Assembly (NCBI RefSeq): GCF_051903065.1
Contig: NZ_CP178438.1
Length of the DNA: 64,000 nucleotides
Direction: 5' to 3' (one strand)
DNA from: Escherichia coli
GTDB lineage: Bacteria > Pseudomonadota > Gammaproteobacteria > Enterobacterales > Enterobacteriaceae
Shown piece after piece: positions 1-64,000 of the stretch. The translations under genes and the position numbers were made by a program. How positions within the stretch are numbered: the first letter of the stretch is position 1; the number at the start of each line of letters is the position of its first letter. The notes below the pieces were generated by a model. The model was not told the DNA's origin, made no database searches, and saw only the letters and a list, made by a program, of their open reading frames with translations.

Positions 1-98
1 GATGCCGAAAACCAGTGATTTTTCGTGTTGGTATCTGTGTTGGTATAAGATGATATTGTTTATTATTAACAATTTTAAATCATGAGGTTAAGTCACAT

Positions 99-122
99 GT
101 TCGAGTCCGGCCTTCGGCACCA
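99..122 (+). repeat. 24-bp copy of the 3' end of tRNA-Leu (leuX), likely island attachment-site direct repeat
   Basis: Sequence GTTCGAGTCCGGCCTTCGGCACCA matches the T-arm/acceptor 3' end of leuX as I recall it; the upstream bases do not continue into a tRNA body, so this is a partial copy, not a gene. Confidence 0.6.
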
Positions 123-302
123 CATCGTATGCAAATCGAGTCGCTCAAGGGCGGCTTTTTTTGTGTCTGGAATCCGTTAGTTACCTATCTTTCTCGCTAT
201 TTTAACTCTCTCAGAGCCAGCCAATTTCAACCCATCGCAAACGAAAAATGTTGGTACAGGCGTTGGTATTTTCGGTTCGACATTAATTTGTATTAGCTCA
301 GT

Positions 303-332
303 CCTGATCTGACAGCTATCTGCCAGATCAGG
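303..332 (-). terminator. Strong hairpin 15 nt downstream of hsdR stop (13-bp stem, one mismatch, 4-nt loop); possible terminator or RNA-stability element
   Basis: Inverted repeat CCTGATCTGACAG / CTGCCAGATCAGG read directly; no clear U-tract follows on the minus strand, so the terminator role is uncertain. Confidence 0.35.
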
Positions 333-346
333 TTCGGATTAATACA

Positions 347-3300
347 TTATATCTGCCCGCCTACACCTTTAAACTTCTCAATAAACGCGACGATCTTCTG
401 GAAAACCGTCTGTTTTTTCGTCTTATATTGCGGATTTAACGGACTGAGTTTTGGCAATGTCTCGTTTAATTCCGTGCCATTTTCGGTTGCGTATTCGCGT
501 TTTAAAGACGTGCGAATATAGCGTTTCGCCGCCTCTTCATTGAGATTTTCTTCTTTGATCAATGCTGCTGCTTCACGTTGCTGTTCGCGTTGAGCAAAGG
601 TAAAAAACGCGTCAATGATGCTGGCTTTATCCGGCAAATCATCCAGGTTCGTTTGCTGAATAAAATCGACCACCAATCCTTCTTTGGCACGGTTCCCAAG
701 GCTTGAACGAATTAAGCGTTTGACCTCTTCGGTCATTTCGCCCTTACCTTTGTTTTGTCTGTTGTGTTCGAAAATCAGTCCAAGGATATAATCCAGGTTT
801 ATTTCCTGAGACTTCAGCAAATCGACCTCAAAAACCACGTCATCCCAGTCGGTGGTTGATTTTTCTTTTTTGTCAGCTTCTTTCTCACGGCGCTGCCAGT
901 CACGAATATCGTTATAGGCTGAACGGTAATCCTGAATCTTGCGATCAGCAGGGAGACGAATCGTTTGTAATTCAGCGAACTTTTCATCATCCACATAATG
1001 TTCTGCTTTGAATTTTTCTACCGCAACAGGATCGCTAAGATCGATTTGTTGCAGGGCTTTCAGCATGGCAAATTCATCATAGTTTTGCAGGATGTTCTCG
1101 GCACGCAGGTATTCACCAAACAGTTTTACGAAGTCTTTCTTCTCTTTTTCACTTTCAATATTGGCAGGGTCAGGGAACCGTTGTTCCAGTTCTGAAACTA
1201 CTGCCATAAAGCCGCGTTTAGCTTCACCAGTGGCAGCATCAGTAAAGCCTTCCATATACTCTGCATAACTCTTTTCTAACACCACATTTTTGGTATTTTT
1301 ATCACCAAACAGCGTTATGGCATCAATGGTTGAGCGTTCCAGATCCCGGAAAGTGACGATGTTACCGAAGGTTTTAGTGGCGTTATAAATGCGGTTGGTG
1401 CGGGAAAATGCCTGCATCAGGCCGTGAAAACGCAAGTTTTTATCGACGAATAGCGTGTTCAATGTTGGAGCATCGAAGCCGGTTAAAAACATCCCCACGA
1501 CAATTAACAGATCGATATCTTGATTTTTAACCCGTTGGGCTAAATCACGATAGTAGTTCTGAAAACCGTTACTGTCGGTGCTGAAGTTAGTTTTAAAATA
1601 GCTGTTATACTCACGAATTGCAGCGTCAAGAAACTCTTTAGCACTGCTGTCCATTGCGCTGGTATCAAAAGTTTCATCGGAAATTTCACCAATGGCATTT
1701 TGCTCTTCATTGGCGGCAAAGGAGAAGATTGTCGCAACACGCAGCGGTTTATAAGTAGCCGATTTATTAGCTGCTTCCTCTTGTAACCGTTTAAACGTAG
1801 CGTAATAGGCTTTCGCGGCATCCACGCTACTCACTGCCAGCATGGCATTAAAGCCTTTGGAACTTGGGAAAGTACGGTGGGTCTTCTGGCGGAAGTTATT
1901 CAGAATATATTGCGTAATTTCCTGTATACGCATGGGATGAAGAAACGCCTGCTGATTTTCAGCCGCACTCAGTTTTTTCTCGTCGGTTTCTGTCTCTAAA
2001 GACTTAAACTGTGGCCGCACATCGTTGTAGTCCACCTTGAATTTGAGCACTTTTTCATCACGAATCGCATCGGTAATCACATATGAATGCAATTCACGAC
2101 CAAATACGCTGGCGGTCGTTTCTGAGCCTAAAGCGTTTTCCGGGAAAATAGGGGTACCGGTAAAACCAAACTGATAATAGCGTTTGAATTTCTTCTTCAG
2201 ATTTTTCTGCGCTTCTCCAAACTGGCTGCGGTGACATTCATCAAATATAAACACCACTTGCTGATTGTATACAGGCAGGTCGCTTTCTGCTTTCATCAGG
2301 TTATTAAGTTTCTGAATAGTGGTGACGATAATTTTGTTATCGTCCTTATCCAGATTTCGTTTAAGACCTGCTGTATTTTCCGAGCCGTTAACACTATCTG
2401 GCGAAAAACGCTGATATTCCTTCATGGTCTGGTAATCGAGGTCTTTCCTGTCGACCACAAAGAAGACTTTATCAATAAAGTCCAGTTCTGTTGCCAGACG
2501 TGCGGCTTTAAAGCTGGTCAGGGTTTTACCAGAACCGGTTGTGTGCCAGATAAAGCCACCGCTTTCGGGGGTAGACCAGTTTTTCGCTTTATAGGAGCTG
2601 TTGATTTTCCATAAGATACGCTCAGTGGCGGCAATCTGGTACGGTCGCATCACTAGTAGCGTTTGGCTAATATCGAACACGCTGTAGTTCACTAAGACAT
2701 TAAGCAGAGTATGTTTCTGGAAAAAGGTAGCGGTAAAGTCTTTGAGGTCTTTAATCAGCGTGTTGTCTGATTTCGCCCAATTCATGGTGAAATCAAAACT
2801 GTTTTTATCGCGCTTTGTGGTGTTGGCAAAATAACGGGTATCGGTGCCGTTAGAAATGACAAACAGTTGCAGATACTTAAACAGGGAATTTTCGCTGTTA
2901 AAACTCTCTTTACTGTAACGATGTATTTGGTTGAAAGCCTCACGAATCGCCACGCCGCGCTTTTTCAGTTCGATTTGTACCAGTGGTAAGCCATTAACCA
3001 GGATCGTGACGTCATAACGGTTAGCATGAGAACCCGCCTGTTCAAACTGCTGGATAATCTGCACCTTATTGCGCATGAGATTCTTTTTATCTATCAGATA
3101 GATATTTTCAAGACGCCCGTCATCAAAAATAAAGTCGCAGATATAGTCGATATGAATTTTACGGGTTTTATCCAGGATGCCATCGCTGGGGTTGTCCAGA
3201 TACTGCTCCGTGAAACGCCGCCACTCGCTGTCATTAAACACCACACCATTGAGGTTCTGAAGCTGTTCCCGAACATTGGACAGCATCGCCGACTGTGATT

Positions 3301-3463
3301 TTACCGAAATAAATTCATAGCCCTGATTCCGCAGGTCCTGAATCAGTTCCCGTTCCAGGTCCGATTCGCTCTGGTAGCTGTCGCCTGTTTGCTCAGCTTT
3401 GATGTACTTATCAAGGACGATAAAGTTATTGGATTCAGCAATGGTGTGTGTTTGATGAGTCAT
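347..3463 (-). CDS. hsdR: Type I restriction enzyme R subunit (HsdR), type IC / EcoR124I-like, 1038 aa
   Basis: ORF-track protein starts [14 protein letters not shown] and has the same length (1038 aa) as EcoR124I HsdR as I recall it; DEAD-box helicase motifs (TGSGKT, DECH) present. Confidence 0.9.
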
Positions 3464-3491
3464 AGCGCATCCTTTGTGCCGCCTGGCAAGG

Positions 3492-3521
3492 GCCGGAAGG
3501 GCGTTAAGAGTGACTTCCGGC
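3492..3521. promoter_or_regulatory. Perfect 8-bp inverted repeat (GCCGGAAG..14 nt..CTTCCGGC) in the hsdS-hsdR intergenic region; candidate regulatory element near the expected hsdR promoter
   Basis: Read directly from sequence. Type IC systems are described as having a separate promoter for hsdR; no T-tract, so not an obvious intrinsic terminator. Confidence 0.3.
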
Positions 3522-3584
3522 GCGTAAAAAATAGTCTATATACAGACCGGGTGTTAAGGTGGCCCGGTCGGTAGCAATGGTCAA

Positions 3585-4865
3585 TTAGTTACTGATAGTT
3601 TCAGGTTTGGGAAAACTGAACAGTAAATCACGATAGTACTCGTATTGTTTCTGGCGCAACTCGATTTCACGCGGGAGGCCTTCGGTGATGGAGTTTGTCA
3701 GAGTGTCGAATTTATCGAGTATTGCGACGATACGAGCTTGTTCCTTAAGTGATTTTTCGTGATCTTTAGGATATGGAACCGGAATCATAATTTTTGAAAA
3801 ACCATTAATGAGTAGTGTATTAACTTTTGTTCTGGCTACATACTTTGCTTTTTCAGAAATAAACGAATCGGTTTGCATGTAATAGGAAATAAATTTTGGA
3901 TTCAAAGAATGTCGAAAAGCATAACAGTGATCATGAATAGCGATATCGTCATCCCCAAGCCATGCCACTGCTTTACCAACGTCTTCTACAGTCTCCCCCA
4001 CGTCAGTTATCACGACATCTCCATGTTTGGCATAGCGTAATGACGCTGCCATATCAGCTCTAACCTGTGATAACGAATGAGTTGTGTAAACACCATATCG
4101 TGTATATATCTCACCATAATGGATTACACTGATACCACCATCTTCTACATAATCTGCTTTAGTAAAACGTTTTCCACGAATAAACTCACCAATTTCCCCC
4201 AAAGTCTTCCACTCAACCTCACCCTCTTTAAAACTCAACAACTGGTCGCGATAGTAGTTGTACTGTTTTTTACGCATGGTAAGCTCTGCTGTAAGCTCTG
4301 CTGTAAGCTCAGTAAATTTATCCAGAATCCGAACGATTTCAGACTGGATGGCAAGGGATTTTTCCGGATTGCCCGGGCAGGGGATGGGGATGAGTAGTTT
4401 TGACATCAATGCATTTGAGCTTAGATTCGGCTGTGCTCCGCCCCCTGCAAGGATATAAATAGTCTCTGTATTTAACAATAAAAAATGGTATAAATAATTA
4501 TTGTTTAGAATATTTTCTTTGGGTATAAATTTCCCAACACGTTGGTTAAGATAACATTTTATTCCTTTTTTATAAATTCCCACTTTTCCTGTAGTGGCAC
4601 CTGACATTGCAATCAATATATTTCCCATAGATACCTCAAAGGAGGATAAATCTTCCTTGTAATCATTTAGTGAAAAGTATTTCACCTCATCTAAGTCAAC
4701 ATTAAACCCATCTATATTTGTGATTCTAACTATCGGTAACCCAGTTTCTTTAAATAAGCTGCTTTTAAATGCAAATCCATTTTTAAAATCACAAACATCC
4801 TTCAGGGTTTTCCACTCAACCTCAACCCCATCCAGCAATTTTTCCAGATAACTCAACTCGCTCAT
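3585..4865 (-). CDS. hsdS: Type I R-M specificity subunit (HsdS), type IC, 426 aa, with central TAEL repeat
   Basis: Conserved type IC central and C-terminal regions ([49 protein letters not shown]); start ATG overlaps the hsdM stop (ATGA), indicating translational coupling. Confidence 0.9.
4279..4311 (-). repeat. 12-bp tandem repeat in hsdS encoding (TAEL)2 plus a partial copy; spacer-length determinant of type IC HsdS
   Basis: Plus strand GTAAGCTCTGCT x2 then GTAAGCTCA; the minus strand reads ACT GAG CTT ACA GCA GAG CTT ACA GCA GAG CTT, i.e. [11 protein letters not shown]. Confidence 0.85.
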
Positions 4866-6416
4866 TTCTGCACCCCGCAGCCTTCAATTTCAGCCACAAT
4901 CGCATCAATATCTTTGCGCAACTGGTCGATTTTGCTGACCGTGGTTTTCAGCTCAGCATTCAGCTCACCGATATCGATAATTTCGCGAGTATCTTTCGCT
5001 TCAACATAGCTGCTCACCGACAGGTTATAGTCATTCGCTACAACGGCTTCAAACGCGACAGATTTCGCCAGATGAGCAACATCTTCCTTGCTGGCAAATA
5101 CCTGCATAATCTGTTCGATATGGGCATCGGTCAGGATATTGTTGTTGGTCTCTTTTTTGAACAGTTCGCTGGCGTCAATAAACTGAACTTTGGTATCGGT
5201 TTTATGTTTAGACAGCACCAGAATATTGACGGCAATAGTGGTGCCAAAGAACAGGTTCGGTGCCAGTGAAATCACGGTTTCGACATAGTTATTATCGACC
5301 AGATACTGACGGATTTTCTGCTCCGCGCCGCCACGGTAAAAAATACCCGGGAAGCAAACAATCGCAGCGCGACCTTTGGCCGAAAGATAGTTCAGCGCAT
5401 GTAGTACAAAGGCGAAGTCAGCTTTGGATTTGGGGGCCAGGACGCCAGCCGGGGCAAAACGTTCATCGTTAATCAGCGTCGGGTCATCGCTGCCAATCCA
5501 TTTCACCGAATACGGCGGGTTAGAAACGATGGCATCAAACGGTTTTTCATCTCTGAAGTGCGGCTCAGTCAGTGTATTGCCCAACTTGATATCAAACTTG
5601 TCGTAGTTGATGTTGTGCAAAAACATGTTCATACGCGCCAGGTTATAGGTCGTATGGTTGATCTCCTGACCAAAAAAGCCTTCTTCGATGATATGGTCAT
5701 CAAACTGCTTTTTCGCCTGCAACAACAGCGAACCGGAACCTGCGGCCGGGTCGTAGATTTTGTTAACGTGGGTCTGCCCGTGCATAGCCAGTTGTGCAAT
5801 CAGCTTAGAGACGTGCTGCGGTGTAAAGAACTCGCCGCCTGACTTACCAGCATTCGCGGCATAGTTAGAAATCAGGAACTCATAGGCATCGCCGAACAGG
5901 TCAATCTGATGTTCGTTAAAGTCGCCAAGCTTTAACCCTTCAACCCCTTTCAGAACCGCAGCCAGGCGGGCATTTTTATCCTTAACGGTGTTACCCAGGC
6001 GGTTACTGGTGGTATCGAAATCAGCAAACAAACCTTTGATGTCAGCTTCTGAAGGGTAACCGTAAGCAGAACTTTCGATAGCAACGAAGATGCTGTTTAA
6101 ATCTGCATTCAGTCTGTCATTGGTATTTGCTTTCGCAGCTACGTTGCAGAAAAGCTGACTTGGGTAGATGAAGTAGCCTTTGGTTTTGATGGCATCGTCT
6201 TTAATGTCATCAGTTATTACGCTGTCATCCAGTTTCGCATAACAGATACTGTCATCACCGGCTTCAATATAGCTGGAAAAATTTTCGCTGATAAAACGGT
6301 AGAAAAGCGCGCCCAGAACGTATTGCTTAAAGTCCCATCCATCGACCGAACCTCTGACATCGTTAGCAATTTGCCAGATCTGGCGATGAAGCTCCGCGCT
6401 GCTGAAGACTGGTCAT
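4862..6416 (-). pseudogene. hsdM: Type IC R-M methyltransferase subunit (HsdM) with an N-terminal frameshift (apparent 2-bp deletion in a CGCGCG run at about codon 8)
   Basis: ATG at 6416 with an AAGGA ribosome-binding site reads [17 protein letters not shown] then stop. The frame encoding the conserved body ([16 protein letters not shown]...) has an in-frame TGA at 6413-6415 and no ATG/GTG/TTG start until the TTG at 6031, which is why the ORF track shows only 389 aa. Confidence 0.7.
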
Positions 6417-6722
6417 TTTTTATCCTTTGAATGTGTTTTTAACGTCGGCTTTTGCCGGGATTTTACCGGAAGTTGTTTGGTTTTTCAGATTTGTATGACG
6501 GTGAGGAGGGGATTCAGTACCAGATTGTTAGTGCATCTTACTCAGCATTCACCGCTTGAGTCAGGAGGCTACTTTATATGCCCATCGCCCATCCGTAGGT
6601 GATCAGATAATTTATTGCGAGTCACCTTCCCGATTTTCAATCTCATTATTTACCCAATCTTTCACCAGTGGATAATTCGTCTGCTACTAACGGCGAGTGT
6701 ATTTTTTTACGGATGAAAGATT

Positions 6723-7556
6723 ATGCAAACAGAAGCTGAAGTCTTAACCGATCATAACGAACTAATTTGCTCGACCAGTATTGAGCGTATCGTCACAGGA
6801 CGTGATAGTGCACTGAACCAGATAGCGGCGTTAATCCAAAAGCTTGATGATATCTCCAGCCTGACATCCAGTATTGGCGGTGATGTGGCTGGAACCTGGG
6901 CAATGCGTAATGGATATGCCTTTGATTGCTGGCTGATGCAGCCAACCGACAAAGCGATGCCGGTGATCACCCGAAATATCGATCGCAGTATCTGGCGCGA
7001 TCTCATGCTGAAGTCCGGTATGTTGACTCTGATGGATGCCGAAGCTCGCAGTCAGTGGGCAAAGAATCTGGAGGAGGGCGATCTCCCGGCGATTAGCGAA
7101 GCCAACATCCTGAGTACCTTTGAACAACTTCACCACAATAAGCAGGATGTTTTCGAACGTGGGATTATCAATGTATTTAAGGGATTGAGCTGGGATTACA
7201 AAACCAATAATCCCTGTTATTTCGGTAAGAAGATTATCGTTAACAATCTGGTGAAGCATGACCGATGGGGCTACAGCCTGCACTGGGGCTGGCGGCGAGA
7301 TCAGCTTGCCGATCTGGAACGGATGTTCTATCTGCTGGATGGGAAGGTCATTCCCGATAACCGGCATGATGTTGCGATTCGGTTTATGGACTTCGTTAGT
7401 GCTCACCCGCATGAGCAGGTATTTAATGACGATTTATTTGTCATCCGCTATTACCAGAAAGGCAGTGGGCATATCACATTCAAGCGACTGGATCTGGTGG
7501 ATAAGATGAATGACATTGTGGCGAAGCACTATCCGTCAGCGTTATCAGCAAAATGA
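6723..7556 (+). CDS. Hypothetical protein, 277 aa, no catalytic motif recognised; divergently oriented from the hsd operon, upstream of the McrBC-like pair
   Basis: Clean ORF with ATG start and an AT-rich upstream region; I could not assign a family by eye. Confidence 0.6.
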   Translation: MQTEAEVLTDHNELICSTSIERIVTGRDSALNQIAALIQKLDDISSLTSSIGGDVAGTWAMRNGYAFDCWLMQPTDKAMPVITRNIDRSIWRDLMLKSGMLTLMDAEARSQWAKNLEEGDLPAISEANILSTFEQLHHNKQDVFERGIINVFKGLSWDYKTNNPCYFGKKIIVNNLVKHDRWGYSLHWGWRRDQLADLERMFYLLDGKVIPDNRHDVAIRFMDFVSAHPHEQVFNDDLFVIRYYQKGSGHITFKRLDLVDKMNDIVAKHYPSALSAK

Positions 7557-7914
7557 ATGTCGTATGTTTGCTGTCAATAATGTCGTTACTGGAACCCTCT
7601 GAATTTCGGCATATCCATTTACTGGAAACGATGTTTACCTAAAAACAGTTGATTCCCTATGCAACTAGAAACCTCACACAGGTTGAAAAACGAGTAGCGA
7701 TTTTACGTATGAAAGAATGCTATAGCCTTCTCTGAGAGCCATCAACATCATGCGTTTTGCAGTTAAGTCATCAGATAAATGTGGTGGCTCCAGGGCAGAA
7801 GGTAATTTCAGGATGAAAGTTATTTTTTTTATCACAAAATTTAACATTTTTGAGATTAATCCGATAAGATAAGGCTATCCCAATTTCCCTCCCCCCTACA
7901 TATTGGATTAAGAG

Positions 7915-9969
7915 ATGGTTCAGGATTCATCAGCATTAGCCCCCTTCTTTCGTGCTCAAATTGAAAAAAATAATCAATACAATTCAGTTTGGGGCAAACA
8001 CTACCGCCAGCTTGTAGAACAGATTCAGGCCGAAAAACCAAACTTTTCTGAAGCCACGATTCGGCAGGTATGGTATGAACGTGACAATGGTGTCTCCAGC
8101 CTGATGCAAGGAGGGATGTCATTGGTTGAATTTGAAAATGCACAAAAAGACCTTCTAACGCTCACCCGTCAGATAGCAGAAGAGTGTACACAAGAAAATT
8201 ATAATCGGGTCATTGAACGCCTTATCAAACTTAAAGCGGACGGAGTATTAAATAAGGTATATAGGGCTCTTTGTAATCGTGCTTTTGCAGCAATATACCC
8301 ATCAAAAATTAGCAGTGTCGTGAATGTTAATAATTTTTTTAGTTGCTACAATTATTGCAACAACCATTTCCAGCTAGGTCTTTCCGGAGAACGGGAGTGG
8401 CTGGCTCGCAATGTTGATCTTAAAGAAACGCTAAATCGTGCGCTGGGTGATGATATCGACCCTATTGAGCTGAATATGTCACTTTGGCATCTCTATGCGT
8501 ATGAAATTCAGGATAAAAATGCTATCGGTTTAGTTGGAAGCGAAAGTGCTTTACAAGAAAATGAGCAAGAAGATGATGTTATAAGTTCGCCATTGCCTAA
8601 AAACACAATTCTCTATGGCCCGCCAGGTACAGGTAAAACATATCGTACTATTGAGCTTGCTGTACAAATTTGTGATCCGATCGCTTACTCCCTGCAGGAG
8701 GGTAAGGATGAGAGTGAAAAACGTCGCGAGTTGAAAAAGATTTATGATCAGCTTATCAAAGAAAATCGAGTGCGTTTTATCACCTTTCATCAGAGCTTTG
8801 GTTATGAAGAGTTTATTGAAGGTTTAAGAGCTGAGACTACTGATGACGGTAATGTAAAATACGAAATAAAGGCAGGTATTTTTAAGCAGATATGCGAGGA
8901 TGCCGCCTTTGGTCATGCTGGTGCGCAGGAAATGTTAGATAGCGCACTTACTCGCCTACAAGAACGTTTATCTGAAGGTGAAAATATCACGCTGGAAACA
9001 CAACAGGGTAAGGCCTTCCAGCTGACGTATAAAAGTCAAACCAACTTTGGAATTTTCCCGTCACAATCGAAAAAAGAGGATTTAGGACAGGGTTACAATG
9101 CCTATTTGAAGGATATTCGGCAAGTTTATCAGGATCCACGAGCAAAAGTACATAATCCATCTTATGTACGCAGTATCCTTAACTATTTAATTAATCAACG
9201 TTATCTGCCTCTGAATACTCAGAGCGTAGCTTCAGAAAAAAAGGAAAACTATGTTCTCATTATTGATGAAATAAATCGGGGTAATATTTCAAAAATTTTC
9301 GGTGAACTAATTACCCTTATTGAGCCATCTAAACGGGCTGGTGAGCCAGAATCGCTTAGCGTATTGCTGCCATACTCTTCCACTCCATTTAGTGTGCCGA
9401 ATAACCTTTATTTAATTGGTACCATGAACACTGCTGATCATTCGCTTACTGCACTTGATACTGCACTACGTCGCAGATTTGATTTTGAAGCGATGCTGCC
9501 AGATATTACTGTTCTGAAAGATACTGTCATTAAAGGTATTGATCTGCCTCGTCTATTGCAGACGCTTAACGATCGCATCCAGGTTTTATACGATAGAGAA
9601 CATATGCTGGGGCATGCTTTTTTTATCCCTGTTGTGCAGGCAAAAGAAGACGAAGCTCTGGCATTTGAAAGATTCAAACGGATTATGCGAAATAAGATAC
9701 TACCATTGCTGGAAGAATATTTTTACAATGACTGGCAAAAAATTCGCATGGTACTGGCTGATAACCAAAAAGAGGAAGCACCAGATCTTCAATTTGTACG
9801 TGAGGTGAAATACCAGAAAAAGTATGCCGATCTCTTTGGTGATAACGGAACAGATGACTTGGGAACCAGTTTTCACCTGGCAGCAGAGGATGACAACGTT
9901 TGGGACAATCCAATCGCCTGGCAGCAAATTTATGCACCTCAAAAAGAAAAACGCAGGAGTGCGGAATGA
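7915..9969 (+). CDS. McrB-family AAA+ GTPase (type IV restriction-like), 684 aa, with a non-canonical N-terminal domain of about 230 aa
   Basis: Motifs ILYGPPGTGKTY, FHQSFGYEEFIEG, IIDEINRGNISKIFGEL and GTMNTADHSLTALDTALRRRF parallel the EcoKI McrB GTPase motifs; residues 1-230 do not resemble the EcoKI McrB N-terminal 5mC reader as I recall it. Confidence 0.8.
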   Translation: MVQDSSALAPFFRAQIEKNNQYNSVWGKHYRQLVEQIQAEKPNFSEATIRQVWYERDNGVSSLMQGGMSLVEFENAQKDLLTLTRQIAEECTQENYNRVIERLIKLKADGVLNKVYRALCNRAFAAIYPSKISSVVNVNNFFSCYNYCNNHFQLGLSGEREWLARNVDLKETLNRALGDDIDPIELNMSLWHLYAYEIQDKNAIGLVGSESALQENEQEDDVISSPLPKNTILYGPPGTGKTYRTIELAVQICDPIAYSLQEGKDESEKRRELKKIYDQLIKENRVRFITFHQSFGYEEFIEGLRAETTDDGNVKYEIKAGIFKQICEDAAFGHAGAQEMLDSALTRLQERLSEGENITLETQQGKAFQLTYKSQTNFGIFPSQSKKEDLGQGYNAYLKDIRQVYQDPRAKVHNPSYVRSILNYLINQRYLPLNTQSVASEKKENYVLIIDEINRGNISKIFGELITLIEPSKRAGEPESLSVLLPYSSTPFSVPNNLYLIGTMNTADHSLTALDTALRRRFDFEAMLPDITVLKDTVIKGIDLPRLLQTLNDRIQVLYDREHMLGHAFFIPVVQAKEDEALAFERFKRIMRNKILPLLEEYFYNDWQKIRMVLADNQKEEAPDLQFVREVKYQKKYADLFGDNGTDDLGTSFHLAAEDDNVWDNPIAWQQIYAPQKEKRRSAE

Positions 9970-11276
9970 AATCTTCCAGTCATTTCACTGTGTTCGAATA
10001 CGGGCATTTAGTGAGTGAGGAAGGTGATGCCCGTATAAATAATGCGGTAGTGCTACCTGCAGACCTATTTAAATGGCTTGAGCTGCGCTGTCTGAAAGAC
10101 GATGCTGATAATACTCATCGTTTGCTCACCCTTAGCAGCCGGAATGGAGTAAAAACGCTGCAGGTAAAAAACTATGCAGGAGTAATCTCACTGCCAGGGG
10201 GGCGATTTCTCGAAATCCTGCCTAAAACAGGTCAGGATAATGAGGATACTGTTCGTCAACAAATACTGATGATGTTACGTACGTTAAAATCATTTCGTCA
10301 TATTGCCTCCTCTGAATCTGGCGTCAAAATATCTAAAATGCCTCTGATGGACATCTTTATTCAACAATTTATAGAGAGCGTGCGTAAGATTGTGCAGAGA
10401 GGGTTAAAACGTGACTATTTACGTCAGGAAGATAATCTTCCATGGATAAAAGGAAGATTACGGATCTCTGCACAATTAAGCAAAAACTGTATTAGGCGGG
10501 ATCTTTTTCAGGTGGAGTATGACGAGTACAGCGTCAATCGTCTGGAAAACCGGATACTCAAAACTGCAATCAATAAGATTAGTCGCCAGACCAGTAATCC
10601 ACAATTATTACAGCAGATAACACAGCTGCAGTTTCACTTTGAAAATATCACGTCAGTTCATGATGCTTATATAGCTTTCGAGCAGTTACACTTTGATAGA
10701 CACATGCATCACTATGAGCAAGCATTAGCGTGGGCGAAGATGATTTTATTGGGCGATTCTCCACACTGTATGTATGGGGATGTTAATGCTTTTTCACTGC
10801 TTTTCCCGATGGAGGCTGTTTTTGAATCTTTTGTGACGACATGGATGCGTTATCGTTATTATGATAAATGGCGAGTGGACGCACAGGTAAGTTCAAAAAA
10901 TCTGATTAGTTATAACGGTAAAGCTTTATTTAAGCTGCGGCCTGATATTTGTTTACGGCCTCGTAAAAGTACTACTGGTTCAGTTATTACCTGTGATATT
11001 AAATGGAAGATAGTAAATGGCAGAAAGGACAGTCTTGAACAATCTCAAGCCGATCTCTACCAAATGCTTGCCTATGGATTGAATTACCAGGAGGGGGAAG
11101 GTGATATGATTTTGATATACCCCTATCATAACGGATTTAATCAGCCATCTCCTCATCCTTATGAATTTAGCCATCAGAAGGAAAATAGGTTACGTTTATG
11201 GGTTGTACCTTTCTTTATTGGCGAGAGTTTACAGACATCAGAGTTGCATTTTCCTAGTGGGGCTGAATTTATTTAG
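9966..11276 (+). CDS. McrC-like PD-(D/E)xK nuclease partner, about 436 aa, translationally coupled to the McrB-like gene
   Basis: ATG overlaps the McrB-like stop (ATGA at 9966-9969); C-terminal PDICLRP...ITCDIKWK fits a PD..D-x-K nuclease motif. The ORF-track start at 9900 lies inside the upstream gene and is probably too far 5'. Confidence 0.75.
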   Translation: MKSSSHFTVFEYGHLVSEEGDARINNAVVLPADLFKWLELRCLKDDADNTHRLLTLSSRNGVKTLQVKNYAGVISLPGGRFLEILPKTGQDNEDTVRQQILMMLRTLKSFRHIASSESGVKISKMPLMDIFIQQFIESVRKIVQRGLKRDYLRQEDNLPWIKGRLRISAQLSKNCIRRDLFQVEYDEYSVNRLENRILKTAINKISRQTSNPQLLQQITQLQFHFENITSVHDAYIAFEQLHFDRHMHHYEQALAWAKMILLGDSPHCMYGDVNAFSLLFPMEAVFESFVTTWMRYRYYDKWRVDAQVSSKNLISYNGKALFKLRPDICLRPRKSTTGSVITCDIKWKIVNGRKDSLEQSQADLYQMLAYGLNYQEGEGDMILIYPYHNGFNQPSPHPYEFSHQKENRLRLWVVPFFIGESLQTSELHFPSGAEFI

Positions 11277-11338
11277 TATTTGTAGGCTATCTCTTTATAC
11301 AATTTATTTGTCTATTTGTATGCACAAGATAGCCTACC

Positions 11339-12211
11339 TCACCCCCTAAAAACCTCTTTCCGATGCCACTCCACAAACCCCTCAAAAGGGTAATTTTTAC
11401 GCACCTGTGGCAACGCAATAGTTTTCCCGTCAAAATCCCAGAATAATCTCTCAACGATCCCTCCGCCGTTTACCGCATCCGAGACCAGTATCCGCATATT
11501 TTCATCCAGGCCAATCGATCCTTTATCAAAGGCTTTATGGTGTATTGCGCAAAGTGCCAGACCATTGGGGATTTCACAAGGGCCGCCGTGCTGTTTCCAT
11601 TTTATATGCGCCGCTTCCAGCGCGACGGTGGTGTCGTCGTGGCGCATATTAAAGCCACATATCGCGCACTGGTATTTATAAGCGCGTAATACATTTTTGC
11701 GAAATAACGGGTCGCGCTGTTTACGGATTTGCTGGAGATCAAAACCCAGCTCGTCAGCAATTTCTTCCTGAATACTCTCGGTGAAGTGCGCTTCGAGTAT
11801 CTGTTGCGCCAGAGTATTGATGAGTTTTTTATTGCCGGTTACCAGGGCGTAGTGCTGTTCATCGAAACCGCCTGCAACGTGGTATTCGTTCAGTTCCTTC
11901 ACTGGCGGTTGTCGGCTGCTCCCTGCTGTTGAGCAACGCTCGGCATTGTGTAATTGCCAGAATCCGTCGCCTTGTAATCGCCAGAACGGCATATCAGGTC
12001 GGTACTGTGAACGCTGTGGCCCAAAACGTTCCAGTAAACTGTGCAGAGGTTCGTAGATTTCCGAGCCATAATCGAAAAGGCGCGGATGTCCATGCAGGTA
12101 TCCCGCTAATACGTATAGCAATAACAATGGCTTATGCGGCGCGCGCTGTTCACCCTTATGCCAGATTTTTATATTGGCAATTGCCTGCTGTAGCGATTTA
12201 CTGGAAGCCAT
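11339..12211 (-). CDS. HNH-family nuclease (C-terminal CAICG...HIKW...CAIHH motif) with an uncharacterised N-terminal domain; candidate modification-dependent restriction enzyme
   Basis: Cys/His HNH motifs in the C-terminal third; start chosen at ATG 12211 (AGGGA ribosome-binding site, protein begins MASSKSL); the ORF track extends to a TTG at 12268. Confidence 0.65.
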   Translation of the reverse strand: MASSKSLQQAIANIKIWHKGEQRAPHKPLLLLYVLAGYLHGHPRLFDYGSEIYEPLHSLLERFGPQRSQYRPDMPFWRLQGDGFWQLHNAERCSTAGSSRQPPVKELNEYHVAGGFDEQHYALVTGNKKLINTLAQQILEAHFTESIQEEIADELGFDLQQIRKQRDPLFRKNVLRAYKYQCAICGFNMRHDDTTVALEAAHIKWKQHGGPCEIPNGLALCAIHHKAFDKGSIGLDENMRILVSDAVNGGGIVERLFWDFDGKTIALPQVRKNYPFEGFVEWHRKEVFRG

Positions 12212-12347
12212 TGATATCCCTGGCAGTGAAATAATTGCGATCATGCTCGCAAATTTTCTGCTGTTCAAGCCTGCAAGTGAAGATATATTACTTTGATCTC
12301 ATTTGTTTTTTTGCTGCTTGTTCTGAGAACGTATAAGGACATTCTCT

Positions 12348-12998
12348 ATGAATAAACTCCCCGATCATCTTCCGCGGCGGTATATTATCGAAGCTATTCA
12401 TTTATGGGATGCGGGAGAAACTCATCAGTTCCAGCCTGCACGGTTGTATGAGATTGAATATCATGGCCGACGTTACCCCTCGAAGGCGATTGCTGGCATC
12501 GCAGCGACATTGATGACGGGGACGCAATTTACCCCTGCGGATTTCACCGGCGGAATAAAATCTAAATGCGTCAAGCTACTTATAGATCAGGGATTTCATA
12601 TTCATCAGGATAAAGCCGCTGCGGCTCCCATAGCCGATGTTCTGTTCCCGGATGAGTTGCCGTCGCAGGGGACCTACGTTGAAGGTGCGGCGATAAAGGT
12701 GACGGTAAACAGCTATGAACGCGATAAAAACGCTCGCGAGAAAGCAGTCGAATATCACGGATGCCAGTGCAACGTATGCGGCGTTGATCTGGTGAAGATC
12801 TATGGCGATATCGCTGAGGGCTTTATCCATATGCATCACCTGGTGCCGCTTTCAGCCATTAAAGAGGATTACCTGCTGGATCCAGTTAATGATTTACTTC
12901 CTGTGTGCCCTAATTGCCATGCGATGTTGCACCGACGCAAACCACCGTTTACGCCGGAGGAGTTAAAAGCGTTGATGGATGCGAATAAATCAAATTAA
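12348..12998 (+). CDS. HNH nuclease, 216 aa (C-terminal CQCNVCG...HMHHLVP...CPNCH, McrA-like HNH) with a distinct N-terminal domain
   Basis: HNH zinc-finger-type motif resembling the E. coli McrA C-terminus as recalled; transcribed divergently from the neighbouring HNH gene. Confidence 0.7.
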   Translation: MNKLPDHLPRRYIIEAIHLWDAGETHQFQPARLYEIEYHGRRYPSKAIAGIAATLMTGTQFTPADFTGGIKSKCVKLLIDQGFHIHQDKAAAAPIADVLFPDELPSQGTYVEGAAIKVTVNSYERDKNAREKAVEYHGCQCNVCGVDLVKIYGDIAEGFIHMHHLVPLSAIKEDYLLDPVNDLLPVCPNCHAMLHRRKPPFTPEELKALMDANKSN

Positions 12999-13005
12999 TG
13001 AACGC

Positions 13006-13986
13006 TCACCTTTCGCGCCAAAACTGCAAAATTGCTTCTACAAACTTGTCAGAAATAATCCCCCGACGGGCTGCCGCGCTGAAATGACTGCTTCGCAGTG
13101 CCGTCGTCCAGTTCTCCGGTGACCGGTACGCTGAACCGTAATATCCCGTGCTTAAATCGTCCGGATCTTCATCAGGCGCGTTCGTCAGTCCTCTTTCACC
13201 TTGTTGCTGGAAGTCGACGAAAATAATATTGGCTAAAACATTATTTTGATAATTGCCATAAATAGCTTCATACGCATGAGGGAAATTTTCTTTCCAGTAC
13301 CAGGTGGTATCGCCGCAAAACCAGGGCGCATCAGTAATATTATTAAGCTGAGAATGGTATTGTTTTAGATCCCTACGAAAGGCTTCAACCATATGATTAA
13401 AGTGTTGAGGGTGTGACGCGTAGTCACTGGTCATTAAGTCAAATTCGCCTTGCATCCAGCATACGCCGAGGAATTTGTTCTGCGGATTTTTTGCCAATGC
13501 GGCTCGCGTTCTGCTGACTAAATCCTGGTATAGCGGAGTATCCGTTCCCCAACGACAAGCATCATGGCTGGCTCCGTGCCGTTCTGAATATGTCCCCTCG
13601 CTGCCCGCGGTAAAAGCCGATCCGCCACGGCAACATGGAACGATGAGAACCCCTGCGTTATCAGGAATAAAGGGCAGTAATTTCCGTGCAATATGCAGTG
13701 CCTGGCCAATGGTGCCGTACTGTGTTTGATGATTCGTTGCCAGAGGATGGTGATAACCCTGCATATCCTGAACATCGTGTGGGCAGTGAGTCAGTGGAAT
13801 AATGTCGTTAAAGTGACATGACGGGCCTCCGGGATGCGTATGCGCAAATCTCGCTAATTGTTTAATTCTGGGATGAGGCGCATCTTCCCTGTCCGGTAAT
13901 GGCAGTCCTTCGCCATACGCCATGGCATTAGACTGACCAGCAACGGTAAGAACATAGTAATAATCGGGCGATATTATTGCGTCCAT
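13006..13986 (-). CDS. nanS: N-acetyl-9-O-acetylneuraminate esterase NanS (YjhS), 326 aa
   Basis: Length and N-terminus (MDAIISPDYYYVLTVAGQSNAMAYGE, SGNH-type) match K-12 NanS; position upstream of nanM-nanC. Confidence 0.85.
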   Translation of the reverse strand: MDAIISPDYYYVLTVAGQSNAMAYGEGLPLPDREDAPHPRIKQLARFAHTHPGGPSCHFNDIIPLTHCPHDVQDMQGYHHPLATNHQTQYGTIGQALHIARKLLPFIPDNAGVLIVPCCRGGSAFTAGSEGTYSERHGASHDACRWGTDTPLYQDLVSRTRAALAKNPQNKFLGVCWMQGEFDLMTSDYASHPQHFNHMVEAFRRDLKQYHSQLNNITDAPWFCGDTTWYWKENFPHAYEAIYGNYQNNVLANIIFVDFQQQGERGLTNAPDEDPDDLSTGYYGSAYRSPENWTTALRSSHFSAAARRGIISDKFVEAILQFWRER

Positions 13987-14049
13987 ATAATTTTCGCGTA
14001 ATTGAAATGATAAATTGATAGCAGGGCCCTTTACTGGGGCCCTGAAGCG

Positions 14050-15156
14050 TTAGTTTTGTACTGTAACTTTATTATCCTTCACAGAGATCAAAACTGAATC
14101 CGTCACCGCTTTGCCGCCTGCAGATTCACCGCCAATAATCAATAGACTATTATTCCAGGGCAATGATACTCCGTAGGCCCGACCTTGCGATAATTCACCA
14201 GATTTATCCCATTTCCCGTTATGCCAAAGATGAATATCAGTGCTATATGATTTTTTCAGGCCTTCATGCGCATAGTTCTTACCGTTCTGGTAATTTTCTC
14301 GTGAACCTTTGAATCCGGCCCCTCCGGCAAATATAAGAGAATCATTGCTTATCCCCGCAAAACCGCCAGCGACGCCATCTGGTGATGAGACGGGAGCAAG
14401 CTTATTCCATTTTAAATTATTACCGGTGAAATCAAGTTCAAATACGGCATCCGTTCGCAATCCGGGTTTGGCTTCGCCATTAATAAGCCAGGTTTTATCA
14501 CCTTTATTCACAACCGCCGCACCAGCCGTTCCGTACCAGGGAGATTCGCCAGCGTAACTCCATTGCTGTGTTGAGGGATCAAAAGACAACAGAAACTTAT
14601 TGAAGAAATAATCTTCTGCTTTTTTGTCAAAATAATGGGCATTGATCTTGTCTATAGTTGCTGAATCTTTTCCAGCCTCGTTGAGATCTTCAAAATAGCC
14701 ATTGAAGATATTCTGGTTAACACCGCCAGTAACATAAGCCTTGCCGTTGTGTACAAAAGTCACATGACCCGCCATGCCCATCGGTGCATGCGACATCAAT
14801 TTAACCCAGCTATTGGTTTTGGGGTTGTATTTGTGTACGTCATTAAATACCTGAGTCAAGCCCTTGCTATTTTTGCCAATGCCGCCAAACACATACAGAT
14901 TGCCATCAATAAATGCAGAGGTTGCTTGATCTCTTGGTCCGCCAGGGAATGCAGCTAACGCTGTCCATTTTTTATCTTTGGCCTGTGTATCCAGCTTGTA
15001 CCATGCCGTACCTGCGCTACCTAAACCAATGTAGACAGTGTCGTTATCAATTGCTCCGGTACCACTTTTAAATGGCACAGGAGTTTCCGGTAATACAGAC
15101 GCGTTTGCGGCAAATGAAGCCATCATGATAGCAAGCGCCGTTATTGTTTTATTCAT
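14050..15156 (-). CDS. nanM: N-acetylneuraminate mutarotase NanM (YjhT), Kelch-repeat periplasmic protein, 368 aa
   Basis: Signal peptide MNKTITALAIMMASFAANA and Kelch-like repeats; start set at the internal ATG to give the 368-aa K-12 length. Confidence 0.85.
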   Translation of the reverse strand: MNKTITALAIMMASFAANASVLPETPVPFKSGTGAIDNDTVYIGLGSAGTAWYKLDTQAKDKKWTALAAFPGGPRDQATSAFIDGNLYVFGGIGKNSKGLTQVFNDVHKYNPKTNSWVKLMSHAPMGMAGHVTFVHNGKAYVTGGVNQNIFNGYFEDLNEAGKDSATIDKINAHYFDKKAEDYFFNKFLLSFDPSTQQWSYAGESPWYGTAGAAVVNKGDKTWLINGEAKPGLRTDAVFELDFTGNNLKWNKLAPVSSPDGVAGGFAGISNDSLIFAGGAGFKGSRENYQNGKNYAHEGLKKSYSTDIHLWHNGKWDKSGELSQGRAYGVSLPWNNSLLIIGGESAGGKAVTDSVLISVKDNKVTVQN

Positions 15157-15175
15157 TGTGACTGTCTCCTGTCTA

Positions 15176-15892
15176 CTACAGTTTAAATGACACACCAATG
15201 CGATAACTGTTTTCCGATAAATTATCTCTGCCGTTGTAAACACCCTGACGGTCAAGGTAGTCATATTCTATGTATGGCGTAATATCCGGCGTCATATGGT
15301 ATTGTAGAACAAATGCATTTTCCGTCGCCCATTTCTTATGGTTTGCATAGCGATAATCGTTCTGTTTGCTGTATAGCGTCGTTTGCCATGCGAAGGTGAA
15401 ATCACTATTAATATGGTAAGTGACATATCCATCCCAACGATGAACGTTATCACGAGACATATCACCGGATAAGTCTTGTTGTCGGTAAGCTTTCCAGTCG
15501 TAACGATAGCGAATGCCAAAATTAAGATCTTTTGTCGCGTCCCAGGACAGTTTTACGTAGGGTCCGTAGCGTGTGCCGTTGCTGCTAAAATGCGTTAACA
15601 TTCCCGGGCGCACCGTCCATTGATCATCAAGTTTAATTGCGTAATTAACTTCAACCTGAACATCATTGAGTGCGGCATTTTCCTTTTTATTATCATGAAT
15701 GGTATTCCAGGTATTACTTTCCATACTTGCCCACCATCCATTTTGCCATCCCTCACTGACTTTGAGTCGAGTCTCATAGGCGTGGCTTCCACTACGATAT
15801 CCACCACGTACGTCCAGTGTCGCAGCCTGAGAAATTAATGGGGACGAAAAGCACAGTAATAATACGCCAGAAAGTATTTTAGCCTTTTTCAT
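15176..15892 (-). CDS. nanC: N-acetylneuraminic acid outer-membrane channel NanC (YjhA)
   Basis: Signal peptide MKKAKILSGVLLLCFSSPLISQA and a beta-barrel-like protein ending in F; conserved position next to fimB. Confidence 0.85.
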   Translation of the reverse strand: MKKAKILSGVLLLCFSSPLISQAATLDVRGGYRSGSHAYETRLKVSEGWQNGWWASMESNTWNTIHDNKKENAALNDVQVEVNYAIKLDDQWTVRPGMLTHFSSNGTRYGPYVKLSWDATKDLNFGIRYRYDWKAYRQQDLSGDMSRDNVHRWDGYVTYHINSDFTFAWQTTLYSKQNDYRYANHKKWATENAFVLQYHMTPDITPYIEYDYLDRQGVYNGRDNLSENSYRIGVSFKL

Positions 15893-16309
15893 AAATTTCA
15901 CTCATTTGTAGGATACAGAAAGCAATACAAAGCCCGCATAAACAATTAGCATTTATGTTGTGTAATATTTTTTTGCCAGGCTTATAGTGTCTTTGGCAAC
16001 CGGTAGCTGTATTTTATATTTTTTTGTATAAGGTCTCCTGTGAAAAATCTCTTTTCACATTATTTAAATAAACAGAGATCCAGATTAAATACCTGAGTAT
16101 AAAATCTCTTCTGATGTTTAATTGATTTGAATGTTCGTAAGCTATATCACTTACTCAATCCATTTTACCCAGAGTCATAAAATAGAGTGTCTGTTGATCT
16201 CATTTTCATATTCCTTTCAGACTGAAGTGCGTTTTCATCACCCGATGAGAAAGAACTGAAGCGATGTTTGCCATAGATTGCAAGATGCCCTGTCTCATTG
16301 TCTATCGTG

Positions 16310-16340
16310 GTGCACCTTTATACCTGTTATACCAGATCAA
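16310..16340. promoter_or_regulatory. Probable NanR operator (two TATACC hexamers on the opposite strand) with adjacent Dam GATC site, in the nanC-fimB intergenic region
   Basis: CTTTATACCTGTTATACCAGATC read directly; NanR is known to bind GGTATA repeats and to regulate nanC and fimB from this region. Confidence 0.5.
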
Positions 16341-17348
16341 AAATCACGCAATCCATACAACAAAACCAGATTTGCAATTCGTGTCACAAAATATGTCGAT
16401 CTTTTTCTAAGAAGAAGATGCCATGTGAAGCCAGACGAACACTTGCGGTGGTCTTCAAAAACTAAAGATCTTCTTTTAACTATATGTTTTATAAATAATT
16501 TATTTAGAGTCTAAACAAGGGAAGCTTTGCAAGCTAACTCAGTGAGCTTGGTGAAAATAAGTGTTTACCCGCCATCAGGCTGAGCATAATTCTCATCATG
16601 AAATATGTTTCCTGGTTTGTGGCTTGTAACTGGTCACTTCTGAAGTCGATCTGGAGAGGCTTGTTGATGTTGGTGTTTTCAGGATGATGTTTCACTTAGT
16701 TTGTTTGCCGTATCGCCCGGCGAATGGCTGTGATTGAGGAAGGTTTAAGTCGCAGTGACCAAAGCCATATTTACCAGCGAATGTAGATGAAAAAATCGTC
16801 TCCTGCGTTCCCCCATATCTCCAGGATAAAAAGGAATGTAACAATCTCATGGCTTAAACTGACGAACCAGCCAGGAATAATCGCTAGGGACCTAAGAATT
16901 AGCTTGATAATAGCCACTAAGAAATTACTGTGTTCCATGAAATAGCCATTTTGTGGCAAATGGAGTTGACTAATAATGTCATATGTGAGACGGCTAGTTG
17001 AACGAATATTAAATTTTGCTGAATTTTTTATGTTGATTTTACTTGTTACAGAACATATCACATGATATATAGATAAGATTAGTTGCATTAATGATGAGGG
17101 TTATTATTAGATTCGTATCAGATTGATAAATATATAAAAGTATATAGCATGCAAGAGCATAGCGTTTGTATGGCAACGTTATTATAATTAACTGTTGCTA
17201 CCCCATTTAAGTTCACTCAGAAGAACTGGTCCACTTACGTTAGTTATTAAGCAAACGTTCGCTTTTATAAACATAATCAGGATAAAAATGTTGGATTATT
17301 GCTAACCCAGCACAGCTAGTGCGCGTCTGTAATTATAAGGGAAAAACG

Positions 17349-17951
17349 ATGAAGAATAAGGCTGATAACAAAAAAAGGAACTTCCTGACCCATAGTGAAA
17401 TCGAATCACTCCTTAAAGCAGCAAATACCGGGCCTCATGCAGCACGTAATTATTGTCTGACTTTGCTTTGTTTTATTCATGGTTTCCGGGCGAGTGAAAT
17501 TTGTCGATTGAGGATTTCGGATATTGATCTTAAGGCAAAGTGTATATATATCCATCGATTAAAAAAAGGCTTTTCAACAACGCACCCGCTATTGAACAAA
17601 GAAGTTCAGGCTTTAAAAAACTGGTTAAGTATCCGTACTTCGTACCCGCATGCTGAGAGCGAATGGGTATTTTTATCGCGTAAGGGGAATCCGCTTTCTC
17701 GGCAACAGTTTTACCATATTATCTCGACTTCCGGTGGTAATGCCGGGTTGTCACTGGAGATTCATCCGCACATGTTACGCCATTCGTGTGGTTTTGCTTT
17801 GGCGAATATGGGAATAGATACGCGGCTTATCCAGGATTATCTTGGGCATCGCAATATTCGTCATACTGTCTGGTATACCGCCAGCAATGCAGGGCGTTTT
17901 TACGGCATCTGGGATAGGGCCAGAGGACGACAGCGTCACGCTGTTTTATAG
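17349..17951 (+). CDS. fimB: Type 1 fimbriae recombinase FimB (tyrosine recombinase), 200 aa
   Basis: MKNKADNKKRNFLTHSEIESLL... matches K-12 FimB; the C-terminal RHxxxxY tyrosine-recombinase region is present. Confidence 0.95.
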   Translation: MKNKADNKKRNFLTHSEIESLLKAANTGPHAARNYCLTLLCFIHGFRASEICRLRISDIDLKAKCIYIHRLKKGFSTTHPLLNKEVQALKNWLSIRTSYPHAESEWVFLSRKGNPLSRQQFYHIISTSGGNAGLSLEIHPHMLRHSCGFALANMGIDTRLIQDYLGHRNIRHTVWYTASNAGRFYGIWDRARGRQRHAVL

Positions 17952-18428
17952 AGATAGTTGAGATACCAGGGATGGTGTTAAAAACTACATTATTCTTACG
18001 ATATATCAAAAATGATTAACCATTTATTAATTGATGTTATTGTGAGTGTGATTCTTAATTATCATAATAAACATTAATTTAACCATATCCATACAAAATA
18101 CAATGGTTTATGTTCTTCAAAATAAATAAACAAAATCATTCATAAATTTACACATCACTTAAATTCTCCTGTTTTCGCACTTTTTTCTTTATTTTTTAAG
18201 CAACTGGAAGTTAATCCACTGCAATCTATTGTTATATTGAATCAAATCAATGAAAATAGATGTTATCACATCAGTGATATTTTATTTTTGTATGATATTT
18301 AATGTAATTGACTGATAGCCACATCACTTCGTGTGTGGTTATCTTTTTATCTATTGGGCTAATTTTGACCGATTGAGGTTTCCTATAGGTATTCATTCAA
18401 ATATATCTCAGTTAGGAGTACTACTATT

Positions 18429-19025
18429 GTGAGTAAACGTCGTTATCTTACCGGTAAAGAAGTTCAGGCCATGATGCAGGCGGTTTGTTACGGGGCAACG
18501 GGAGCCAGAGATTATTGTCTTATTCTGTTGGCATATCGGCATGGGATGCGTATTAGTGAACTGCTTGATCTGCATTATCAGGATCTTGACCTTAATGAAG
18601 GTCGAATAAATATTCGCCGACTGAAGAACGGATTTTCTACCGTTCACCCGTTACGTTTTGATGAGCGTGAAGCTGTGGAACGCTGGACCCTGGAACGTGC
18701 TAACTGGAAAGGCGCTGATCGGACCGACGCCATATTTATTTCTCGCCGCGGGAGTCGGCTTTCTCGCCAGCAGGCCTATCGCATTATTCGTGATGCCGGT
18801 ATTGAAGCTGGAACCGTAACGCAGACTCATCCTCATATGTTAAGGCATGCTTGCGGTTATGAACTGGCGGAGCGTGGTGCCGATACCCGTTTAATTCAGG
18901 ATTATCTCGGGCATCGAAATATTCGCCATACTGTGCGTTATACCGCCAGTAATGCTGCTCGTTTTGCCGGATTATGGGAAAGAAATAATCTCATAAACGA
19001 AAAATTAAAAAGAGAAGAGGTTTGA
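18429..19025 (+). CDS. fimE: Type 1 fimbriae recombinase FimE, 198 aa (GTG start)
   Basis: MSKRRYLTGKEVQAMMQAV... matches K-12 FimE. Confidence 0.95.
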   Translation: MSKRRYLTGKEVQAMMQAVCYGATGARDYCLILLAYRHGMRISELLDLHYQDLDLNEGRINIRRLKNGFSTVHPLRFDEREAVERWTLERANWKGADRTDAIFISRRGSRLSRQQAYRIIRDAGIEAGTVTQTHPHMLRHACGYELAERGADTRLIQDYLGHRNIRHTVRYTASNAARFAGLWERNNLINEKLKREEV

Positions 19026-19072
19026 TTTAACTTATTGATAATAAAGTTAAAAAACAAATAAATACAAGACAA

Positions 19073-19386
19073 TTGGGGCCAAACTGTCCATATCATAAAT
19101 AAGTTACGTATTTTTTCTCAAGCATAAAAATATTAAAAAACGACAAAAAGCACCTAACTGTTTGATATGTAAATTATTTCTCTTGTAAATTAATTTCACA
19201 TCACCTCCGCTATATGTAAAGCTAACGTTTCTGTGGCTCGACGCATCTTCCTCATTCTTCTCTCCAAAAACCACCTCATGCAATATAAAAATCTATAAAT
19301 AAAGATAACAATAGAATATTAAGCCAACAAATAAACTGAAAAAGTTTGTGCGCGATGCTTTCCTCTATGAGTCAAAATGGCCCCAA
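19073..19386. promoter_or_regulatory. fimS: fimS invertible switch (314 bp) bounded by 9-bp inverted repeats TTGGGGCCA; here apparently in the OFF orientation
   Basis: Left repeat at 19073-19081 and right repeat at 19378-19386 are exactly 314 bp apart. The promoter-like TTGAGA-18 bp-TATGATA lies on the minus strand next to the fimE-proximal repeat, pointing away from fimA. Confidence 0.75.
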
Positions 19387-19505
19387 ATGTTTCATCTTTT
19401 GGGGGAAAACTGTGCAGTGTTGGCAGTCAAACTCGTTGACAAAACAAAGTGTACAGAACGACTGCCCATGTCGATTTAGAAATAGTTTTTTTAAAGGAAA
19501 GCAGC

Positions 19506-20054
19506 ATGAAAATTAAAACTCTGGCAATCGTTGTTCTGTCGGCTCTGTCCCTCAGTTCCGCAGCGGCTCTGGCCGATACTACGACGGTAAATGGTGGGAC
19601 CGTTCACTTTAAAGGGGAAGTTGTTAATGCCGCTTGCGCAGTTGATGCAGGCTCTGTTGATCAAACCGTTCAGTTAGGACAGGTTCGTACCGCATCGCTG
19701 GCACAAGAAGGAGCAACCAGTTCTGCTGTCGGTTTTAACATTCAACTGAACGATTGTGACACTACTGTTGCAGACAAAGCAGCTATTGCCTTCCTTGGTA
19801 CCGCAATTGATGGCACTCATCCTAACGTATTAGCTTTGCAGAGTTCAGCTGCGGGTAGCGCAACAAAAGTTGGTGTGCAGATCCTGGACAGAACGGGCGC
19901 TGCGCTGGCGCTGGACGGTGCGACATTTAGTGCACAAACAACCCTGAATAACGGAACCAACACCATTCCGTTCCAGGCGCGTTATTTTGCAACCGGTGCC
20001 GCAACCCCTGGCGCAGCTAATGCGGATGCGACCTTCAAGGTTCAGTATCAATAA
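19506..20054 (+). CDS. fimA: Major type 1 fimbrial subunit FimA, 182 aa
   Basis: Signal peptide [24 protein letters not shown]-terminal ...FKVQYQ. Confidence 0.95.
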
Positions 20055-20118
20055 CCTACCCAGGTTCAGGGACGTCATTACGGGCAGGGATGCCCACCCT
20101 TGTGCGATAAAAATAACG

Positions 20119-20658
20119 ATGAAAAGGAAGAGATTATTTCTATTAGCGTCGTTGCTGCCAATGTTTGCTCTGGCCGGAAATAAATGGAATACCACGCTGC
20201 CCGGCGGAAATATGCAATTTCAGGGCGTCATTATTGCGGAAACTTGCCGGATTGAAGCCGGTGATAAACAAATGACGGTCAATATGGGGCAAATCAGCAG
20301 TAACCGGTTTCATGCGGTTGGGGAAGATAGCGCACCGGTGCCTTTTGTTATTCATTTACGGGAATGTAGCACGGTGGTGAGTGAACGTGTAGGTGTGGCG
20401 TTTCACGGTGTCGCGGATGGTAAAAATCCGGATGTGCTTTCCGTGGGAGAGGGGCCAGGGATAGCCACCAATATTGGCGTAGCGTTGTTTGATGATGAAG
20501 GAAACCTCGTACCGATTAATCGTCCTCCAGCAAACTGGAAACGGCTTTACTCAGGCTCTACTTCGCTACATTTCATCGCCAAATATCGTGCTACCGGGCG
20601 TCGGGTTACTGGCGGCATCGCCAATGCCCAGGCCTGGTTCTCTTTAACCTATCAGTAA
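20119..20658 (+). CDS. fimI: Fimbrial protein FimI
   Basis: [19 protein letters not shown] signal peptide, pilin-like C-terminus ...SLTYQ. Confidence 0.9.
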
Positions 20659-20694
20659 TTGTTCAGCAGATAATGTGATAACAGGAACAGGACA

Positions 20695-21420
20695 GTGAGT
20701 AATAAAAACGTCAATGTAAGGAAATCGCAGGAAATAACATTCTGCTTGCTGGCAGGTATCCTGATGTTCATGGCAATGATGGTTGCCGGACGCGCTGAAG
20801 CGGGAGTGGCCTTAGGTGCGACTCGCGTAATTTATCCGGCAGGGCAAAAACAAGTGCAACTTGCCGTGACAAATAATGATGAAAATAGCACCTATTTAAT
20901 TCAATCATGGGTGGAAAATGCCGATGGTGTAAAGGATGGTCGTTTTATCGTGACGCCTCCTCTGTTTGCGATGAAGGGAAAAAAAGAGAATACCTTGCGT
21001 ATTCTTGATGCAACAAATAACCAATTGCCACAGGACCGGGAAAGTTTATTCTGGATGAACGTTAAAGCGATTCCGTCAATGGATAAATCAAAATTGACTG
21101 AGAATATGCTACAGCTCGCAATTATCAGCCGCATTAAACTGTACTATCGTCCGGCTAAATTAGCGTTGCCACCCGATCAGGCCGCAGAAAAATTAAGATT
21201 TCGTCGTAGCGCGAATTCTCTGACGCTGATTAACCCGACACCCTATTACCTGACGGTAACAGAGTTGAATGCCGGAGCCCGGGTTCTTGAAAATGCCTTG
21301 GTGCCTCCAATGGGCGAAAGCACGGTTAAATTGCCTTCTGATGCAGGAAGCAATATTACTTACCGAACAATAAATGATTATGGCGCACTTACCCCCAAAA
21401 TGACGGGCGTAATGGAATAA
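20695..21420 (+). CDS. fimC: Periplasmic pilus chaperone FimC, 241 aa (GTG start)
   Basis: Matches K-12 FimC N-terminus MSNKNVNVRKSQEITFCLLAGIL. Confidence 0.95.
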   Translation: MSNKNVNVRKSQEITFCLLAGILMFMAMMVAGRAEAGVALGATRVIYPAGQKQVQLAVTNNDENSTYLIQSWVENADGVKDGRFIVTPPLFAMKGKKENTLRILDATNNQLPQDRESLFWMNVKAIPSMDKSKLTENMLQLAIISRIKLYYRPAKLALPPDQAAEKLRFRRSANSLTLINPTPYYLTVTELNAGARVLENALVPPMGESTVKLPSDAGSNITYRTINDYGALTPKMTGVME

Positions 21421-21486
21421 CGCAGGGGGAATTTTTCGCCTGAATAAAAAGAATTGACTGCCGGGTGATTTTAAACCGGAGGAATA

Positions 21487-24123
21487 ATGTCATATCTGAA
21501 TTTAAGACTTTACCAGCGAAACACACAATGCTTGCATATTCGTAAGCATCGTTTGGCTGGTTTTTTTGTCCGGCTCTTTGTCGCCTGTGCTTTTGCCGCA
21601 CAGGCACCTTTGTCATCTGCCGAACTCTATTTTAATCCGCGCTTTTTAGCGGATGATCCCCAGGCTGTGGCCGATTTATCGCGTTTTGAAAATGGGCAAG
21701 AATTACCGCCAGGGACGTATCGTGTCGATATCTATTTGAATAATGGTTATATGGCAACGCGTGATGTCACATTTAATACGGGCGACAGCGAACAAGGGAT
21801 TGTTCCCTGCCTGACACGCGCGCAACTTGCCAGTATGGGGCTGAATACGGCTTCTGTCTCCGGTATGAATCTGCTGGCGGATGATGCCTGCGTGCCATTA
21901 ACCTCCATGATCCATGACGCTACTGCGCATTTAGATGTTGGTCAGCAGCGACTCAACCTGACGATCCCTCAGGCATTTATGAGTAATCGCGCGCGTGGTT
22001 ATATTCCTCCTGAGTTATGGGATCCCGGTATTAATGCCGGATTGCTCAATTATAATTTCAGCGGAAATAGTGTACAGAATCGGATTGGGGGTAACAGCCA
22101 TTATGCATATTTAAACCTACAGAGTGGGTTAAATATTGGTGCGTGGCGTTTACGCGACAATACCAGCTGGAGTTATAACAGTAGCGACAGATCATCAGGT
22201 AGCAAAAATAAATGGCAGCATATCAATACCTGGCTTGAGCGAGACATAATACCGTTACGTTCCCGGCTGACGCTGGGTGATGGTTATACTCAGGGCGATA
22301 TTTTCGATGGTATTAACTTTCGCGGCGCACAATTGGCCTCAGATGACAATATGTTACCCGATAGCCAAAGAGGATTTGCCCCGGTGATCCACGGTATTGC
22401 TCGTGGTACTGCACAGGTCACTATTAAACAAAATGGGTATGACATTTATAATAGTACGGTGCCGCCGGGGCCTTTTACCATCAACGATATCTATGCCGCA
22501 GGTAATAGTGGTGACTTGCAGGTAACGATTAAAGAGGCTGACGGCAGCACGCAGATTTTTACCGTACCCTATTCGTCAGTCCCGCTTTTGCAACGTGAAG
22601 GGCATACTCGTTATTCCATTACGGCAGGAGAATACCGTAGTGGAAATGCGCAACAGGAAAAACCCCGCTTTTTCCAAAGTACATTACTCCACGGCCTTCC
22701 GGCTGGCTGGACAATATATGGTGGAACGCAACTGGCAGATCGTTATCGTGCTTTTAATTTCGGTATCGGGAAAAACATGGGGGCACTGGGCGCTCTGTCT
22801 GTGGATATGACGCAGGCTAATTCCACACTTCCCGATGACAGTCAGCATGACGGACAATCGGTGCGTTTTCTCTATAACAAATCGCTCAATGAGTCAGGCA
22901 CGAATATTCAGTTAGTGGGTTACCGTTATTCGACCAGCGGATATTTAAATTTCGCTGATACAACATACAGTCGAATGAATGGCTACAACATCGAAACACA
23001 GGATGGAGTTATTCAGGTTAAGCCGAAATTCACCGACTATTACAACCTCGCTTATAACAAACGCGGGAAATTACAGCTCACCGTTACTCAGCAACTCGGG
23101 CGCACATCAACACTGTATTTGAGTGGTAGCCATCAAACTTATTGGGGAACGAGTAATGTCGATGAGCAATTCCAGGCTGGTTTAAATACTGCGTTCGAAG
23201 ATATCAACTGGACGCTCAGCTATAGCCTGACGAAAAACGCCTGGCAAAAAGGACGGGATCAGATGTTAGCGCTTAACGTCAATATTCCTTTCAGCCACTG
23301 GCTGCGTTCTGACAGTAAATCTCAGTGGCGACATGCCAGTGCCAGCTACAGCATGTCACACGATCTCAACGGTCGGATGACCAATCTGGCTGGTGTATAC
23401 GGTACGTTGCTGGAAGACAACAACCTCAGTTATAGCGTGCAAACCGGCTATGCCGGGGGAGGCGATGGTAATAGCGGAAGTACAGGCTACGCCACGCTGA
23501 ATTATCGCGGTGGTTACGGCAATGCCAATATCGGTTACAGCCATAGCGATGATATTAAGCAGCTCTATTACGGAGTCAGCGGTGGGGTACTGGCTCATGC
23601 TAATGGCGTAACGCTGGGGCAGCCGTTAAACGATACGGTGGTGCTTGTTAAAGCGCCTGGCGCAAAAGATGCAAAAGTCGAAAACCAGACGGGGGTGCGT
23701 ACCGACTGGCGCGGTTATGCCGTGCTGCCTTATGCCACCGAATATCGGGAAAACAGAGTGGCGCTGGATACCAATACCCTGGCTGATAACGTCGATTTAG
23801 ATAACGCGGTCGCTAACGTTGTTCCCACTCGTGGGGCGATCGTGCGAGCAGAGTTTAAAGCGCGCGTTGGGATAAAACTGCTCATGACGCTAACCCACAA
23901 TAATAAGCCGCTGCCGTTTGGGGCGATGGTGACATCAGAGAGTAGCCAGAGTAGCGGCATTGTTGCGGATAATGGTCAGGTTTACCTCAGCGGAATGCCT
24001 TTAGCGGGAAAAGTTCAGGTGAAATGGGGAGAAGAGGAAAATGCTCACTGTGTCGCCAATTATCAACTGCCACCAGAGAGTCAGCAGCAGTTATTAACCC
24101 AGCTATCAGCTGAATGTCGTTAA
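21487..24123 (+). CDS. fimD: Outer-membrane usher FimD, 878 aa
   Basis: Length and position between fimC and fimF; usher-type sequence. Confidence 0.95.
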   Translation: MSYLNLRLYQRNTQCLHIRKHRLAGFFVRLFVACAFAAQAPLSSAELYFNPRFLADDPQAVADLSRFENGQELPPGTYRVDIYLNNGYMATRDVTFNTGDSEQGIVPCLTRAQLASMGLNTASVSGMNLLADDACVPLTSMIHDATAHLDVGQQRLNLTIPQAFMSNRARGYIPPELWDPGINAGLLNYNFSGNSVQNRIGGNSHYAYLNLQSGLNIGAWRLRDNTSWSYNSSDRSSGSKNKWQHINTWLERDIIPLRSRLTLGDGYTQGDIFDGINFRGAQLASDDNMLPDSQRGFAPVIHGIARGTAQVTIKQNGYDIYNSTVPPGPFTINDIYAAGNSGDLQVTIKEADGSTQIFTVPYSSVPLLQREGHTRYSITAGEYRSGNAQQEKPRFFQSTLLHGLPAGWTIYGGTQLADRYRAFNFGIGKNMGALGALSVDMTQANSTLPDDSQHDGQSVRFLYNKSLNESGTNIQLVGYRYSTSGYLNFADTTYSRMNGYNIETQDGVIQVKPKFTDYYNLAYNKRGKLQLTVTQQLGRTSTLYLSGSHQTYWGTSNVDEQFQAGLNTAFEDINWTLSYSLTKNAWQKGRDQMLALNVNIPFSHWLRSDSKSQWRHASASYSMSHDLNGRMTNLAGVYGTLLEDNNLSYSVQTGYAGGGDGNSGSTGYATLNYRGGYGNANIGYSHSDDIKQLYYGVSGGVLAHANGVTLGQPLNDTVVLVKAPGAKDAKVENQTGVRTDWRGYAVLPYATEYRENRVALDTNTLADNVDLDNAVANVVPTRGAIVRAEFKARVGIKLLMTLTHNNKPLPFGAMVTSESSQSSGIVADNGQVYLSGMPLAGKVQVKWGEEENAHCVANYQLPPESQQQLLTQLSAECR

Positions 24124-24132
24124 GGGGGCGTG

Positions 24133-24663
24133 ATGAGAAACAAACCTTTTTATCTTCTGTGCGCTTTTTTGTGGCTGGCGGTGAGTCACGCTTTGGCTGC
24201 GGATAGCACGATTACTATCCGCGGCTATGTCAGAGATAACGGCTGTAGTGTGGCCGCTGAATCAACCAATTTTACTGTTGATTTGATGGAAAACGCGGCG
24301 AAGCAATTTAACAACATTGGCGCGACGACTCCTGTCGTTCCATTTCGTATTTTGCTGTCACCCTGTGGTAATGCCGTTTCTGCCGTAAAAGTTGGGTTTA
24401 CCGGTGTTGCAGATAGCCACAATGCCAACCTGCTTGCACTTGAAAATACGGTGTCAGCGGCTTCGGGACTGGGAATACAGCTTCTGAATGAGCAGCAAAA
24501 TCAGATACCCCTTAATGCTCCATCGTCCGCGCTTTCGTGGACGACCCTGACGCCGGGTAAACCAAATACGCTGAATTTTTACGCCCGGCTAATGGCGACA
24601 CAGGTGCCTGTCACTGCGGGGCATATCAATGCCACGGCTACCTTCACTCTTGAATATCAGTAA
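24133..24663 (+). CDS. fimF: Minor fimbrial subunit FimF
   Basis: [22 protein letters not shown] signal peptide; C-terminal ...TLEYQ. Confidence 0.9.
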
Positions 24664-24675
24664 CTGGAGATGCTC

Positions 24676-25179
24676 ATGAAATGGCGCAAACGTGGGTATT
24701 TATTGGCGGCAATATTGGCGCTCGCAAGTGCGACGATACAGGCAGCCGATGTCACCATCACGGTGAACGGTAAGGTCGTCGCCAAACCGTGCACAGTTTC
24801 CACCACCAATGCCACGGTTGATCTCGGCGATCTTTATTCTTTCAGTCTGATGTCTGCCGGGGCGGCATCGGCCTGGCATGATGTTGCGCTTGAGTTGACT
24901 AATTGTCCGGTGGGAACGTCGAGGGTCACTGCCAGCTTCAGCGGGGCAGCCGACAGTACCGGATATTATAAAAACCAGGGGACCGCGCAAAACATCCAGT
25001 TAGAGCTACAGGATGACAGTGGCAACACATTGAATACTGGCGCAACCAAAACAGTTCAGGTGGATGATTCCTCACAATCAGCGCACTTCCCGTTACAGGT
25101 CAGAGCATTGACGGTAAATGGCGGAGCCACTCAGGGAACCATTCAGGCAGTGATTAGCATCACCTATACCTACAGCTGA
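24676..25179 (+). CDS. fimG: Minor fimbrial subunit FimG
   Basis: MKWRKRGYLLAAILALASATIQA signal peptide; pilin fold. Confidence 0.9.
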   Translation: MKWRKRGYLLAAILALASATIQAADVTITVNGKVVAKPCTVSTTNATVDLGDLYSFSLMSAGAASAWHDVALELTNCPVGTSRVTASFSGAADSTGYYKNQGTAQNIQLELQDDSGNTLNTGATKTVQVDDSSQSAHFPLQVRALTVNGGATQGTIQAVISITYTYS

Positions 25180-25198
25180 ACCCGAAGAGATGATTGTA

Positions 25199-26101
25199 AT
25201 GAAACGAGTTATTACCCTGTTTGCTGTACTGCTGATGGGCTGGTCGGTAAATGCCTGGTCATTCGCCTGTAAAACCGCCAATGGTACCGCTATCCCTATT
25301 GGCGGTGGCAGCGCCAATGTTTATGTAAATCTTGCGCCCGCCGTGAATGTGGGGCAAAACCTGGTCGTAGATCTTTCGACGCAAATCTTTTGCCATAACG
25401 ATTATCCGGAAACCATTACAGACTATGTCACACTGCAACGAGGCTCGGCTTATGGCGGCGTGTTATCTAATTTTTCCGGGACCGTAAAATATAGTGGCAG
25501 TAGCTATCCATTTCCGACCACCAGCGAAACGCCGCGGGTTGTTTATAATTCGAGAACGGATAAGCCGTGGCCGGTGGCGCTTTATTTGACGCCTGTGAGC
25601 AGTGCGGGCGGGGTGGCGATTAAAGCTGGCTCATTAATTGCCGTGCTTATTTTGCGACAGACCAACAACTATAACAGCGATGATTTCCAGTTTGTGTGGA
25701 ATATTTACGCCAATAATGATGTGGTGGTGCCTACTGGCGGCTGCGATGTTTCTGCTCGTGATGTCACCGTTACTCTGCCGGACTACCCTGGTTCAGTGCC
25801 AATTCCTCTTACCGTTTATTGTGCGAAAAGCCAAAACCTGGGGTATTACCTCTCCGGCACAACCGCAGATGCGGGCAACTCGATTTTCACCAATACCGCG
25901 TCGTTTTCACCAGCGCAGGGCGTCGGCGTACAGTTGACGCGCAACGGTACGATTATTCCAGCGAATAACACGGTATCGTTAGGAGCAGTAGGGACTTCGG
26001 CGGTAAGTCTGGGATTAACGGCAAATTACGCACGTACCGGCGGGCAGGTGACTGCAGGGAATGTGCAATCGATTATTGGCGTGACTTTTGTTTATCAATA
26101 A
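25199..26101 (+). CDS. fimH: Mannose-binding adhesin FimH, 300 aa
   Basis: MKRVITLFAVLLMGWSVNAWS then mature FACKTANGTAIPIGGG...; carries Ala27, Asn70 and Ser78 in mature numbering, which I recall as the K-12-like allele. Confidence 0.95.
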   Translation: MKRVITLFAVLLMGWSVNAWSFACKTANGTAIPIGGGSANVYVNLAPAVNVGQNLVVDLSTQIFCHNDYPETITDYVTLQRGSAYGGVLSNFSGTVKYSGSSYPFPTTSETPRVVYNSRTDKPWPVALYLTPVSSAGGVAIKAGSLIAVLILRQTNNYNSDDFQFVWNIYANNDVVVPTGGCDVSARDVTVTLPDYPGSVPIPLTVYCAKSQNLGYYLSGTTADAGNSIFTNTASFSPAQGVGVQLTRNGTIIPANNTVSLGAVGTSAVSLGLTANYARTGGQVTAGNVQSIIGVTFVYQ

Positions 26102-26167
26102 AGAAATCACAGGGCATTGCTAATGCAGGTACGCAAATATTACCTGAAGCTAAAAACCTGCACGTTA

Positions 26168-26215
26168 GCCCTTTGTAGGCCAGATAAGACGCGTCAGCGT
26201 CGCATCTGGCATAAA
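26168..26215. repeat. REP (repetitive extragenic palindrome)-like element between fimH and gntP
   Basis: GCCCTTTGTAGGCCAGATAAGACGCGTCAGCGTCGCATCTGGC has the characteristic REP dyad. Confidence 0.6.
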
Positions 26216-26244
26216 CAAAGCGCACTTTGCCGACAATCCGAACT

Positions 26245-26277
26245 GAGCCTGCCATTGGCAGGCTCTGGTGTTCTTTT
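26245..26277 (+). terminator. Rho-independent terminator candidate at the end of the fim operon (9-bp stem GAGCCTGCC/GGCAGGCTC followed by a T-rich tract)
   Basis: Hairpin then TGGTGTTCTTTT, read directly. Confidence 0.55.
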
Positions 26278-27619
26278 ACGCTACCATGCTAATAATCAAC
26301 ACAATAATCAGCCCAACCACGGAGTTGACCAGCTCCAGCAGTCCCCAGGTTTTCAACGTGTCTTTTACTGACAGGTCAAAGTAACCTTTGAACAGCCAGA
26401 ATGAGGCATCATTAATGTGGGTGAGGGTGTTGGAACCCGCAGCCGTCGCCAGCACCAGCAGCGCCGGATTCACGCCAATCAGCTGACCAGTTGCTGGATC
26501 AAGGATTGCAGCACTGATAATCCCGGCGGCGGTCATCGCCGAAACGACACCCTGACCCGTCGCCAGACGAATTAGCACAGTGATCAGCCATGCCATAATG
26601 TAGGGCGAGATATTGCCGTGGGACATCAACATGCCGATGGTGTCGCCAATGCCGGTGTCGATGATAGTTTGCTTCAGCACGCCACCCGCACCGATGATCA
26701 GAATCACCATTGCAATGCTTTTCACCGCACTTTCAAAAGCGTTCATCACCCATTGCATGTCATGACCACGTGCGGTGCCAAAGAGTACGAATGCAACCAC
26801 CATCGCAATAAACATTGCAATCGGCGAGGAACCGATAAAGTTAACCACTTCCCAGGCAGGGGTATCTTTTACCAGCCAGATATTGGCGATGGTGGTAGAG
26901 ATCATAATGATCGCCGGGATCAGCGGCACCAGAATCGAAACGCCGAAAGAGGGCAGATTGTTCATATCTACCGGTTGATCTGCTTTCAGGAATGATGGCG
27001 TTGGGCGCTCAAGATTGCCGAGGAACTTCGGCAGGATCAGACCTGCGCAGATTACACTTGGGATCGTCACCAGTACGCCATAGATATAAACCATCCCCAT
27101 ATCTGCGCCATAAGCATTCACCAGCGCCACCGGACCCGGCTGCGGTGGGAACAGTGAATGTGCGGTAGTGGCAGCTGCTACTGCCGGGATCGCCAGTTTC
27201 AGGAACGGAATTTTAGCTTCGGCGGCAATAACAATAACCAGCGGCGCTAACATGATAAAGGCCACTTCATAGAACATCGCCAGACCAAAAATCAGGCCGA
27301 TGATAATCACTGACAGCTGTACATAGCGCAGACCGAGACGCGCCAGCAACGTATGCGCTATCTGGTGAGCCGCGCCGGAGTCGACCATCAATTTACCGAT
27401 GACCGCACCGAACACCACGATGATAGCCAGTTCCCCCAGCGTGTTGCCGAAGCCCGCTTTCATGGTGTGCAGCAGCGACATCAAATCCATGCCCGCCAGC
27501 ATCCCGACGGACAGCGCCGCCACCAACAAAGCCACCATTGAATTGATTTTGAACTTCAAATTCAGTACCAGCATCAGACCAATGCCGAATACCACCCAGA
27601 GAATGTTAAGCACATGCAT
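26276..27619 (-). CDS. gntP: High-affinity gluconate/fructuronate permease GntP, 447 aa
   Basis: Gluconate:H+ symporter (GntP) family membrane protein, length as in K-12, upstream of uxuA. Confidence 0.9.
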
Positions 27620-27777
27620 AACGTTTTACCTTACCTGGTTGAACCGTTGTTATTTTGGGCGACATGTTATGTAAATTGGTCAACCATTGTTGCGATGAAT
27701 GTCACATCCTCTGATCAATAACCATCGATTACCCTTTGCTGCAATTTGCAGCAACAACCAGGAGAGTGAAATTCTTG

Positions 27778-27799
27778 TGATGTGGTTAACCAATTTTAG
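27778..27799. promoter_or_regulatory. Putative UxuR/ExuR operator (palindrome TGGTTAACCAATTT) upstream of uxuA, next to a TTGACA -35-like hexamer
   Basis: Palindrome read directly; resembles the UxuR/ExuR consensus half-site ACCAATTT as recalled. Confidence 0.45.
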
Positions 27800-27958
27800 A
27801 ATTCGGGTTGACATGTCTTACCAAAAGGTAGAACTTATACGCCATCTCATCCGATGCAACGCCACGGCTGCGGTCTGGTTGTTCATCCGGATACCTAAAC
27901 AACTCCAGGGTTCCGCGTCTCTTTGCTGTGGAACCCACTATGTGAAAGAGGAAAAATC

Positions 27959-29143
27959 ATGGAACAGACCTGGCGCTGGTACGGCCCAAACGATCCGGTT
28001 TCTTTAGCTGATGTCCGTCAGGCGGGCGCAACTGGCGTGGTTACCGCGCTGCACCATATCCCGAACGGCGAAGTATGGTCCGTAGAAGAGATCCTCAAAC
28101 GCAAGGCGATCGTTGAAGACGCAGGCCTGGTGTGGTCTGTCGTAGAAAGCGTGCCAATTCATGAAGATATCAAAACCCATACCGGCAACTATGAGCAGTG
28201 GATCGCTAACTATCAGCAGACTCTGCGCAACCTGGCGCAGTGCGGCATTCGCACCGTGTGCTACAACTTCATGCCGGTGCTCGACTGGACCCGTACTGAC
28301 CTCGAATACGTGCTGCCAGACGGCTCCAAAGCTCTGCGCTTCGACCAGATCGAATTCGCTGCATTCGAAATGCATATCCTGAAACGTCCAGGCGCGGAAG
28401 CGGATTACACCGAAGAAGAAATTGCTCAGGCAGCTGAACGCTTCGCCACTATGAGCGACGAAGACAAAGCGCGTCTGACGCGTAACATCATTGCCGGTCT
28501 GCCGGGCGCGGAAGAAGGGTATACCCTCGACCAGTTCCGTAAGCACCTGGAGCTGTACAAAGATATCGATAAAGCGAAGCTGCGCGAAAACTTTGCCGTC
28601 TTCCTGAAAGCGATTATTCCAGTTGCTGAAGAAGTTGGCGTGCGTATGGCGGTTCACCCGGACGATCCGCCGCGCCCGATCCTTGGCCTGCCGCGCATTG
28701 TTTCCACCATTGAAGATATGCAGTGGATGGTTGATACCGTAAACAGCATGGCGAACGGTTTCACCATGTGCACCGGTTCCTACGGCGTGCGTGCTGACAA
28801 CGATCTGGTTGATATGATCAAGCAGTTCGGTCCGCGTATTTACTTCACCCATCTGCGCTCCACCATGCGTGAAGATAACCCGAAAACCTTCCACGAAGCG
28901 GCGCACCTGAACGGTGACGTTGATATGTACGAAGTGGTGAAAGCGATTGTTGAAGAAGAACACCGTCGTAAAGCGGAAGGCAAAGAAGACCTGATCCCGA
29001 TGCGTCCGGACCACGGTCATCAGATGCTGGACGACCTGAAGAAGAAAACCAACCCAGGTTACTCCGCAATTGGTCGTCTGAAAGGCCTGGCCGAAGTTCG
29101 CGGTGTCGAACTGGCGATCCAGCGCGCTTTCTTTAGCCGTTAA
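27959..29143 (+). CDS. uxuA: Mannonate dehydratase UxuA, 394 aa
   Basis: [28 protein letters not shown]...; start at the internal ATG of the longer ORF-track frame. Confidence 0.95.
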
Positions 29144-29223
29144 TATCCACCGGCATGGCTGCGCGCCGTGCCGGTTCCTTCTTCCTTGCCGTCACTCTCT
29201 GAAGACGGATTCTGGAGTTTACG

Positions 29224-30684
29224 ATGACTACTATTGTTGACAGCAATCTGCCGGTTGCCCGCCCGTCATGGGATCATTCTCGTCTGGAATCACGCATTGT
29301 GCATCTCGGTTGCGGGGCGTTTCACCGCGCGCACCAGGCGCTGTATACCCATCATCTGCTGGAAAGCACCGACAGCGACTGGGGCATCTGCGAAGTTAAC
29401 CTGATGCCAGGCAACGACCGCGTGCTGATCGAAAACCTGAAAAAACAGCAACTGCTGTACACCGTAGCGGAAAAAGGCGCAGAAAGCACCGAGCTGAAAA
29501 TTATCGGTTCGATGAAAGAAGCGCTGCATCCGGAAATCGACGGCTGCGAAGGTATTCTCAACGCGATGGCGCGTCCGCAAACGGCGATTGTCTCTCTAAC
29601 GGTCACGGAAAAAGGCTACTGCGCTGATGCGGCAAGCGGTCAACTGGATCTCAATAACTCGCTGATCAAGCACGATCTGGAAAACCCGACTGCGCCGAAG
29701 TCCGCGATTGGTTACATCGTCGAAGCCTTGCGTCTGCGTCGTGAAAAAGGGCTGAAAGCATTTACGGTGATGTCCTGCGATAACGTGCGTGAAAACGGTC
29801 ATGTGGCGAAGGTCGCGGTACTGGGGCTGGCTCAGGCGCGTGACCCGCAGCTAGCGGCATGGATTGAAGAGAACGTCACCTTCCCGTGCACCATGGTTGA
29901 CCGCATCGTTCCGGCGGCGACGCCAGAAACCTTACAGGAAATTGCTGACCAGCTGGGTGTTTACGACCCGTGCGCCATTGCCTGCGAACCGTTCCGTCAG
30001 TGGGTGATTGAAGATAACTTCGTTAATGGTCGTCCGGACTGGGATAAAGTGGGAGCACAGTTCGTTGCAGACGTTGTGCCGTTCGAAATGATGAAGCTGC
30101 GTATGCTGAACGGCAGCCACTCTTTCCTGGCATACCTCGGTTACCTCGGCGGCTATGAAACTATTGCCGACACCATGACTAACCCGGATTATCGCAAAGC
30201 GGCCTTCTCCCTGATGATGCAGGAACAAGCGCCAACGCTGTCGATGCCGGAAGGTACGGACCTGAACGCCTATGCGACGCTGCTGATCGAGCGTTTCAGC
30301 AACCCGTCTCTGCGTCACCGTACCTGGCAGATTGCGATGGACGGCAGCCAGAAGTTACCGCAGCGTCTGCTGGACCCGGTGCGTCTGCACCTGCAAAACG
30401 GCGGCAGCTGGCGTCACCTGGCGCTGGGCGTGGCTGGCTGGATGCGTTACACCCAGGGCGTGGATGAGCAGGGTAATGCCATTGACGTGGTCGACCCGAT
30501 GCTGGCCGAGTTCCAGAAGATTAACGCGCAGTATCAGGGCGCAGACCGCGTGAAAGCGCTGCTGGGCCTGAGCGGTATTTTTGCCGATGATCTGCCGCAA
30601 AATGCGGACTTTGTTGGCGCGGTGACTGCGGCATATCAGCAGCTGTGCGAACGCGGTGCGCGCGAGTGTGTGGCTGCGCTGTAA
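29224..30684 (+). CDS. uxuB: D-mannonate oxidoreductase UxuB, 486 aa
   Basis: Mannitol-dehydrogenase-family protein immediately downstream of uxuA. Confidence 0.95.
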   Translation: MTTIVDSNLPVARPSWDHSRLESRIVHLGCGAFHRAHQALYTHHLLESTDSDWGICEVNLMPGNDRVLIENLKKQQLLYTVAEKGAESTELKIIGSMKEALHPEIDGCEGILNAMARPQTAIVSLTVTEKGYCADAASGQLDLNNSLIKHDLENPTAPKSAIGYIVEALRLRREKGLKAFTVMSCDNVRENGHVAKVAVLGLAQARDPQLAAWIEENVTFPCTMVDRIVPAATPETLQEIADQLGVYDPCAIACEPFRQWVIEDNFVNGRPDWDKVGAQFVADVVPFEMMKLRMLNGSHSFLAYLGYLGGYETIADTMTNPDYRKAAFSLMMQEQAPTLSMPEGTDLNAYATLLIERFSNPSLRHRTWQIAMDGSQKLPQRLLDPVRLHLQNGGSWRHLALGVAGWMRYTQGVDEQGNAIDVVDPMLAEFQKINAQYQGADRVKALLGLSGIFADDLPQNADFVGAVTAAYQQLCERGARECVAAL

Positions 30685-30820
30685 CTAACTGATTACCCTA
30701 CAGACTTACTGGTCAATCAAACTGATATTTGGTTGACCAGTTTTCGTTTTTTTGCCCACCTGTACGTGCCAACTTCCAGTGCTAATGGTATAGTTTGAGA
30801 TTAACGGGGGCCGTAAAATT

Positions 30821-30862
30821 GCCCGTTGTAGGCCGGATAAGGCGTTCACGCCGCATCCGGCA
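30821..30862. repeat. REP element between uxuB and uxuR
   Basis: GCCCGTTGTAGGCCGGATAAGGCGTTCACGCCGCATCCGGCA, canonical REP sequence. Confidence 0.7.
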
Positions 30863-30898
30863 AAAATTTGATTAACCGCACCTAACGGACACAACACC

Positions 30899-31672
30899 AT
30901 GAAATCTGTCACCTCTGCGCAAAGACCTTACCAGGAAGTCGGGGCGATGATCCGCGATCTGATCATAAAGACGCCGTACAATCCTGGCGAACGGCTGCCG
31001 CCGGAGCGTGAAATTGCAGAAATGCTTGATGTCACGCGGACGGTGGTACGTGAAGCGCTGATCATGCTGGAGATCAAAGGGCTGGTGGAAGTGCGCCGGG
31101 GTGCCGGTATCTATGTTCTTGATAGCTCAGGCAGCCACAACACAGACAGTCCGGATGCCAACGTCTGCAATGATGCGGGTCCTTTTGAGCTGTTACAGGC
31201 GCGTCAGTTACTGGAAAGTAACATCGCCGAGTTTGCCGCCCTGCAGGCTACCCGCGAAGATATCGTCAAAATGCGTCAGGCATTGCAACTGGAAGAGCGT
31301 GAACTGGCTTCCAGTGCGCCGGGCAGCAGCGAAAGCGGTGACATGCAGTTCCATCTCGCTATTGCCGAAGCAACGCATAACAGCATGCTGGTGGAGCTGT
31401 TTCGTCAGTCCTGGCAGTGGCGGGAAAACAACCCAATGTGGATCCAGTTGCACAGCCATCTGGATGACAGCCTGTATCGCAAAGAGTGGTTGGGCGATCA
31501 CAAACAGATCCTCGCCGCGTTAATCAAAAAAGATGCCCGAGCGGCGAAGCTGGCAATGTGGCAGCATCTGGAAAACGTTAAGCAACGTCTGCTGGAATTC
31601 TCGAACGTTGACGATATTTATTTTGACGGCTATCTGTTTGATTCATGGCCGCTGGATAAAGTCGACGCCTGA
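30899..31672 (+). CDS. uxuR: GntR-family transcriptional repressor UxuR, 257 aa
   Basis: N-terminal helix-turn-helix (RLPPEREIAEMLDVTRTVVREAL) with FCD effector domain; conserved position. Confidence 0.95.
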   Translation: MKSVTSAQRPYQEVGAMIRDLIIKTPYNPGERLPPEREIAEMLDVTRTVVREALIMLEIKGLVEVRRGAGIYVLDSSGSHNTDSPDANVCNDAGPFELLQARQLLESNIAEFAALQATREDIVKMRQALQLEERELASSAPGSSESGDMQFHLAIAEATHNSMLVELFRQSWQWRENNPMWIQLHSHLDDSLYRKEWLGDHKQILAALIKKDARAAKLAMWQHLENVKQRLLEFSNVDDIYFDGYLFDSWPLDKVDA

Positions 31673-31685
31673 CTTATTATAATAA

Positions 31686-31716
31686 GCGCAAGGGTAAACG
31701 TTCCTTGCGCTTTCTT
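31686..31716 (+). terminator. Rho-independent terminator downstream of uxuR (8-bp stem GCGCAAGG/CCTTGCGC plus TTTCTT)
   Basis: Hairpin and T-tract read directly. Confidence 0.7.
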
Positions 31717-31812
31717 AAATTAAGAAGTCGCAATGAGTATTACTTTGTAAATTGCAGGGTATTGTTTAAATATCTGTATAACCTGAATATTAGTACTCAT
31801 TCTTCTCAGTGG

Positions 31813-32643
31813 CTATTTACCAATATAATTCCATTCACCATTTTTTAATTCAAACAGTTCTGGAAGAGATGACGGTTGCAGAGTCATGCGTTTGAGTGGC
31901 GCATCTTCATCACCGGGGATAACTTTATATCCCATTTTTGCATGGATCTCCGCGGTACCAGGATAGGCTTCTATACCAATGATTGGGTCATTTCCCATCT
32001 CAATATTAGCATTAAGTAATGCGGCAAGGGCGAATCCGGAAGAATTTGCTACCCCTGAGACAGTTATTATCTGATCAATATAGATATCAATTCTTGGCTG
32101 CTCATTGGTCCATCTTTTTGCCTGAGAAGCTGGAAGGGTTGAAATATATCCTATCGTGGTTCCGGCATAACCAGGAACATTGCAACCAGGGCCTAATGTT
32201 ATTTCATGAACTGTATAGTCCTCAACAGGATCGAAAGGGCTCTTCATAAATAAGTTTAGCCGTAAACCTTCTGCTAACTCTGTAGCAGCATGCGCCTTTT
32301 TACATATACCACCATATATTTCGTCTAAAGCTGAGGTGATTTTCAAGTTTCGATAGAGCATACGTCCTGTTGTTGTAATACCATTGAATTCTCTGCATGT
32401 ATCTGTCACATAATTAAATGGCCAGGACTGTTTGCCAATATTAAGTTTTCTAATTTCGACAACGCTTTTTCCATCGTAATTATGGTTATTGCTACGAGCA
32501 AGAGGCAGAAGATAGATATTTTCCGTATCCATGCGTGCATATTCATATCGACGTGTTAACTCATTGTCGACTTTTGGGTGATGAAGGAAGTGATTATCTG
32601 TAATAATTTGACTCTGAAGGGTATTGCTTAATGGCATAGACAT
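31813..32643 (-). CDS. yjiC: Uncharacterised protein YjiC, 276 aa
   Basis: Length and position after uxuR as in K-12; AT-rich gene. Confidence 0.75.
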   Translation of the reverse strand: MSMPLSNTLQSQIITDNHFLHHPKVDNELTRRYEYARMDTENIYLLPLARSNNHNYDGKSVVEIRKLNIGKQSWPFNYVTDTCREFNGITTTGRMLYRNLKITSALDEIYGGICKKAHAATELAEGLRLNLFMKSPFDPVEDYTVHEITLGPGCNVPGYAGTTIGYISTLPASQAKRWTNEQPRIDIYIDQIITVSGVANSSGFALAALLNANIEMGNDPIIGIEAYPGTAEIHAKMGYKVIPGDEDAPLKRMTLQPSSLPELFELKNGEWNYIGK

Positions 32644-32870
32644 AATAGTTACCTTTTATGAGTATTTCACTGATGTTTAGAAAAATAGATAAATTTTTCT
32701 GTAGTAAAAAGAGAAGTAAACAAATGACATGCATGTTTCTGTTGTAGTGATATCAACTCTACACAGTGATATTAAAGGGTAGGAAACACTCTAAAGTATC
32801 AAAAAACGCTCATTTAAAATTATTTGCATGCAATTTAAAAGCATATCTTATTACTGGTAATGACTCCAAC

Positions 32871-33374
32871 TTATTGATAGTGTTTTATGTTCAGATAATG
32901 CCCGATGACTTTGTCATGCAGCTCCACCGATTTTGAGAACGACAGCGACTTCCGTCCCAGCCGTGCCAGGTGCTGCCTCAGATTCAGGTTATGCCGCTCA
33001 ATTCGCTGCGTATATCGCTTGCTGATTACGTGCAGCTTTCCCTTCAGGCGGGATTCATACAGCGGCCAGCCATCCGTCATCCATATCACCACGTCAAAGG
33101 GTGACAGCAGGCTCATAAGACGCCCCAGCGTCGCCATAGTGCGTTCACCGAATACGTGCGCAACAACCGTCTTCCGGAGCCTGTCATACGCGTAAAACAG
33201 CCAGCGCTGGCGCGATTTAGCCCCGACATAGCCCCACTGTTCGTCCATTTCCGCGCAGACGATGACGTCACTGCCCGGCTGTATGCGCGAGGTTACCGAC
33301 TGCGGCCTGAGTTTTTTAAGTGACGTAAAATCGTGTTGAGGCCAACGCCCATAATGCGGGCTGTTGCCCGGCAT
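32871..33374 (-). CDS. insB: IS1 transposase InsB (expressed as InsAB' by -1 frameshift)
   Basis: Canonical IS1 InsB sequence, overlapping insA. Confidence 0.95.
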
Positions 33375-33568
33375 CCAACGCCATTCATGGCCATATCAAT
33401 GATTTTCTGGTGCGTACCGGGTTGAGAAGCGGTGTAAGTGAACTGCAGTTGCCATGTTTTACGGCAGTGAGAGCAGAGATAGCGCTGATGTCCGGCGGTG
33501 CTTTTGCCGTTACGCACCACCCCGTCAGTAGCTGAACAGGAGGGACAGCTGATAGAAACAGAAGCCAC
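33293..33568 (-). CDS. insA: IS1 protein InsA
   Basis: [43 protein letters not shown]...; A6C frameshift site TTAAAAAAC lies at its 3' end. Confidence 0.95.
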
Positions 33569-34092
33569 TGGAGCACCTCAAAAACACCATCATACACTAA
33601 ATCAGTAAGTTGGCAGCATCACCCTTATTACTAATTGGAATTTGATGTTGCTATATTGAGGTCTATATTAATAATGCCTGTGAATGGTATTTTTGATGTA
33701 TTTGATATGTTATTAATTTATATTATTTACAAACTAATTGTTTCAAATAATACATAGATGATTATGCGGAAATAAATAATTTCCCACCGGAATTAAGTAG
33801 CAGCGGTGACAAGTATTTTCATCTACGTAACTATTCGGAATATTCAGAATATACTAGCGGTTTTTTTTTGAGTTTGATGATTTTTATCAAATCATGACTT
33901 TTTTCCTGAAAAGTCAGTAGATATTCATAGGCAAGTAAGGTTTTATACTTTGCTGACAGGATTCAGGCCTGTCTCAGACTGACATGGATGTAATGAACAA
34001 AAGGGAATGGCTATGGAAAATGAGCATCAATACAGTGGTGCCCGGTGTTCAGGGCAAGCCGCATATGTTGCTAAACGTCAGGAGTGCGCAAA

Positions 34093-34485
34093 ATGATGCG
34101 CCAATCACTTCAGGCTGTTTTACCTGAAATTTCAGGAAATAAAACGTCATTGCTGCGTAAATCGGTATGCAGCGATCTCCTCACTCTTTTTAATTCTCCT
34201 CATTCGGCATTACCGTCATTACTTGTTTCAGGCATGCCCGAGTGGCAAGTGCATAACCCGAGCGACAAACATCTCCAGAGCTGGTATTGCCGTCAGCTGC
34301 GTTCTGCACTGTTATTTCATGAGCCACGGATTGCGGCGTTGCAGGTTAATTTGAAAGAAGCGTACTGCCACACGCTGGCGATCAGCCTTGAGATAATGCT
34401 GTACCACGACGATGAACCGCTAACGTTTGATCTGGTCTGGGATAATGGCGGTTGGCGCAGTGCGACGCTGGAGAATGTCAGCTAA
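34093..34485 (+). CDS. iraD: Anti-adapter protein IraD (YjiD), 130 aa
   Basis: [21 protein letters not shown]... matches K-12 IraD; start at the internal ATG. Confidence 0.85.
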
Positions 34486-35389
34486 GCACAATCTCCAGCT
34501 CGCGCAGTTCACGCCAGAAGCGTTCGGCAACTGGATTCATGCGGGTATTCATCCGGTATGCGTAGGCCTGAATCGGGATCACCAGTTCGTCCCGATTCAG
34601 CACAACGAGCTGCCCGCTGCGAATTTCTTGTTGGATGGCATACTCCGGCAGCCAGGCAATCCCACAGCCGTCGAGGGCAACCTGCTTTAAAAGCTCGCTC
34701 ATCGAAGAGACAAAAAAGGTGCTAAAACTTAACTCACTGTGGCGCGTCAGGGTGCGATTAATCAATCGCCCCATGTAGGAGTTGCGGCTGTAATTCAGTA
34801 ACGGAAAGTGTGGCTGCGCGAGGTTAAAAAGCGCTTCTCCGTGTTCGTCACTGGCGCAGACAGGGAACAATTGAGATTCAAATAAGCGAATGTGGTCAAA
34901 CGGCGCTTCCAGCAAGTCTTCGTCGTGAAAGGAAAAAATACAGTCACTTTGCCCTTCACGCAGTTTATCGACTGCTTCATCAACATCAATGGCTTCAATT
35001 GCCCAGGTAAAGAGCGGCGGCATCTGGCTGATAATGGACGGTAATAGACCGAGGGAAAGAGAGTGTGCAGCGGCTATCTTGATTTTACGTTGCGCGTAAT
35101 CGCTGCCGCCACGCAGCTCTGCCAGGTTACTTTCTAACTGTTGCAACAGATGGCGGATCTGCGAATGAAAGATTTTCCCTTGTTCCGAGAGTTGCAGCGG
35201 CGTCACCTGGCGGTTAAATAACTCAACGCCAATCGCCTGTTCCAGCGCGCGGATGCGGCGGCTGAATGCCGGTTGCGAGACGTTACGACTGACTGCCGCC
35301 TGGGAAAAATTGCGGCATTTTTCCAGGGTCAGAAAATCATAAAGCCATTTGGTTTCAATATTATGCAAAACCGCACCACAGTCATCCAT
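34478..35389 (-). CDS. hypT: LysR-family regulator YjiE (HypT), 303 aa
   Basis: LysR helix-turn-helix N-terminus and substrate-binding domain; conserved position. Confidence 0.85.
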
Positions 35390-35453
35390 TACGTTTTACT
35401 CTGTCAGCCGCCCTTGCGGGCATTCTACGTCCATTCGGGCGGCTGACAACCGT

Positions 35454-36626
35454 TTATGCCGTTTCAAACGTTCCTTTCACGCAGGCTTTGCCGTCTTTGA
35501 CCATCAGTTTGCCGCGAGCGTATACCTGCTCAATGCGCAATTCTGGCGTCATGACCAGTAAGTCTGCGTCATTGCCTGGCAGAATTTCGCCTTTCCCGCT
35601 CAGGTTAAGGAAACCGGCTACGCTACTGGTGAGCGGGCGCAGGGCATCGCTGATACTGAAATCATAGTCTTTGACCAGCACCTGCACGGTTTCCAGCAAC
35701 GTTTCAAAACCTGCAACACCGATATGGGTTAAATTCCCTTCGTCGTCGAAGAACGGCTGGCTACCGTTGCCGTCGGAGCTGAGGGTGACGCGTGCCAGCG
35801 GAATACCCGCCTGAACGGCGCGGGCAATACCTTCGGCAGGGGCGACCGGTTCGTCAATGCTGCTGGTGATATCGATGGTGCCGCCTTTGCGCGCGAACTC
35901 CAGCGCCTGCTCAAACAACGGTACGTTGCGGTTAACGTGGGTCGGCAGCAGCTTGCTGATCGGCACATCGCAGTTTTCCAGCAGGTCATAAATAGGCTTT
36001 AACGCCTTTTTACTGTCGCCCATGTGGAACACGGTGACGCCAGGTTTACCGCCGAGCAAACCGCCAACGCGGGATTCTGCCGCCATATTAGCCAGGTGAT
36101 AAACGTCCGGTGCGGCAGAACGGTGATCAGAGATGGCGCATTTCACGCCAATCACACGATCGATAATCGCCACGTCTTTTTCCACGGAACCCGTAATAGT
36201 GCGGGAAGGGACATGATAAGCGCCGGTCAGCATCCAGGCGCTGATGCCTTCTTCATTGAGCGCACGGGTCTTGGCGAGCAGGGATTCCGGGTGGCGAGAG
36301 ATAGAGTCGGTGCCCAGCAGACCAACCACTGACGTGACGCCCGCTTCCGTCAGGCGACTTAGCGCCACTTCCGGCGTGCGCGTCGTGGGACCTGCTTCGC
36401 CGCCACCGCCAATCAAATGGACATGTTGATCAATAAAACCTGGGCAGAGGATCTGCCCACTGAGATCGACAACCGTGCAGTCCGGTACAATGTCAGAAGG
36501 GATATTGCTGGCAACGGCGATAATTTTGCCGTTAGCGACGAGGACATCGCAAATTCCCCGATCTTCCGGCGCATACAAATGCGCTCCCTGCAGCAGGGTA
36601 AAACCGGCTGCGGTATAATCAATCAT
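35454..36626 (-). CDS. iadA: Isoaspartyl dipeptidase IadA, 390 aa
   Basis: Amidohydrolase with HVHLIGGGGEAG metal-binding motif; matches K-12 IadA. Confidence 0.9.
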   Translation of the reverse strand: MIDYTAAGFTLLQGAHLYAPEDRGICDVLVANGKIIAVASNIPSDIVPDCTVVDLSGQILCPGFIDQHVHLIGGGGEAGPTTRTPEVALSRLTEAGVTSVVGLLGTDSISRHPESLLAKTRALNEEGISAWMLTGAYHVPSRTITGSVEKDVAIIDRVIGVKCAISDHRSAAPDVYHLANMAAESRVGGLLGGKPGVTVFHMGDSKKALKPIYDLLENCDVPISKLLPTHVNRNVPLFEQALEFARKGGTIDITSSIDEPVAPAEGIARAVQAGIPLARVTLSSDGNGSQPFFDDEGNLTHIGVAGFETLLETVQVLVKDYDFSISDALRPLTSSVAGFLNLSGKGEILPGNDADLLVMTPELRIEQVYARGKLMVKDGKACVKGTFETA

Positions 36627-36638
36627 GGTAACTCCTTG

Positions 36639-37100
36639 TTAAACAATAAGCTGCATAACCCAGATCGACAGCAATGCGTTAATCACGCAGACCGTAATGA
36701 TATGCGGGTAATATTTGGCATTCACTTCGGCTGTCCCCAGGCAGCGACCGACATTTTGCACCGGGTTGCCCATTAAATACATTGCGGGCAGTAAAACGGT
36801 GACATCGTGGCCGGTTAATGCGCCAGCGGTTGCCAGACTGGCGGCAACACCGACTGCGCCGCCCATACTCATTAATGCGGCTAAAAGGACGGTTGCCGCT
36901 TCACCGGGTAATCCCCACAGCGCCATTACGGGTTCACAGATATGCCCCACCCAGTCGAGCAGGCCGGTAATTTTCAGCGCCTGAATGATGACAAACGCCA
37001 TCACCACGTTTGGCAGCAGGTTGGTCGTGGCGATAGTAAAGCCACGGCGCGCGCCATCGATAAACATATCCATGACGTTTTTGCGGACCTGAGTTGTCAT
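36639..37100 (-). CDS. yjiG: Inner-membrane protein YjiG (SpmB-like), 153 aa
   Basis: Overlaps the yjiH stop; length as in K-12. Confidence 0.85.
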   Translation of the reverse strand: MTTQVRKNVMDMFIDGARRGFTIATTNLLPNVVMAFVIIQALKITGLLDWVGHICEPVMALWGLPGEAATVLLAALMSMGGAVGVAASLATAGALTGHDVTVLLPAMYLMGNPVQNVGRCLGTAEVNAKYYPHIITVCVINALLSIWVMQLIV

Positions 37101-37792
37101 GCTTGCGCTCCTTGCGTTGGGTTGCGACGTTCTTCGAAGTTAAGCCAGACGCGCAAAATGTTGGCTCCGACAAATTTAAACACCAGGATGACGGCTAAAG
37201 GTACGATTACGGACGTGCCCAGAAAGGCAAACACCGCGACGCCGGAAGAGAAGTAGTTGGTGATGATGGCGCTACCGCTGGTTTGATATGCGGCGAAAAT
37301 CACTTTATCGCGTTCGGTAATTTCACCTTCCTGCGCCAGCTCTTTGGTCATACCGGCGGCGGCATCAGTGTTTTGCAAGTTAGCGATCAGCGCCAGCGAA
37401 CAGATCCCTGGAATACCCAACAACGGTTTTAGCACAGGTGTCATTAACTGCTGCGCGGCGCGTAATCCACCAAGACCATCGGTAATTGAAATAATCCCCA
37501 GAGAGAGAATGACTGACGGTGCCAGCTCCAGCGCAAAGAGAAAGCCATCTTTAGCCCCCGCACCACCCGCGCCGCGAAATGAGGTGGTGGCTCCGTTCGC
37601 ACCAGGCAGTTGCCCAAACGATCCGTTCAGAACGGAAAAATCAAAAACGCGCCACCAGCTGTCTGTTCCGGAAAAAACACCGGAAAAAAAGATTATGGTG
37701 AGAAAAAAAGCCAGATACCCTTTAATGCCCACTTTTTCTGTCGCCAGCTCCCCGGCTACAGCATCCCCTTGTTGTGTCATAACAATCCCCAT
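37097..37792 (-). CDS. yjiH: Inner-membrane protein YjiH (nucleoside-recognition/Gate domain)
   Basis: Hydrophobic protein immediately upstream of yjiG; 4-bp overlap. Confidence 0.85.
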   Translation of the reverse strand: MGIVMTQQGDAVAGELATEKVGIKGYLAFFLTIIFFSGVFSGTDSWWRVFDFSVLNGSFGQLPGANGATTSFRGAGGAGAKDGFLFALELAPSVILSLGIISITDGLGGLRAAQQLMTPVLKPLLGIPGICSLALIANLQNTDAAAGMTKELAQEGEITERDKVIFAAYQTSGSAIITNYFSSGVAVFAFLGTSVIVPLAVILVFKFVGANILRVWLNFEERRNPTQGAQA

Positions 37793-38029
37793 TGTTTTTT
37801 TGTGTTTGTGTGTTGCTTGAGCCAGGAAAATTCCTGGAGCGGAAAAACCTTATCAGCCATGTGGGTATGGGGAAAATGCAAGTATGTTTCTGGCTATGCG
37901 TTTTTTGCATAGCGGAAAAATTACGCTGTGTGGAAAAGGTTCTACGCAGGATTGAGTTGCAGAAAATTCATAAACCCAGTGACAATGACATTGGTAAATA
38001 AAAACAGAAAATCCAGGGACGAAAACGCG

Positions 38030-38581
38030 ATGGCAAAGTACAACGAAAAAGAGCTGGCGGATACGAGCAAGTTTTTAAGTTTTGTCCTCCGACACAAACC
38101 GGAGGCGATTGGTATCGTACTGGACCGTGAAGGATGGGCGAATATCGATAAGCTCATACTTTGTGCCCAAAAAGCGGGCAAGCGGTTAACCCGTGCATTG
38201 CTGGATACCGTGGTCGCCACCAGCGATAAAAAGCGTTTTAGTTATTCCAGTGATGGTAGGTGCATCCGCGCGGTTCAGGGGCATTCGACTTCGCAGGTCG
38301 CTATTTCCTTTGCCGAAAAAACACCGCCACAGTTTCTCTACCACGGTACGGCAAGCCGTTTCCTTGACGAGATAAAAAAACAGGGGCTGATTGCAGGGGA
38401 TCGTCATTACGTGCATCTCTCTGCTGATGAAGCAACGGCACGCAAAGTGGGAGCAAGACACGGATCGCCGGTTGTCTTAACCGTCAAAGCACAGGAAATG
38501 GCGAAACGAGGCATCCCTTTCTGGCAAGCGGAAAACGGGGTCTGGCTGACATCAACGGTTGCTGTTGAGTTTCTTGAGTAG
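38030..38581 (+). CDS. kptA: RNA 2'-phosphotransferase KptA, 184 aa
   Basis: [29 protein letters not shown]...; Tpt1/KptA family; start at the internal ATG. Confidence 0.9.
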
Positions 38582-38692
38582 TCGTTTATGCCGGCTGGGG
38601 TACAAAAACAATAAATTCAATATATTGCAGGGGTTATATAGGCCTGATAAGCGCAGCACATCCGGCAATGTAGCGTTTGTTATCAGTCTGAA

Positions 38693-38722
38693 AGGATACC
38701 CTCGTAAAAGGGTATCCTTTAA
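38693..38722. terminator. Hairpin between convergent kptA and adhesin genes (9-bp stem AGGATACCC/GGGTATCCT), candidate bidirectional terminator
   Basis: Read directly; T/A-rich flanks on both sides. Confidence 0.5.
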
Positions 38723-38737
38723 TAACAACTGCTGAAA

Positions 38738-41700
38738 TTAAAGTGATTTACGGCAGGCGGTCAGTTGGGGGCTGGAATCAGCGTCGCTTCCGGTCATACC
38801 GGTTAGCATCTGCACATAGTAGTGCCGACTGTAATCATCAGATTCACTTGTCCAGTAAGCTCCCGGTGTAAATTGCGAATTACTGGAAAACGCTCCAACG
38901 TTCCCCCATTCACCATACAGCGATCCCTGCGTGCGTTTGTTTTCGCCAGACGTCAAATGTGCGATGCCAGGGAGATTATATCCATCATTTTTAGCATGAC
39001 AGAGCGCATTGGCAGCTAGCCAGATATTGGTATGATTTCCATTATTCACCCACCAGCCTTTCAGCTTAATTAAGGTCTGGTAGGTTGTACCTCCTTGTCG
39101 GGGAACAGCGCTTATTGTTACTGACGTTTGATCGCCGATATTTGCGAAAGAAACCTTACCTGAAGCATCGACCGACACCCAACTCTGTGAACTTGAAAAC
39201 ATATAATCATCAACGGTTTTACCCGCTTCAAAGTTATCATTGTTGAGTGTGTAATACGCTCCTGCAAAACCTTCGCTCGGGAATTTAGCCGTGGAGAAGG
39301 TATGGTTGTTTGCAGTGACATGACCGGACATTTCTTTTATCGAGCGGATGAGATTCAGCGATACGCTTAAGTTTGCCTGATGAACCCCGTTCAGCATGGG
39401 AATGAGAGTCGCTGTTCCCTCTTTTCCGCCAGTGACAGTCACGGTGTACTCGCCATAATTTCTTTGGCTGTAATCAATATCGCTCAACTTGAGAAAGTTC
39501 ACGAAGGGACCTGACTGGACAAATTCCAGATGATCAGACGTCACTATCGGGTTACCGTACTTGTCTTGCAATGTTAGCGTAAGTTTCGCGCTATGCTGGT
39601 AGTCAGCCATCAGAGTGCTAACGTCGGATTTCAAAATTGACTTACTTTCATCCGCCGTGCCGGCAATCAAGGTAATAGCTGCGGATTGGTTGGCTGTACC
39701 AGGAACTTGCACATTGACTGTTAAGGTTTCTGCCAATGTACTGGTTATTGTCGCCGTGACTTGCCCGGATTGATCGGTACGCGTAGTTGGAATATTAACT
39801 ACCGGGCGACCTTTGGTGTCTAAGGTATAACTAACATCGACACCTTCAACCGGGAATCCGTAATCATCTTCTACTCGTGAAGTGATGGTGCTGCTATCGA
39901 TGCCGTCGGCGGTGATGGTGTCAGGAGAAGCCACGACGCTCACAACATGTGCCGTTTTAGCATCTGCCTTAACCGCAACCGTTACCTGGCTCTGAACGGG
40001 AACATCTTTGCTCATTATGGCCGTAACGGTATAGACATTCACTTTGTCACTGGTCAGCGTCACTTTGGCCTGACCTGACTGGTCAGTAAGGACTTCCCCT
40101 GTATTGCTTAGCGTTGCACCTTCAGGCGTTACGCTAAAGGTGATAATTTGCCCTGGCATCAATTCACCCCGCGCATTTCTCGCCGTTGCGGTCAGCGTAA
40201 TACCCTCACTATTATGGACCGTGGTTTCTGGTTTCGATGATGTTAACTCGAGTTTGCCATTTGCCACATTCACGTCAACCTTACTACTACTGTTATTGTC
40301 CAGCGTTGCCGTCACCTGATAAACCCCAGGTTGGGTGCTGAGAAGGTTAACGTACGCATAACCGTTATTATCGGTGTAAGCCGTATCGCCTATCGTAATG
40401 TTAGCTGTTGGCTGCGCACTTAATCTGACGCGTTGACCCGCGATTACATTGTTAAACGCGTCCGGGACGAGTATCCGTAGCGTGATGTTTTCGCCCACCG
40501 TTATCGTTTTTTCGGCTCCGGTTATACTTATTACCTTCGCCGAACTTTCATCCGGCAGCACTGATAAACTAAACGTTTTATTATCGGAGGCTTGCGCTTT
40601 CCGGCTCACCACGACGTTATGTTGTCCGGCAATATTGCTGGTCATTGTTACCGTCGCCTGACCCAGCGTATTGGTGGTGACTTCTGTTCCGCTTAGAGTG
40701 ACATCGTTACTCTGGAAAGTGACCAACTGGTCTTTAAGCGGATTTTGGTAAGCGTCCAGGATCGTTGCCGTCAGGGTACTCCCCGTACTGTTACCCGCAA
40801 CAATGGAATTTAATGAGGCAGTCAGCGGCTGGAGCTGCGCACTGTTTGTATCCCCAATAAAAGTGACTTGCTGATAAGCAACGGTATTATTTCTGGTCAG
40901 CGTCGCCGTAACTGTAAACTCACCCGCTTTTGTGCCTCGCAATGTGACCACGGCATCACCGTTTGCATCGGTGCGGGCGGTTTCACTACTTAGCGTGAAG
41001 TTCCCGGTCATGGAGGCTGGCAAGGTAAATTTCACATCCTCATCCGGCAACGGGTGTCCATAAACATCTTTCACACTGGCAGTCAGGGTAACGGTATTTG
41101 TATTGTTAGCGATCGCACTGCCCGACCCAGCATTCAAGGTCATTACCGATTGTTCCCTGTTTGGGACCACGGTGATCGTGACCGACTGGTGAATATTTTT
41201 ATTCACCTCAAGCGAGGCATCGACGGAATAGCTACCAGCTTTTGAACTGGTCAGGTGCACCCGCACAATACCGGACTGGTCTGTTGTGGCGGTCGTGTTG
41301 TCCAGTTGCGAGCCACCAGGTGCCACAAAATTCACTTTCATATCTTTTAACGGGTTGTTATGAAAGTCTGTGACGATGGCGGTCAGAGTACTGCCCTGGC
41401 TGTTGCCAGCAATAATGGTATCTGGATCGGCAACCAGTTGTTTGAATTTTGGCGTACTCGAATCGCTAACGAATTTCGCAATTATCCGTTGTGAGAAACC
41501 ATTTGGCAGCGTGGCGCTAATCGTATTTTCTTCCGCAACCTGACTTACCATGTTGATTGTGGCAACACCGTATCCATCCGTATTTTGCTGCGGCGGTTCG
41601 ACAAATTCCGCGCTTCCTTTTTCATTCTTAAAGGTGACCTGATGATTTATCAGGGGATTATCACTCTCATCAGTGACGTTGATAGTGAGGGTATTAAATG

Positions 41701-53829: not shown

Positions 53830-55062
53830 TCACCGCTCCTCCGCCAGCTCGGCAGCCTGATGTTGGTGCACGCGATTGAGCAATCCGGCCAGGGTGAAAA
53901 CGACGATAACGCCTGCCACAACGGCTAACAGATGAAACGGCAAGCGACCGCCGTTAAACCACAGCCAGCGGCCGATTTCGACCGAGACAGACATCACCAT
54001 CAGGATCACCATATTCAGCGATGCGGAGACGGTCCCTTTCGGTAAGTTATTGGAGAAAAGCGTAAAGCGGAATAAGGTCGGGAAAATCAAACCAATCCCG
54101 AAAGCATACAGACTGGTGCCCAGCACCGACCACAGCCAGACGTGCGGTGACAGCAGATTGCCGATAATCAACAGCGCGAGGCCAACCAGTTGAATGGGTA
54201 CGGCACGCCAGATAAAGCGCGGTTCGGTCGGATCTTTAACGAAACGCGCCACGATGGCATTCGCGACAATCACCGCGCCGAATACCGGAACCTGTGTCCA
54301 GGCGAACTGCGAGGTCGTTAAGCCGCCTGCGTCAATCAGGATCACCGGCGAGACAGCCACCCAACTCATCATTGGGATATAGCTTAAAGAGATGGTTGCT
54401 GCGCCAAAGAGGAACAGCCGATTGCAAAAGACATTACGAAAATCGCGCAAGACGCTTTTGGCGCTAAATGGAACCGCGCCGCGCTTCACCGTCTCTGGCA
54501 TCGCCAGCAGTAAGCCAACAAATGAGATAAAACCCATAACCGCAATGATGGCAAAAAGGACTTTCCAGTGCACAAAGTGCATCAGAGCTGCGCCGGAAAG
54601 CGGGCCAATAATCGGCGCAATCAGTACGATGGAGGTGATAATCGCCATCAACTTGATCCCTTTTGTCTGTCCGAACGCCTCCTGCACCGTGACATAACCA
54701 ACGGTAGCAATAAAACAGATACTGGTGCCCTGAATTGCACGCGCGATAAGAAACTGTGTCATAGACGTTGTGAACATTGTCGCGGCGCAGGCAAGGGTAA
54801 AAATGAGCGCCCCGGTAATCAGCACTGGCCTGCGGCCAATCCTGTCGGAAAGCGGCCCCAGCAGCCACTGCAATGCCATGCCTCCAGCGAGATAGAGACT
54901 GACGGCAGCCGGGGCCAGACTGACATCGGCATTAAAATCACGGACCACATTAATGATCCCTGGCTGGATCAGGTCCGTCGAAAGATAGGCGGCAAAGTCA
55001 TACAAAATCAACGCCATCGGGAAAAACAGCGTGGCGGCATGGCGGGCAAAAAAACGTGGCAT
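53830..55062 (-). CDS. mdtM: Multidrug efflux MFS transporter MdtM (YjiO), 410 aa
   Basis: [27 protein letters not shown]...; 12-TMS MFS transporter. Confidence 0.9.
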
Positions 55063-55528
55063 AACAAACAACTCCTTGTCCGGAGAACCCCAACGGGGAA
55101 AACGAAATTCAATACCGTCGGTAATGACGAAAGGCAGGCGAGAAGGACAAATGTACTGAATTTCATGTAATCAACCACACTGCCTGTGAACACACAGACA
55201 GAGAAATACCTTCTGACTTCGGGTCAGAATGTATAACGATTACAAATAGTCATCAGTACATTACACCTCTTGAATTGATGGGTTGCATAGAAAATATACA
55301 CCTTAAGTGTAATTAAAATTTGCGGTTAATCAAAAGAGCGCGGTGGAAAGGGGAATATCTGCCGGGTACAGGAAATGTAAAACGCGAGCCTGTTTCCGGA
55401 AAAATGTATCGTTTGCAGACGAACAAAAATAGCCTGGAAAGCGCCTCGGGGAACGGGAAATTGCCGGGTGAGAATGGTTTTGTTAGTCGCTAAAGTCGGG
55501 CCATCTTATCAACAGGTGACGGATCGCC

Positions 55529-56473
55529 ATGACAAACTTCACGACCAGCACGCCGCATGACGCATTATTTAAATCTTTTCTCATGCACCCTGACACCGCG
55601 CGGGATTTTATGGAGATCCACTTACCCAAAGATTTACGTGAACTGTGCGATCTCGACAGCTTAAAACTGGAATCCGCCAGCTTTGTCGATGAAAAATTGC
55701 GGGCGCTACACTCCGATATTCTGTGGTCGGTAAAGACCCGGGAAGGCGATGGCTATATCTATGTGGTGATTGAACATCAGAGCCGTGAGGATATTCATAT
55801 GGCCTTTCGCCTGATGCGCTATACCATGGCAGTGATGCAGCGCCATATAGAGCATGATAAACGCCGGTTGCTACCGCTGGTCATCCCGATGCTGTTTTAT
55901 CACGGTAGCCGTAGTCCTTATCCCTGGTCCCTGTGCTGGCTGGACGAATTTGCCGACCCGACTACTGCACGGAAAGTTTATACTGCAGCGTTCCCGCTGG
56001 TGGATGTCACTGTCGTGCCAGACGACGAGATTGTGCAGCACCGCAGAGTCGCCCTGTTGGAGTTGATCCAAAAGCATATTCGCCAGCGCGATCTAATGGG
56101 GCTTATTGATCAACTGGCAGTATTACTGGTTACAGGGTGCGCTAATGACAGCCAGATAACCGCGCTGTTAAATTACATTTTACTGACTGGCGATGAAGCG
56201 CGTTTTAATGAGTTTATCAGTGAACTTACCCGTCGAATGCCACAACACAGGGAGCGAATAATGACGATTGCAGAGCGAATTCATAATGATGGATGGCTGT
56301 TAGGGATGGAAAAGGGGAAAGAAGAAGGGGAACAACGCCTCCTTAGATTGCTTTTGCAGAACGGTGAGGATCCTGAATGGATACAACGATATACTGGACT
56401 TTCGGCAGAGCAAATGCAGGCATTAGAGCAACCCTTGCCTGAAAGCAAGCGCGATCCATGGATCGAGTACTAA
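55529..56473 (+). CDS. rpnD: Recombination-promoting nuclease RpnD (YjiP/YjiQ region), intact 314 aa
   Basis: Rpn/YhgA-like PD-(D/E)xK N-terminus (YVVIEHQS...) and a continuous ORF. Confidence 0.75.
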
Positions 56474-56563
56474 TCAGAGACTGATGACAAACGCAAAGCT
56501 GCCTGATGTGCTACGCTTATCAGACCTACATTACCTCTGCAATCTATTGAATTTGCGCGATTT

Positions 56564-56603
56564 GTAAGCCGGATAAGGCGTTCACGCCGCATCCGGTATG
56601 AAC
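56564..56603. repeat. REP element between rpnD and yjiR
   Basis: GTAAGCCGGATAAGGCGTTCACGCCGCATCCGG, canonical REP sequence. Confidence 0.7.
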
Positions 56604-56714
56604 AAAGCACACTTTGCCTAAGCCATGCTGGAACGTGGCGATGCCCCTGCAAAGATAAAACGAGTCACAGGCGATTCGTGAGAGGAAATCAGGGGCCTCG
56701 CCACTAATTCGAAA

Positions 56715-58127
56715 TTATTCTATTGCCCGATACACGGCCTCGCCAATTTGCTTCAGTGCTTCGCGATAGGTTTCGCTGAGCGGCAAAGCGCAGTTGATGC
56801 GCAGACAATTACGGTATTTGCCGGAAGCCGAGAAAATCGAGCCTGCCGCCACCTGGATTTTCATGCGGTACAGCTGCCGCGCGACGCAGACCATATCGAC
56901 CTGTTCAGGCAATTCTATCCACAGTAAAAATCCGCCTTTCGGGCGCGTAATACAGATTTCGCAGGGAAAATATTCCCGTATCCAGCAGGTATAAAGCGCC
57001 AAATTGCGCTGATAGATCTGCCGCATCCGCCGGATATGGCGATGATAGTGACCTTCCAGCACAAACGTTGCCGCCGCCATTTGCGTGGACGGCACATTAA
57101 AGCTGCTGATGGCGTATTTCATATGCAGCAGTTTATCGTGATAACGCCCCGGTGCGACCCAACCCACGCGCAGGCCTGGAGCAATACTTTTACTGAACGA
57201 GCTGCACAACAGCACTCGCCCGTCGATATCCCAGGAATGAATGGTCCGCGGGCGCGGATACTCCGTTGCCAGTTCGCCGTAGACATCATCTTCAAAAATC
57301 ACAATATCATGACGCTGAGCGAGAGAGAGAACGGCCCGTTTGCGCGCGTCCGGCATAATAAATCCCAGCGGATTATTACAGTTTGGCACCAGAATGATGC
57401 CTTTAATCGGCCACTGTTCCAGCGCCAGCTCCAGCGCTTCAACGCTGATGCCAGTTTCTGGATCGGTTGGGATTTCAATCACTTTCACGCCCATGCCGCG
57501 CAGCATCTGCATTGAACCGTAATAACAGGGGGATTCGACCGCGACAATATCGCCCGGTTTACACACCGCCATTAACGCCATCGACATCGAGTTATGGCAG
57601 CCGCTGGTGATGATGATGTCATCGGCGGTGACCACCGAGCCGCTGTCGAGCATCAGGCGGGCAATCTGCTCTCGCAATACCCGCTGACCGGCTAACAAGT
57701 CATAACCGAGAACGGTTTGCAGATTATGCTGTACCACCCGGCTTAGCTCCCGCCAGAGTGGTTTCAGGCTGGGCGTTTCGACATCCGGTGTGCTTTTGCT
57801 TAACGGAACAATGGAACTGTCGCTATGCGCCTCCAGCATATCCAGCACCTGATCCCACTGGGTAATTTCCACCGGGCGTTGCACCGGACGCGTCATCGGC
57901 GGCACTGGCGGTTGGGCTTTACGTTGTGCGACAAAATAACCCGAACGCGGCTGCGGAGTGATGAGCTTCATCGTCTCCAGCGTCTGATACGCCTGCTGCA
58001 CGGTGCTGATGCTGACGCCGTGCTCCTGACTTAAGCTGCGCACCGACGGCAATTTCTCCCCGTGACGATACAGCCCTTGCTCAATCCGCTCGGCAAGCAG
58101 AGTTGCCAGATGTTGATAACGCGTCAT
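56715..58127 (-). CDS. yjiR: MocR-type regulator YjiR (GntR helix-turn-helix fused to PLP-dependent aminotransferase-like domain), 470 aa
   Basis: N-terminal HTH (LPSVRSLSQEHGVSISTVQQAYQ) plus aminotransferase fold; K-12 length. Confidence 0.9.
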   Translation of the reverse strand: MTRYQHLATLLAERIEQGLYRHGEKLPSVRSLSQEHGVSISTVQQAYQTLETMKLITPQPRSGYFVAQRKAQPPVPPMTRPVQRPVEITQWDQVLDMLEAHSDSSIVPLSKSTPDVETPSLKPLWRELSRVVQHNLQTVLGYDLLAGQRVLREQIARLMLDSGSVVTADDIIITSGCHNSMSMALMAVCKPGDIVAVESPCYYGSMQMLRGMGVKVIEIPTDPETGISVEALELALEQWPIKGIILVPNCNNPLGFIMPDARKRAVLSLAQRHDIVIFEDDVYGELATEYPRPRTIHSWDIDGRVLLCSSFSKSIAPGLRVGWVAPGRYHDKLLHMKYAISSFNVPSTQMAAATFVLEGHYHRHIRRMRQIYQRNLALYTCWIREYFPCEICITRPKGGFLLWIELPEQVDMVCVARQLYRMKIQVAAGSIFSASGKYRNCLRINCALPLSETYREALKQIGEAVYRAIE

Positions 58128-58303
58128 GCTGTATTCCTTATTTGGACCATACAGAGAGAAAAACCGGTACAGATGAGGCTAAAAAACCGGATGCAGATGC
58201 TGTTTTAACCTGTCTGTATGTTAAATAAAACTAATATTTGCATCTGTATTGTGAACTGCCAGAAGACGGATGATGAAGCCTCTGAAAGATGAGGAGGCAG
58301 CAG

Positions 58304-58468
58304 ATGGAATTTCACGAAAACAAAGCCAAAACGCCGTTTATCAGACTTGTACAACTCTGGCAGGCGGTGAGGCGTTGGCGGCGGCAAATGCAGGCCCGAC
58401 GGGTGTTACAGCAGATGAGTGATGAACGGTTGAGGGATATCGGGTTACGCAGGGAGGATGTGGAGTGA
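58304..58468 (+). CDS. yjiS: DUF1127 small protein YjiS, 54 aa
   Basis: MEFHENKAKTPFIRLVQLWQAVRRWRRQMQARRVLQQMSDERLRDIGLRREDVE; missing from the ORF track because it is under the length cut-off. Confidence 0.8.
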   Translation: MEFHENKAKTPFIRLVQLWQAVRRWRRQMQARRVLQQMSDERLRDIGLRREDVE

Positions 58469-58510
58469 GGGGGGAAATTCCCCTTCCCGTGTGGGGAAGG
58501 GGAGAGAAAC

Positions 58511-58849
58511 TTAGCGTGGCGTTTTGCTACTAATCACCCCAATAAATTCCTGCACCTGCTTTTGTTTACGCACCGATAGCTTGCACACCTTTCGCAGCGA
58601 CTGCATCAGTTCGCTCTCTTCGATGGCGGGTGGTTGGGCGGTGAGGACAATACAGCCTTCCATCACTTTGACATCTACCGCCGTGCCAGTGGCAAAACCG
58701 GCGGCTTCCAGCCACTGACCTTTCAGGGTGATGGCGGGAATACGGCTGTAATCCGGGTAGCGGCTCGCATAACTCACGGTTAATTGACGGTTATTTGCCG
58801 GGGAGACTTCTGCTTCGAACGGTTGTGCAATAGAATGCGTGTCAGTCAT
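58511..58849 (-). CDS. symE: SOS-induced toxin SymE (type I toxin-antitoxin, AbrB-fold)
   Basis: [52 protein letters not shown]... matches SymE; adjacent to hsd as in K-12. Confidence 0.9.
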
Positions 58850-58920
58850 AACTGCTATTCCTTGAAAATAGTGATTGTGATGAGCGGTGCGGGTGTGTTG
58901 GCGCACATCCGCACCGCGCT
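58840..58920 (+). ncRNA. symR: Probable SymR antisense RNA overlapping the symE start and 5' UTR (ends approximate)
   Basis: Placed from the known symE/symR arrangement (antisense RNA of about 77 nt covering the symE translation start); boundaries not determinable by eye. Confidence 0.4.
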
Positions 58921-58926
58921 AAATAC

Positions 58927-58946
58927 CTGGATATATCATCAGTAAA
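58927..58946. promoter_or_regulatory. Putative LexA box upstream of symE (CTGGATATATCATCAG)
   Basis: CTG-N10-CAG palindrome with AT-rich centre, read directly; symE is a known LexA-regulated gene. Confidence 0.45.
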
Positions 58947-59063
58947 TACAGGGAAAGTCCAGCTAAAAATAGAAAATAATAAAAGCGTTACTGGAAAGAT
59001 CTGGAAGAGAAATTAACGTTAATTCAGAATTGCCGGATAACAAAGTGTATCCGGCCTTCATAA

Positions 59064-62000
59064 TTAATTTAAAGCACTCATATGGTGTTCTTTAAAATTC
59101 TCTGCCTGTGCCAGCACACCCATATAAACATCATCATTCGCTACTGGCGGGAACTTATGCTTGTGTAGAAGCAGAATAAGTTCAACTTTCAGTTTCGCTT
59201 TAATATCATCGCGTTTACTCCAGTCAGGATATTTCGATGTGTTGTCAACCACGCTTTTCATCTCTTTTGCCAGTGACAGCATTTTTTCATCGTCATAGGT
59301 GAACTGATATTTATCGCGCATATGAGCAAGAATGTCGAAAAACGCTTTTTCTTCAATATCAATACCTAAATCGGCCCAGGTGCCCATTTCGGTTTTAATA
59401 TCATAGATAATATCGGTCATTTCCTGACTGAATGTATCGAATTCTTCACCGTTGAGTACATCATCTTCTCGCCGCTCATTATAACGATCTATAATCGCCT
59501 GGAAGCGGCGGGTGAAGTTAATCCCTTGCAACTGGTTCACTTTCTTGAAGTCGCTGATCGCTTTTTCCAGTAATTTTTGTAATAACTGGATCTTCGTTGC
59601 CGGAAGTTTGATCTTGTTAATTCGCGCCAGATAATCTTCGTCAAAAATATCGATGGATTCCGCTTTTTTATCGCCAAGAAAATAAATTTCTTCTACGCCA
59701 TCAGCTTTTAGCGCTTCTGCAATCATTTCACGAACGCGTGCATTCATCTGGGTGACATCCGGTGCGTCACCTTTCGTCAGTTTGAAAACAATTGAACGAA
59801 CAGCAAGATAATAGTGAATATAGTCACGTTCTGTCTGTGATAATGCTTCGCTGCCGCAGCAGACGTCGTAGGCGGCTTTCATGCGTTTAACCAGTCCCAT
59901 AAACCGACGTTCAACTTTCTGGGTACGCAGAACGAATTCCGCCGCGCGGTTGAGGCAGGATAATTGCGCTTGTGGCTCACCACTAAAATAATCCCGACTG
60001 TCAAATTCGTAAAAGACTTGCCCCAACAAATCGAGATGGTTTTTAACTTCTATTACCGATTGCTGAATATCTTCAAAGTTGGTGGCATCAATGCGGGAAT
60101 ACATTGCCAGTGCCTGGTTCATCTGACTTTTAATGCCGATGTAGTCCACCACTAACCCTTTGCTTTTGCCTTCCAGTTTACGGTTAACGCGAGAAATAGT
60201 CTGGATAAGGTTATGTTTTTGTAAGGGCTTATCAATATAGATGGTATCCAGTTCCGGGACGTCGAAACCGGTCAGCCACATGTCAACAACAATGGCAATT
60301 TTGAAATTCGATTTAGCGTTTTTGAACTGCTTATCCAGCTCTTTGCGATATTCTTTTGTGCCCAGTAAATCATAAAGCGCCTCGTCGTCATCTTTACCGC
60401 GCGTCATGACCATCTTCACCATTTCTGAAGGCGGTAACTCTTTCTGCTCCTGCTCCGTCAGGACGACGCCATCAGGTGCTTGCTTCACTTCAAACCAGGC
60501 AGGGCGAATAGCTTTAAGCTGGCGGTAGAAATCCCAGGCAATTTCACGGCTGGCGCAAACAAACATGGCTTTGCCTTTTACGGTGGAACCTTCGGCTACG
60601 CGTTTTTCATAATGTTTAGCAAAATCTTCCGCGAGGGCTTTTAACCGGTCTTCATCACCCAGAACCGCATTCATGGTTGCGGTGGCTTTTTTGCTTTCGT
60701 CGATTTGCCACTCATTGGTGCCTGCGTTTGCGCACTCTTCGTAATACTTTTCGACTTCTTCCAGTTTGCTGGAGTCCAGGATCACTTTAGCCGCACGGCC
60801 TTCGTACACGATGCGCACAGTGATTTCATCCTGAACGGATTCGGTCATGGTGTAACTGTCGATCACCTCACCGAAGACATCGAGCGTCGCGTCAATCGGT
60901 GTGCCGGTAAAGCCAACATAGGTGGCGTTTGGCAGTGAATCGTGCAGGTATTTCGCAAAGCCATAAGTTTTGCGCACTTTTCCGCTTTCTTTATCGACGA
61001 TGACTTTCTGGTCGAGGTTAACCTGGCTGCGATGTGCTTCGTCCGAGATGCAAATGATATTGCTGCGTTCAGAAAGGAGTTCGGTGTCTTCGGTGAATTT
61101 ATGGATCGTTGTCAGGAATACACCGCCACTATTGCGTCCCGCCAGTTGATTACGCAAATCTTCACGGCTGGTAACAGGAACGATGGTGTCGTCGCCAATG
61201 TAATTTTTGGCGTTGCACATTTGCGCAGAAAGCTGATCGTCCAGATCGGTGCGGTCGGTGATCAAAACAATGGTCGGGCTGGCAAACTCCACGCTCTTCA
61301 TCAAAAGACGCGTTAAAAATTGCATGGTGTAACTTTTGCCACAGCCCGTTGCGCCAAAGTAGGTGCCGCCTTTACCGCTACCGAAAGGTTTACGCGCTTG
61401 CTTGATGCTGTAATAGAGTTTGCGGGCGGCATAGTACTGCGGATATCGGCAGCAAATTTTTACTTCGTGCTTGGCTTTATCCGGGAAGCAGATAAAGTTT
61501 TTAATCACATCCAGCAGACGTACCGGATGAAACAACCCCTGAATCATCGAGTGCAATGATGGAATTCCGTCCTGTTCACGGTTTTCATTGCCGGTGACTT
61601 TGCGCCATGAGTAAAAGTATTCATAGGGCGCAAACAGGTTGCCCATCCGGTTATTTACGCCATCGCTAATAATGCAGAGCGCGTTGTAGATAAACAGTTG
61701 CGGAATATCCCGGCGATAGCGTTTACAGAGCTGCTTCCAGGCATCGCCAATACTGGCTTCCTGCTCGCGCACCGCACTTTTAAATTCAAAGACGACCAGT
61801 GGCAGACCGTTGATATAGAGAATGCCGTCAGGAATACGAGTCTGATTATCTTTGCCGGAGATTTTAAGCTGGTTAACAATCTTAATCCGGTTAAGCGGCG
61901 GATTAATATAGAAAGGCGGGAGTTCCGCCGCCTGTTGCAACGGGACATCTTCGGCGTCAAATATCTGGCGCAGTGCGGCAGGTAGATGCCGGGTGTCGAG

Positions 62001-62339
62001 CAATTCAATATAGAGATCTTTTTGTTGCCGATCGTCGCGTTTGAACAGAAAACCATTTGCCAGCCAGCGACAAAATGTTTTGTTGCTTTCATAAAGGTCG
62101 GAGGCCGGAAGCGTGGTGAACTGTTTGATCAGTCGCTGAATCTCTTCTTCAGTAATGCCATCAGGCTGGTAGCGTGCCGCTAAATAATGACGGAGATCGT
62201 CTTCGATAATGACCTGATCGAGACTCGAACGTGGGACATTATCGCCGATCAGGTGTTGATATCCCTGATCCTGTAGCAGTTCAATGATCGCTTGTTCTAA
62301 TTTTGCTTCACTGAAAGAGAGACTCATATCGCGCTCCAA
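59064..62339 (-). CDS. hsdR: Type I restriction enzyme R subunit (HsdR), non-EcoKI allele, about 1090 aa
   Basis: Superfamily 2 helicase motifs (GATGCGKS, DEAH-like) and the overall type I HsdR architecture; N-terminus differs from K-12 EcoKI HsdR; start may instead be the ATG 12 nt downstream. Confidence 0.85.
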   Translation of the reverse strand: MERDMSLSFSEAKLEQAIIELLQDQGYQHLIGDNVPRSSLDQVIIEDDLRHYLAARYQPDGITEEEIQRLIKQFTTLPASDLYESNKTFCRWLANGFLFKRDDRQQKDLYIELLDTRHLPAALRQIFDAEDVPLQQAAELPPFYINPPLNRIKIVNQLKISGKDNQTRIPDGILYINGLPLVVFEFKSAVREQEASIGDAWKQLCKRYRRDIPQLFIYNALCIISDGVNNRMGNLFAPYEYFYSWRKVTGNENREQDGIPSLHSMIQGLFHPVRLLDVIKNFICFPDKAKHEVKICCRYPQYYAARKLYYSIKQARKPFGSGKGGTYFGATGCGKSYTMQFLTRLLMKSVEFASPTIVLITDRTDLDDQLSAQMCNAKNYIGDDTIVPVTSREDLRNQLAGRNSGGVFLTTIHKFTEDTELLSERSNIICISDEAHRSQVNLDQKVIVDKESGKVRKTYGFAKYLHDSLPNATYVGFTGTPIDATLDVFGEVIDSYTMTESVQDEITVRIVYEGRAAKVILDSSKLEEVEKYYEECANAGTNEWQIDESKKATATMNAVLGDEDRLKALAEDFAKHYEKRVAEGSTVKGKAMFVCASREIAWDFYRQLKAIRPAWFEVKQAPDGVVLTEQEQKELPPSEMVKMVMTRGKDDDEALYDLLGTKEYRKELDKQFKNAKSNFKIAIVVDMWLTGFDVPELDTIYIDKPLQKHNLIQTISRVNRKLEGKSKGLVVDYIGIKSQMNQALAMYSRIDATNFEDIQQSVIEVKNHLDLLGQVFYEFDSRDYFSGEPQAQLSCLNRAAEFVLRTQKVERRFMGLVKRMKAAYDVCCGSEALSQTERDYIHYYLAVRSIVFKLTKGDAPDVTQMNARVREMIAEALKADGVEEIYFLGDKKAESIDIFDEDYLARINKIKLPATKIQLLQKLLEKAISDFKKVNQLQGINFTRRFQAIIDRYNERREDDVLNGEEFDTFSQEMTDIIYDIKTEMGTWADLGIDIEEKAFFDILAHMRDKYQFTYDDEKMLSLAKEMKSVVDNTSKYPDWSKRDDIKAKLKVELILLLHKHKFPPVANDDVYMGVLAQAENFKEHHMSALN

Positions 62340-62421
62340 CCCTGGCTAATTTCTGGTAAGCATTCCCGTATCAGTAGAAAACCTTACCAGAAAGCCCCTG
62401 ATTTTACAGGGGCAAAATGCG

Positions 62422-63771
62422 TTATGCAGCTTCTGTATCGGTAGTGAGATCCGGAAGATCTTCCAGGGATAGCTCACCGGAGATGAGTTTCGGGAGCAGG
62501 GTGTCGCGGAGTTTTAATAATATTCTATTATTTTCATTATTTCTTGATATTGCTAATGAAATATTTGAACATATAGAATCAAATTTTCGTTCAACTTCAC
62601 CATTTTCAGAGTGAGATATAACGTGGCTTAGTATTTTACTGGGTGATGTGTGTTTCACAGTTGTGCCAGTAACACTACCTAAAACAGTATTTCTATAGTT
62701 TTGAGATATTAATACTTGGTATATAAATTCTTTTACGGAAGAGGGATGTTTTCCGAGAATGACTCGACCTAAACGTTGATTGTGGAGAAATTGAGTGTCT
62801 TCACGAGAAGGGACTCTAGCGGCATAACCTAAAGAATCACATTCTTTACTTAGATCTGTCATGGATACAAATATGTCATCTACTCCAAAAATATAATCCT
62901 TTGGGATTTCACCTTTATAATATTTGAGTTTGTCAAATTTAAATCCACCTCCGATTCTCACATTTCCTGGCGTCAACAATATCTGATTTGTTTTTGTTTC
63001 TGAAAAATATTCTCCTTTAAAAGCAAAGCCATGCTTAATATCAATTAATTTGCTTAAACCAGAATATATCCATTTAGCAGGTAAGTATCCTACTTCTGTT
63101 TCTTCAAATTCACTTGGGAAAAGCGAGCGGATTTCCGCCGGAAGTGGTTTAAAATCTGCACTATTACGTACTTTTTGACGCAATTCGGTGCGAGTTTGCA
63201 GGGCTTCCGGGATTGGATTTCCTGCATCCAGAGCGTTATCAATCACCGGATCAAAATCCACAAACCAGGATTTGAACAGGGTTTGGGACATTTGTTCCAA
63301 GGTTTGGTTCATGGATGAAAGTGTTGTGATTTTGTCATCAAAAGCTTTGAGACTCTTGACTATTAAATCTTGAACATTTAGCGAAGGAGCAGATATTTCT
63401 ACATTCGCTAGATCATTGATGGTTATTTGGCTTTGAGCAGAACCGCTATCAAGATATCGTAAATTACTCTGTAGAAACAGATAATAAAAATATTCTTTTC
63501 TTACTTTTGTTTCATCCAAATTTATTTTAATGGACAAATTTGTTAAATAACAATCTCTAGTCGTTATTTTAACATCGCCAGTTCCACCAACACCTCGGGC
63601 AACAACAATTAACTCACCTGCCGAAGTATTTTTTTCAGGGTAGCTTTCTGTGTATTTATATCCTGAAAAAATGACATAGTCACCTGTACCAACAAACTCC
63701 TTTTTAGGCATTTTTCCGTATGAAAATTCAGCTATATCACCTAAGCGATATATACACCACTTATTCCCCAT
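62422..63771 (-). CDS. hsdS: Type I R-M specificity subunit (HsdS), about 449 aa
   Basis: Two AT-rich target-recognition domains separated by conserved helices; ATG (MGNKW...) overlaps the upstream hsdM stop by 11 nt. Confidence 0.85.
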   Translation of the reverse strand: MGNKWCIYRLGDIAEFSYGKMPKKEFVGTGDYVIFSGYKYTESYPEKNTSAGELIVVARGVGGTGDVKITTRDCYLTNLSIKINLDETKVRKEYFYYLFLQSNLRYLDSGSAQSQITINDLANVEISAPSLNVQDLIVKSLKAFDDKITTLSSMNQTLEQMSQTLFKSWFVDFDPVIDNALDAGNPIPEALQTRTELRQKVRNSADFKPLPAEIRSLFPSEFEETEVGYLPAKWIYSGLSKLIDIKHGFAFKGEYFSETKTNQILLTPGNVRIGGGFKFDKLKYYKGEIPKDYIFGVDDIFVSMTDLSKECDSLGYAARVPSREDTQFLHNQRLGRVILGKHPSSVKEFIYQVLISQNYRNTVLGSVTGTTVKHTSPSKILSHVISHSENGEVERKFDSICSNISLAISRNNENNRILLKLRDTLLPKLISGELSLEDLPDLTTDTEAA

Positions 63772-64000
63772 AACCCAGCGCCTCCAAATTCTTGCGAATC
63801 GCACGATCCAGTTCTTCCGCCTGCTTCATCTGCTCAAACAACGTCTTCGACAATTCGCGCATTTTCGTCTCAAATGCCACGCCGTCTTCTTCCTGCTCGG
63901 CTGCACCCACATAGCGGCCCGGTGTCAGTACGTAGTCGTTATCTTTAATATCTTGCAGGGTTGCAACTTTGCAGAAGCCTGCCTGGTCTTCATATTTTTC
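63761..64000 (-). CDS. hsdM: Type I R-M methyltransferase (HsdM), 3' end only; the gene runs off the window edge
   Basis: The minus-strand frame reads ...GFCKVATLQDIKDNDYVLTPGRYVGAAEQEEDGVAFETKMRELSKTLFEQMKQAEELDRAIRKNLEALGYGE then stop, a typical HsdM C-terminus. Confidence 0.8.
   Translation of the reverse strand, partial: EKYEDQAGFCKVATLQDIKDNDYVLTPGRYVGAAEQEEDGVAFETKMRELSKTLFEQMKQAEELDRAIRKNLEALGYGE

Follow-up and report, generated by a model that had tools for sequence, protein, structure and literature searches.

A 24-bp copy of the leuX 3' end beside a defence cluster in Escherichia coli: a probable attR junction of a P4-family integrase island

Features between the island terminus and nanS

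The stretch of Escherichia coli DNA analysed here, referred to throughout as the window, is 64 kb long. Its first 346 bp hold a conserved island terminus, a short duplicate of the end of the leucine tRNA gene leuX, the native leuX trailer and terminator, and an arm-like segment that reaches the 3' end of a restriction-modification (R-M) operon; from there a run of defence genes extends to nanS, at which the conserved chromosomal backbone resumes (Table 1).

Table 1. Features at the left end of the window, through nanS
Feature	Position	Strand	Basis
Right terminus (P arm) of upstream genomic island	1..98	+	Conserved terminus before the repeat
Two tandem 12-bp arm-type repeats, TGTTGGTATCTG / TGTTGGTATAAG; putative integrase arm sites	26..49	+	Repeat family D1
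24-bp direct repeat, probable attR core	99..122	+	T-arm 3' strand, acceptor 3' strand and CCA of leuX
leuX trailer and intrinsic terminator (stem-loop 138-157, then T run)	123..170	+	Terminator-like site
Putative relic P' arm of older leuX island, integrase gene lost; tandem 12-bp repeats at 249-272	171..293	+	Homology to K-12 spacer
27-nt imperfect inverted repeat I1, candidate hsdR terminator	289..346	.	Just past hsdR stop, at boundary of arm relic and R-M cassette
hsdR, type IC (EcoR124I family)	347..3463	-	PADLOC REase_I; EcoR124I HsdR structures
hsdS, specificity subunit	3585..4865	-	PADLOC Specificity_I, E = 1e-146
hsdM, disrupted	4862..6416	-	Alignment to intact hsdM of two other strains
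DUF4942 gene	6723-7556	+	RefSeq annotation of 23CRST027 segment
McrB-family gene	7915-9969	+	RefSeq annotation of 23CRST027 segment; weak PADLOC matches
McrC-family gene	9966-11276	+	RefSeq annotation of 23CRST027 segment
Phosphorothioate-DNA-binding HNH endonuclease gene	11339-12268	-	RefSeq annotation of 23CRST027; PADLOC
Second HNH endonuclease gene	12348-12998	+	RefSeq annotation of 23CRST027; PADLOC
nanS; conserved backbone resumes, right edge of variable leuX-nanS segment	13003..13986	-	K-12 homology

The genes nearest to the repeat encode a type I R-M system, to whose products PADLOC assigns the R, S and M subunits. HsdR aligns over its full length with the EcoR124I HsdR structures (residues 1-1038, 2253 bits) and is essentially EcoR124I HsdR, which bears out the type IC label given in the first-pass annotation of this DNA; the hsdR stop codon lies 225 bp from the repeat, inside the 250 bp that had been proposed. 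For the system to function all three subunits would have to be intact, but hsdM has lost 2 bp from a CGCGCG run near codon 8 (between positions 6394 and 6395), and its longest remaining open reading frame is 389 aa. In strain 23CRST027 the identical hsdM carries a frameshift annotation. Either the R-M system may be inactive or the CG run may be acting as a switch. The annotation of the remaining cluster genes (6723 to 12998) was taken from segments of 23CRST027 that are 99.9-100% identical to the window.

At position 13003 homology to K-12 returns, at 97.8% identity, and nanS is annotated at the equivalent K-12 position. The G+C content of the defence cluster, 39-48.5%, falls under the usual value for E. 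coli. Base composition was considered as a boundary marker and rejected, the neighbouring nan and fim genes being equally low in G+C. Farther to the right the window contains an IS1 copy (32850-33624) and an IS903B copy (46338-47395), the latter at a site that differs from those of the two IS903B copies in 23CRST027, one of which interrupts mcrB while the other follows the HNH gene. Near the end of the window the SymR antitoxin RNA (58844-58920) and a second type I R-M system nearby make up the classical immigration control region (hotspot #36), so that the window spans both neighbouring defence hotspots.

The 24-bp repeat and the island terminus to its left

Positions 99-122 of the window read GTTCGAGTCCGGCCTTCGGCACCA and are exactly the last 24 nt of leuX (24/24 identity), a gene of 85 nt that is identical in the three reference genomes used, K-12 MG1655, 23CRST027 and Ecol_AZ155. 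The match ends precisely at 24 nt, and the 61 bases that precede it (38-98) bear no resemblance to the tRNA body. A single copy of the 24-mer is present in the 64-kb window even when up to 3 mismatches are allowed, and 100 shuffles yielded 0 chance matches. The second copy that the first-pass annotation had proposed to seek was found neither in the window, where degenerate forms with as many as 7 mismatches in 24 were considered, nor in the K-12 KpLE2 region at up to 6 mismatches. ARAGORN detected no tRNA gene in the 64 kb, and Rfam at gathering thresholds detected no tRNA in the window, symR being its sole report. The repeat is thus what it had been taken for, an exact leuX 3' end that stands alone and that no tRNA body precedes. 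The annotated 20-bp attP core of phage P4, GAGTCCGGCCTTCGGCACCA, is contained within the 24-mer.

The 98 bases to the left of the repeat are the right terminus of a genomic island that is common in the species. Among 5426 complete E. coli genomes, approximately 984 contain one match over at least 80% of window 1-200, a threshold that demands at least 58 of the 98 terminus bases together with the repeat and the trailer, and the junction is accordingly present in roughly a fifth of complete genomes. In all seven genomes inspected the terminus follows a CP4-type module, with genes for a GTPase, a DUF932 protein, an antirestriction protein, RadC, YeeU/CbtA and a DUF957 protein. The best full-length match to window 1-2500 in the complete-genome collection has 98.4% identity.

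Two genomes that share bases 1-98 were followed to the other end of the island, and both have an intact leuX with an adjacent tyrosine integrase gene upstream, at a distance of 52.7 kb in Bongo and 70 kb in Ecol_AZ155; among the cargo of these islands are fec, Ag43, fimbriae and Hachiman. Over 97% of its length the Bongo integrase shares 59.5% identity with P4 Int, and its domains run in the order Arm-DNA-bind_3, Phage_int_M, Phage_integrase; the AZ155 integrase is 59% identical to that of Bongo. The assignment of the island to the P4 family is made through the integrases of these relatives. The window itself begins 98 bp to the left of the repeat, and it is from the same relatives that we infer an intact leuX and an integrase gene upstream in the source strain. 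The proposal that an island junction stands beside the defence genes is well supported by these genomes, in which leuX and a P4-family integrase lie some 53-70 kb upstream of the shared terminus.

Arm-type repeats on both sides of the core

The core is flanked by two pairs of tandem 12-bp repeats, the left pair (TGTTGGTATCTG / TGTTGGTATAAG, 26-49) standing 49 nt from it and the right pair (TGTTGGTACAGG / CGTTGGTATTTT, 249-272) 126 nt from it. The same arrangement is annotated in the phage P4 record, where the attP core is flanked on either side by two tandem 12-bp arm repeats, at distances of 53 and 112 nt. The heptamer GTTGGTA occurs 7 times in 64 kb, and 4 of these occurrences flank the core. 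The arm motif in the window is of the TGTTGGTA type, as it is in the leuX-integrase spacers of K-12 and Bongo, while P4 has the motif TTGGGGGCAT and the AZ155 spacer bears that P4 motif; the difference between the two groups implies that leuX is the target of P4-family integrases of at least two specificity classes. Judged by their layout, the TGTTGGTA repeats are putative binding sites for an integrase. A comparison of window 1-346 with phage genomes at the DNA level returned short leuX-related matches and did not find P4, and the link to P4 was made only from the protein sequence of the integrase and from the attP features annotated in the phage.

Breakpoints and the island-free allele

When window 1-25000 was compared with the 5426 complete genomes, the best matches all started at query position 99. 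The two closest strains, 23CRST027 and 23CRST031, are 99.7-100% identical to the window over 99-25000 and 100% identical over 39001-64000, and both have the gene order ahr - leuX - hsdR; window 99-122 corresponds exactly to the 3' end of their tRNA gene, and no island is present. Window 1-98 is missing from these island-free relatives, whose homology begins at base 99. Matches to window 1-200 fall into three classes, namely those that are full-length, those that end at 121/122 and continue into other DNA (for example GTEN_97), and those that start at 99 beneath an annotated tRNA-Leu. A break in homology at each of the two edges of the 24-mer is what marks site-specific recombination at that core, and together with near-identical strains that have an intact leuX and no island it upholds the earlier suggestion that the repeat is the footprint of an integrase-mediated insertion.

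The sequence of the repeat also bears on the age of the junction. All six comparators that were aligned have a 23-nt repeat which lacks one G of the acceptor-stem strand relative to the perfect 24-mer of the window, and two of the six also show a P4-like T at position 4 of the repeat. An 81-bp junction was found in 298 of the 5426 genomes, and its perfect sequence in one of the 298, strain 357900. A perfect 24-mer, in conjunction with closest relatives that lack the island and are identical from base 99 onwards, suggests an integration that was recent and independent, or else a recent precise loss of the island in those relatives. Gene conversion from leuX may be an alternative source of the perfect 24-mer.

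Trailer, putative relic arm and the variable segment to the right

To the right of the repeat the window continues with DNA that is native to leuX, for positions 123-170 lie directly 3' of the intact gene in 23CRST027. This trailer and terminator are retained after the repeat in six of seven island-bearing genomes inspected, GTEN_97 being the exception, despite differing downstream cargo. What comes after the terminator differs in each strain inspected: in EcN the same repeat and terminator lead into genes for a type IIS R-M system and in STEC367 into those for a SNF2 protein and a methyltransferase, Bongo has AbiE where the window has McrBC, and in GTEN_97 an integrase/MobH element comes immediately after the repeat.

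Between the terminator and hsdR, the window resembles the spacer that separates leuX from intB in K-12, with 75.7% identity over window 123-300. The homology stops at about 293, some 15-20 nt short of the start point of intB in K-12. Across genomes this arm exists as two discrete classes, the type found in the window, which is joined to hsdR in 318 genomes, and the K-12 type (about 77% identity), present in 2311. The equivalent arm of strain 357900 has a third motif, GCGGGTA, and leads into an N-terminal remnant of an integrase. No integrase gene was found between base 122 and nanS in the window, where the arm gives way instead to the 27-nt inverted repeat and to hsdR, 3' end first. The flank of a naive attB has no cause to look like a P' arm, and positions 123-293 are therefore read, from their sequence, as the probable left arm of an earlier, related leuX island that is without its integrase. 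Neither a right-end repeat nor a P-arm relic of this older islet was found near nanS, and GTTGGTA is absent there, so that the argument for an island origin of the islet is made from its left arm.

By itself the hsdRSM operon (window 357-6419) is common to many E. coli and Klebsiella plasmids, at 95.5% identity, and the R-M module appears to move independently of leuX integrases. In K-12, scraps of the defence cluster lie between yjhR and nanS (L006, 41103-41626) and are homologous to window 6611-6731 and 11944-12376, that is, to the DNA just upstream of the DUF4942 gene and around both HNH genes. These scraps indicate that K-12 once had the defence cluster and lost it by deletion. The first-pass annotation had drawn its comparison with the KpLE2 element that K-12 carries upstream of nanS, and that comparison is correct.

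The first-pass annotation had also taken the defence genes as horizontally acquired cargo at leuX, and this claim divides in two. Horizontal acquisition stands, given the variation of the cluster from strain to strain and the presence of the R-M operon on plasmids, and the cluster is cargo of the leuX hotspot; membership of the repeat-bounded island does not stand. The cluster lies outside that island, as can be told from the island-free strains, which have it directly after an intact leuX, and it sits in what is probably an older integrase-less relic.

Origin of the junction and its alternatives

The interpretation favoured here is that window 99-122 is the core of an attR created when an island of the P4 integrase family inserted into leuX, with a probability of about 0.9. 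In such an event the attP of the island, acted upon by a P4-family tyrosine integrase, would have recombined with the 3' end of leuX; an intact leuX would have been rebuilt at the far (left) end of the island, beyond the window, and a 24-bp duplicate of the leuX 3' end would have remained at the right end. The 24-mer would then be the seam between a later-integrated island and an older, stranded defence islet.

Of the competing explanations the one that survives best is nonetheless improbable. It accepts that the repeat originated as a true attR and supposes that homologous recombination or an inversion, acting between CP4-type modules of different islands, later separated its left flank from leuX, in which case the DNA upstream would come from another locus. 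There is a precedent in strain 357900, where the sole perfect copy of the junction in the collection (L012, NZ_CP038859.1, 19932-20600) is in an ssrA (tmRNA) island about 1.8 Mb away from the leuX-type arm of the same strain, a relocation that is probably due to a large rearrangement between CP4-type modules. As that strain demonstrates, the left flank of the junction need not always be leuX-linked. In 357900, however, the DNA on the right side moved too, whereas the right side of the window is collinear with leuX-nanS-fim for at least 25 kb, and the island is linked to leuX in both genomes that were traced far enough upstream.

There is very little chance that the repeat is instead a leuX pseudogene whose 5' part was lost to a deletion or a transposon, as opposed to a duplicate made by site-specific integration. 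Within the 24 bases themselves a truncated tRNA gene could not be told apart from such a duplicate, and IS elements are plentiful in leuX islands, but the breakpoint coincides within 4 nt with the P4 attP core, and the sequence on its left side is the conserved end of an island, with P4-like arm repeats, and has no IS end. Genomes with the same terminus, moreover, still have a complete leuX gene at the opposite end of the island, and all that sets the island-free allele apart is that it lacks everything to the left of base 99.

Equally hard to credit is the notion that the repeat is the left end of an island that runs rightward to nanS with the defence cluster as its cargo. The short distance from the repeat to the first defence gene (225 bp), the low G+C content of the cluster and its strain-to-strain variation might all be cited in its favour; against it, the identical cluster directly follows intact leuX in island-free strains, the interval from base 122 to nanS has neither an integrase gene nor a second repeat, and the island terminus, preceded by its CP4-type module, lies to the left. 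The cluster as cargo of the repeat-bounded island was rejected on the evidence of the island-free strains 23CRST027 and 23CRST031, which carry it. A reading of the 24-mer as no more than the 3' end of a complete leuX gene inside the window, to which its identity and the native trailer and terminator that come next might point, is contradicted by positions 38-98, which do not match leuX, and by ARAGORN and Rfam, which find no tRNA.

Consequences for the leuX hotspot

If the repeat is an attR, as preferred above, it marks where two layers of foreign DNA meet at the busiest defence hotspot of E. coli. The upstream island would be capable of precise excision, given an attL and a working integrase, and is probably still excisable; the type IC R-M, McrBC-family and HNH cluster would on such an excision remain behind. 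With no further repeat downstream, the defence cluster could not itself leave by integrase-mediated excision. The boundary is useful for annotating the limits of islands and for deciding which genes travel together.

As an attR-type junction at leuX the feature is of an already known kind, at a known hotspot, and is ordinary; the integrase-less P' arm relic ahead of the defence cluster is only mildly new. Directly behind leuX the islet appears to have retained the whole of a left (P') arm, arm-type sites included, which breaks off at the point where an integrase gene would be expected to start, and a related island integrating before it would yield a seam of P arm, core and P' arm that re-creates an attP-like site. 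From this one may venture that the integrase-less islets which fill hotspot #37 in most E. coli are decayed P4-family integrative islands, and that a resident integrase could, by way of such seams, act on the stranded cargo in trans. We consider this generalization rather unlikely; were it true, it would offer a route for turnover of the defence systems whose mobilisation a 2023 pan-genome survey left unexplained.

Comparison with known leuX elements

The tRNA gene leuX is among the most often used integration sites of its kind in E. coli (PMC7545054). The attP/attR system of phage P4 is a close parallel to the junction described here, sharing the target gene, the 20-bp core inside the 24-mer and the layout of tandem 12-bp pairs (at 53/112 nt in P4 and 49/126 nt in the window), and the integrases of related islands have 59.5% identity to P4 Int and possess the Arm-DNA-bind_3 domain. 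The two differ in arm motif, TTGGGGGCAT in P4 and TGTTGGTA in the window, which implies another specificity class of integrase; in the identity with leuX, which in the window is 4 nt longer than the P4 core and thus 24 bp; and in scale, P4 being an 11.6-kb satellite phage and the element upstream a genomic island of 50-70 kb with a CP4-type module.

KpLE2 of K-12 (leuX-intB ... yjhR) has the same integration site, and its leuX-intB spacer carries repeats of the TGTTGGTA type. It differs from the window in that K-12 has no right-end leuX repeat and its defence cluster is reduced to scraps, whereas the window keeps an intB-type arm without the integrase gene. The Fec/Ag43 islands PAI-S88-leuX and PAI-ED1a-leuX, known from extraintestinal pathogenic (ExPEC) and commensal strains and listed at leuX in S88 and ED1a, share fec and Ag43 with islands that have the terminus found in the window (PMC7545054).

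PAI II536 of uropathogenic E. coli 536 is likewise integrated at leuX and has direct repeats of the leuX 3' end at its boundaries, although its cargo is haemolysin and P fimbriae. It excises, transfers and reintegrates specifically at leuX by means of a P4-like integrase (PMC3202238), and the published PAI II536 primer PaiII_53rev from the same study is the reverse complement of window 98-116.

The leuX region as a whole corresponds to defence hotspot #37, which is occupied in 97.3% of E. coli genomes, nearly always by defence systems, and in which 68% of the occupied cases have no detectable mobile element, the mode of mobilisation having been left undetermined in the 2023 survey (PMC10121019). 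A 2025 review places type IC R-M and phosphorothioate-related defence at the leuX hotspot (PMC12707154). The cluster in the window, between leuX and nanS, is materially no different from other occupants of hotspot #37, and the integrase-less arm relic that the window has next to leuX hints that defence islets of this type are decayed integrative islands.

Follow-up and report, generated by a model that had tools for sequence, protein, structure and literature searches.

Type I restriction-modification systems are grouped into families by sequence identity and by complementation between subunits, and the subunits of type IC systems are interchangeable within their family. The spacer switch of these enzymes has been textbook knowledge since 1989. 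A 12-bp unit encoding TAEL is present twice in the specificity gene of EcoR124I (GAA-N6-RTCG) and three times in that of EcoR124II (GAA-N7-RTCG); EcoDXXI and EcoprrI likewise combine three units with N7 spacers, and unequal crossing-over at the repeat switches specificity (PMC3874165). Each unit shifts the target-recognition domains (TRDs) by ~0.34 nm and 36 degrees, and EcoR124I/EcoDXXI hybrids show that the 3' component of the site is read by the C-terminal domain (C-TRD; PMC3874165). Deletion of one TAEL turns EcoR124II into EcoR124I, and different T5-like phages are then restricted (PMC10644984). In NgoAV, the number of LEAT repeats varies among gonococcal isolates and the spacer is altered (PMC6789123). 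A preliminary description of the locus studied here had stated that the TAEL number sets the spacer, as in EcoR124I versus EcoR124II, and that unequal crossing-over at the repeat changes specificity; the first statement is confirmed by two of these papers (PMC3874165; PMC10644984) and the second by one (PMC3874165).

The DNA analyzed here, which we call the window, is a 64,000-nucleotide stretch of E. coli sequence with a chromosomal hsd locus (Table 1). Over its whole length, HsdS can be aligned to the EcoR124 S subunit (7bst_A; E=1e-73); the conserved regions are near-identical and both TRDs diverge. HsdR matches EcoR124 HsdR (2w00_A) over its full 1038 residues with 2253 bits, and the HsdM reading frame matches EcoR124 HsdM (7bst_D) over 511 residues with 1132 bits. 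Precomputed Pfam annotation places EcoR124_C on a protein identical to HsdR, and PF01420 on HsdS. HsdS is laid out as a short N-terminal conserved region, TRD1, a repeat-bearing central region, TRD2 and a C-terminal conserved region, and the central region is near-identical in EcoR124 and in all type IC homologues that we aligned. The hsdM and hsdS genes overlap by 4 nt (ATGA, 4862-4865), and hsdR follows. Given the near-identity of HsdR and HsdM to their EcoR124 counterparts, we assign the locus to the type IC (EcoR124-family) restriction-modification systems; the preliminary description had already called hsdS type IC, and the EcoR124 matches of HsdR, HsdM and the HsdS conserved regions bear this out. 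One of the three subunit genes is not intact, since hsdM carries a 2-bp deletion.

Table 1. Features of the hsd locus and its chromosomal site in the window
Feature	Position	Strand	Basis or remark
leuX (tRNA-Leu) 3' fragment, acts as island attachment repeat	100-122	minus	marks chromosomal site adjoining hsd locus
hsdR, 1038 aa, intact	347-3463	minus	ORF list; ~120 nt downstream of hsdS
hsdS, specificity subunit, 426 aa, intact ORF	3585-4865	minus	ORF list, translation; exact match to database protein P0001
TRD2 (C-terminal target-recognition domain), ~aa 227-374	3744-4187	minus	alignment to pIP1206 HsdS
Central conserved region, aa 159-226	4188-4391	minus	first coiled-coil helix, contains TAEL repeat
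12-bp tandem repeat	4279-4310	minus strand of hsdS	Tandem Repeats Finder: period 12, 2.7 copies, 100% matches, no indels
TAEL-region 11-residue codons	4281-4313	minus	translation of 426-aa ORF
TRD1 (N-terminal target-recognition domain), ~aa 22-158	4392-4802	minus	alignments; bounds from conserved-region coordinates
hsdM pseudogene	4862-6416, ATG at 6416	minus	tblastn, three-frame translation, PDB match
hsdM frameshift	6392-6401	minus	window CAGCGCGGAG vs intact CAGCGCGCGGAG; one GC unit lost, codons 7-8

Bases 1-98 of the window are foreign island DNA, and no complete tRNA was found in the 64 kb. Past the hsd locus lie a DUF4942 gene, McrBC-like genes and other defense genes. As an aside on nomenclature, the repeat stretch in 7bst_A has the same length as the window's; the PDB entry is labeled 'EcoR124II', yet in the literature two TAEL units denote EcoR124I.

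On the coding strand, the array reads act GAGCTT ACAGCAGAGCTT ACAGCAGAGCTT ACc atg: a 6-bp partial unit, two full ACAGCAGAGCTT units and 2 bp of a further unit. Both Tandem Repeats Finder and the sequence itself agree with the preliminary description, which had placed two full units and a partial third at 4279-4311. The repeat is perfect, codes for TAEL and falls in the central conserved helix of HsdS. It is the sole perfect short-period array in the window, the remaining arrays lying inside a pentapeptide-repeat gene at 47.7-48.4 kb. The two-unit 24-mer ACAGCAGAGCTTACAGCAGAGCTT occurs once in the window with up to 3 mismatches allowed, and in 0 of 100 dinucleotide-preserving shuffles. For 20 self-matching bases at a fixed offset we estimate p ~4^-20, equivalent to ~6e-8 expected occurrences per 64 kb.

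Unit number also varies in the wider family. Of the 120 homologues closest to the window HsdS, 98 carry two TAEL units and 16 carry one. Several pairs of alleles have both TRDs in common and differ in unit count (P0027/P0042, P0031/P0046 and P0060/P0115, as well as pIP1206/p2_0.1). In a spread sample of 60 from the 1362 matching RefSeq E. coli records, roughly half have two units and roughly a third have three; an E. coli genome may carry up to 6 type IC hsdS copies. One four-unit and one five-unit array were confirmed by sequence, and one three-unit array was checked likewise; the range seen in E. coli is 1 to 5. Codons are identical within an array (ACAGCAGAGCTT in the window and in locus L020, ACCGCTGAGCTT in plasmid alleles) and differ between alleles, a signature of repeated expansion and contraction. 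We also considered a rule by which an odd copy number would be a sign of decay. All of the first four one-copy alleles that we examined, and the four- and five-copy alleles too, belong to operons in which hsdM, hsdR or hsdS is broken. The rule was withdrawn because the one-copy alleles P0042 and P0115 lie in fully intact hsdMSR operons, and only a weak tendency is left: one unit is not confined to decayed systems.

The same variation is found on the window's own haplotype. Between positions 99-9735 and the E. coli 23CRST027 chromosome there are 0 mismatches and a single 12-nt gap, and both 23CRST027 and 23CRST031 have three units in a 430-aa HsdS. The window's exact 426-aa HsdS (P0001) is present in at least 14 NCBI contigs. 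Database proteins with window-type TRDs have either two units (P0001-P0005) or one (P0006-P0014), and one-unit P0006 alone is found in 47 contigs. Over up to 7.2 kb, from the DUF4942 gene to hsdR, twelve lineage loci and the window show 0-1 singleton SNPs, and their sole other polymorphism is the presence of one, two or three 12-bp units. The preliminary description had proposed comparing copy number across related strains; run here, this comparison found sisters that differ from the window only by their number of units (one, two or three), with hsdS alleles that are identical in all other respects. Three states on an otherwise near-invariant 7-kb haplotype imply at least two slip events against a background of almost no point substitutions. 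All three states were found without an island inserted at leuX, and the window's leuX junction is yet another one.

In the preliminary description, the repeat was presented as a built-in specificity switch. At the population level that switch is real, but in this strain it is probably idle because of a frameshift in hsdM, which the description had missed. The intact gene begins ATG ACC AGT CTT CAG CAG CGC GCG GAG, where the window has CAG CGC G-GAG, and the deletion site is a short GCGCGCG run. The frameshifted product comprises 17 codons and ends with a stop at codon 18. The rest of hsdM forms one open frame, 98% identical to intact plasmid HsdM by tblastn, in which the first canonical in-frame start, TTG at 6031, removes 128 residues of the N-terminal domain. 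RefSeq/PGAP flags the identical hsdM of 23CRST027 as 'frameshifted' and a pseudogene. Every one-, two- and three-copy E15-allele locus checked at the site, whether from NCBI, Logan or complete genomes, carries the lesion; loci L014-L016 lack it. Because it recurs in independent assemblies, both short-read and complete, we regard it as real and not as a read error.

HsdM is required for both modification and restriction. With hsdM frameshifted, the system in the window strain is most likely r-m-. Translation of hsdS, which overlaps hsdM, may be reduced too. Some activity might nevertheless persist if HsdM is made at a low level from ATC or ATT, used as a non-canonical start a few codons past the lesion, or if a co-resident type IC plasmid supplies HsdM in trans.

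The same GC loss is present in E. coli E21845/O/A. Between that genome and the window, hsdM shows 41 differences in 1955 positions, and hsdS and the genes upstream are different as well. The intact hsdM of GMF054 equals that of the window over 161 nt around the site, save for the 2-bp gap. Because the haplotypes differ and GMF054 has an intact allele otherwise identical to the window's around the site, the deletion in E21845/O/A looks independent of that in the window. We considered whether the (GC)3 tract of hsdM might be a frequent phase switch and rejected this idea, as no more than 3 of the 40 top-ranked genomes listed, from a total of 333 that matched, have the deletion. The GC loss is better described as a rare recurrent lesion.

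At the same chromosomal site, a sister lineage carries HsdS E15K, an intact 518-aa HsdM and two TAEL units; its HsdS is database protein P0002, borne for example by GCA_038017015.1. The lineage differs from the window by ~70 SNPs concentrated in the DUF4942 gene and hsdM, and in one sister genome hsdM has a 1-nt deletion of its own and is not called. In an exact look-up across 15 billion proteins, the sister-lineage HsdS with n=2 was found in 49 contigs, and the forms with n=0, 1, 3 and 4 were absent. Because the identical GC deletion is common to the one-, two- and three-copy alleles of the window's lineage, parsimony places the lesion before the slips, and the copy changes most likely followed hsdM inactivation. 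The contrast between two slips in the dead lineage and none in the live one is suggestive; it is small, affected by clonal sampling and not statistically strong.

We therefore favor a model in which the repeat is, very probably, the (TAEL)n spacer module of an EcoR124-family HsdS whose system was inactivated and whose array slipped afterwards. In this model, slipped-strand mispairing or unequal crossing-over between perfect units would add or remove four residues in the first helix of the coiled coil that keeps the two TRDs apart. By analogy with characterized relatives, each change of unit would move the half-sites one base pair apart or together. Once hsdM had lost its GC, the unit number would drift as unconstrained slippage.

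Could the switch instead be live in the window strain, with a functional system whose specificity is currently altered by copy changes? Throughout the lineage, hsdS and hsdR are intact and do not differ, and trans-supply of HsdM is conceivable given 98% identical plasmid proteins, interchangeable type IC subunits and the presence of more than one type IC locus in many E. coli genomes. The stop at codon 18 and the loss of 128 N-terminal residues at the first canonical restart nonetheless make this reading unlikely, as do the PGAP pseudogene annotation of the identical hsdM, the lack of any known plasmid in the window strain and an intact sister lineage without copy-number variation. We hold it decidedly unlikely that the locus is a dormant specificity reservoir, with hsdS and hsdR intact, hsdM off and the TAEL count free to drift. 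If it were, the arrival of a type IC plasmid with its near-identical HsdM, or a re-gain of GC, would activate a specificity for which the chromosome was never modified, and the GC loss in E21845/O/A would mark a recurrent off-switch and not simple decay.

The order of events might also be reversed: a copy change would create a new specificity, the chromosome would be attacked, and loss-of-function mutants in hsdM or hsdR would be selected. Several broken operons would fit such a course, including those of one-copy P0046 (disrupted hsdM), P0116 (hsdR cut by IS66) and P0038 (truncated hsdM and hsdR), of the four-copy allele (hsdS cut by IS3) and of the five-copy allele (hsdM replaced by IS3). 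What makes it very improbable is that all three copy states of the window lineage share one GC deletion, which puts the lesion before the slips, and that one-copy P0042 and P0115 sit in fully intact operons; in addition, laboratory switching between EcoR124I and EcoR124II was tolerated, and restriction alleviation is known for type IC systems (PMC3874165).

The repeat tracts concerned are short (2.7 units of 12 bp in hsdS, (GC)2-3 in hsdM), and the variation observed in them is from strain to strain. Assembly errors are known to arise at tandem repeats, and short-read assemblies supplied many of the loci, but repeat collapse or expansion is barely credible as the origin of the unit differences, because the whole array spans 20-44 nt, far below any read length, the states recur in independent assemblies (one copy in 47 contigs, two copies in 14 + 49, three copies in two complete genomes), and the finished plasmids p2_0.1 and pIP1206 differ likewise, with 2 versus 3 units.

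Turning to specificity, alignment to 7bst_A confirmed that both TRDs differ from those of EcoR124I, as the preliminary description had noted. Its further suggestion that the recognition sequence is probably new stands, within the scope of this analysis, for the uncharacterized N-TRD half-site and fails for the C-TRD: TRD2 matches its counterpart in the pIP1206 HsdS (RefSeq NC_010558), the Eco067II/EcoST101IX S subunit, with 100% identity; the pIP1206 protein has three units. By direct alignment, the N-TRD is not that of EcoR124I. Plasmid pIP1206 carries RM.EcoST101IX at 100% nucleotide identity, with the site CCAG-N6-RTTG, and the EcoST101IX S subunit is 99.8% identical to S.Eco067II (ST101 methylome preprint). 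When an ST131 IncF plasmid with such a system was lost, CCAG-N6-RTTG methylation was abolished (PMC6692316); the published assignment of CCAG-N6-RTTG thus came from elimination and plasmid loss and not from a direct knockout of hsdS. No type IC system is described in the EC958 ST131 methylome paper. For pIP1206, reading the motif as CCA + 7 + RTTG gives the spacing expected of three units.

Because the C-TRD is identical to that of pIP1206 and the C-TRD reads the 3' component, we predict RTTG as the 3' half-site of the window HsdS, assuming the N-TRD/5', C-TRD/3' rule from the EcoR124I/EcoDXXI hybrids. Two units would correspond to the EcoR124I register and an N6 spacer. The predicted site is 5'-(N-TRD half-site, probably a trinucleotide ending in methylated A)-N6-RTTG-3'. 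By the same analogy, the common ST131 plasmid allele p2_0.1, whose HsdS equals the pIP1206 protein but has two units, is predicted to recognize CCAG-N5-RTTG. The window N-TRD is also joined to other C-TRDs in P0018, P0019 and P0021 and occurs in a Morganella homologue that is 83% identical overall. A search that had REBASE outside its scope linked this N-TRD to no published motif, and none of the 120 best homologues, all sharing at least one TRD, bears the name of a characterized enzyme.

The allele is thus new and uncharacterized within a well-understood kind of system, and it adds no new principle because its mechanism is textbook. Its value lies in catching the EcoR124-type spacer switch as it changes in wild E. 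coli, with three states on an otherwise invariant 7-kb haplotype. Moreover, the locus is an example of a neat 'specificity switch' within a system most likely already disabled by a neighboring 2-bp deletion. The predicted RTTG half-site and spacer also provide a testable motif for the intact sister lineage.

EcoR124I/II are among the known systems closest to the window locus, which shares with them near-identical HsdR and HsdM, the HsdS architecture and conserved regions, the position of the TAEL repeat and copy number that varies between otherwise identical alleles. Its repeat length, x-x-L followed by two TAEL, is that of EcoR124I. In contrast to EcoR124I/II, its TRDs are unrelated (EcoR124I reads GAA / RTCG), its repeat codons are ACAGCAGAGCTT and not ACCGCTGAGCTT, and one-copy variants occur naturally in its lineage, whereas none of R124 was found in the literature searched. 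EcoR124I/II are borne on plasmid R124, whereas the window locus is chromosomal beside leuX and has a frameshifted hsdM. NgoAV of Neisseria gonorrhoeae, also type IC, likewise varies in tetra-amino-acid repeats at the center of HsdS, with a spacer of N6 versus N7 (PMC6789123). It differs in genus and repeat sequence (LEAT), and its specificity depends in addition on a homopolymer frameshift that truncates HsdS.

Two further known systems are intact. The chromosomal type IC system of EPEC E2348/69 has the same hsdM-hsdS-hsdR operon, with 97.5% identity to the window in the 5' region of hsdM. Its HsdR and HsdM are 97% and 98% identical to those of EcoR124I (PMC2518929). Unlike the window system, it is intact and active, with a different HsdS (408 aa), and lowers transformation up to 10^4-fold (PMC2518929). 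Eco067II/EcoST101IX, found on the IncF plasmids pIP1206, pMS6192A-NDM and ST131 pU12A-A, shares the type IC conserved regions and a 100% identical C-TRD with the window HsdS. Its N-TRD, and hence its 5' half-site, is another one, and its hsdM is intact with a demonstrably active methylase. Its TRD pair nevertheless varies as the window's does, with 3 units in pIP1206 and 2 units in p2_0.1 and many ST131 plasmids.

We found that the loss of GC in hsdM seen in the window also occurs in E. coli E21845/O/A, and is present in only three of the 40 best-matching genomes listed (333 genomes matched). The two strains differ in their surroundings: the E21845/O/A hsdM haplotype is 2% divergent from that of the window, its hsdS differs, and AbiEii lies upstream in place of the window's McrBC. 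Strain GMF054 carries an intact hsdM allele whose flanks around the GC site are otherwise the same as in the window. The GC loss looks like a recurrent slip within a short GCGCGCG run.

hsdM is also disrupted in L016, a member of the sister lineage with HsdS E15K, which has a separate 1-nt deletion (alignment column 2131) and no hsdM gene call, in an otherwise intact lineage. Together with IS insertions and stop codons in four further comparison loci (L021 and L023-L025), this lesion shows frequent inactivation of E. coli type IC systems.

A cluster of defence genes adjoins the window hsd locus (6723-12998); its genes are named from the RefSeq annotation of identical genes in 23CRST027. Moreover, a second type I locus, unrelated to the type IC one, begins near the window end (59064-63804), adjoining symE. 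This locus is the classical immigration-control region, and the strain therefore has a further type I system regardless of the state of its type IC system.

At the window start, foreign DNA is joined to a 3' fragment of tRNA-Leu, which indicates integration of an island at leuX. This junction is unlike all 14 related loci examined, in which either the tRNA is intact or another island with a primase/D5 gene is present. IS903B also differs in position between the window and the near-identical genome 23CRST027, where copies interrupt mcrB and follow the HNH gene, indicating that the element has been moving among these sister strains. Just past the window copy lie imperfect tandem repeats (47719-47955 and 48267-48396), where the near-identical genome has an annotated pentapeptide-repeat protein gene.

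Coordinates of features in the window and in comparison loci.
Feature	Location	Strand	Details
tRNA-Leu junction, foreign DNA	window 1-98
tRNA-Leu 3' fragment	window 100-122		23 nt
hsdM frameshift (GC loss)	window 6392-6401; within E21845/O/A (L035) 6044-6100		codons 7-8
DUF4942	window 6723-7556
McrB-family AAA protein (mcrB)	window 7915-9969		uninterrupted
McrC-family protein	window, ends 11276
Phosphorothioate-DNA-binding restriction endonuclease	window, about 11339-12211	minus
HNH endonuclease	window 12348-12998
IS903B copy	window 46338-47395
Imperfect tandem repeats	window 47719-47955 and 48267-48396		periods 24/72 and 9/18/45
hsdR, second type I locus	window 59064-62339	minus
ORF after second-locus hsdR	window 62422-63804		460 aa
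TAEL array	within L018 3001-3208		E. coli, 5 units
TAEL array	within L019 3001-3196		E. coli, 4 units
HsdS, pIP1206	L033 33546-34829		427 aa, 3 TAEL units
HsdS, p2_0.1	L002 5001-6272		423 aa, 2 TAEL units

Both loci with high TAEL counts have been wrecked by IS3, which replaced hsdM in L018 and split hsdS in L019. In their TRDs, the HsdS proteins of the IncF plasmids pIP1206 and p2_0.1 are identical; what separates them is a single TAEL unit plus one Y/H substitution. The pIP1206 form is the published CCAG-N6-RTTG enzyme; for the p2_0.1 form, which is common among ST131 plasmids, the predicted recognition site is CCAG-N5-RTTG.

Follow-up and report, generated by a model that had tools for sequence, protein, structure and literature searches.

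What has become of a type I restriction–modification system whose methylase gene can no longer be read through from its own start codon? The question is raised by the hsd locus in a 64,000-nucleotide stretch of Escherichia coli DNA (NCBI RefSeq assembly GCF_051903065.1, contig NZ_CP178438.1), referred to here as the window. An initial annotation, made from the letters of the window, had placed a frameshift at about codon 8 of hsdM. We consider it highly probable that this lesion is an inherited, recent 2-bp knock-out of hsdM, one of many, and that the system is presumably inactive; loss of the protein and of its activity is what we infer from the lesion.

The system had been assigned to type IC, and the protein comparisons bear this out. 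The hsdR gene (347–3463, minus strand) is intact and full-length, and all 1038 residues of its product align with EcoR124 HsdR (2w00_A) at 2253 bits and near-identity; the protein carries the EcoR124_C Pfam domain. Restoring two bases in hsdM had been predicted to give an EcoR124-like protein. It does so, as residues 1–518 of the repaired HsdM align with residues 3–520 of EcoR124II HsdM (PDB 7bst_D) at 1147 bits with few substitutions, and the protein scores 650 bits with the NCBIfam hsdM equivalog model and so passes its cut-off of 243. Between these genes lies an intact hsdS (3585–4865, minus strand; 426 aa) with conserved regions of the EcoR124 type and target-recognition domains of its own: its conserved regions (N-terminal, central, and C-terminal) match EcoR124II HsdS exactly, while both target-recognition domains differ. 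The central conserved region contains the 12-bp repeat GAGCTTACAGCA (4279–4310, minus strand), which encodes (TAEL)2 in the window; this repeat, placed in the central helix, is diagnostic of the family. The order hsdM–hsdS–hsdR was confirmed, and the gap upstream of hsdR measures 121 bp and holds a promoter-like match at 3557–3528, which is a consensus match only. This layout, with hsdR under its own promoter, is typical of type IC systems. The type IC family was first defined by genetic complementation and antibody cross-reaction among its members (PMC3874165). Because HsdM and HsdR are near-identical to those of EcoR124, and the conserved regions and TAEL repeat of HsdS are common to both, the locus is a chromosomal type IC (EcoR124-family) system by every sequence criterion tested.

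The closest points of reference are EcoR124I and EcoR124II, the prototype type IC systems of plasmid R124. They share with the window the gene order, the gap before hsdR, HsdM (once repaired) and HsdR proteins that are collinear over their full length and near-identical, the HsdS conserved regions, and the 12-bp TAEL repeat. The window system differs from them in being chromosomal, beside leuX within a defence-gene cluster, in its HsdS target-recognition domains, and in its frameshifted hsdM. A further difference concerns the site of the lesion itself, as the run of three GC units, (GC)3, is specific to chromosomal alleles; the R124-like plasmid alleles read CAACAACGTGCAGAG and have no GC run there.

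In related genomes the system lies beside tRNA-Leu (leuX), ahr, and yjgR, and its other flank consists of a DUF4942 gene, an McrBC-like pair, a phosphorothioate-DNA-binding endonuclease, and an HNH endonuclease, followed by nan and fim genes. The first 24 kb of the window are 99.7–99.9% identical to E. coli 23CRST027 and 23CRST031. Adjoining hsdM in the window is the defence-gene cluster (6723–12998), which encodes DUF4942 (277 aa), McrB-family (684 aa), and McrC-family (458 aa) proteins and a phosphorothioated-DNA-binding restriction endonuclease (NF045808, 439 bits); its open reading frame at 12348–12998 occupies the position where related genomes annotate the HNH endonuclease. IS903B splits McrB in 23CRST027; the McrB of the window is intact. 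On the leuX side, window positions 99–122 correspond to the 3′ end of tRNA-Leu without the remainder of the gene and are preceded by AT-rich sequence. ARAGORN reports no tRNA in the window, and 23CRST027 has a whole tRNA-Leu at the position of this fragment. The window-type leuX junction (positions 1–135) is present in approximately 1600 complete E. coli genomes and thus appears to mark the right-hand end of an island commonly integrated at leuX. Farther along, the minus strand encodes an inverse-autotransporter adhesin (38738–43978; 1746 aa, with an IatC/intimin-like N-terminus) and a 758-aa pentapeptide-repeat protein (47613–49889), both unrelated to the hsdM lesion.

We examined the reading frames at the 5′ end of hsdM. 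The native start is the ATG at 6416–6414 on the minus strand, with AAGGA 6 nt 5′ of it; the 5′ region (6417–6488, minus strand) holds this ribosome-binding site and a sigma-70-like match at 6488–6460, again a consensus match only. The frame that begins at this ATG runs for 17 codons to a TAA at 6365–6363. This start remnant (6363–6416, minus strand) corresponds to native HsdM sequence in its first 7 codons only. The type I methylase body is encoded in the +1 frame, which has a TGA at 6415–6413 and is open from 6412 to the stop at 4864–4862. Codons 9–518 of the intact protein lie there undamaged (4862–6394, minus strand) and lack a usable start. The first ATG, GTG, or TTG in this frame is the TTG at 6031, preceded only by near-cognate ATC, ATT, or CTG codons, so that among the 510 remaining HsdM codons no in-frame ATG, GTG, or TTG occurs earlier than codon 130. 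What gene callers report is the longest open reading frame with a canonical start, which begins at TTG 6031 (4862–6031, minus strand; 389 aa). Its product matches PF02384 only and lacks HsdM_N; the intact 518-aa protein matches both PF12161 and PF02384.

Alignment with homologous loci locates the damage precisely. Exactly 2 bp are missing from the window hsdM, with intact alleles reading CAGCAGCGCGCGGAG and the window CAGCAGCGCGGAG; in the wider alignment of complete E. coli genomes the corresponding sequences are ATGACCAGTCTTCAGCAGCGCGCGGAGCTT and ATGACCAGTCTTCAGCAGCGCGGAGCTT. The shorter form is read in the window, L001 (23CRST027), and L002, and the longer one in the intact loci L003, L004, L006, and L016–L024. 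The loss shortens an alternating GC run at codon 8 (6395–6399, minus strand) from GCGCGCG to GCGCG, so that one unit of the (GC)3 run is gone. The initial annotation had described a start codon with a ribosome-binding site and a short frame, a methylase body in another frame without a start before TTG 6031, and a break near codon 8. The open reading frames, the codon scan, and the alignment agree with each part of this description, and all of its coordinates are correct.

The expected consequence follows from type I biochemistry. Type I enzymes act as an M2S methylase and an R2M2S nuclease; the S or M subunit alone does not bind DNA, and R docks via M (PMC3874165, PMC7383803). Among the three frames that a functional R2M2S enzyme requires, hsdS and hsdR are intact in the window and hsdM is frameshifted. 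Ribosomes initiating at the native ATG would stop after 17 codons, and loss of HsdM would leave no M2S core to bind DNA and dock HsdR. Because HsdM is needed for this core, neither methylation nor restriction by the system is expected, and the predicted phenotype is r−m−. The frameshift has thus very probably shut down the entire system. It probably also lowers hsdS translation, since the hsdS ATG overlaps the hsdM stop (TGA 4864–4862) as ATGA and would normally be coupled to translation of hsdM.

Among the alternatives, the one that survives best, although we regard it as improbable, is that the system is partly active through an N-terminally shortened HsdM, made by reinitiation at ATT 6370 or ATC 6379, by +1 slippage in the leader, or from TTG 6031. 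Two codons speak for the first of these routes: ATT 6370–6368, separated from the leader stop by 2 nt, and ATC 6379, which follows a GGAG at a distance of 12 nt. Reinitiation at either would give an HsdM without 12–15 residues, at a low level and with low probability. AUC and AUU are very poor initiators in E. coli, and the leader offers neither a canonical start nor a well-spaced Shine–Dalgarno sequence. Slippage fares no better, as inspection of the 17-codon leader revealed neither a slippery motif of the prfB kind (CUU UGA preceded by a Shine–Dalgarno sequence) nor a CUU-U or other re-pairing site before the UAA that could support a programmed +1 frameshift; the ancestral allele, being intact, has no need of one. 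Inspection of the leader for another canonical start or for a frameshift signal thus yielded none. The product from TTG 6031 would lack the whole HsdM_N domain.

Partial activity might also be read from the absence of further damage in the clone, in which hsdS and hsdR are fully intact despite the hsdM lesion, with 0–1 SNPs across the clone, and the HsdM body has not decayed further. Intact hsdS and hsdR could mean that the system is still useful, or they could be equally expected after a very recent loss. The absence of further decay is uninformative here, because the clone differs by only 0–1 SNPs in 4 kb. Loss is evidently tolerated, because nonsense mutations and IS insertions have disrupted the same gene elsewhere. 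Activity might in principle be supplied in trans by a plasmid-borne type IC hsdM, and plasmids of this kind are common in E. coli (746 plasmid places). The window also contains a second, unrelated type I system (59064–63804, minus strand), with an HsdR-like protein of 1091 aa (TIGR00348, 468 bits) and an HsdS-like protein of 460 aa; its hsdM would fall past the end of the window. This system is from another family, so complementation of the type IC hsdM is not to be expected from it.

We compared the locus with other strains, as the initial annotation had proposed, and found the same deletion in 23CRST027, in 23CRST031, in further contigs of the same haplotype, and in the unrelated strain E21845/O/A. 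The survey covered 5426 complete E. coli genomes, in which 301 chromosomes carry this hsdM 5′ end. The 2-bp loss is present in three of these carriers (23CRST027, 23CRST031, and E21845/O/A), and the remaining 298 read (GC)3. In 23CRST027 (NZ_AP045789.1), hsdM and hsdR are the same as in the window, with 0 differences, and the hsdM pseudogene (AC6IZ1_RS00935) bears the PGAP note "frameshifted"; unlike the window, this strain carries the TAEL repeat three times in its hsdS, and copies of IS903B lie within mcrB and close to it. The 23CRST031 gene carries the same 2-bp deletion as the window. Beyond complete genomes, the exact 389-aa shortened reading frame occurs on 78 contigs of an assembly collection drawn from NCBI, ENA, and Logan. 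All nine fetched places with this reading frame carry the deletion, with 0–1 mismatches from the window over 2.6 kb of upstream sequence plus hsdM, or 13 in one case. By exact look-ups, the deletion was present in 16 of 16 window-haplotype contigs with a readable hsdM 5′ end, comprising nine found via the shortened reading frame, two via the HsdS with two TAEL copies, three via the HsdS with one copy, and the two complete genomes 23CRST027 and 23CRST031. We conclude that the 2-bp deletion is, on these comparisons, a real and inherited mutation of one E. coli clone.

The age of the mutation can be judged from intact relatives. The repaired protein is found naturally on 14 contigs, and over approximately 4.1 kb (the 2.6 kb upstream plus hsdM) the 2 bp are the sole difference between the window and four loci, L016 (GCA_053739595.1), L022, L023, and L024. 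Because these intact copies of the same haplotype show 0 mismatches over this length, the alignments indicate that the window deletion is recent and arose within one clone.

The allele of E21845/O/A (A7A11_RS23665) has a separate history. It carries the same 2-bp deletion on another hsdM haplotype, differing from the window at 39 positions, of which the one closest to the deletion is 18 bp away, and it is associated with another hsdS and other neighboring genes. With the 60 nt upstream included, it differs from the intact PM4-5 allele by the 2 bp only, and L043, a second sample of the E21845/O/A haplotype, has the deletion as well. We considered transfer of the deletion by recombination between the window clone and E21845/O/A; it is excluded by the identity of the E21845 allele to PM4-5 elsewhere and by the SNP 18 bp away. 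A search of the literature on strain E21845 returned nothing relevant. These alignments indicate that the same 2-bp loss arose independently in E21845/O/A. Replication slippage would be the most likely cause of the deletion, and recurrence of the same slip at the (GC)3 run fits slipped-strand mispairing.

Could the (GC)3 run instead be a low-rate contingency site, at which phase variation switches the restriction–modification system OFF and ON reversibly? Several observations point in this direction. The identical 2-bp loss has occurred at least twice independently, and ON and OFF alleles stand side by side in one otherwise identical haplotype. The simple sequence repeats (SSRs) of phase-variable hsdM genes are typically located in the 5′ region (PMC7383803), as this run is. 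In the known SSR-driven hsdM genes of Haemophilus influenzae (CGAGA) and Mannheimia haemolytica (ACAGC), a change in the length of the 5′ tract likewise puts the gene out of frame and switches the methylase OFF (PMC7383803). The comparison goes no further, because the tract considered here has three units only, neither expansions nor reversions were seen, and the OFF state is rare and clonal. Phase-variable hsd genes are called at five or more dinucleotide units (PMC7383803), whereas the run has three units in intact alleles and two in the window. Among close relatives, both states occur in one haplotype, and contraction is the only change observed. The OFF form at this site accounts for 3 of 301 complete genomes, a synthetic (GC)4 query matched none of 299 complete genomes, and no case of reversion of the deletion was found among the alleles compared. 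Plasmid-borne relatives (CAACAACGTGCAGAG at this position) lack the run altogether.

Irreversible hsdM knock-outs, moreover, are at least as common as the slip at the GC run. L032 (GCA_036604245.1), which has the window haplotype with an intact (GC)3 run and an hsdS with three TAEL copies, has lost 11 bp (GTTAAGGATAA, hsdM nt 433–443) and is frameshifted, a second and independent hsdM knock-out within one clone. In two other haplotypes (L033–L050), hsdM has been disabled by a 4-bp deletion (nt 193–196), an ATG-to-ATA change, 2-bp TA and CA insertions, nonsense mutations (Q6*, Q13*, and a stop at nt 370), and IS3 insertions; hsdS and hsdR are usually still intact in these loci beside the 5′ knock-outs of hsdM. 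A special hotspot or phase-variable tract was also considered and is not supported, since no (GC)4 was found and the other surveyed haplotypes mostly carry different knock-outs. Weighing these points, we judge a reversible switch at the GC run to be very unlikely. Because only three of 301 genomes lack the 2 bp, no (GC)4 allele is seen, and many unrelated knock-outs affect the same gene, the loss of hsdM is best described as recurrent gene decay and not programmed switching.

The TAEL repeat of hsdS varies as well. In EcoR124I and EcoR124II, TAEL copy number sets the length of the recognition-site spacer, N6 or N7 (PMC3874165). Within the single haplotype of the window, among sister alleles that otherwise do not differ, we observed three states, with three, two, or one copies and HsdS proteins of 430, 426, and 422 aa. 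Three copies occur in L016 (GCA_053739595.1) with an intact hsdM and in 23CRST027 with a frameshifted one; two copies occur in the window, L009, L025, and L026; and one copy occurs in L007 (a 4.9-Mb contig), L008, L010–L012, and L027–L030, with GCA_949766195.1 among the one-copy alleles. No mention of a natural one-copy form was found in the review consulted. The fetched two- and one-copy examples have a broken hsdM wherever the hsdM 5′ end is present, and TAEL contraction may be drift after loss of function. A clean link between hsdM inactivation and TAEL contraction holds in the window haplotype, but it was not retained, as the samples are clonal and intact-hsdM alleles vary too: L017 and L020, both with intact hsdM, differ in TAEL copy number (381 and 385 aa). 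Even less credible than phase variation alone is a combined scheme in which the (GC)3 run acts as a weak reversible switch and the OFF state provides a safe interval for a TAEL or spacer change before hsdM is restored.

The least probable reading, that the genome truly has (GC)3 with an intact hsdM and that the lesion is an artefact of sequencing or assembly, draws on the location of the indel in a short dinucleotide run, but it can be dismissed given the same allele in two complete genomes and in every short- and long-read contig of the haplotype that was fetched, the products of many independent runs, and given the 298 of 301 complete genomes that read (GC)3, same projects included, which argues against a systematic miscall at the motif. 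Intact runs, seen as 603-bp matches, occur in 23CRST024 alongside 23CRST027 and in 442/2 and SA31-1 alongside E21845/O/A, and a platform-specific miscall is unlikely because these genomes belong to the same series. The initial annotation had left sequencing error and slippage both possible. The recurrence in many assemblies and the intact run in genomes of the same projects rule out the former, and a real deletion stands.

The lesion is already known, insofar as RefSeq flags the same frameshifted hsdM pseudogene in sister genomes. Pseudogenes of hsdM are commonplace, and the value of the finding lies mainly in annotation and strain biology; it involves no new mechanism. For the clone, the inherited hsdM knock-out very probably means one restriction barrier fewer and should leave it open to DNA that is restricted in an intact sister strain, and its methylome should lack the corresponding bipartite m6A motif. 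More broadly, the repeated and varied knock-outs of the chromosomal EcoR124-type hsdM across E. coli add a small, useful observation on how defence systems turn over.

Follow-up and report, generated by a model that had tools for sequence, protein, structure and literature searches.

An ordinary defence islet of known restriction enzyme kinds between hsdM and nanS in Escherichia coli

The DNA between hsdM and nanS in a 64,000-nucleotide stretch of an Escherichia coli genome (hereafter the window) is an ordinary defence islet built from known kinds of genes. Four of its five genes encode modification-dependent restriction enzymes (type IV / IIM) of three known classes, among which the EcoWI class has been characterised biochemically (PMC7461809). 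The segment, at the end of a leuX island next to nanS, is most likely a mosaic in which three autonomous modification-dependent restriction modules lie beside one backbone gene and do not cooperate. Their proximity would reflect the accumulation of defence genes at this hotspot and not a joint function. A first-pass annotation of this DNA had suggested that the five genes may make up a single system, new or composite; this is not sustained, as they resolve into three known enzyme kinds and an island gene, and the modules assort independently. What is unusual in the locus is confined to the sensor domain of its McrBC-type enzyme.

Composition and setting of the islet

All five open reading frames reported by the first-pass annotation are present, with two starts refined, that of mcrC to ATG 9966 and that of the SBD-HNH gene to ATG 12211, and RefSeq annotation already names each of the five. 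The family assignments made there are correct, and so is the description of a defence islet, located next to a type I restriction-modification (R-M) operon, with an NTPase and three nucleases. That the combination corresponds to no named system also stands, in that no multi-gene model of PADLOC-DB 2.0 fits the set; in that collection the DUF4942 and McrC proteins have no matches and the models matched by the others are all generic (REase_II, HNH or mREase_IV). Strictly read, neither a single named system nor a set of housekeeping functions accounts for all five proteins, which fall into three named kinds and an island gene. The claim that these genes lack a K-12 counterpart has to be withdrawn, because what remains of the SBD-HNH gene, with a frameshift, adjoins nanS in K-12. 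The region is AT-rich as described, though only moderately so (43.3% GC versus 46.8% for the whole window, with 40.5% in mcrBC and 31-41% in the spacers).

The leuX-type island junction is borne out by an att-type repeat, a 24-nt copy of the leuX 3'-end at 99-122 (+ strand). A whole tRNA-Leu (leuX) is absent at this position, whereas NZ_CP028166 carries the complete tRNA at the equivalent place. Comparison with the same genome reveals that hsdM (4862-6418, - strand), in the adjacent type I R-M operon, is frameshifted, a short CG run having lost 2 bp between window positions 6394 and 6395; the frame shifts at about codon 8 and the longest open reading frame left encodes 389 aa versus 518.

The first gene of the islet (6723-7556, + strand, 277 aa) had been described as an orphan, but its product belongs to the Pfam family DUF4942 (PF13708, 1.4e-68 over residues 83-271). 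Searches of PADLOC, NCBIfam and the PDB returned no matches for it. The DUF4942 domain aligns with part of a phage 'DNA methyltransferase' family (phrog_6263, 2.5e-13); despite this, a methyltransferase domain was not found in the protein. DUF4942 belongs to the backbone of CP4-57-like islands, its counterpart in the SRL PAI being orf56/L0010 (PMC6980539), and the window gene shares this Pfam family with those of CP4-57, SRL and LEE-type islands. In strain S22EC, a DUF4942 gene with 88.5% nucleotide identity to that of the window lies directly 3' of cbtA, after a cbeA-cbtA module as in these islands, and McrBC is absent nearby. The window differs from such islands in that the remaining backbone is absent and the gene stands between hsdM and mcrB. 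It would be the gene that usually ends CP4-57-like islands; profile searches and genome contexts provided no evidence of its membership in any restriction module, and in strain 23CRST051 McrBC is intact although DUF4942 is truncated.

The EcoWI-family and McrBC-type enzymes

One module is an EcoWI-family SBD-HNH restriction endonuclease. Its open reading frame was listed as 11339-12268 on the - strand; translation probably begins at ATG 12211, so that the gene spans 11339-12211 and encodes 290 aa with a calculated mass of 33.3 kDa, against 33.4 kDa for EcoWI (PMC7461809). The protein scores 439.2 bits against the NCBIfam model NF045808 (cut-off 180), covering profile positions 2-284 of 284, and differs from WP_000168564.1 at 6 of 290 residues. 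An N-terminal SBD is followed by an HNH domain, without an SRA; the former matches that of ScoMcrA (5zmo, 2.3e-08, residues 5-142), the latter matches TagI and a PADLOC HNH model (1.4e-24), and homologues are annotated with PF26340 and PF13391. Both the KPLLLL and PFWRL motifs, listed as conserved in the EcoWI study, are present (PMC7461809). EcoWI is a phosphorothioate (PT)-dependent SBD-HNH enzyme of GpsAAC/GpsTTC (N7/N6), which dimerises alone and restricts GpsAAC-modified plasmids both in vivo and in vitro (PMC7461809). The resemblance thus comprises size, domain order, conserved SBD motifs and a full-length match to the family model, through which the two proteins were compared, sequence specificity being assumed. 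By homology, the window enzyme would cut phosphorothioate DNA at GpsAAC/GpsTTC.

The second module is a McrBC-type enzyme. The mcrB gene occupies 7915-9969 on the + strand (684 aa), of which 7915-8568 encode an all-alpha N-terminal domain (residues 1-218), the candidate sensor, and 8569-9969 the AAA+ GTPase core and lid. This core matches McrB of Thermococcus gammatolerans (PDB 6ut3) at 1.8e-52, and the protein also matches E. coli McrB (PDB 6hz4) at 5.7e-30, in agreement with the McrB-like GTPase proposed at first pass. Its motifs include a Walker A sequence, GPPGTGKT, at 235, IIDEINR at 449 with the Walker B DE at 451-452, MNTAD at 504 and RRRF at 519; the Walker A, Walker B and MNTAD positions are nearly invariant across 67 McrB relatives. 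The mcrC gene, listed from TTG 9900, really starts at ATG 9966 (9966-11276, + strand, 436 aa), within an ATGA that also contains the mcrB stop, and an AGGAG stands 9 nt upstream. Its product is a PD-(D/E)xK nuclease subunit of the Pfam McrBC family (PF10117, 1e-98), with RPD at 325 and D-I-K at 344-346. The annotated coupling of a McrC-like nuclease to mcrB is therefore confirmed.

In common with McrBC of K-12 and T. gammatolerans, the pair consists of two overlapping genes that encode an AAA+ GTPase with Walker A/B motifs, NTAD and lid and a McrC bearing the PD-(D/E)xK motif. Orthology to the K-12 proteins is rejected because both scores lie far under the NCBIfam equivalog cut-offs (117 bits versus 637 for McrB and 107 versus 338 for McrC); judged by sequence, the pair is a member of the McrBC family and not the K-12 enzyme. 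The setting also differs, the locus lying between leuX and nanS, whereas K-12 mcrBC is located in the hsd-mrr-mcrBC region. By analogy with E. coli and Thermococcus McrBC structures, McrB would assemble into a GTPase hexamer whose N-terminal domains bind DNA, and the PD-(D/E)xK nuclease McrC would cut once translocating complexes stall.

The N-terminal domain of McrB

The non-canonical N-terminus noted at first pass is real. Residues 1-218 of McrB match no Pfam family, including MrcB_N (PF12102), the 5mC-binding domain that occupies this place in K-12 McrB; among the 67 relatives MrcB_N occurs in two, as an additional domain. When the full-length T. gammatolerans McrB chain (6ut5) is compared with the window protein, the AAA+ part alone aligns and the N-terminal domain does not. 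The best compact fold matches of this all-alpha domain are to Ogg2/EndoIII and are weak, and a sequence link to glycosylases was looked for and not found. A putative helix-hairpin-helix (HhH) at residues 93-142 has no conserved Asp/Lys in or after it across 47 sequences, the correspondence having been read by eye. The domain probably serves as a DNA-modification sensor and bears a weak likeness to an HhH-GPD (Ogg2/EndoIII) glycosylase that has lost its activity.

A parallel is offered by the END nucleases (Yee et al. 2025, preprint; PMC12191111), whose proposed sensor, 'iEndoIII', is a catalytically dead HhH-glycosylase-like domain that would flip and recognise non-canonical or hypermodified bases. 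The END enzymes tested were single-chain PLD nucleases with a C-terminal sensor, and the preprint also reports fusions of iEndoIII to a NucS-like PD-DExK nuclease and to a McrB-like GTPase (PMC12191111). When compared by description, the window domain family has the same partners, McrB AAA+ and PD-(D/E)xK, together with HNH_2; its PD-(D/E)xK fusion bears the motif D..YEIK..GQLLEY, with weak matches to PDDEXK_9 and LmuA. No PLD fusion was found among 127 relatives of the domain. Unlike in the END enzymes, the window domain is N-terminal and resides on a GTPase that requires McrC. The literature searched contained no experimental test of an iEndoIII-McrB fusion.

In the window enzyme an all-alpha domain takes the place of the usual 5mC reader, and its likeness to an inactivated HhH-GPD (Ogg2/EndoIII-like) glycosylase leads to the prediction that non-canonical or hypermodified bases are flipped out and recognised by it. 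A tentative proposal, which we regard as plausible rather than probable, is that the window McrBC is a GTP-driven counterpart of END, in which an inactivated HhH-GPD domain reads hypermodified phage bases (glucosyl-HMC, deazaguanines and others) and not 5mC. If true, such an activity would be carried by about 5% of complete E. coli genomes. An alternative, somewhat unlikely in our estimation, is that the helical domain is a structural or regulatory adaptor, with target choice residing elsewhere, for example in the N-terminal extension of McrC or an enlarged AAA+ insert, or else that the system acts on unmodified DNA. The weakness of the fold matches and the missing sequence link to glycosylases are consistent with this alternative, as is the length of the window McrC, which has ~100 more N-terminal residues than K-12 McrC. 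In many relatives, moreover, the domain lies behind a further N-terminal domain, so that it could be an adaptor rather than the reader; these include MrcB_N, EVE, Mrr_N and DUF3427, although in few of the relatives is a recognisable reader (MrcB_N, EVE or Mrr_N) seen.

The divergent HNH pair and the assortment of modules

The third module is a gene for a 216-aa ScoMcrA_N-HNH protein (12348-12998, + strand), which would act as a McrA-like nuclease. It is separated from the SBD-HNH gene by a spacer of 136 bp (12212-12347, 37.5% GC), and the report of two divergent HNH nucleases, each with its own N-terminal domain, proves correct, these domains being SBD and ScoMcrA_N. Residues 24-87 of the query match residues 29-93 of 5zmm (E 1e-4, whole protein), PF26345 (ScoMcrA_N) is recorded for a 94%-identical representative and for homologues, and the HNH catalytic core has Cys4-type zinc ligands. 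The protein shares with ScoMcrA (head-SBD-SRA-HNH) the PF26345 head domain and a McrA-type HNH. However, no SBD or SRA match is present and 216 aa leave room for two domains only, and it is therefore not a ScoMcrA orthologue; it differs from EcoKMcrA, which has an N-terminal domain and an HNH, in lacking the N-terminal 5mC reader of that enzyme. It is a minimal, McrA-like head-HNH protein and probably a type IV enzyme.

The divergent layout, with a spacer of ~140-180 bp, recurs in Citrobacter and Klebsiella, the pair being found in C. farmeri, K. aerogenes, Klebsiella sp. R445, two further Citrobacter species and Enterobacter sp. JUb54, with a different neighbourhood in each. This recurrence leaves room for a functional link between the two genes. 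They could form a cassette, in effect a split ScoMcrA, that shares control from the 136-bp spacer, assembles as a heteromer or provides back-up against anti-restriction; paralogues of both lie 4 kb apart in an E. coli ICE, and ScoMcrA itself unites ScoMcrA_N and SBD domains within one chain (PMC6224610). We nevertheless consider this improbable. EcoWI dimerises and restricts PT-modified plasmids alone; many E. coli keep SBD-HNH while the 216-aa gene is truncated; and the latter stands by itself in 10 of the 13 representative genomes that possess it, as it does in Pantoea, Sulfurovum and C. freundii. Pairs occur only within a single enterobacterial lineage (at least 64% identity), which would be equally expected if two independent genes shared a mobile cassette, and the ScoMcrA head domain is flexibly attached, outside the dimer contacts and without known function (PMC6224610). 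As an addition to the proposal of a GTP-driven END counterpart, and held more weakly than it, the ScoMcrA_N domain could be a modification reader of a new kind, moving together with EcoWI in a cassette of two genes.

The autonomy of the modules is most apparent from their distribution. At a coverage of 80% or more of each query, the whole 7.1 kb is found in 220 complete E. coli genomes, McrBC in 285, the HNH pair in 325 and DUF4942 in 432. E. coli usually inherits the DUF4942, McrBC and HNH genes jointly as a block; nevertheless, the modules are found in most combinations across E. coli and other genera. The HNH pair occurs in the absence of McrBC in strains C1 and APEC E956. McrBC and SBD-HNH are retained in M-17, PSJ-16 and 23CRST051, all three with a truncated second HNH gene; in 23CRST051 DUF4942 is truncated as well, and no type I R-M operon is adjacent.

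Even less probable than a split ScoMcrA is that the cluster is decaying cargo, no longer functional in the window strain. The frameshift in the adjoining hsdM is in keeping with decay, as are the IS903B insertion within mcrB of the closest complete genomes (100% identity) and the truncated 216-aa HNH, DUF4942 or SBD-HNH copies of many strains, K-12 included, but all five window genes are full length with intact catalytic motifs and their products differ from full-length RefSeq counterparts by only 4-12 residues. Finally, a single composite system, in which the McrB NTPase drives or licenses McrC and both HNH nucleases with DUF4942 as sensor or regulator, would suit a contiguous, compact and co-inherited set that unites an NTPase with three nucleases and matches no named multi-gene system, but is very improbable given that most partial combinations occur naturally with the remaining reading frames intact, that EcoWI works alone (PMC7461809), that the five genes form three orientations/transcription units with spacers of 358 bp and 136 bp, and that McrB relatives of the same subfamily in other taxa have McrC as their sole companion gene.

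Gene content and boundaries of the islet

The segment between hsdM and nanS (window 6723-12998) carries five intact open reading frames, as the first-pass annotation had observed; the genes themselves are confirmed, whilst the start codons of two were corrected. They encode, in order, a 277-aa DUF4942 protein (6723-7556, plus strand), a 684-aa McrB family protein recognised by its AAA+ core (7915-9969, plus), a 436-aa McrC family protein (9966-11276, plus), a 290-aa SBD-HNH protein whose ATG is that of RefSeq (11339-12211, minus) and a 216-aa ScoMcrA_N-HNH protein (12348-12998, plus). RefSeq names the first three as a DUF4942 domain-containing protein, a McrB family protein and a McrC family protein, the fourth as a phosphorothioated DNA-binding restriction endonuclease and the last as an HNH endonuclease. 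The islet is flanked by a type I restriction-modification (R-M) operon on the minus strand (hsdR, 347-3463; hsdS, 3585-4865; hsdM, 4862-6418) and, on the right, by nanS (13006-13986, minus). Its AT-richness is borne out, with a GC content of 43.3% against 46.8% for the window; mcrBC stands at 40.5% and the spacers at 31-41%. Promoter and terminator scans returned hits at chance level only. The leuX-type junction was also correctly recognised: a 24-nt copy of the leuX 3' end, at 99-122, is present without the whole tRNA and is preceded by AT-rich unrelated sequence, which marks the left end of the window as an island junction. A complete leuX tRNA occupies the equivalent position in NZ_CP028166, and window 1-122 resembles a distal att repeat left by a further leuX-integrated element to the left of the window.

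At window 6394/6395, hsdM has 2 bp fewer than NZ_CP028166 in a short CG-dinucleotide run (CTCCGCGCGCTG becoming CTCCGCGCTG), shifting the frame at about codon 8 and leaving a longest ORF of 389 aa in place of 518. The adjacent type I R-M system may therefore be inactive in the source strain, the alternative being a sequencing error or slippage. On the other side, strain C1 (L002, 9779-17660) lacks nanS and has a frameshifted kelch-repeat fragment at the nanM position; a type II Zorya system (zorA2, zorB2, zorE) lies directly downstream of its HNH pair (the SBD-HNH and ScoMcrA_N-HNH genes), and the replacement also holds a large STY4851/ECs_5259-family gene with a DEAD/DEAH helicase gene. This Zorya-type replacement identifies the nanS-side site as an active defence hotspot.

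One system or several modules

The five genes had been proposed to form one new or composite defence system, a view that their distribution speaks against. Amongst 5,426 complete E. coli genomes, counting places that cover at least 80% of the query, the whole 7.1 kb is found in 220, mcrBC in 285, the HNH pair in 325 and DUF4942 in 432. Strains C1 and APEC E956 carry the HNH pair beside a CP4-like island with McrBC absent, and S22EC has DUF4942 directly behind cbeA-cbtA in a CP4-57-like island, also with McrBC absent. McrBC and SBD-HNH are kept in M-17 and PSJ-16, where the 216-aa gene is reduced to a C-terminal stub, and in 23CRST051, where both this gene and DUF4942 are truncated and no R-M operon is adjacent. 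These partial combinations, together with the McrC-only neighbours of McrB relatives and the three orientation blocks into which the genes fall (separated by spacers of 358 bp and 136 bp), argue for several systems. PADLOC, the defence-system caller with which the single-system claim was checked, gave no system-level match for the islet and left McrC and DUF4942 without any match. Our conclusion is that three autonomous modification-dependent restriction modules are stacked in the islet, together with one island backbone gene. The region is an ordinary defence hotspot in which every gene is named in RefSeq, and it holds no new system; each component is of a known kind and annotated so, one kind has been characterised and the unusual McrB fusion is already in print.

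The backbone gene is DUF4942. Its product, previously called an orphan, belongs to the Pfam family of that name (1.4e-68) and has no match in PADLOC, NCBIfam or PDB sequences. Its position in S22EC agrees with that of the same gene in the SRL and LEE islands, where it is called orf56/L0010 (PMC6980539), and a part in restriction is not supported. Assignment as a methyltransferase was rejected, as the alignment to a phage "DNA methyltransferase" PHROG is limited to the accessory domain of the latter and the catalytic domain is absent.

The McrBC module and its N-terminal domain

Amongst PDB sequences, the AAA+ core of McrB lies much nearer to that of Thermococcus gammatolerans (1.8e-52) than to that of E. 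coli K-12 (5.7e-30), and the protein falls far under the NCBIfam equivalog cut-off for K-12 McrB; it has intact Walker A, Walker B and NTAD motifs. McrC matches Pfam McrBC (1e-98) and keeps the PD...D-x-K motif. In line with the suggested translational coupling of the two genes, the mcrC ATG overlaps the mcrB TGA as ATGA, with an AGGAG 9 nt upstream. By homology to characterised enzymes, McrB is expected to form hexamers that bind DNA and GTP and bring in McrC for cleavage. The enlarged stretch separating Walker A from Walker B was considered as a novel insert, an idea that was dropped because T. gammatolerans McrB has a comparable, though shorter, insert. The only complete genomes 100% identical to the window, NZ_AP045789.1 and NZ_AP045800.1, carry IS903B inside mcrB, with another copy close to the HNH genes, whereas the window sequence is uninterrupted.

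What defines a McrBC enzyme is its reader domain, and the putative reader of the window McrB, the all-alpha residues 1-218, is unmodelled in Pfam; the newest precomputed annotations give AAA_5 and McrB_lid only, and a profile of the domain found no meaningful match in PDB sequences. When 1.84 billion representatives were searched exhaustively with HMMER, 127 relatives were recovered, mostly McrB-like; word-index searches with the single sequence or with a profile from the A2 alignment added nothing to these, returning 10-11 fragments only. Outside E. coli, the McrB relatives adjoin McrC, with no other recurring neighbour. About twenty of the 127 lack a Walker A motif, and most of these have a C-terminal segment of ~140 residues with the motif D...YEIK...GQLLEY and weak matches to PDDEXK_9 and the LmuA nuclease; one (P0237) ends in an HNH_2 domain. 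Combination with three kinds of effector indicates a mobile module, the behaviour expected of readers of modification-dependent nucleases. Within the A4 alignment, P0238, P0229, P0225, P0216, P0188, P0232, P0244 and others join the helical domain to a C-terminal PD-(D/E)xK domain in a single chain, some with an additional N-terminal Mrr_N, EVE or DUF3427 domain. The single-chain PD-(D/E)xK and HNH_2 proteins are probably relatives of the END-Mag type nuclease.

According to a proposal made for END nucleases in a 2025 preprint, many different hypermodified bases are sensed by "iEndoIII", an EndoIII/Ogg-like domain that is catalytically dead; the preprint states that this sensor also occurs fused to a NucS-like PD-DExK nuclease and to the McrB-like GTPase, and its experiments concern the nuclease forms only (PMC12191111). 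The window McrB agrees with the described GTPase fusion, and we lean towards counting it, by this likeness of description, as one of the iEndoIII-McrB fusions. It probably carries a dead-glycosylase sensor of the kind proposed for many hypermodified phage DNAs. Aligned to E. coli EndoIII with hhalign, the N-terminal profile gave a probability of 0.1%; no HhH-GPD or OGG model was hit when 67 McrB relatives and 22 nuclease-fusion relatives were scanned with Pfam, and Foldseek found no significant match in the PDB. Some relatives carry a further domain ahead of the helical one, recognisable as MrcB_N or EVE in a few. The main alternative, judged less likely, is that the helical domain is an adaptor, with the modification read elsewhere. 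Under the sensor reading, the N-terminal domain would flip out or capture non-canonical bases and so aim McrBC at hypermodified phage DNA. Tentatively, the window McrBC could then be a GTP-driven END-type system sensing such DNA, present in ~5% of complete E. coli genomes; with 285 carriers, the fusion offers an easy test case.

The two HNH enzymes and their pairing

With 439 bits, the 290-aa protein passes well above the cut-off of 180 set for the NCBIfam model of phosphorothioated (PT)-DNA restriction endonucleases; it consists of a ScoMcrA sulfur-binding domain followed by HNH. It is likened to EcoWI by its equal size and by the reported conserved SBD motifs. EcoWI alone restricts GpsAAC/GpsTTC-modified plasmids, cutting at N7/N6 (PMC7461809), and by homology to characterised enzymes the islet protein would bind the Rp-phosphorothioate in GAAC/GTTC and cut nearby. 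In phage therapy and cloning, restriction of phosphorothioated DNA, and perhaps of DNA that is hypermodified, is to be expected from strains with the islet. The claim that the islet genes lack a K-12 counterpart needs amending, as MG1655 (L004, 8032-8237) retains a frameshifted and truncated SBD-HNH remnant between yjhR and nanS. Given this remnant and the presence of some match to the HNH-pair query in 4,890 of 5,426 genomes, the two genes seem to have settled long ago at the island end next to nanS and to have decayed in the majority of lineages.

In the 216-aa protein, the ScoMcrA "head" domain (Pfam ScoMcrA_N, PF26345) is followed by a McrA-type HNH whose Cys/His ligands are invariant. The authors of the ScoMcrA structure assign the head no known function (PMC6224610); here it may pick other modified DNA for the HNH to nick or cut, and this minimal protein is the simplest setting in which to learn what the head, whose structure dates from 2018, reads.

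The HNH pair is the only place in the islet where a functional link stays plausible. Both N-terminal domains occur in one chain in ScoMcrA, and the divergent pair recurs, with a spacer of ~140-180 bp, next to T6SS genes in Citrobacter farmeri, next to hsdR and an Mrr_N-HNH gene in Klebsiella aerogenes, and next to Wadjet in Klebsiella sp. R445; an E. coli ICE also has a paralogue of each gene, with 4 kb between them. Of 13 species-representative genomes returned by a ScoMcrA_N-HNH scan, three (two Citrobacter, one Enterobacter, whose proteins are all at least 64% identical to that of the window) have an adjacent SBD-HNH, the other ten including Raoultella (67% identity) and all distant phyla, and the gene is solitary in Pantoea, Sulfurovum and one C. 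freundii locus. Pairing thus characterises a single enterobacterial lineage of a mobile two-gene cassette rather than the family, and since EcoWI is also active alone, it is unlikely that the two proteins work together as a split ScoMcrA.

In the solitary C. freundii locus (L024), ScoMcrA_N-HNH (4001-4651) lies ~2.5 kb from dnd-associated genes (7123-8651; an Aminotran_5 gene, DNA_S_mod_dnd_assoc_4 and an SMC-like ATPase) and SBD-HNH is absent, which fits the idea that SBD-HNH is excluded from PT-modifying hosts whilst head-HNH is tolerated. The E. coli ICE (L005-L008) encodes ScoMcrA_N-HNH (6001-6654, 57% identical) and a separate SBD-HNH (10744-11616), as well as an integrase, AbiEi, TraI_2, ArdC and TraG; both enzyme types therefore also travel on a mobile element, and the ICE-type ScoMcrA_N-HNH protein is listed in 1,030 blocks of the assembly collection index. 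In K. aerogenes (L021/L022, 2260-4636), Mrr_N-HNH, SBD-HNH and ScoMcrA_N-HNH stand in a row beside hsdR, and in Enterobacter sp. MGH 24 (L044) and C. portucalensis (L066) SBD-HNH is followed by a same-strand HNH gene whose similarity to the query is confined to the HNH half.

Follow-up and report, generated by a model that had tools for sequence, protein, structure and literature searches.

Gene families of the uncharacterized DUF4942 group appear in published statistics on plasmid leading regions. The top families of these regions include DUF905/YkfF and KlcA, and two further families are labelled 'Uncharacterized; DUF4942; Methyltransferase': family 24 has 2,171 members (FDR p 0), a median position of 1 from oriT and T-strand orientation, and family 76 has 551 members (p 2.1e-100) (Samuel et al., 2024, Supplementary Table 1). 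The Frpo1/ssi1 element of ColIb-P9 is a single-strand promoter (Samuel et al., 2024, Supplementary file 4). Transcription starts have been mapped at ssi1-3 and the downstream operons are induced in fresh transconjugants; in the accessible part of that paper the DUF4942 gene is not named among the induced genes (PMC12672017, 2025). Transposon sequencing of pESBL gave its DUF4942 homologue, Hp22 (O3K_25947), a value of 1.00 and the class 'non-essential' for both maintenance and transfer into K-12; M.EcoGIX was likewise non-essential, and its role appeared only in restricting recipients (PMC4288162). The literature searched holds no functional study of DUF4942, which receives passing mentions, and the name ydiA is found only in a supplement.

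The window considered here is a stretch of 64,000 nucleotides from an Escherichia coli genome (NZ_CP178438.1), in which one member of this family lies between two restriction systems. Comparison with plasmid, phage, and island homologues points to a mobile-element establishment gene that has been stranded at this locus and belongs to neither hsd nor mcrBC; the probability of this reading is put at roughly 0.55.

The DUF4942 gene and its neighbours

The locus is the E. coli leuX (tRNA-Leu) island between ahr/yjgR and nanC/fim, and the features around the gene are as follows.

99..122, plus strand: att-type repeat duplicating the tRNA-Leu (leuX) 3' end (window 1..360 compared with L001 13990..14350)
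347..3463, minus strand: hsdR (PADLOC REase_I)
3585..4865, minus strand: hsdS, with (TAEL)x2 in its central region (PADLOC Specificity_I; TAEL count compared with 23CRST027)
4862..6416, minus strand: hsdM, frameshifted, longest remaining ORF 4862..6031 (PADLOC MTase_I; alignment with E2348/69)
6417..6722, no strand: intergenic region flanked by the divergent hsdM and DUF4942 genes (promoter scan, Rfam, blastn)
6723..7556, plus strand: coding sequence of the DUF4942/YdiA family, 277 aa (ORF and translation; Pfam PF13708; AF2 model; dN/dS)
7915..9969, plus strand: mcrB (RefSeq names on 97-100% identical DNA)
9966..11276, plus strand: mcrC (RefSeq names on 97-100% identical DNA)
11339..12268, minus strand: phosphorothioate-type HNH restriction gene, then an HNH gene (RefSeq names on 97-100% identical DNA)

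The leuX repeat, at which ARAGORN found no complete tRNA, marks the hsd-DUF4942-mcrBC block as a leuX-proximal remnant island with foreign DNA to its left. The 277-codon ORF occupies exactly 6723..7556, from the ATG at 6723 to the TGA at 7554-7556; hsdR, hsdS, and hsdM (347..6416, minus strand) lie to its left and mcrB and mcrC (7915..11276, plus strand) to its right, and 306 bp separate it from the divergent hsdM. This arrangement, an ORF of 277 codons between an hsd operon and mcrBC and divergent from hsdM, had been described in an earlier note on this DNA and is confirmed by the ORF itself, by PADLOC, and by RefSeq names. The DNA of 6723..7556 is 100% identical in NZ_AP045789.1, where RefSeq annotates a DUF4942 domain-containing protein (WP_047624340.1); because the identical gene carries this annotation, the window gene is already known as an object.

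The type I system belongs, presumably, to the type IC (EcoR124) group, which the TAEL repeats of HsdS fit. Compared with the intact hsdM of E2348/69, the window copy of hsdM lacks 2 bp of a GCGCGC run at ~6400 (codon 7), so the system is probably crippled in this strain; RefSeq flags the identical hsdM stretch as 'frameshifted'. The frameshift, the lack of an integrase, and insertion sequence (IS) elements in sister strains together mark local decay of the island. In the intergenic region, promoter and terminator scans gave no more matches than shuffled sequence; the one sigma-70-like match, at 6649..6676 (TTTACC-16-GATAAT), comes from a promoter scan that did not exceed the shuffle level. Rfam and a repeat search of 6300..8000 gave nothing meaningful.

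Protein family and predicted fold

The protein consists of an N-terminal helical segment (residues ~1-82) followed by a DUF4942 core (83-271), the latter matching Pfam DUF4942 (PF13708) with E 1.4e-68 and a score of 230.7 over model positions 1-189 of 190. The earlier note had called the protein an orphan without a recognizable motif and had recommended a sensitive homology search. That search, with HMM profiles, removes both descriptions: the PF13708 match runs from end to end of the model, and an all-against-all HMMER comparison yields 2,123 representative homologues at E<=1e-3, the majority of them stand-alone proteins of 260-290 residues that align end to end. A word-indexed search returned more than 2,500 clusters across Enterobacterales, every one labelled DUF4942. 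PHROGs returned two families of unknown function as well as a 548-residue 'DNA methyltransferase' family, of which the N-terminal half is matched; NCBIfam and PADLOC gave no match.

Across an alignment of 115 diverse sequences D197 never varies, and ~24 positions reach >=90% conservation; the conserved residues include S156-W157, K160, N162, R200, H250, and N263, together with the LSWDYKTN and PEPDHR blocks. Neither a catalytic motif of a known superfamily (Pfam, NCBIfam, PDB sequence search, and fold search) nor a cofactor-binding signature was recognized. The AF2 model of the protein is of high confidence (pLDDT 90.7, pTM 0.82), and a fold search against the PDB found no solved structural relative; the predicted fold is thus a new one.

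ArdA and Ocr are DNA mimics that have a strongly acidic surface and a pI of about 4. The pI is 6.05 for the window protein and 7.65 at the family median, and the basic C-terminal alpha/beta half reaches 9.0; because a near-neutral protein with a basic C-terminal half does not suit an acidic mimic, and no fold or Pfam match to such proteins was found, a DNA mimic of the ArdA/Ocr type was rejected. The possibility that the window protein is itself an N6-adenine (gamma-class) methyltransferase was also rejected, because it lacks both the fold and the motifs of such enzymes (motif I xxPxxGxG and motif IV NPPY/F).

Plasmid homologues and the leading region

A tblastn search found a homologue in 4,291 of 72,556 plasmids (~6% of PLSDB plasmids), 3,963 of these plasmids being conjugative. 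The homologues of IncL/M, IncI/K, and IncF plasmids are 36-40% identical to the window protein at 96% coverage (E 1e-46 to 1e-53), and an alignment with plasmid YdiA (A3) shows homology over the whole length, with the same C-terminus.

In pOXA-48-like IncL/M and in IncFII/U plasmids the DUF4942 gene is located in the leading region and points toward oriT-mobA-traI, co-oriented with a JAB/RadC gene, Hha, DUF1380, an antirestriction gene of the KlcA/ArdB type, and ssb. No other forward gene separates it from oriT in IncI-gamma/K1 plasmids or in pESBL-EA11 (in pESBL the gene occupies 68947-69795 and oriT 70354-70436), a position that makes it the earliest gene of the leading region to reach a recipient. 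The Frpo1 of ColIb-P9 matches pESBL and an IncK plasmid at 99.4%, the match ending 50 bp before the DUF4942 start codon; as single-stranded DNA this stretch folds with -94.7 kcal/mol (z -6.75).

More distant relatives, from metagenomes and other plasmids, are found beside SSB and TrwB, and others beside ArdC-N and SprT; further neighbours are ArdA, PsiA, MqsRA, and an AcrVA2-like gene, and one distant relative is located in a tailed-phage genome. Related loci were retrieved with the close alignment set A3, so the phage and plasmid loci among them are biased toward close relatives. Overall, the company that the family keeps comprises ArdA, KlcA/ArdB, ArdC-N/SprT, SSB, PsiA/B, and methyltransferase fusions.

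In the window, blastn gave no match to Frpo1-3 of ColIb-P9 or to ssiD of F, and the annotated neighbourhood of the gene has no oriT and no relaxase gene; because all three are lacking nearby, the role of the window copy is not that of the plasmid entry scenario.

Phage homologues and methyltransferase fusions

In phages of Pseudomonas, Aeromonas, Marinomonas, and other hosts, DUF4942 forms the N-terminal part of ~540-residue proteins whose C-terminus is a small methyltransferase, and the same architecture recurs in proteins of 460-534 residues within the representative set. The methyltransferase domain has motif I (VLEPSAGxG) followed by motif IV (NPPF/NPPY), which is the gamma-class order; it gives only weak matches to Pfam MTS and N6_Mtase, has no recognition domain of its own, and resembles methyltransferase modules in phage proteins of 2,000-3,900 residues.

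The link to methylation rests on a minority of fused proteins, because most members of the family stand alone and have no fusion-type methyltransferase in their vicinity, and because M.EcoGIX is of another class. M.EcoGIX had been considered as the separated partner of YdiA in the Rosetta-stone sense and was rejected, being a beta-class enzyme that does not genuinely resemble the gamma-class domain of the fusions. Phages MR13 and MR15 carry the same DUF4942-methyltransferase fusion as phiPSA1; the label 'Lar family restriction alleviation' given to their homologue was not used, since the record contains other implausible annotations.

The island subfamily and exchange of flanking genes

Close relatives of the window gene (62-95% identity) have a home distinct from that of the plasmid subfamily. 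They belong to islands with a CP4-like backbone, in the order GTPase(YeeP)-WYL-DUF932-(DUF905-KlcA)-RadC-YeeU-CbtA-DUF4942. The gene comes straight after radC-yeeU-cbtA, on the same strand, in 14 of the 19 close loci from IMG/VR, in strain G749, and in L010; the gap between yeeU-cbtA and DUF4942 is ~100 bp. Because the integrase of the next island follows at once in two loci, DUF4942 can be placed as the terminal gene of the backbone. L010 has the full backbone at the same leuX locus as the window, followed by AbiEi/AbiEii, HNH, and nanS. The earlier note had proposed looking for co-occurrence with type IC hsd or McrBC; such an association is not upheld, the usual home of the gene having neither hsd nor mcrBC nearby.

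Comparison with these loci defines two further features of the window.

6703..7586 (884 bp), plus strand: the gene 'cassette', sole stretch in common with the CP4-like island context (blastn against L010 and L004)
7587..12067, no strand: exchangeable defence-cargo slot (L005 and L010 become homologous to the window again only from 12068)

The cassette has its breakpoints 20 bp ahead of the ATG and 30 bp beyond the stop codon, and partial matches from other E. coli genomes break at these two points as well. To the left of 6703, hsdM takes the place of radC-yeeU-cbtA in the window; all the other backbone genes are likewise absent, and hsdRSM stands in their place. Because the backbone context is kept in the 14 of 19 relatives and at the L010 locus, the window copy is a derived, stranded state.

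The flanks on the two sides are exchanged separately. In the window the defence slot contains mcrB, mcrC, and the phosphorothioate-type HNH restriction gene. Elsewhere it holds AbiEi/AbiEii (strain 4114, L010, L022, and L023), and downstream of genes that are otherwise 88-95% identical McrBC is swapped for AbiEi/AbiEii or CopG/RelE. Taking the two sides together, hsdM is combined with McrBC in the window and in E2348/69, a truncated hsdM with McrBC in SCU-118, a truncated hsdM with AbiE in strain 4114, an intact hsdRSM with AbiE in L023, CbtA with AbiE in L010, and CbtA with RelE in G749. The truncations of hsdM in sister strains are due to IS66 or IS5, and the DUF4942 gene persists beside them. 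Among complete E. coli genomes, the junction on the hsdM side is found in ~300 and the McrB junction in ~226, against the 432 that carry the gene. With the backbone lost and the new flanks abutting within 20 and 30 bp, both edges of the gene are, on these sequence comparisons, recombination hot spots, and the gene itself acts as a conserved recombination anchor.

Selection and mosaicism

Six E. coli copies, all with intact 277-codon frames, give dN/dS values of 0.06-0.18, and an intact near-homologue is present in 432 of 5,426 complete E. coli genomes. By these two measures 6723..7556 is a real gene. One segment departs from the rest of the gene:

7366..7515, plus strand: mosaic hyper-divergent patch, residues ~215-265 (150-bp identity profile; alignment A3)

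The patch is only 79% identical to SCU-118, in which the flanking mcrB is 99-100% identical. Because divergence is mosaic within the gene, gene conversion from other alleles is suggested, and the low dN/dS of stranded copies could partly stem from conversion off mobile copies. The DUF4942 gene is under purifying selection, with the mosaic patch as a caveat on reading that selection as having acted in situ.

A proposed stranded establishment gene and its alternatives

On the preferred reading, DUF4942/YdiA is part of the conserved backbone of mobile elements and would be expressed, or meant to be expressed, when the DNA of the element enters a new cell. At the present locus the island backbone has been lost, and the hsd operon has come to abut the gene 20 bp upstream and the defence slot 30 bp downstream. 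The position between two restriction systems is then a chance outcome of the decay of the island and the exchange of cassettes and gives no evidence of a three-part system.

The product may serve in establishment or counter-restriction, its target being either the incoming DNA or the machinery that attacks this DNA. Its most likely mechanism would be that of a nucleic-acid-directed module, which the basic C-terminal half (pI 9) and many invariant aromatic and charged residues would suit. In the fused form such a module would present incoming DNA to the adenine methyltransferase. The stand-alone form would itself bind this DNA or mark it, or would work in trans through a methyltransferase or a restriction complex. 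This specific DNA-targeting mechanism is put forward tentatively, as a possibility more apt to be wrong than right. The role of the stranded establishment gene is probably one of counter-restriction. Of the functions suggested in the earlier note (accessory immunity component, anti-restriction regulator, or new effector), an accessory of the neighbouring systems is not supported, given the independence of the flanks, and an anti-restriction-related function stands as a fit to the company of the family; the link to anti-restriction comes from mobile-element ancestry and not from a place between restriction systems.

A bolder form of the same reading would make DUF4942/YdiA a new counter-defence or establishment class, with a fold unseen in the PDB, the first product of Frpo1 as I-complex plasmids enter a cell, and with chromosomal copies that purifying selection has preserved beside type I and McrBC systems through the decay of their island and that still act, for example by alleviating or redirecting restriction or methylation in trans; in this full form it is doubtful.

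The alternative that survives best, unlikely as it is, holds that the protein is an enzyme with a new fold acting during establishment on DNA, nucleotides, or a host protein, and that the methyltransferase fusions join consecutive steps instead of serving to target DNA. The invariant D197 and the ~24 positions conserved at >=90% form a pattern unlike that of variable recognition domains, the many conserved polar and aromatic residues leave real scope for an enzyme, and the fold search offered no structural relative to suggest a mere scaffold. Against these points, no known catalytic motif or cofactor-binding signature was found, which leaves the proposal with the conservation pattern as its basis.

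It is improbable that the gene has no function and hitch-hikes in the island as the N-terminal half left over when a methyltransferase gene was split or truncated. Some databases do name relatives 'restriction methylase (fragment)', and the decay of the local island, with its missing integrase, its frameshifted hsdM, and the IS elements of sister strains, would suit a relic; the low dN/dS of six intact 277-codon copies would not. Moreover, the stand-alone protein of ~260-290 aa is the dominant form, with ~2,100 representatives, and the window protein aligns with plasmid YdiA over its full length to a common C-terminus.

That the gene serves as an accessory or regulator of the flanking type IC Hsd or McrBC system, for example as a controller or a restriction-alleviation factor, is very improbable. 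It does adjoin and diverge from hsdM, the hsdM and McrB junctions are repeated in ~300 and ~226 genomes, and the gene is retained, with purifying selection, in islands that have lost their backbone. The left and right flanks nevertheless assort independently, with every combination found, and for this reason an accessory role is not supported; in addition, the homology breakpoints hug the gene, it persists where hsdM is frameshifted or truncated by IS66 or IS5 and where AbiE replaces McrBC, and thousands of homologues on plasmids and in phages are flanked by neither hsd nor mcrBC; PADLOC has no model for it. There is barely any likelihood that it modulates the CbtA/YeeU (CbeA) toxin-antitoxin pair, or joins it as a third member, and has here been orphaned from it, or that it is a general addiction or stability factor of CP4-like islands, for which its place right after yeeU-cbtA in 14 of 19 relatives, G749, and L010 and the MqsRA near one plasmid relative would speak, since plasmid and phage homologues have neither CbtA nor YeeU as a neighbour, the gene is intact without the pair in hundreds of genomes, and its fusion partners are methyltransferases and not toxins.

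Significance

For the window itself the result is mainly a correction: the supposed orphan is a member of a catalogued family, and an ordinary one here. The wider interest lies in the family, since DUF4942/YdiA is among the commonest uncharacterized genes of conjugative plasmids and typically the first into the recipient. The single-strand promoter, the anti-restriction neighbours, and the methyltransferase fusions make it a defined target for studies of how resistance plasmids become established, and the family merits experimental work on plasmid establishment. The locus also shows how a conserved mobile-element gene can form the fixed edge of an exchangeable slot for defence genes.

Comparison with known systems

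Plasmid YdiA (IncL/M, IncI/K) is homologous to the window protein over its full length at 36-40% identity and belongs to the same Pfam family; the two have the blocks LSWDYKTNNPC, DDLxRxFYxLDG..PDxR, and KGxxHIxFKR..LVxKxN in common. They differ in setting: the plasmid subfamily is oriT-proximal, while the copy in the window lies on a chromosome and belongs to an island subfamily whose normal place is after CbtA.

Phages and conjugative elements encode DUF4942-methyltransferase fusions, for example the 543-aa 'DNA restriction methylase' of Pseudomonas phage phiPSA1 (phrog_6263); the N-terminal DUF4942 modules of such fusions are homologous to the window protein, with 24-40% identity. Unlike fusions of this type, the window protein ends where the linker to the methyltransferase begins.

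ArdA, ArdB/KlcA, ArdC, and M.EcoGIX occupy the same niche and orientation on plasmids and are direct neighbours of DUF4942 genes. M.EcoGIX offers one further likeness, in that the pESBL homologue of the window protein, too, is dispensable for transfer into the permissive K-12. In sequence and fold, by contrast, the window protein has no similarity to any of these four.

Among chromosomal islands, the closest counterpart is the backbone of CP4-44, CP4-57, and CP4-6 (YeeP GTPase, DUF932, KlcA-like, RadC-like YeeS, YeeU/CbeA, and CbtA), in which relatives of DUF4942 are the terminal genes. Whereas these islands have a backbone of this type, the window keeps from it only the cassette at 6703..7586.

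The exchangeable defence slot beside the DUF4942 gene

The DNA to the right of the DUF4942 gene and its conserved cassette differs in content among strains. The features concerned are:

7587-12067, exchangeable defence slot, occupied here by McrB, McrC and the greater part of an HNH restriction gene of the phosphorothioate type
7915-11276, mcrB and mcrC; mcrB intact, 684 aa

Other strains carry AbiEi/AbiEii at the same place, and homology to them picks up again at 12068; 7587-12067 is a defence slot with exchangeable content. The mcrB gene is intact in the window. In strain 23CRST027, which matches the window at 100% identity over 6000-8000, IS903B splits the gene. In PADLOC, the McrB/McrC pair was unmatched by type IV models and gave only a weak AAA-region match to REase_II models.

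Variation within the DUF4942 gene and at the cassette edge

7366-7515, divergent patch of 150 bp inside the DUF4942 gene
6706-6719, 7702-7715 and 7806-7819, 14-nt motif TTTACGGATGAAAG

The patch has only 79-82% identity to strains in which the flanking DNA is 97-100% identical, and it encodes residues of about 215-265, the most variable and insertion-prone part of the family alignment; this pattern suggests mosaicism by gene conversion. The conserved cassette has one copy of TTTACGGATGAAAG at its left edge, and two more, at 86-93% identity, lie upstream of mcrB; this recurrence may well be chance.

The neighbouring type I system and the left end of the window

6395-6416, minus strand, hsdM 5' end: 2-bp deletion in a GCGCGC run, codon 7
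3585-4865, minus strand, hsdS: TAEL repeats in the central region, about residues 186-196
99-122, repeat of the tRNA-Leu (leuX) 3' end, found by sequence comparison

Aligned to strain E2348/69, the window is 2 bp shorter in the GCGCGC run, and the longest hsdM open reading frame left after the deletion starts at 6031; the predicted consequence is that the type I methylase cannot be produced from the normal hsdM start. The deletion could be a simple inactivation or else a short-repeat on/off switch. In type IC HsdS proteins, a change in spacer length leads to recognition of a different sequence, as EcoR124I and EcoR124II illustrate. HsdS has two TAEL repeats in the window versus three in the otherwise near-identical strain 23CRST027 (a 12-bp difference), which is the classic type IC spacer-length change.

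At the left end, bases 1-98 are unrelated to leuX and ARAGORN found no tRNA within 1-122. The 99-122 repeat resembles a right-hand att repeat that would belong to another island, inserted at leuX to the left of the window; the islands at leuX would then be in tandem.

DUF4942 genes on plasmids and in CP4-like islands

The plasmid relatives, ydiA/Hp22, lie directly downstream of a ssDNA promoter at two plasmid loci:

L016 (pESBL-EA11) 18570-18898 (pESBL-EA11 68569-68897), ColIb-P9 ssDNA promoter Frpo1/ssi1
L007 (another plasmid) 8575-8903, the same promoter

Further ssDNA promoters, Frpo2 and Frpo3, precede Hp16 and ssb, respectively. The ydiA/Hp22 gene appears to be the sole forward gene of the first transcription unit adjoining oriT.

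The CP4-like island of NZ_AP023207.1 (pMTY18781-2) is complete and adjoins the chromosomal genes nanS-nanM-nanC-fimB-fimE in a 93.8-kb record typed as a non-mobilizable plasmid; the record is a wrongly assigned piece of chromosome or else a large region that was excised or captured. In two islands with close relatives of the gene (IMG/VR loci L029 and L036), the integrase of the neighbouring island follows within 0.5-2 kb downstream of the DUF4942 gene, making the latter the outermost gene of the backbone at that end of the island. This island-end position mirrors the oriT-proximal position of the gene on plasmids.

Follow-up and report, generated by a model that had tools for sequence, protein, structure and literature searches.

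The divergently transcribed HNH gene pair analysed here probably encodes two modification-dependent nucleases that travel together and act as independent, stand-alone enzymes, the 290-aa protein being of the EcoWI type and the 216-aa protein carrying another reader; we assign this interpretation a probability of roughly 0.6. The pair was identified in a 64,000-nucleotide stretch of Escherichia coli chromosome (the window) belonging to the leuX/nanS defence island, in which a type I R-M system and a McrBC-like pair adjoin. Both HNH ORFs are intact and face away from each other across 136 bp, and the different N-termini noticed in an earlier note on this DNA proved to be distinct modules: a sulfur-binding domain (SBD) in the larger protein and a ScoMcrA-type "head" domain in the smaller. 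Sequence comparison shows the domain identities, intact catalytic motifs, purifying selection, the conservation of the cassette and the kinds of module to which the head domain is fused; the independent action of the two nucleases is the probable reading of these data. The features referred to below are as follows.

7915-9969 (+): McrB-family GTPase (sub-threshold NCBIfam McrB match and RefSeq name)
9966-11276 (+): McrC-family nuclease (sub-threshold NCBIfam McrC match and RefSeq name)
11339..12211 (-): SBD-HNH gene, 290 aa, 33.3 kDa; by homology an EcoWI-family phosphorothioate-DNA-dependent restriction endonuclease
11504..11668 (-): HNH_2 catalytic core, aa 182-236 (Pfam PF13391, E 1.3e-9)
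11786..12199 (-): sulfur-binding domain, aa 5-142 (phmmer to the ScoMcrA SBD structure 5zmo)
12212..12347 (no strand): divergent intergenic region, 136 bp (aligned with three Citrobacter cassettes)
12235..12252 (-): perfect palindrome TTGCGAG-CATGAT-CGCAA, candidate operator, 24-41 bp upstream of the SBD-HNH ATG
12240..12245 (-): putative -10 CATGAT at the palindrome centre, 17-nt spacer from the -35 (promoter role inferred)
12263..12268 (-): putative -35 TTGAAC of the SBD-HNH promoter, TTGA invariant (promoter role inferred)
12348..12998 (+): head-HNH gene, ORF of 216 aa, 24.2 kDa
12348..12623 (+): ScoMcrA-type head domain, aa 1-92, pI 8.8 (Pfam ScoMcrA_N)
12702..12995 (+): EcoKMcrA-like HNH domain, aa 119-216, with a CxxC...CxxC zinc site

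The HNH pair is placed between McrC and nanS, and no dedicated methyltransferase adjoins it in the islands of annotated near-identical genomes (the hsdM of the island is part of the type I system and appears frameshifted), as is expected for modification-dependent enzymes following the logic of PMC11037411. The 50 kb of colinear sequence surveyed in an annotated genome contain no dnd or ssp gene, nor does the island of strain BE2-5. The SruGXI, HhiV4I and TagI enzymes (wH-HNH and PUA/SRA-HNH; PMC11037411, PMC6765204) are likewise stand-alone without a methyltransferase, and they resemble the 216-aa protein in joining a small N-terminal modification reader to HNH. The earlier suggestion of a type IV-like pair is retained in that both proteins appear to be stand-alone, modification-dependent (type IV / IIM) enzymes that differ in their readers and lie in a defence island. 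The label given to the N-terminus of the larger protein needs correcting, and the McrA likeness of the smaller one is confined to its HNH core. The earlier note had also named homing endonucleases and prophage terminase-associated HNH nucleases as the families that would speak against it, and such an origin is extremely unlikely: weak PHROGs matches to "HNH endonuclease" families were obtained (best E 2e-8), but they span only the ~70-residue HNH core, the genes are chromosomal and lie in no prophage, intron or intein, the N-terminal domains are of other families, and both NCBIfam (curated) and PADLOC give type IV matches.

The SBD-HNH gene and its upstream region

The 290-aa protein matches NCBIfam NF045808 over the full length of the profile (positions 2-284 of 284) with 438.9 bits, where the cutoff is 180, and in near-identical genomes RefSeq names it "phosphorothioated DNA-binding restriction endonuclease". 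Its N-terminus of about 190 residues had been described as uncharacterised; domain annotation instead identifies it as the domain with which the EcoWI/SprMcrA/ScoMcrA family binds DNA sulfur. In phmmer, aa 5-142 were aligned to 7-144 of 5zmo (E 2.3e-8), the pocket motifs HKPLLLL and MPFW are kept, Met stands at the position of ScoMcrA Y164, a substitution that the E. coli W enzyme shares, and the SBD-HNH orthologues are tagged Pfam PF26340 DNA-SBD_ScoMcrA. The HNH_2 core was originally located at 201-255 of a 309-aa translation (11339-12268), and 19 residues were subtracted so that numbering begins with the ATG at 12211. The longer ORF owes its false start to the TTG of the putative -35 TTGAAC.

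A close relative is the enzyme of E. coli W (WP_000199891.1), which is 76% identical to the 290-aa protein and shares with it the HNH residues CAICG...AAHI...CAIHH. This protein is probably EcoWI itself, judging from the strain name and a computed mass of 33.41 kDa (33.4 kDa published for EcoWI; PMC7461809); neither a sequence nor an accession of EcoWI was found in the paper or its supplement, and the identification is an indirect one via the E. coli W annotation and the mass. EcoWI is a PT-dependent type IIM/IV restriction endonuclease (PMC7461809, PMC9521924), a dimer that cuts GpsAAC/GpsTTC at N7/N6 (PMC7461809). By sequence, the 290-aa gene is an orthologue or paralogue of EcoWI: the two agree in architecture and length (290 vs 291 aa for EcoWI), in the HK/PFW motifs of the SBD, in the HNH_2 residues, in NCBIfam family, in the leuX island hotspot and in the upstream palindrome. 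The 290-aa protein is predicted to be phosphorothioate-DNA-dependent, and its PT sequence context is extrapolated from the identity to EcoWI. The target class can be regarded as already known because of the homology to a biochemically characterised enzyme (PMC7461809), whereas the PT context and cut distance could differ, given 24% divergence and a biochemistry established with EcoWI and other homologues.

In the mechanism that we propose, the SBD would recognise foreign DNA by its Rp-phosphorothioate linkages and dock there, the preferred context being most likely GpsAAC/GpsTTC as in EcoWI, the protein would dimerise, and its C-terminal HNH_2 would cut both strands a few base pairs off. Incoming dnd+ plasmids or phage DNA would be destroyed by this cleavage, and a host without PT modification would be spared. 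The locus is mostly known biology, and the 290-aa enzyme is a useful, unsurprising natural variant of EcoWI. EcoWI is the enzyme of EcoWI-seq for mapping phosphorothioate sites, and the variant could have another sequence context or cut distance.

Alignment of the intergenic region with the three Citrobacter cassettes revealed that the SBD-HNH-proximal half is conserved and the head-HNH-proximal half is not, which gives no sign of shared regulation. The palindrome is invariant 5' of all SBD-HNH genes that protein homology brought up, among them those of E. coli W, Enterobacter and Raoultella and an ICE copy with 51% protein identity, and in a metagenome scan 54 of the 80 exact matches were at the 5' end of an SBD gene. 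A TTGA always precedes the palindrome by 10 nt in the 47 unique upstream regions compared, and CATNAT is invariant in independently found SBD-HNH loci. A sigma-70 consensus scan called no promoter at its 9-of-12 threshold (the putative SBD-HNH promoter scores 8 of 12), and a terminator scan flagged the palindrome on both strands. An RNA hairpin or terminator is the less likely explanation because the invariant TTGA lies exactly 17 nt upstream of the loop CATNAT, so that the palindrome would span the -10 and not lie within the transcript. The head-HNH protein can be ruled out as a controller acting at this site, because the palindrome occurs without head-HNH in E. coli W and at 38 of the 54 palindrome-marked metagenomic loci.

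The head-HNH protein

The head-HNH gene is preceded by a ribosome-binding site (AAGGA at 12335-12339), and its 216-aa product bears the RefSeq name "HNH endonuclease". The term "McrA-like", which the earlier note had applied to the HNH core of this protein, is appropriate for that core but not for the N-terminus, which matches the ScoMcrA head in sequence and fold (Pfam PF26345) and aligns to ScoMcrA residues 29-93. The alignment to EcoKMcrA (E. coli K-12 e14 McrA, PDB 6GHC; PMC7145662) is limited to aa 125-198, so the protein is McrA-like in its nuclease domain only: both share a McrA-type HNH with a CxxC/CxxC zinc site, whereas NEco, the 5mC/5hmC reader of EcoKMcrA, is absent and the head stands in its place. 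The AlphaFold2 model (mean pLDDT 84) consists of two domains with a disordered linker between them. We therefore picture a small basic head domain joined by a flexible linker of ~25 residues to a zinc-stabilised HNH of the EcoKMcrA type, in which the head may serve as a DNA-binding or modification-sensing module that guides the nuclease to another feature of foreign DNA.

Among 1395 homologues of the 216-aa protein, most combine PF26345 ScoMcrA_N with PF01844 HNH; the HNH residues and zinc ligands are all invariant, and the window allele retains every one of them. A dN/dS of 0.16, with the head domain nearly unchanged (0-2 amino-acid changes), indicates that the gene sequence is under purifying selection. 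A profile search with the head domain yielded 4285 clusters, and its fusion partners are overwhelmingly type IV restriction modules: HNH (33), HNH_2 (20), EVE (12), NOV_C (7) and McrB-type AAA_5 (6), more rarely DUF3427 (3), MrcB_N (2), SRA (1) and AspBHI_N (1). Matches in AFDB likewise comprised fusions with McrB, EVE, YDG and DUF3578. Most often, however, the head domain is part of a longer protein that has another reader as well (EVE, SRA, SBD, McrB-N), and its role may therefore be that of an accessory and not of the specificity module. In related cassettes a Mrr_N winged helix takes the place of the head domain on a 53%-identical HNH, an exchange that follows the domain-swapping pattern of reader-nuclease fusions.

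The 216-aa protein is the more interesting element of the pair. The head domain, whose fusion partners include McrB GTPases, EVE, SRA, DUF3427 and HNH, occurs in >4000 protein clusters and has had a structure since 2018 (ScoMcrA); head-HNH represents the simplest architecture, with the head as its sole non-catalytic module, and for this reason is the cleanest test object for the function of this domain.

Linkage and solitary occurrence of the two genes

The divergent cassette was found in E. coli, three Citrobacter species, Klebsiella sp. R445 and K. aerogenes (identity 64-72% for head-HNH and ~80% for SBD-HNH). Across these three genera its surroundings are of at least four kinds, with unrelated flanks (T6SS, Wadjet, type I R-M, McrBC). 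One ICE holds both genes 4 kb apart, and in the metagenome sample a divergent head-HNH lies beside 16 of the 54 SBD genes. The Streptomyces coelicolor type IV enzyme ScoMcrA (head-SBD-SRA-HNH; PDB 5ZMM; PMC6224610) carries both N-terminal modules on one chain, its head (~1-90) corresponding to the 216-aa protein and its SBD (91-260) to the 290-aa protein. Given the number of contexts and genera, the shared ICE and this natural fusion, the linkage exceeds simple clustering in defence islands.

These observations speak for a cooperative "split ScoMcrA", in which head-HNH would be recruited to, or heterodimerise with, SBD-HNH at PT sites and add a second strand cut, a second specificity check or broader PT contexts. 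We consider such cooperation unlikely, because EcoWI makes double-strand cuts as a homodimer, is active alone in vitro and alone restricts dnd+ plasmids in vivo (PMC7461809), because the head domain in the ScoMcrA crystal is flexibly attached without dimer contacts, and because the head-proximal intergenic half is unconserved and both genes are commonly solitary (e.g., the 38 metagenomic SBD genes mentioned above that have no adjacent head-HNH). The more specific version is quite unlikely: here the cassette would be functionally coupled, the head would be a second sensor, of a backbone or base modification, or a recruiter of the partner that works jointly with the sulfur reader, and SBD-HNH would regulate itself through a TTGCGAG-CATNAT-CGCAA operator over the -10. 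If the coupling were real, it would give a first function to a domain found in thousands of type IV enzymes, and the autoregulation, if real, would be the first transcriptional self-control in a PT-dependent restriction enzyme.

The solitary copies argue for the independence of the two nucleases. In E. coli W the neighbours of the EcoWI gene are an integrase and a 5'-nucleotidase gene, and the nearest 50 kb contain no head-HNH, unlike the SBD-HNH gene of the window, which is divergent from head-HNH and convergent with the McrC-family gene. Solitary head-HNH genes were identified in K. pneumoniae, Pantoea, Enterobacter, Pseudescherichia and Sulfurovum, and a search of six-frame ORFs beside them with an SBD HMM (a narrow one, built from five close enterobacterial sequences) detected no hidden divergent SBD genes. 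Of 5426 E. coli genomes, 1914 have SBD-HNH and 1246 head-HNH, but both genes are present in only 325. In sister cassettes the partner position beside the SBD-HNH gene is occupied by the Mrr_N winged-helix-HNH. Obligate partners would always co-occur and neither would be found alone, whereas solitary copies of each gene are common; together with the activity of EcoWI on its own, this disfavours the "two-component system" that had been offered as an alternative. The two genes would thus be co-inherited and mobile together, their products most likely acting independently and not as obligate subunits. For the true head-HNH the species-level co-occurrence sample is small, because most of the 80 genome-contig loci matched the HNH half only, with other N-termini.

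Erosion of the locus in E. coli

The SBD-HNH/head-HNH locus is heavily eroded across E. coli. In a K-12-type genome (strain C600) a 206-bp fragment of it is left, and elsewhere an intact head-HNH survives beside a truncated SBD-HNH. The locus illustrates how island turnover wears away a type IV cassette that appears to be ancestral in E. coli and that lies where the leuX hotspot borders on nanS.

A common head-HNH allele of E. coli carries C187Y, a replacement of a zinc-binding cysteine, and some copies may therefore be decaying. Where the segment survives, a 33-mer count gave Cys in 942 and Tyr in 944 genomes, figures that are confounded by a common 106-bp remnant of the gene. One sampled copy has a C-terminal frameshift. 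The frequency of the Tyr allele, the frameshift, the erosion of the locus and a weak Pfam HNH score would fit a head-HNH that is not a restriction enzyme, but a decaying remnant, or a nuclease that serves another purpose (for example regulation, repair or the nicking of plasmids) and whose head mediates protein interaction or regulation. We regard this as very unlikely, since the window allele has all invariant catalytic and zinc residues, the low dN/dS extends to a nearly unchanged head domain, the family is large and widespread with an intact HNH, type IV modules dominate the fusions of the head domain, and a regulator role at the palindrome is excluded by its occurrence where head-HNH is absent. 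C187Y and truncation of the partner do not correlate cleanly: among six genomes with a truncated partner, the allele being called in five, two have Tyr and three have Cys with an intact ORF.

Domain make-up of the two nucleases

The two HNH genes are divergent, as confirmed from ORFs on opposite strands, and the 136-bp gap that the earlier note had placed between them holds with the SBD-HNH gene (SBD, sulfur-binding domain) starting at the ATG at 12211.

Genes at the locus (window coordinates)
347-3463: hsdR, looks intact
3585-4865: hsdS, looks intact
7915-11276: McrB-family GTPase (684 aa) and McrC-family protein (436 aa), convergent with the SBD-HNH gene
11339-12268, minus strand: ORF of 309 aa from TTG
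ATG at 12211, minus strand: RefSeq start of the SBD-HNH gene (290 aa), from whose Met all homologues align
12348-12998, plus strand: head-HNH ORF, 216 aa

The SBD-HNH protein covered the whole of the NCBIfam model NF045808 ("phosphorothioated DNA-binding restriction endonuclease") with 438.9 bits (curated cutoff 180), its residues 5-142 aligned to the crystallised SBD of the Streptomyces enzyme ScoMcrA (5zmo, E 2.3e-8), its SBD keeps the motifs HKPLLLL and PFW, and Pfam HNH_2 matched residues 201-255 of the submitted 309-aa translation (182-236 of the 290-aa protein); its orthologues carry PF26340 (DNA-SBD_ScoMcrA) and PF13391. EcoWI, the characterised member of this family, is a Mg2+-dependent dimer that targets GpsAAC/GpsTTC and cuts at N7/N6, and when it was expressed alone in vivo, dnd+ plasmids gave zero transformants (PMC7461809). 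The same paper gives no accession for the enzyme; EcoWI is here taken to be WP_000199891.1, a 291-aa protein of the same RefSeq name in the leuX island of E. coli W, because of this origin, the name and the computed mass (33.41 kDa vs. 33.4 kDa in PMC7461809). The 290-aa protein has 76% identity to WP_000199891.1 and shares all motif residues. The N-terminal domain of about 190 residues, described previously as uncharacterised, is instead an SBD plus linker (NF045808, 5zmo, comparison with EcoWI). Judged from its sequence, in which all family-level features were found, gene 1 is a member of the EcoWI/SprMcrA SBD-HNH family, a new allele with predicted activity within an enzyme type already known.

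The head-HNH protein showed only a marginal HNH match in Pfam (E 1.2e-3, residues 141-197) and no match in NCBIfam. Among PDB sequences, residues 24-87 aligned to full-length ScoMcrA (5zmm, residues 29-93, E 1e-4) and residues 125-198 to the HNH domain of EcoKMcrA, the McrA of E. coli K-12 (6ghc, E 2e-3), and PADLOC showed the same two-part split (PDLC03662 at positions 29-92, plus PDLC03656). The label "McrA-like" is thus appropriate for the nuclease domain and not for the N-terminus, where NEco, the modified-cytosine reader of EcoKMcrA, is absent and a ScoMcrA head is found instead. A check of phage families bore out that neither protein is a homing or phage HNH enzyme. Most of the 1395 homologues retrieved by database search are ~210-220 aa long with precomputed PF26345 (ScoMcrA_N in the contig annotation) and PF01844, and gene 2 is assigned on these similarities to the ScoMcrA_N-HNH family, catalogued but experimentally uncharacterised.

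Among 35 homologues (37-94% identity), C141, C144, H163, H164, N189, C190, H191 and H195 are invariant and C187 is nearly so; by this conservation of catalytic and zinc residues, the nuclease and zinc site of the window allele are intact. Pairwise dN/dS is 0.16, and E. coli alleles with 1-8 nucleotide differences in the head segment have 0-2 amino acid changes there and 3-10 elsewhere in the protein, a pattern of selection that supports a function. A common E. coli allele has C187Y, a change in the zinc-binding CPNCH motif (window 12906-12908) that is nearly invariant elsewhere (e.g., L091:5001-5651 of strain 53 and L104:1501-2150 of strain 03_3503); exact 33-mers, gene remnants counted too, gave 944 genomes with C187Y vs. 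942 with Cys. Such copies may be inactive.

With a threshold of E 1e-3, a head-domain profile matched 4285 clusters in a library of 1.84 billion proteins, the matched proteins being 93 to 1567 aa long. Pfam partners among 84 multi-domain representatives were HNH (33), HNH_2 (20), EVE (12), NOV_C (7), AAA_5 of the McrB type (6), nSTAND3 (5), DUF3427 (3), MrcB_N (2), SAD_SRA (1) and AspBHI_N (1), and Foldseek of the head against AFDB50 returned EVE, YDG, DUF3578, DUF3427, NOV_C/DUF3883, McrB and "EcoKMcrB DNA-binding domain" proteins. Such modules make up the repertoire of modification-dependent restriction. Because of these partners, and because the head of the 216-aa protein is basic (pI 8.8) and its sole module apart from the nuclease, we infer that it would bind or sense DNA. 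The protein is a minimal test case for head-domain function and a modestly interesting lead.

The leuX island and erosion of the cassette

By megablast, window 11200-13050 is 100% identical to strain 23CRST027 and 98% identical to many other complete genomes, which identifies the window as E. coli chromosome. The tRNA gene leuX is a well-known hotspot for integration and defence genes. The gene order in BE2-5, equal to that in 23CRST027 (yjgR, ahr, tRNA-Leu (leuX), HsdR/S/M, a DUF4942 gene, McrB-family, McrC-family, "phosphorothioated DNA-binding restriction endonuclease", "HNH endonuclease", nanS, nanM, nanC, fim operon), places the pair at the nanS edge of this hotspot.

The McrB-like and McrC-like genes overlap by 4 bp; their products score far below the equivalog cutoffs (116.8 vs. 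637 for EcoKMcrB, 106.2 vs. 338 for McrC), and the ~200-aa N-terminal region of the former is without any match. hsdM (window 4862-6400) appears disrupted, with a longest ORF of 389 aa starting at an internal TTG. In 23CRST027 this region is identical and carries the annotation "frameshifted"; the type I system of the island may be non-functional. A 29-aa "hypothetical protein" ORF in RefSeq (window 12998-13087 region; L001:15799-15888 in a comparison locus) begins at the head-HNH stop codon, and a K-12-type genome (record named C600) has the small protein YthB annotated in the corresponding position.

A comparison of the cassette (window 11339-12998) with loci L091, L092, L093 and L101-L105 from other genomes shows erosion in most E. 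coli. Of 5426 genomes, 4961 retain a fragment or more of the SBD-HNH gene and only 325 the intact pair, and a deletion breakpoint at window ~12068 recurs. The genome labelled strain C600 (a human blood isolate from Taiwan), with the K-12-type order yjhP-yjhQ-topAI-yjhR-ythB-nanS, has only a 206-bp SBD pseudogene fragment left, next to ythB. At this nanS edge of the hotspot, the cassette seems to be ancestral.

Linkage and independence of the two genes

The divergent pair, with a 136-180-bp gap, recurs with flanks that differ from case to case: in Citrobacter farmeri, between sugar-kinase and cupin genes and T6SS, in Citrobacter sp. Cu233 and FP75, in Klebsiella sp. R445, where it adjoins Wadjet, and in K. 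aerogenes, where Mrr_N-HNH follows downstream of SBD-HNH as a third HNH gene at the locus. Both genes also lie on an E. coli/Citrobacter ICE, separated by 4 kb, their products 57% and 51% identical to the window proteins. In this element (L005-L008, e.g., CP010133.1 1768383-1781036; integrase, TraI_2, ArdC, TraG_N) the diverged head-HNH and SBD-HNH genes flank the relaxase/ArdC block. Deployment of both nucleases is thus not limited to the host but extends to a mobile element. The two genes are a mobile cassette.

Conservation of the pair amid varied flanks, its presence in the ICE, and the joining of head and SBD in a single chain in ScoMcrA would favour cooperation of the two proteins rather than independent action. 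We regard this as unlikely, since obligate coupling is contradicted by the frequent solitary occurrence of each gene, by partner exchange and by E. coli genomes being mostly without the pair. For EcoWI of E. coli W, head-HNH is absent within 50 kb, and solitary head-HNH genes occur in K. pneumoniae ATCC 13883, Escherichia sp. ESNIH1, Pseudescherichia, Aeoliella, Sulfurovum, Pantoea and Enterobacter sp. C2. A Mrr_N-like winged-helix-HNH gene takes the place of head-HNH behind SBD-HNH in C. portucalensis, Enterobacter MGH24 and Raoultella. The tandem of SBD-HNH and this gene is present in these three and in K. aerogenes (L038:9680-10378, L098:5260-5919, L025 and L045), with an HNH ~53% identical to that of head-HNH; with Mrr_N replacing head, the reader domain has been swapped, as is typical of type IV enzymes that act independently. 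Of 5426 complete E. coli genomes, 1914 have the SBD-HNH gene to 80% or more of its length, 1246 the head-HNH gene to the same extent and 325 the contiguous pair; an intact head-HNH gene lies next to a 150-bp SBD fragment in strains 53, AMSHJX01, 4621 and S1-IND-01-A (sampled genomes). Each gene persists alone and EcoWI also functions alone, and independent action of the two nucleases is therefore favoured over cooperation (probability about 0.6). In the literature searched, no study turned up that dealt with head-HNH proteins or with head-HNH and SBD-HNH genes as a pair; the neighbourhood analysis of the EcoWI paper covered dnd genes only (PMC7461809).

A palindrome upstream of the SBD-HNH gene

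Elements in the intergenic half adjoining the SBD-HNH gene (window, minus strand)
12235-12252: perfect palindrome TTGCGAG-CATGAT-CGCAA
12240-12245: putative -10 CATGAT, centre of the palindrome
12263-12268: putative -35 TTGAAC, containing the invariant TTGA, 17-nt spacer to the -10

The 18-bp TTGCGAGCATNATCGCAA and an invariant TTGA 10 nt upstream precede every EcoWI-family SBD-HNH gene examined (at least 51% protein identity): copies lie at window 12235-12268 (including TTGA), L010:16114-16131, L005:11647-11664 and L038:8753-8770. The palindrome is unchanged ahead of every SBD-HNH gene reached via protein homology, that of EcoWI and the ICE copy of 51% identity among them, and in 47 unique upstream regions the TTGA is invariant and the flanks are variable. 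A metagenome scan for the exact pattern returned 80 loci, with the palindrome at the 5' end of a correctly oriented SBD ORF in 54, 16 of which have a divergent head-HNH gene; in a database of this size, the remaining 26 could be chance matches. The fixed spacing between TTGA and palindrome suggests the putative -35, 17-nt spacer and -10, and the layout fits a candidate operator overlapping a putative promoter. The head-HNH protein was ruled out as the binding factor, as the palindrome also occurs where head-HNH is absent. The SBD has been classed as a wHTH by Aravind's group (PMC10853773). Autoregulation via the dimeric SBD protein at the palindrome is possible, as a guess.

Follow-up and report, generated by a model that had tools for sequence, protein, structure and literature searches.

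The fim locus and its invertible element

The 64,000-nucleotide stretch of Escherichia coli DNA analysed here (contig NZ_CP178438.1; hereafter the window) carries fimB, fimE and the fimAICDFGH operon, with the fimS element lying inside the 480-nt gap between fimE and fimA (Table 1). The element is intact and bounded by a 9-bp repeat on either side, IRL next to fimE and IRR next to fimA; TGGCCCCAA (IRR) is the exact reverse complement of TTGGGGCCA (IRL), and the pair spans exactly 314 bp. Both the repeat length and the distance are those by which fimS is defined (PMC2647292, PMC9993118). Taken by itself, a perfect 9-bp inverted pair at 314-bp spacing is a weak statistic: the window has one, and five mononucleotide shuffles averaged 0.2. 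The identification was decided instead by the match to the MG1655 element, where 310 of 314 positions agree. Across complete E. coli genomes, a fimS match was found in 4716 of 5426.

Table 1 Features of the fim locus, with positions counted from the first nucleotide of the window.
Feature	Position	Strand	Remarks
fimB, tyrosine recombinase	17349-17951	+	200/200 aa identical to K-12 FimB; no internal stop
fimE, tyrosine recombinase	18429-19025	+	197/198 aa identical to K-12 FimE; GTG start; no internal stop
IHF site I, consensus match just outside IRL	19028-19040	-	Exact match to WATCAANNNNTTR
fimS invertible element, phase OFF	19073-19386		Collinear with MG1655 (310/314) and UTI89 (304/314)
IRL, fimE-proximal (left) 9-bp inverted repeat TTGGGGCCA	19073-19081	+	Single occurrence in the 64-kb window
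PfimA promoter-like site	19092-19121	-	Consensus scan; -35 TTGAGA (19121-19116), 18-nt spacer, -10 TATGAT (19097-19092)
IHF site II, consensus match inside fimS	19155-19167	-	Exact match to WATCAANNNNTTR
Tentative Fis-like 15-mer GAATATTAAGCCAAC	19314-19328	+	Loose pattern match; exact bases inferred
BstUI site (CGCG)	19351-19354		Unique; used in published orientation assay; 24 nt from IRR as recorded
HinfI site (GAGTC)	19369-19373		Used in published orientation assay; gives 411+239 bp
IRR, fimA-proximal (right) 9-bp inverted repeat TGGCCCCAA	19378-19386	+	Single occurrence in the 64-kb window
fimAICDFGH structural operon	19506-26101	+	Seven genes full length relative to K-12; promoter disconnected as recorded
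fimA, 182 codons	19506-20054	+	169/182 aa identical to K-12

All nine fim genes (fimB, fimE and fimA-H) are full length relative to K-12 and free of internal stops. The preliminary description of this DNA had claimed an intact 314-bp invertible element flanked by intact fimB, fimE and structural genes, and on both counts it holds: the repeats are perfect, the length is exact, the sequence is that of the MG1655 element, and no gene is shortened or interrupted. The fimB product is annotated in relatives as the type 1 fimbria switch DNA invertase FimB. Among the structural genes downstream of fimA, identity to K-12 at the amino acid level is 179/179 for fimI, 238/241 for fimC, 869/878 for fimD, 176/176 for fimF, 165/167 for fimG and 299/300 for fimH.

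The fimA gene is by far the most diverged of the set relative to K-12, while fimB, fimI and fimF are 100% identical. This divergence is consistent with positive selection on fimA, which is mentioned in PMC6458436. Just downstream of fimA, the 35-nt small RNA FimR2 annotated in MG1655 is conserved base for base (20065-20099). The window's fimG (24676-25179) is a full 167-codon open reading frame; the RefSeq fimG of close relatives and of UTI89 is 60 nt shorter (444 nt), which looks like a start-codon choice of the annotation pipeline rather than a lesion. In relatives the leuX tRNA lies just upstream of the fim region, at a position outside the window, and no tRNA genes were found in the 64 kb. 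A reference cited in PMC11316696 gives leuX as a known FimB modulator.

Promoter-like sites and orientation of fimS

A consensus scan of positions 18900-19600 returned three sigma-70-like sites, close to the chance mean of 2.4. The best of them, TTGAGA-18-TATGAT, matches the sigma-70 consensus at 10 of 12 positions; it lies 10 nt inside the fimE-proximal repeat and is directed at fimE, away from fimA. Minus-strand promoter elements adjoining this repeat and pointing toward fimE had been noted in the preliminary description, and the scan recovers them, the TATGATA given there being the TATGAT hexamer plus one base. We take the two hexamers to be those of the mapped fimA promoter (Olsen & Klemm 1994). 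A full-text search of the accessible literature found no paper in which the -35 and -10 hexamers of PfimA are printed. The hexamers were identified by the consensus scan, and the orientation call was made independent of them.

Two restriction assays, published by two laboratories, were run in silico. Primers OL20 and OL4, both exact matches in the window, delimit a 727-bp product that BstUI cuts into 539+188 bp as recorded and 293+434 bp when the 314 bp are flipped. The published patterns are 539+187 for OFF and 433+293 for ON (PMC9993118); the fragment total is 1 bp off the published one, which leaves the orientation call unaffected. With primers CMD1258 and CMD1259 the in-silico product is 650 bp, and its HinfI fragments (411+239 as recorded, 128+522 flipped) exactly equal the OFF and ON patterns published for a 650-bp product (PMC6727828). 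Orientation assays are also described in PMC5763102 and PMC4488945, the main texts of which hold no usable primer sequences or fragment sizes.

Comparison with reference genomes led to the same call. The UTI89 reference genome is stated to carry fimS in the OFF orientation (PMC6458436), and the window element differs from it at 10 positions when aligned in the same orientation, against 215 as reverse complement. A 135-bp OFF-specific probe is contiguous in the window (19271-19405). Alignment to reference orientations had been named in the preliminary description as the result that could overturn its OFF assignment, and a restriction assay had been suggested as a check. The alignment favoured OFF, by collinearity with both UTI89 and MG1655, and the HinfI digest gave the published OFF pattern; the OFF configuration is thus confirmed by the promoter scan, the two digests, the collinearity and the contiguous probe together.

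The converse reading, in which the promoter has been wrongly assigned and the recorded orientation is actually phase ON, could draw on a weaker plus-strand match, TTGATA-18-TAAATT (19162-19191, 9/12). We give it next to no probability, as both restriction assays, the match to the OFF reference of UTI89 and the unbroken OFF probe all say OFF, and none of these depends on the promoter. In the window, fimS is in phase OFF, with the promoter directed away from fimA, and the segment is almost certainly the canonical phase-variation switch of E. coli, captured in that state.

Further sites fit the published layout of the element. The predicted IHF sites I and II, both consensus matches, coincide with the placement of IHF-1 and IHF-2 in PMC9993118, where IHF-1 adjoins IRL. 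The IHF pattern occurs five times in the window against 4.4 expected and is by itself not above chance; site I is assigned because of its position and its conservation with K-12. The tentative Fis-like GAATATTAAGCCAAC is 49 nt away from IRR, at the end of the element far from the promoter; PMC9993118 puts the fim promoter and the BstUI/Fis site at opposite ends of fimS.

Recorded orientation and the state of the sequenced culture

The frequency of the two orientations was estimated in 5426 complete E. coli genomes with a 130-nt query across the left junction, at a coverage of at least 80%. Of these, 4463 carry the junction as recorded and 248 carry it flipped; with a longer query of 434 nt, 4450 genomes were collinear. 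About 95% of the complete genomes with the locus are thus recorded OFF, the ON state accounting for 248 of about 4711. E. coli assemblies, those of MG1655 and UTI89 among them, show fimS OFF by default. OFF is also the usual state of E. coli with intact fimE grown on agar or in shaken broth. The segment occurs in nature in both orientations, as these counts, an exact inversion in E. coli M8 and an ON-oriented sister isolate attest.

That sister isolate, 23CRST031, and 23CRST027 are the closest genomes; both are human faecal isolates from Ecuador, 99.8-100% identical to the window over 22 kb. In 23CRST031 (NZ_AP045800.1, 12204-12536) fimS is 333 bp long and ON-oriented, with insertions of 1-3 nt scattered through the middle of the element. 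In 23CRST027 (NZ_AP045789.1, about 12204-12548) it is 345 bp long, with OFF ends and a middle that mixes both orientations and has likewise acquired scattered 1-3-nt insertions. The spacers between fimE and fimA are lengthened to 499 nt and 511 nt, respectively. These 333- and 345-bp elements are probably consensus artefacts of mixed ON and OFF reads. Should this be so, the lineage is one that switches readily, with OFF dominant in the culture or assembly behind the window.

The sister isolates also bear on how far the recorded orientation can be read as a property of the population. The assembler may have picked it out of a substantially mixed ON/OFF culture, in which case it would say little of fimbriation: the two near-identical genomes are ON-oriented or hybrid, as a mixed-read consensus would produce, mixed populations thus occur in the lineage, and a consensus sequence could hide a large ON minority. 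Against this, the fimS of the window is cleanly 314 bp long and aligns to that of K-12 without gaps, as expected if one orientation dominates; FimE is intact, and it biases strongly toward OFF where both recombinases are present (PMC9993118); and some 95% of complete genomes are OFF. We attach a small but real probability to the mixed culture. Because the consensus is clean, fimE is intact and the bias of FimE is known, we reasonably infer from the sequence that the culture was mostly non-fimbriate. The switch itself is probably active in this strain.

The sister isolates differ from the window at other loci. They carry two copies of IS903B (793-1760 and 5060-6028) that are absent from the window (7915-9969 and about 12300-13000); one copy splits mcrB and the other adjoins an HNH endonuclease gene. 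In the window, mcrB (7915-9969) is a single 684-codon open reading frame. The type I restriction-modification methylase gene hsdM (4862-6416, minus strand) is shifted in frame by 1 nt after about eight codons, with MTSLQQRG in one frame and the remainder to the end in another. The identical hsdM sequence is found in 23CRST027 and is annotated there by PGAP as frameshifted. The neighbouring hsdR (347-3463) and hsdS (3585-4865) appear as uninterrupted open reading frames.

Predicted switching and comparison with known fimS elements

The 314-bp segment would hold the sole promoter of fimAICDFGH, near one end. FimB and FimE, encoded immediately upstream, would cut and rejoin the DNA within the 9-bp repeats and thereby flip the segment, with IHF and Lrp acting as architectural cofactors of the inversion. 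FimB inverts fimS both ways, whereas FimE acts strongly from ON to OFF and is dominant when both are present (PMC9993118, PMC2647292); inversion requires IHF, and its direction is biased by Lrp, H-NS and Fis (PMC9993118, PMC2647292). As recorded, the promoter beside the fimE-proximal repeat would fire toward fimE, leaving the fimbrial genes untranscribed. [quoted passage not shown] No intrinsic-terminator-like hairpin was found in 18900-19600, which fits a Rho-dependent rather than an intrinsic terminator without being evidence for one.

The biology of fimS at this locus is textbook material; the OFF state is ordinary and nothing about it is novel. Its significance beyond correct annotation is slight. 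The orientation of fimS in an assembly is read as the majority state of the sequenced culture, and inferences on expression drawn from this assembly alone should flag the OFF promoter. Annotation should describe the fim operon, which is complete, as switchable rather than defective. More generally, invertible switches can corrupt a long-read consensus, as both sister assemblies appear to show.

The element of MG1655 (NC_000913.3, about 4542682-4542995) has the same repeats, length, flanking genes and orientation as that of the window. The four differences inside fimS are (window/MG1655) C/T at 19153, C/A at 19182, A/C at 19290 and G/C at 19350. Outside it, the A-run between fimE and IRL (19049-19054) is A6 in the window and A7 in MG1655, and the T-run that precedes the ribosome-binding site of fimA (19486-19492) is T7 in the window and both sister isolates; AR_452 and M8 have T6, and MG1655 has T6G. 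The best collinear match is AR_452, at 313 of 314 positions; the sole difference is again at 19153, C in the window and T in AR_452.

The C at 19153 lies two bases from the core of IHF site II, and MG1655, UTI89, AR_452 and M8 all have T there. A private mutation or sequencing error is ruled out at this position, the exact 58-mer around the C being shared by 65 of the 5426 complete genomes, among which O145:H28 strains are numerous. A lineage allele combining this rare base with the A at 19290 and the G at 19350, in the Lrp/Fis end, might shift the bias of switching toward ON. Such an effect would explain the ON and chimeric sister assemblies despite an intact FimE; we consider it very unlikely.

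In the uropathogenic strain UTI89 the element is collinear and likewise 314 bp long; its promoter motif lies on the fimE-facing strand, and ten substitutions separate it from that of the window. Other parts of the UTI89 genome encode accessory recombinases, FimX among them (PMC6458436). The opposite state is illustrated by E. coli M8 (NZ_CP019953.1), in which the same 314 bp are exactly inverted, with one substitution and identical flanks, so that TTGAGA-18-TATGAT faces fimA (phase ON).

The remaining comparison is with enterohaemorrhagic O157:H7, where the fimS deletion is 16 bp. The switch of O157:H7 is OFF like that of the window, but it is locked there, by a regulatory mutation in the switch according to work cited in PMC6458436. 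A genetic lock of this kind in the window, whether through an O157:H7-like deletion or through inactivated recombinases, is extremely improbable as an alternative to a reversible OFF state. Nothing specific speaks for it, the nearest candidate being the rare C at 19153 beside the IHF site II core, and a sister isolate with that same allele was assembled ON. The recombinases are identical or nearly so to those of K-12 (200/200 for fimB, 197/198 for fimE), and both IHF consensus sites are intact. A deletion in fimS is ruled out by the 314-bp length and the perfect repeats. A locked-OFF state in this strain is thus unlikely: unlike the O157:H7 element, the switch in the window has kept its full length, and its repeats and recombinases are intact.

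Follow-up and report, generated by a model that had tools for sequence, protein, structure and literature searches.

A strain-specific IS1 insertion upstream of the iraD P1 promoter in Escherichia coli, in a stretch repeatedly struck by IS1

An IS1 element stands between yjiC and iraD in the 64,000-nucleotide stretch of Escherichia coli DNA analysed here (the window), and the locus raises the question of whether this copy is an old resident of the region or a strain-specific arrival, why it lies where it does, and what it may mean for iraD. The product of this gene, IraD, keeps RpoS, the sigma factor of the general stress response, from being degraded upon DNA damage and at stationary-phase entry. 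Gene annotation was taken from RefSeq record NZ_AP045800.1, which is 100% identical, and the gene order is uxuB, uxuR, yjiC, IS1, ytiC, ytiD, idlP, iraD, hypT and iadA. The divergent neighbour yjiC occupies 31813–32643 on the minus strand, as annotated and as found in the open reading frame list. On the plus strand, the downstream unit ytiC–ytiD–idlP–iraD, defined by the annotation and the literature, is intact at 33674–34485 and comprises ytiC (33674–33757), ytiD (33754–33897), idlP (34013–34096) and iraD (34093–34485). The IS1 end lies 212 bp from the yjiC start codon, and 777 bp now separate yjiC from the iraD-side regulatory DNA.

The element itself spans 32856–33623 (768 bp), carries its transposase genes on the minus strand, and was recognized as a complete IS1 of an IS1A-family isoform from the sequence read, the open reading frame list and profile matches. 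Its ends are those of canonical IS1, with GGTAATGACTCCAACTTATTGAT running from 32856 and ATCAGTAAGTTGGCAGCATCACC reaching up to 33623, and the repeat finder pairs them as imperfect terminal inverted repeats, GGTAATGACTCCAACTTATTGAT and GGTGATGCTGCCAACTTACTGAT, identical at 18 of 23 positions. The right-hand, insB-distal repeat (32856–32878) points towards yjiC, and the left-hand, insA-proximal repeat (33601–33623) points towards ytiC and iraD. The insA gene (33293–33568, minus strand) has a GTG start and 91 codons and matches the Pfam families Zn_ribbon_InsA and HTH_Tnp_IS1, and the insB reading frame lies at 32871–33374 on the same strand. The A6C frameshift motif TTAAAAAAC is found at 33311–33319, equivalent to IS1 position 305; in the reconstructed fusion, a –1 frameshift at this motif gives an InsAB' transposase of 232 amino acids with an unbroken reading frame. 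This fusion scores 245 bits against the NCBIfam equivalog model NF033558 (IS1 family transposase; cut-off 100), and 260.7, 98.4 and 73.9 bits against Pfam DDE_Tnp_IS1, HTH_Tnp_IS1 and Zn_ribbon_InsA, respectively. In addition, an inward promoter-like site of IS1 itself is placed by the consensus scan at 33616–33589 on the minus strand, and the identical DNA in NZ_AP045800.1 bears the PGAP name 'IS1-like element IS1A family transposase, programmed frameshift'. Length, ends, insA and insB with the A6C frameshift, profile scores, a duplication in the 8–9 bp range and an empty site elsewhere all agree with membership of the IS1 family.

With both ends, insA, insB and the A6C frameshift site in place, the copy lacks nothing that IS1 requires, and nothing in the element is new. 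It shares with the IS1A/IS1R-type copies of E. coli K-12 the 768-bp length, the ends, insA/insB with the A6C motif and the 9-bp duplication; the structure is identical, and the insertion site alone differs. Genomes matching the window contain about 37 IS1-matching places each. Because 100% identical copies occupy other sites in the genomes BE311 and SCU-172, the isoform appears to have been mobile. An earlier note on this DNA, written from the letters alone, had described a full 768-bp IS1 in the yjiC–iraD intergenic region; both ends, insA, insB and the frameshift motif are present at 32856–33623, and the annotation of the identical RefSeq record confirms the location.

The element is bounded by exact 9-bp direct repeats, identified by the repeat finder and by alignment with K-12. 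The left copy, CTTATTACT, occupies 32847–32855 and the right copy 33624–33632, 777 bp apart; at two fixed positions, a 9-nucleotide match would arise by chance with a probability of about 4e-6. In K-12 MG1655 the gene order is the same but IS1 is absent between yjiC and iraD, and this 9-mer occurs once at the corresponding place (genome 4,556,524–4,556,532; 4025–4033 of locus record L004), which puts the insertion site at –469 to –461, counted from the iraD ATG. With IS1 and one repeat copy taken out, the window aligns with MG1655 without a gap across the junction, at 992 of 1021 identities. Because this removal restores the gapless K-12 match, the element represents a simple strain-specific IS1 insertion, and the possibility that K-12 carries the same IS1 is rejected. 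Other K-12 derivatives have the uninterrupted site as well. The earlier note had claimed an intact 9-bp duplication and had given the interval 32847–33632, which proves to run exactly from repeat to repeat; it had also named the K-12 alignment as the deciding comparison, and neither the IS1 nor the duplication is present in MG1655.

How widely this insertion is shared was surveyed in 5,426 complete E. coli genomes with 240-bp junction queries in which 120 bp of flank are joined to 120 bp of IS1 end. Both junctions gave single-piece 100% matches in two genomes only, 23CRST027 and 23CRST031, both isolated from human faeces in Santo Domingo, Ecuador. Because they share the sampling place and have near-identical genome sizes, we count them as what is probably one clone. 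The reconstructed empty-site query found the locus in 4,897 of the 5,426 genomes, K-12 derivatives included, and uninterrupted in 4,871 of these 4,897; IS1 is responsible in about 23 of the 26 genomes that are interrupted within the 240 bp around the site. An insertion at this position is rare and restricted to one clone, and two RefSeq genomes already contain it with annotation. In about 10% of the 5,426 genomes, the 240 bp around the insertion site are absent or strongly diverged.

A longer, 2.5-kb query matched 241 genomes at 80% coverage or more. These are not in general carriers of the window's insertion: in all but three of them the IS1 is another one, located at the yjiC 3' end. This other copy, of the ATCC 8739 type, lies in the last codons of yjiC in about 238 complete genomes and is flanked by the duplication ATATAATTC; mapped junctions place its site at 3001–3009 of the K-12 record L004, roughly 31823–31831 in the window, and at 1501–2268 of the ATCC 8739 record L002. 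This yjiC copy agrees with the window's in element, orientation and neighbourhood, but it sits about 1 kb away, changes the C-terminus of yjiC and occurs far more widely. In addition, yjiC is mostly or wholly lost beside an IS1 in 23CRST009, where the loss starts at the junction of this yjiC copy, and in 600055 and AR_0369.

The position of the insertion can be read against the published promoters of iraD, for which we used the positions given by Sass et al. (bioRxiv 10.1101/2021.05.20.444958) and Park 2017 (PMC5574718). Sass, Ferrazzoli and Lovett described an iraD upstream region of 672 bp with transcription starts at –417 (P1) and –137 (P2), of which P1 brings about the late-log and stationary-phase rise and P2 is active in all growth phases; AZT induces both, both respond to ppGpp, and a DnaA box, TTTTCCATA, lies at –81 (bioRxiv 10.1101/2021.05.20.444958). 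Park et al. 2017 reported the same two promoters, the coupling of iraD translation to the leader ORF27 (now idlP) and its repression by CsrA, and the published P1 fusions reached back 81 bp or more from the start (PMC5574718). RNA-seq by Lovett in 2024 found ytiC cotranscribed with iraD, with an AZT induction of 260-fold, and yjiC induced 11-fold (PMC11228462).

Consistent with the published length, the yjiC–iraD spacer is exactly 672 bp once IS1 and one repeat are removed, and the published –81 box is found as TATGGAAAA at about –80 in the window. Counting from the iraD ATG at 34093 places the P1 start at about 33676 and the P2 start at about 33956. The probable P1 core, TTGATG–16 nt–TATATT, was located at 33642–33669 on the plus strand by the consensus promoter scan together with the published start site, and its TATATT –10 hexamer sits at –12 to –7 of the P1 start. 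The IS1 end at 33623 lies 52 bp upstream of that start and 18 bp upstream of the likely –35 hexamer. P1 keeps its native DNA up to –52 of the start; the DNA further upstream has been shifted by 777 bp, and the insA-proximal IS1 end stands in its place. The P1 core, P2, the DnaA box, the CsrA sites, the ytiC–ytiD–idlP leader and iraD itself are all intact.

Our search for IS1 junctions from about –1090 to +160 of the iraD ATG, in both orientations and with chimeric queries for the opposite one, reveals that the window's copy has company. Within the approximately 1,250 bp surveyed, IS1 is found in 45 genomes, representing about 28 distinct events. The IS1 copies of representatives were mapped onto K-12 coordinates one by one, 730V1 and the duplicate members of several groups excepted. 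Ten distinct events, carried by 22 genomes and divided five and five between the orientations, fall within 65 bp over P1, from –474 to –410 (33619–33683 in the window), so that this stretch has been struck independently by IS1 in at least nine lineages other than that of the window (locus records L003, L007, L010, L011, L017, L020, L021, L023 and L030, and the window). The same element, with its own 9-bp duplication in each case, occurs at –474 in cM2a, –468 in 20KM2222, –443 in p10A/p10B and –436 in BKQ37E, all in the orientation of the window's copy at –469, and in the opposite orientation at –458 in F5656C1, –457 in SCU-172, –429 in Esc20/CNR20180903 and –418 in the nine genomes of the FDAARGOS_1291 group; AR_0369 has an IS1 in the opposite orientation at –436 together with its yjiC deletion. 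The insertion points lie 1 to 51 bp from that of the window, and half are in the opposite orientation. The nearest, 20KM2222, does not share the window's insertion by descent or recombination: its flanks are about 98% identical, its duplication is TTATTACTA, offset by 1 bp, and the event is clearly independent. Five of the other insertions split or remove the P1 –35 or –10 hexamer or the start site; that of the window belongs to the five among the ten that spare the core promoter.

Clustering of this degree departs from uniform placement. A scan statistic for 10 of 28 events in one 65-bp interval, picked after the data had been seen, gives P of about 1e-4; by comparison, about one genome-copy would be expected per random 65 bp, given about 63,000 chromosomal IS1 places in the surveyed genomes, and 22 were observed. 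AT-richness alone is not supported as the cause, as the most AT-rich stretch, from –412 to –340 (80–88% AT), has no IS1 insertion. Inspection of the target by eye found no match to the IHF consensus. Elsewhere in the surveyed region, IS1 occupies the P2 start site in WEM25 (–138), ytiD in KW21, idlP in NH-21, the idlP/iraD overlap in 2406_w1 (with an 8-bp duplication) and the interior of iraD in LCP22S3_I2 (+32) and 361 (+118); iraD has been lost next to an IS1 in Res13-Lact-EB12-05 and LHM10-1, and yjiC has received several IS1 events. We found no paper in the literature searched that describes IS1 insertions at yjiC–iraD. The IS1 copies at iraD or idlP, or beside a lost iraD, lie at 2508–3275 of L018, 2422–3189 of L019, 2038–2805 of L009, 2085–2852 of L008, 2011–2778 of L006 and 2232–2999 of L024, and the LHM10-1 region abuts brnT/brnA near yjiA.

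We propose that an intact IS1 transposed, probably recently, into the AT-rich 672-bp divergent region between yjiC and ytiC–ytiD–idlP–iraD, making the usual 9-bp target duplication and no other rearrangement, and that the site was most likely chosen through an IS1 target preference for this short stretch and not for any special function. A simple recent transposition of this kind, with the upstream DNA of P1 displaced and the site set by target preference, is very probably the right explanation. The clustering over P1 is accordingly read here as an IS1-specific target preference suggested by the mapped insertion points. H-NS capture may possibly lie behind it, by analogy with other insertion sequences for which such capture has been shown (PMC11335895).

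The same clustering could arise if the insertion were an adaptive regulatory mutation that disturbs P1 and tunes RpoS through IraD, so that the recurrence would record repeated selection and not target bias. RpoS levels in E. coli are well known to be under selection, and ten independent hits in 65 bp of P1 against the uniform expectation, together with the unhit AT-rich stretch next to it, would suit this reading. So would the IS1 insertions expected to lower iraD output in WEM25, NH-21, 2406_w1, 361 and LCP22S3_I2 and the two iraD losses. Selection for loss of P1, however, should also bring in other insertion sequences and deletions, whereas the interruptions of the P1 stretch are nearly all IS1; the core promoter is intact in half of the P1-zone insertions, including the one under study; no event has spread widely, each being found in one or a few genomes (nine in the largest group); and the neighbouring yjiC is hit about equally often. 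We regard an adaptive origin as unlikely on this balance. A broader proposal takes P1 as a natural IS1 hot spot, with at least 10 independent events per 65 bp in unrelated lineages, whose recurrence partly reflects repeated selection that retunes IraD-dependent RpoS stabilisation; it has a small but real chance of holding. If repeated selection were at work, the window's copy would be one allele in a parallel-evolution series.

Under simple transposition guided by target preference, an effect of the insertion on iraD expression, which the earlier note had suggested, is plausible, as judged from promoter positions. Expression driven by P2, both basal and DNA-damage-induced, would be unchanged. 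P1, which is induced in stationary phase and by ppGpp, loses its native upstream DNA and may be weakened or somewhat de-repressed. A modest change in P1 regulation is possible. Strong activation would be unlikely, because no consensus-quality outward or hybrid promoter was found at either junction: the consensus scan of 32600–34150 gave none spanning them, and by eye neither the TTGGCA nor the TTGGAG hexamer of the IS1 ends is followed by an acceptable –10 at 16–18 nucleotides downstream. The element's own transcription is directed towards yjiC.

Precedent nevertheless exists for an IS1 that switches on a neighbouring operon, and the copy might activate ytiC–iraD or yjiC either through an outward or hybrid promoter at one of its ends or by relieving H-NS silencing. 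The H-NS-silenced bgl operon is established to be activated by upstream IS1 or IS5 insertions, and Battesti in 2012 reportedly observed an effect of H-NS on IraD. For the bgl case, PMC11335895 cites Reynolds 1981. Insertion-sequence activation of bgl is the closest functional analogy to the present locus, the likeness being that an insertion sequence has entered AT-rich regulatory DNA ahead of a promoter and displaced what lies upstream; activation of bgl, however, was demonstrated experimentally, whereas at iraD it is conjectural. A TTGGCA hexamer also lies 8 nucleotides from the tip of the IS1 end that faces iraD. Against activation stand the junctions themselves, with no hybrid site in the scan and no acceptable –10 behind either hexamer, and the even split of P1-zone insertions between the two orientations, five and five, which shows no bias. 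Activation by the element is very unlikely.

We give practically no credence to an assembly artefact or to a larger event, be it a composite transposon or a deletion or inversion mediated by IS1. Other strains do show deletions and rearrangements next to an IS1 at this locus (23CRST009, 600055, AR_0369, Res13-Lact-EB12-05, LHM10-1 and SCU-172), but both flanks here are collinear with K-12, the 9-bp duplication is exact, the identical structure recurs in two independently assembled complete genomes, no second IS1 that could form a composite transposon exists anywhere in the 64-kb window, and flanks drawn from different loci or a repeat absent from the source genome were both tested and excluded.

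As a simple transposition, the window's insertion is a routine IS1 polymorphism in one clone, an ordinary event involving a known element. Its mildly interesting part is the local IS1 hot spot over iraD P1, which may merit follow-up. An IS1 end 52 bp upstream of the growth-phase promoter of iraD is a candidate cause of strain-to-strain differences in RpoS. Furthermore, the IS1 hits in the iraD control region, idlP and iraD form a natural allelic series for dissecting an unusually long regulatory region, and the P1 zone offers a concrete site for studying IS1 target choice.

Several smaller features of the locus were also noted. The P1 spacer carries a single-nucleotide polymorphism in several lineages (L010, L011, L020, L023 and L030), which read TATTGATGTCTATATT where K-12 and the window (33650–33665) read TATTGAGGTCTATATT. 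At 33754–33757, two single-nucleotide differences change the K-12 TGGC to TAGA, an allele present in 5 of the 30 loci examined; it introduces a stop in ytiC, which has 27 amino acids as compared with 33 in K-12, and changes the ytiD start from ATG to ATA, and PGAP still annotates ytiD. The annotated ytiC ATG (33674–33676; 4075–4077 of the K-12 record L004) lies at –419, 2 nucleotides upstream of the published P1 start at –417, and therefore this start codon would be off the P1 transcript. Park et al. 2017 described a shorter ORF23 in place of the annotated ytiC (PMC5574718).
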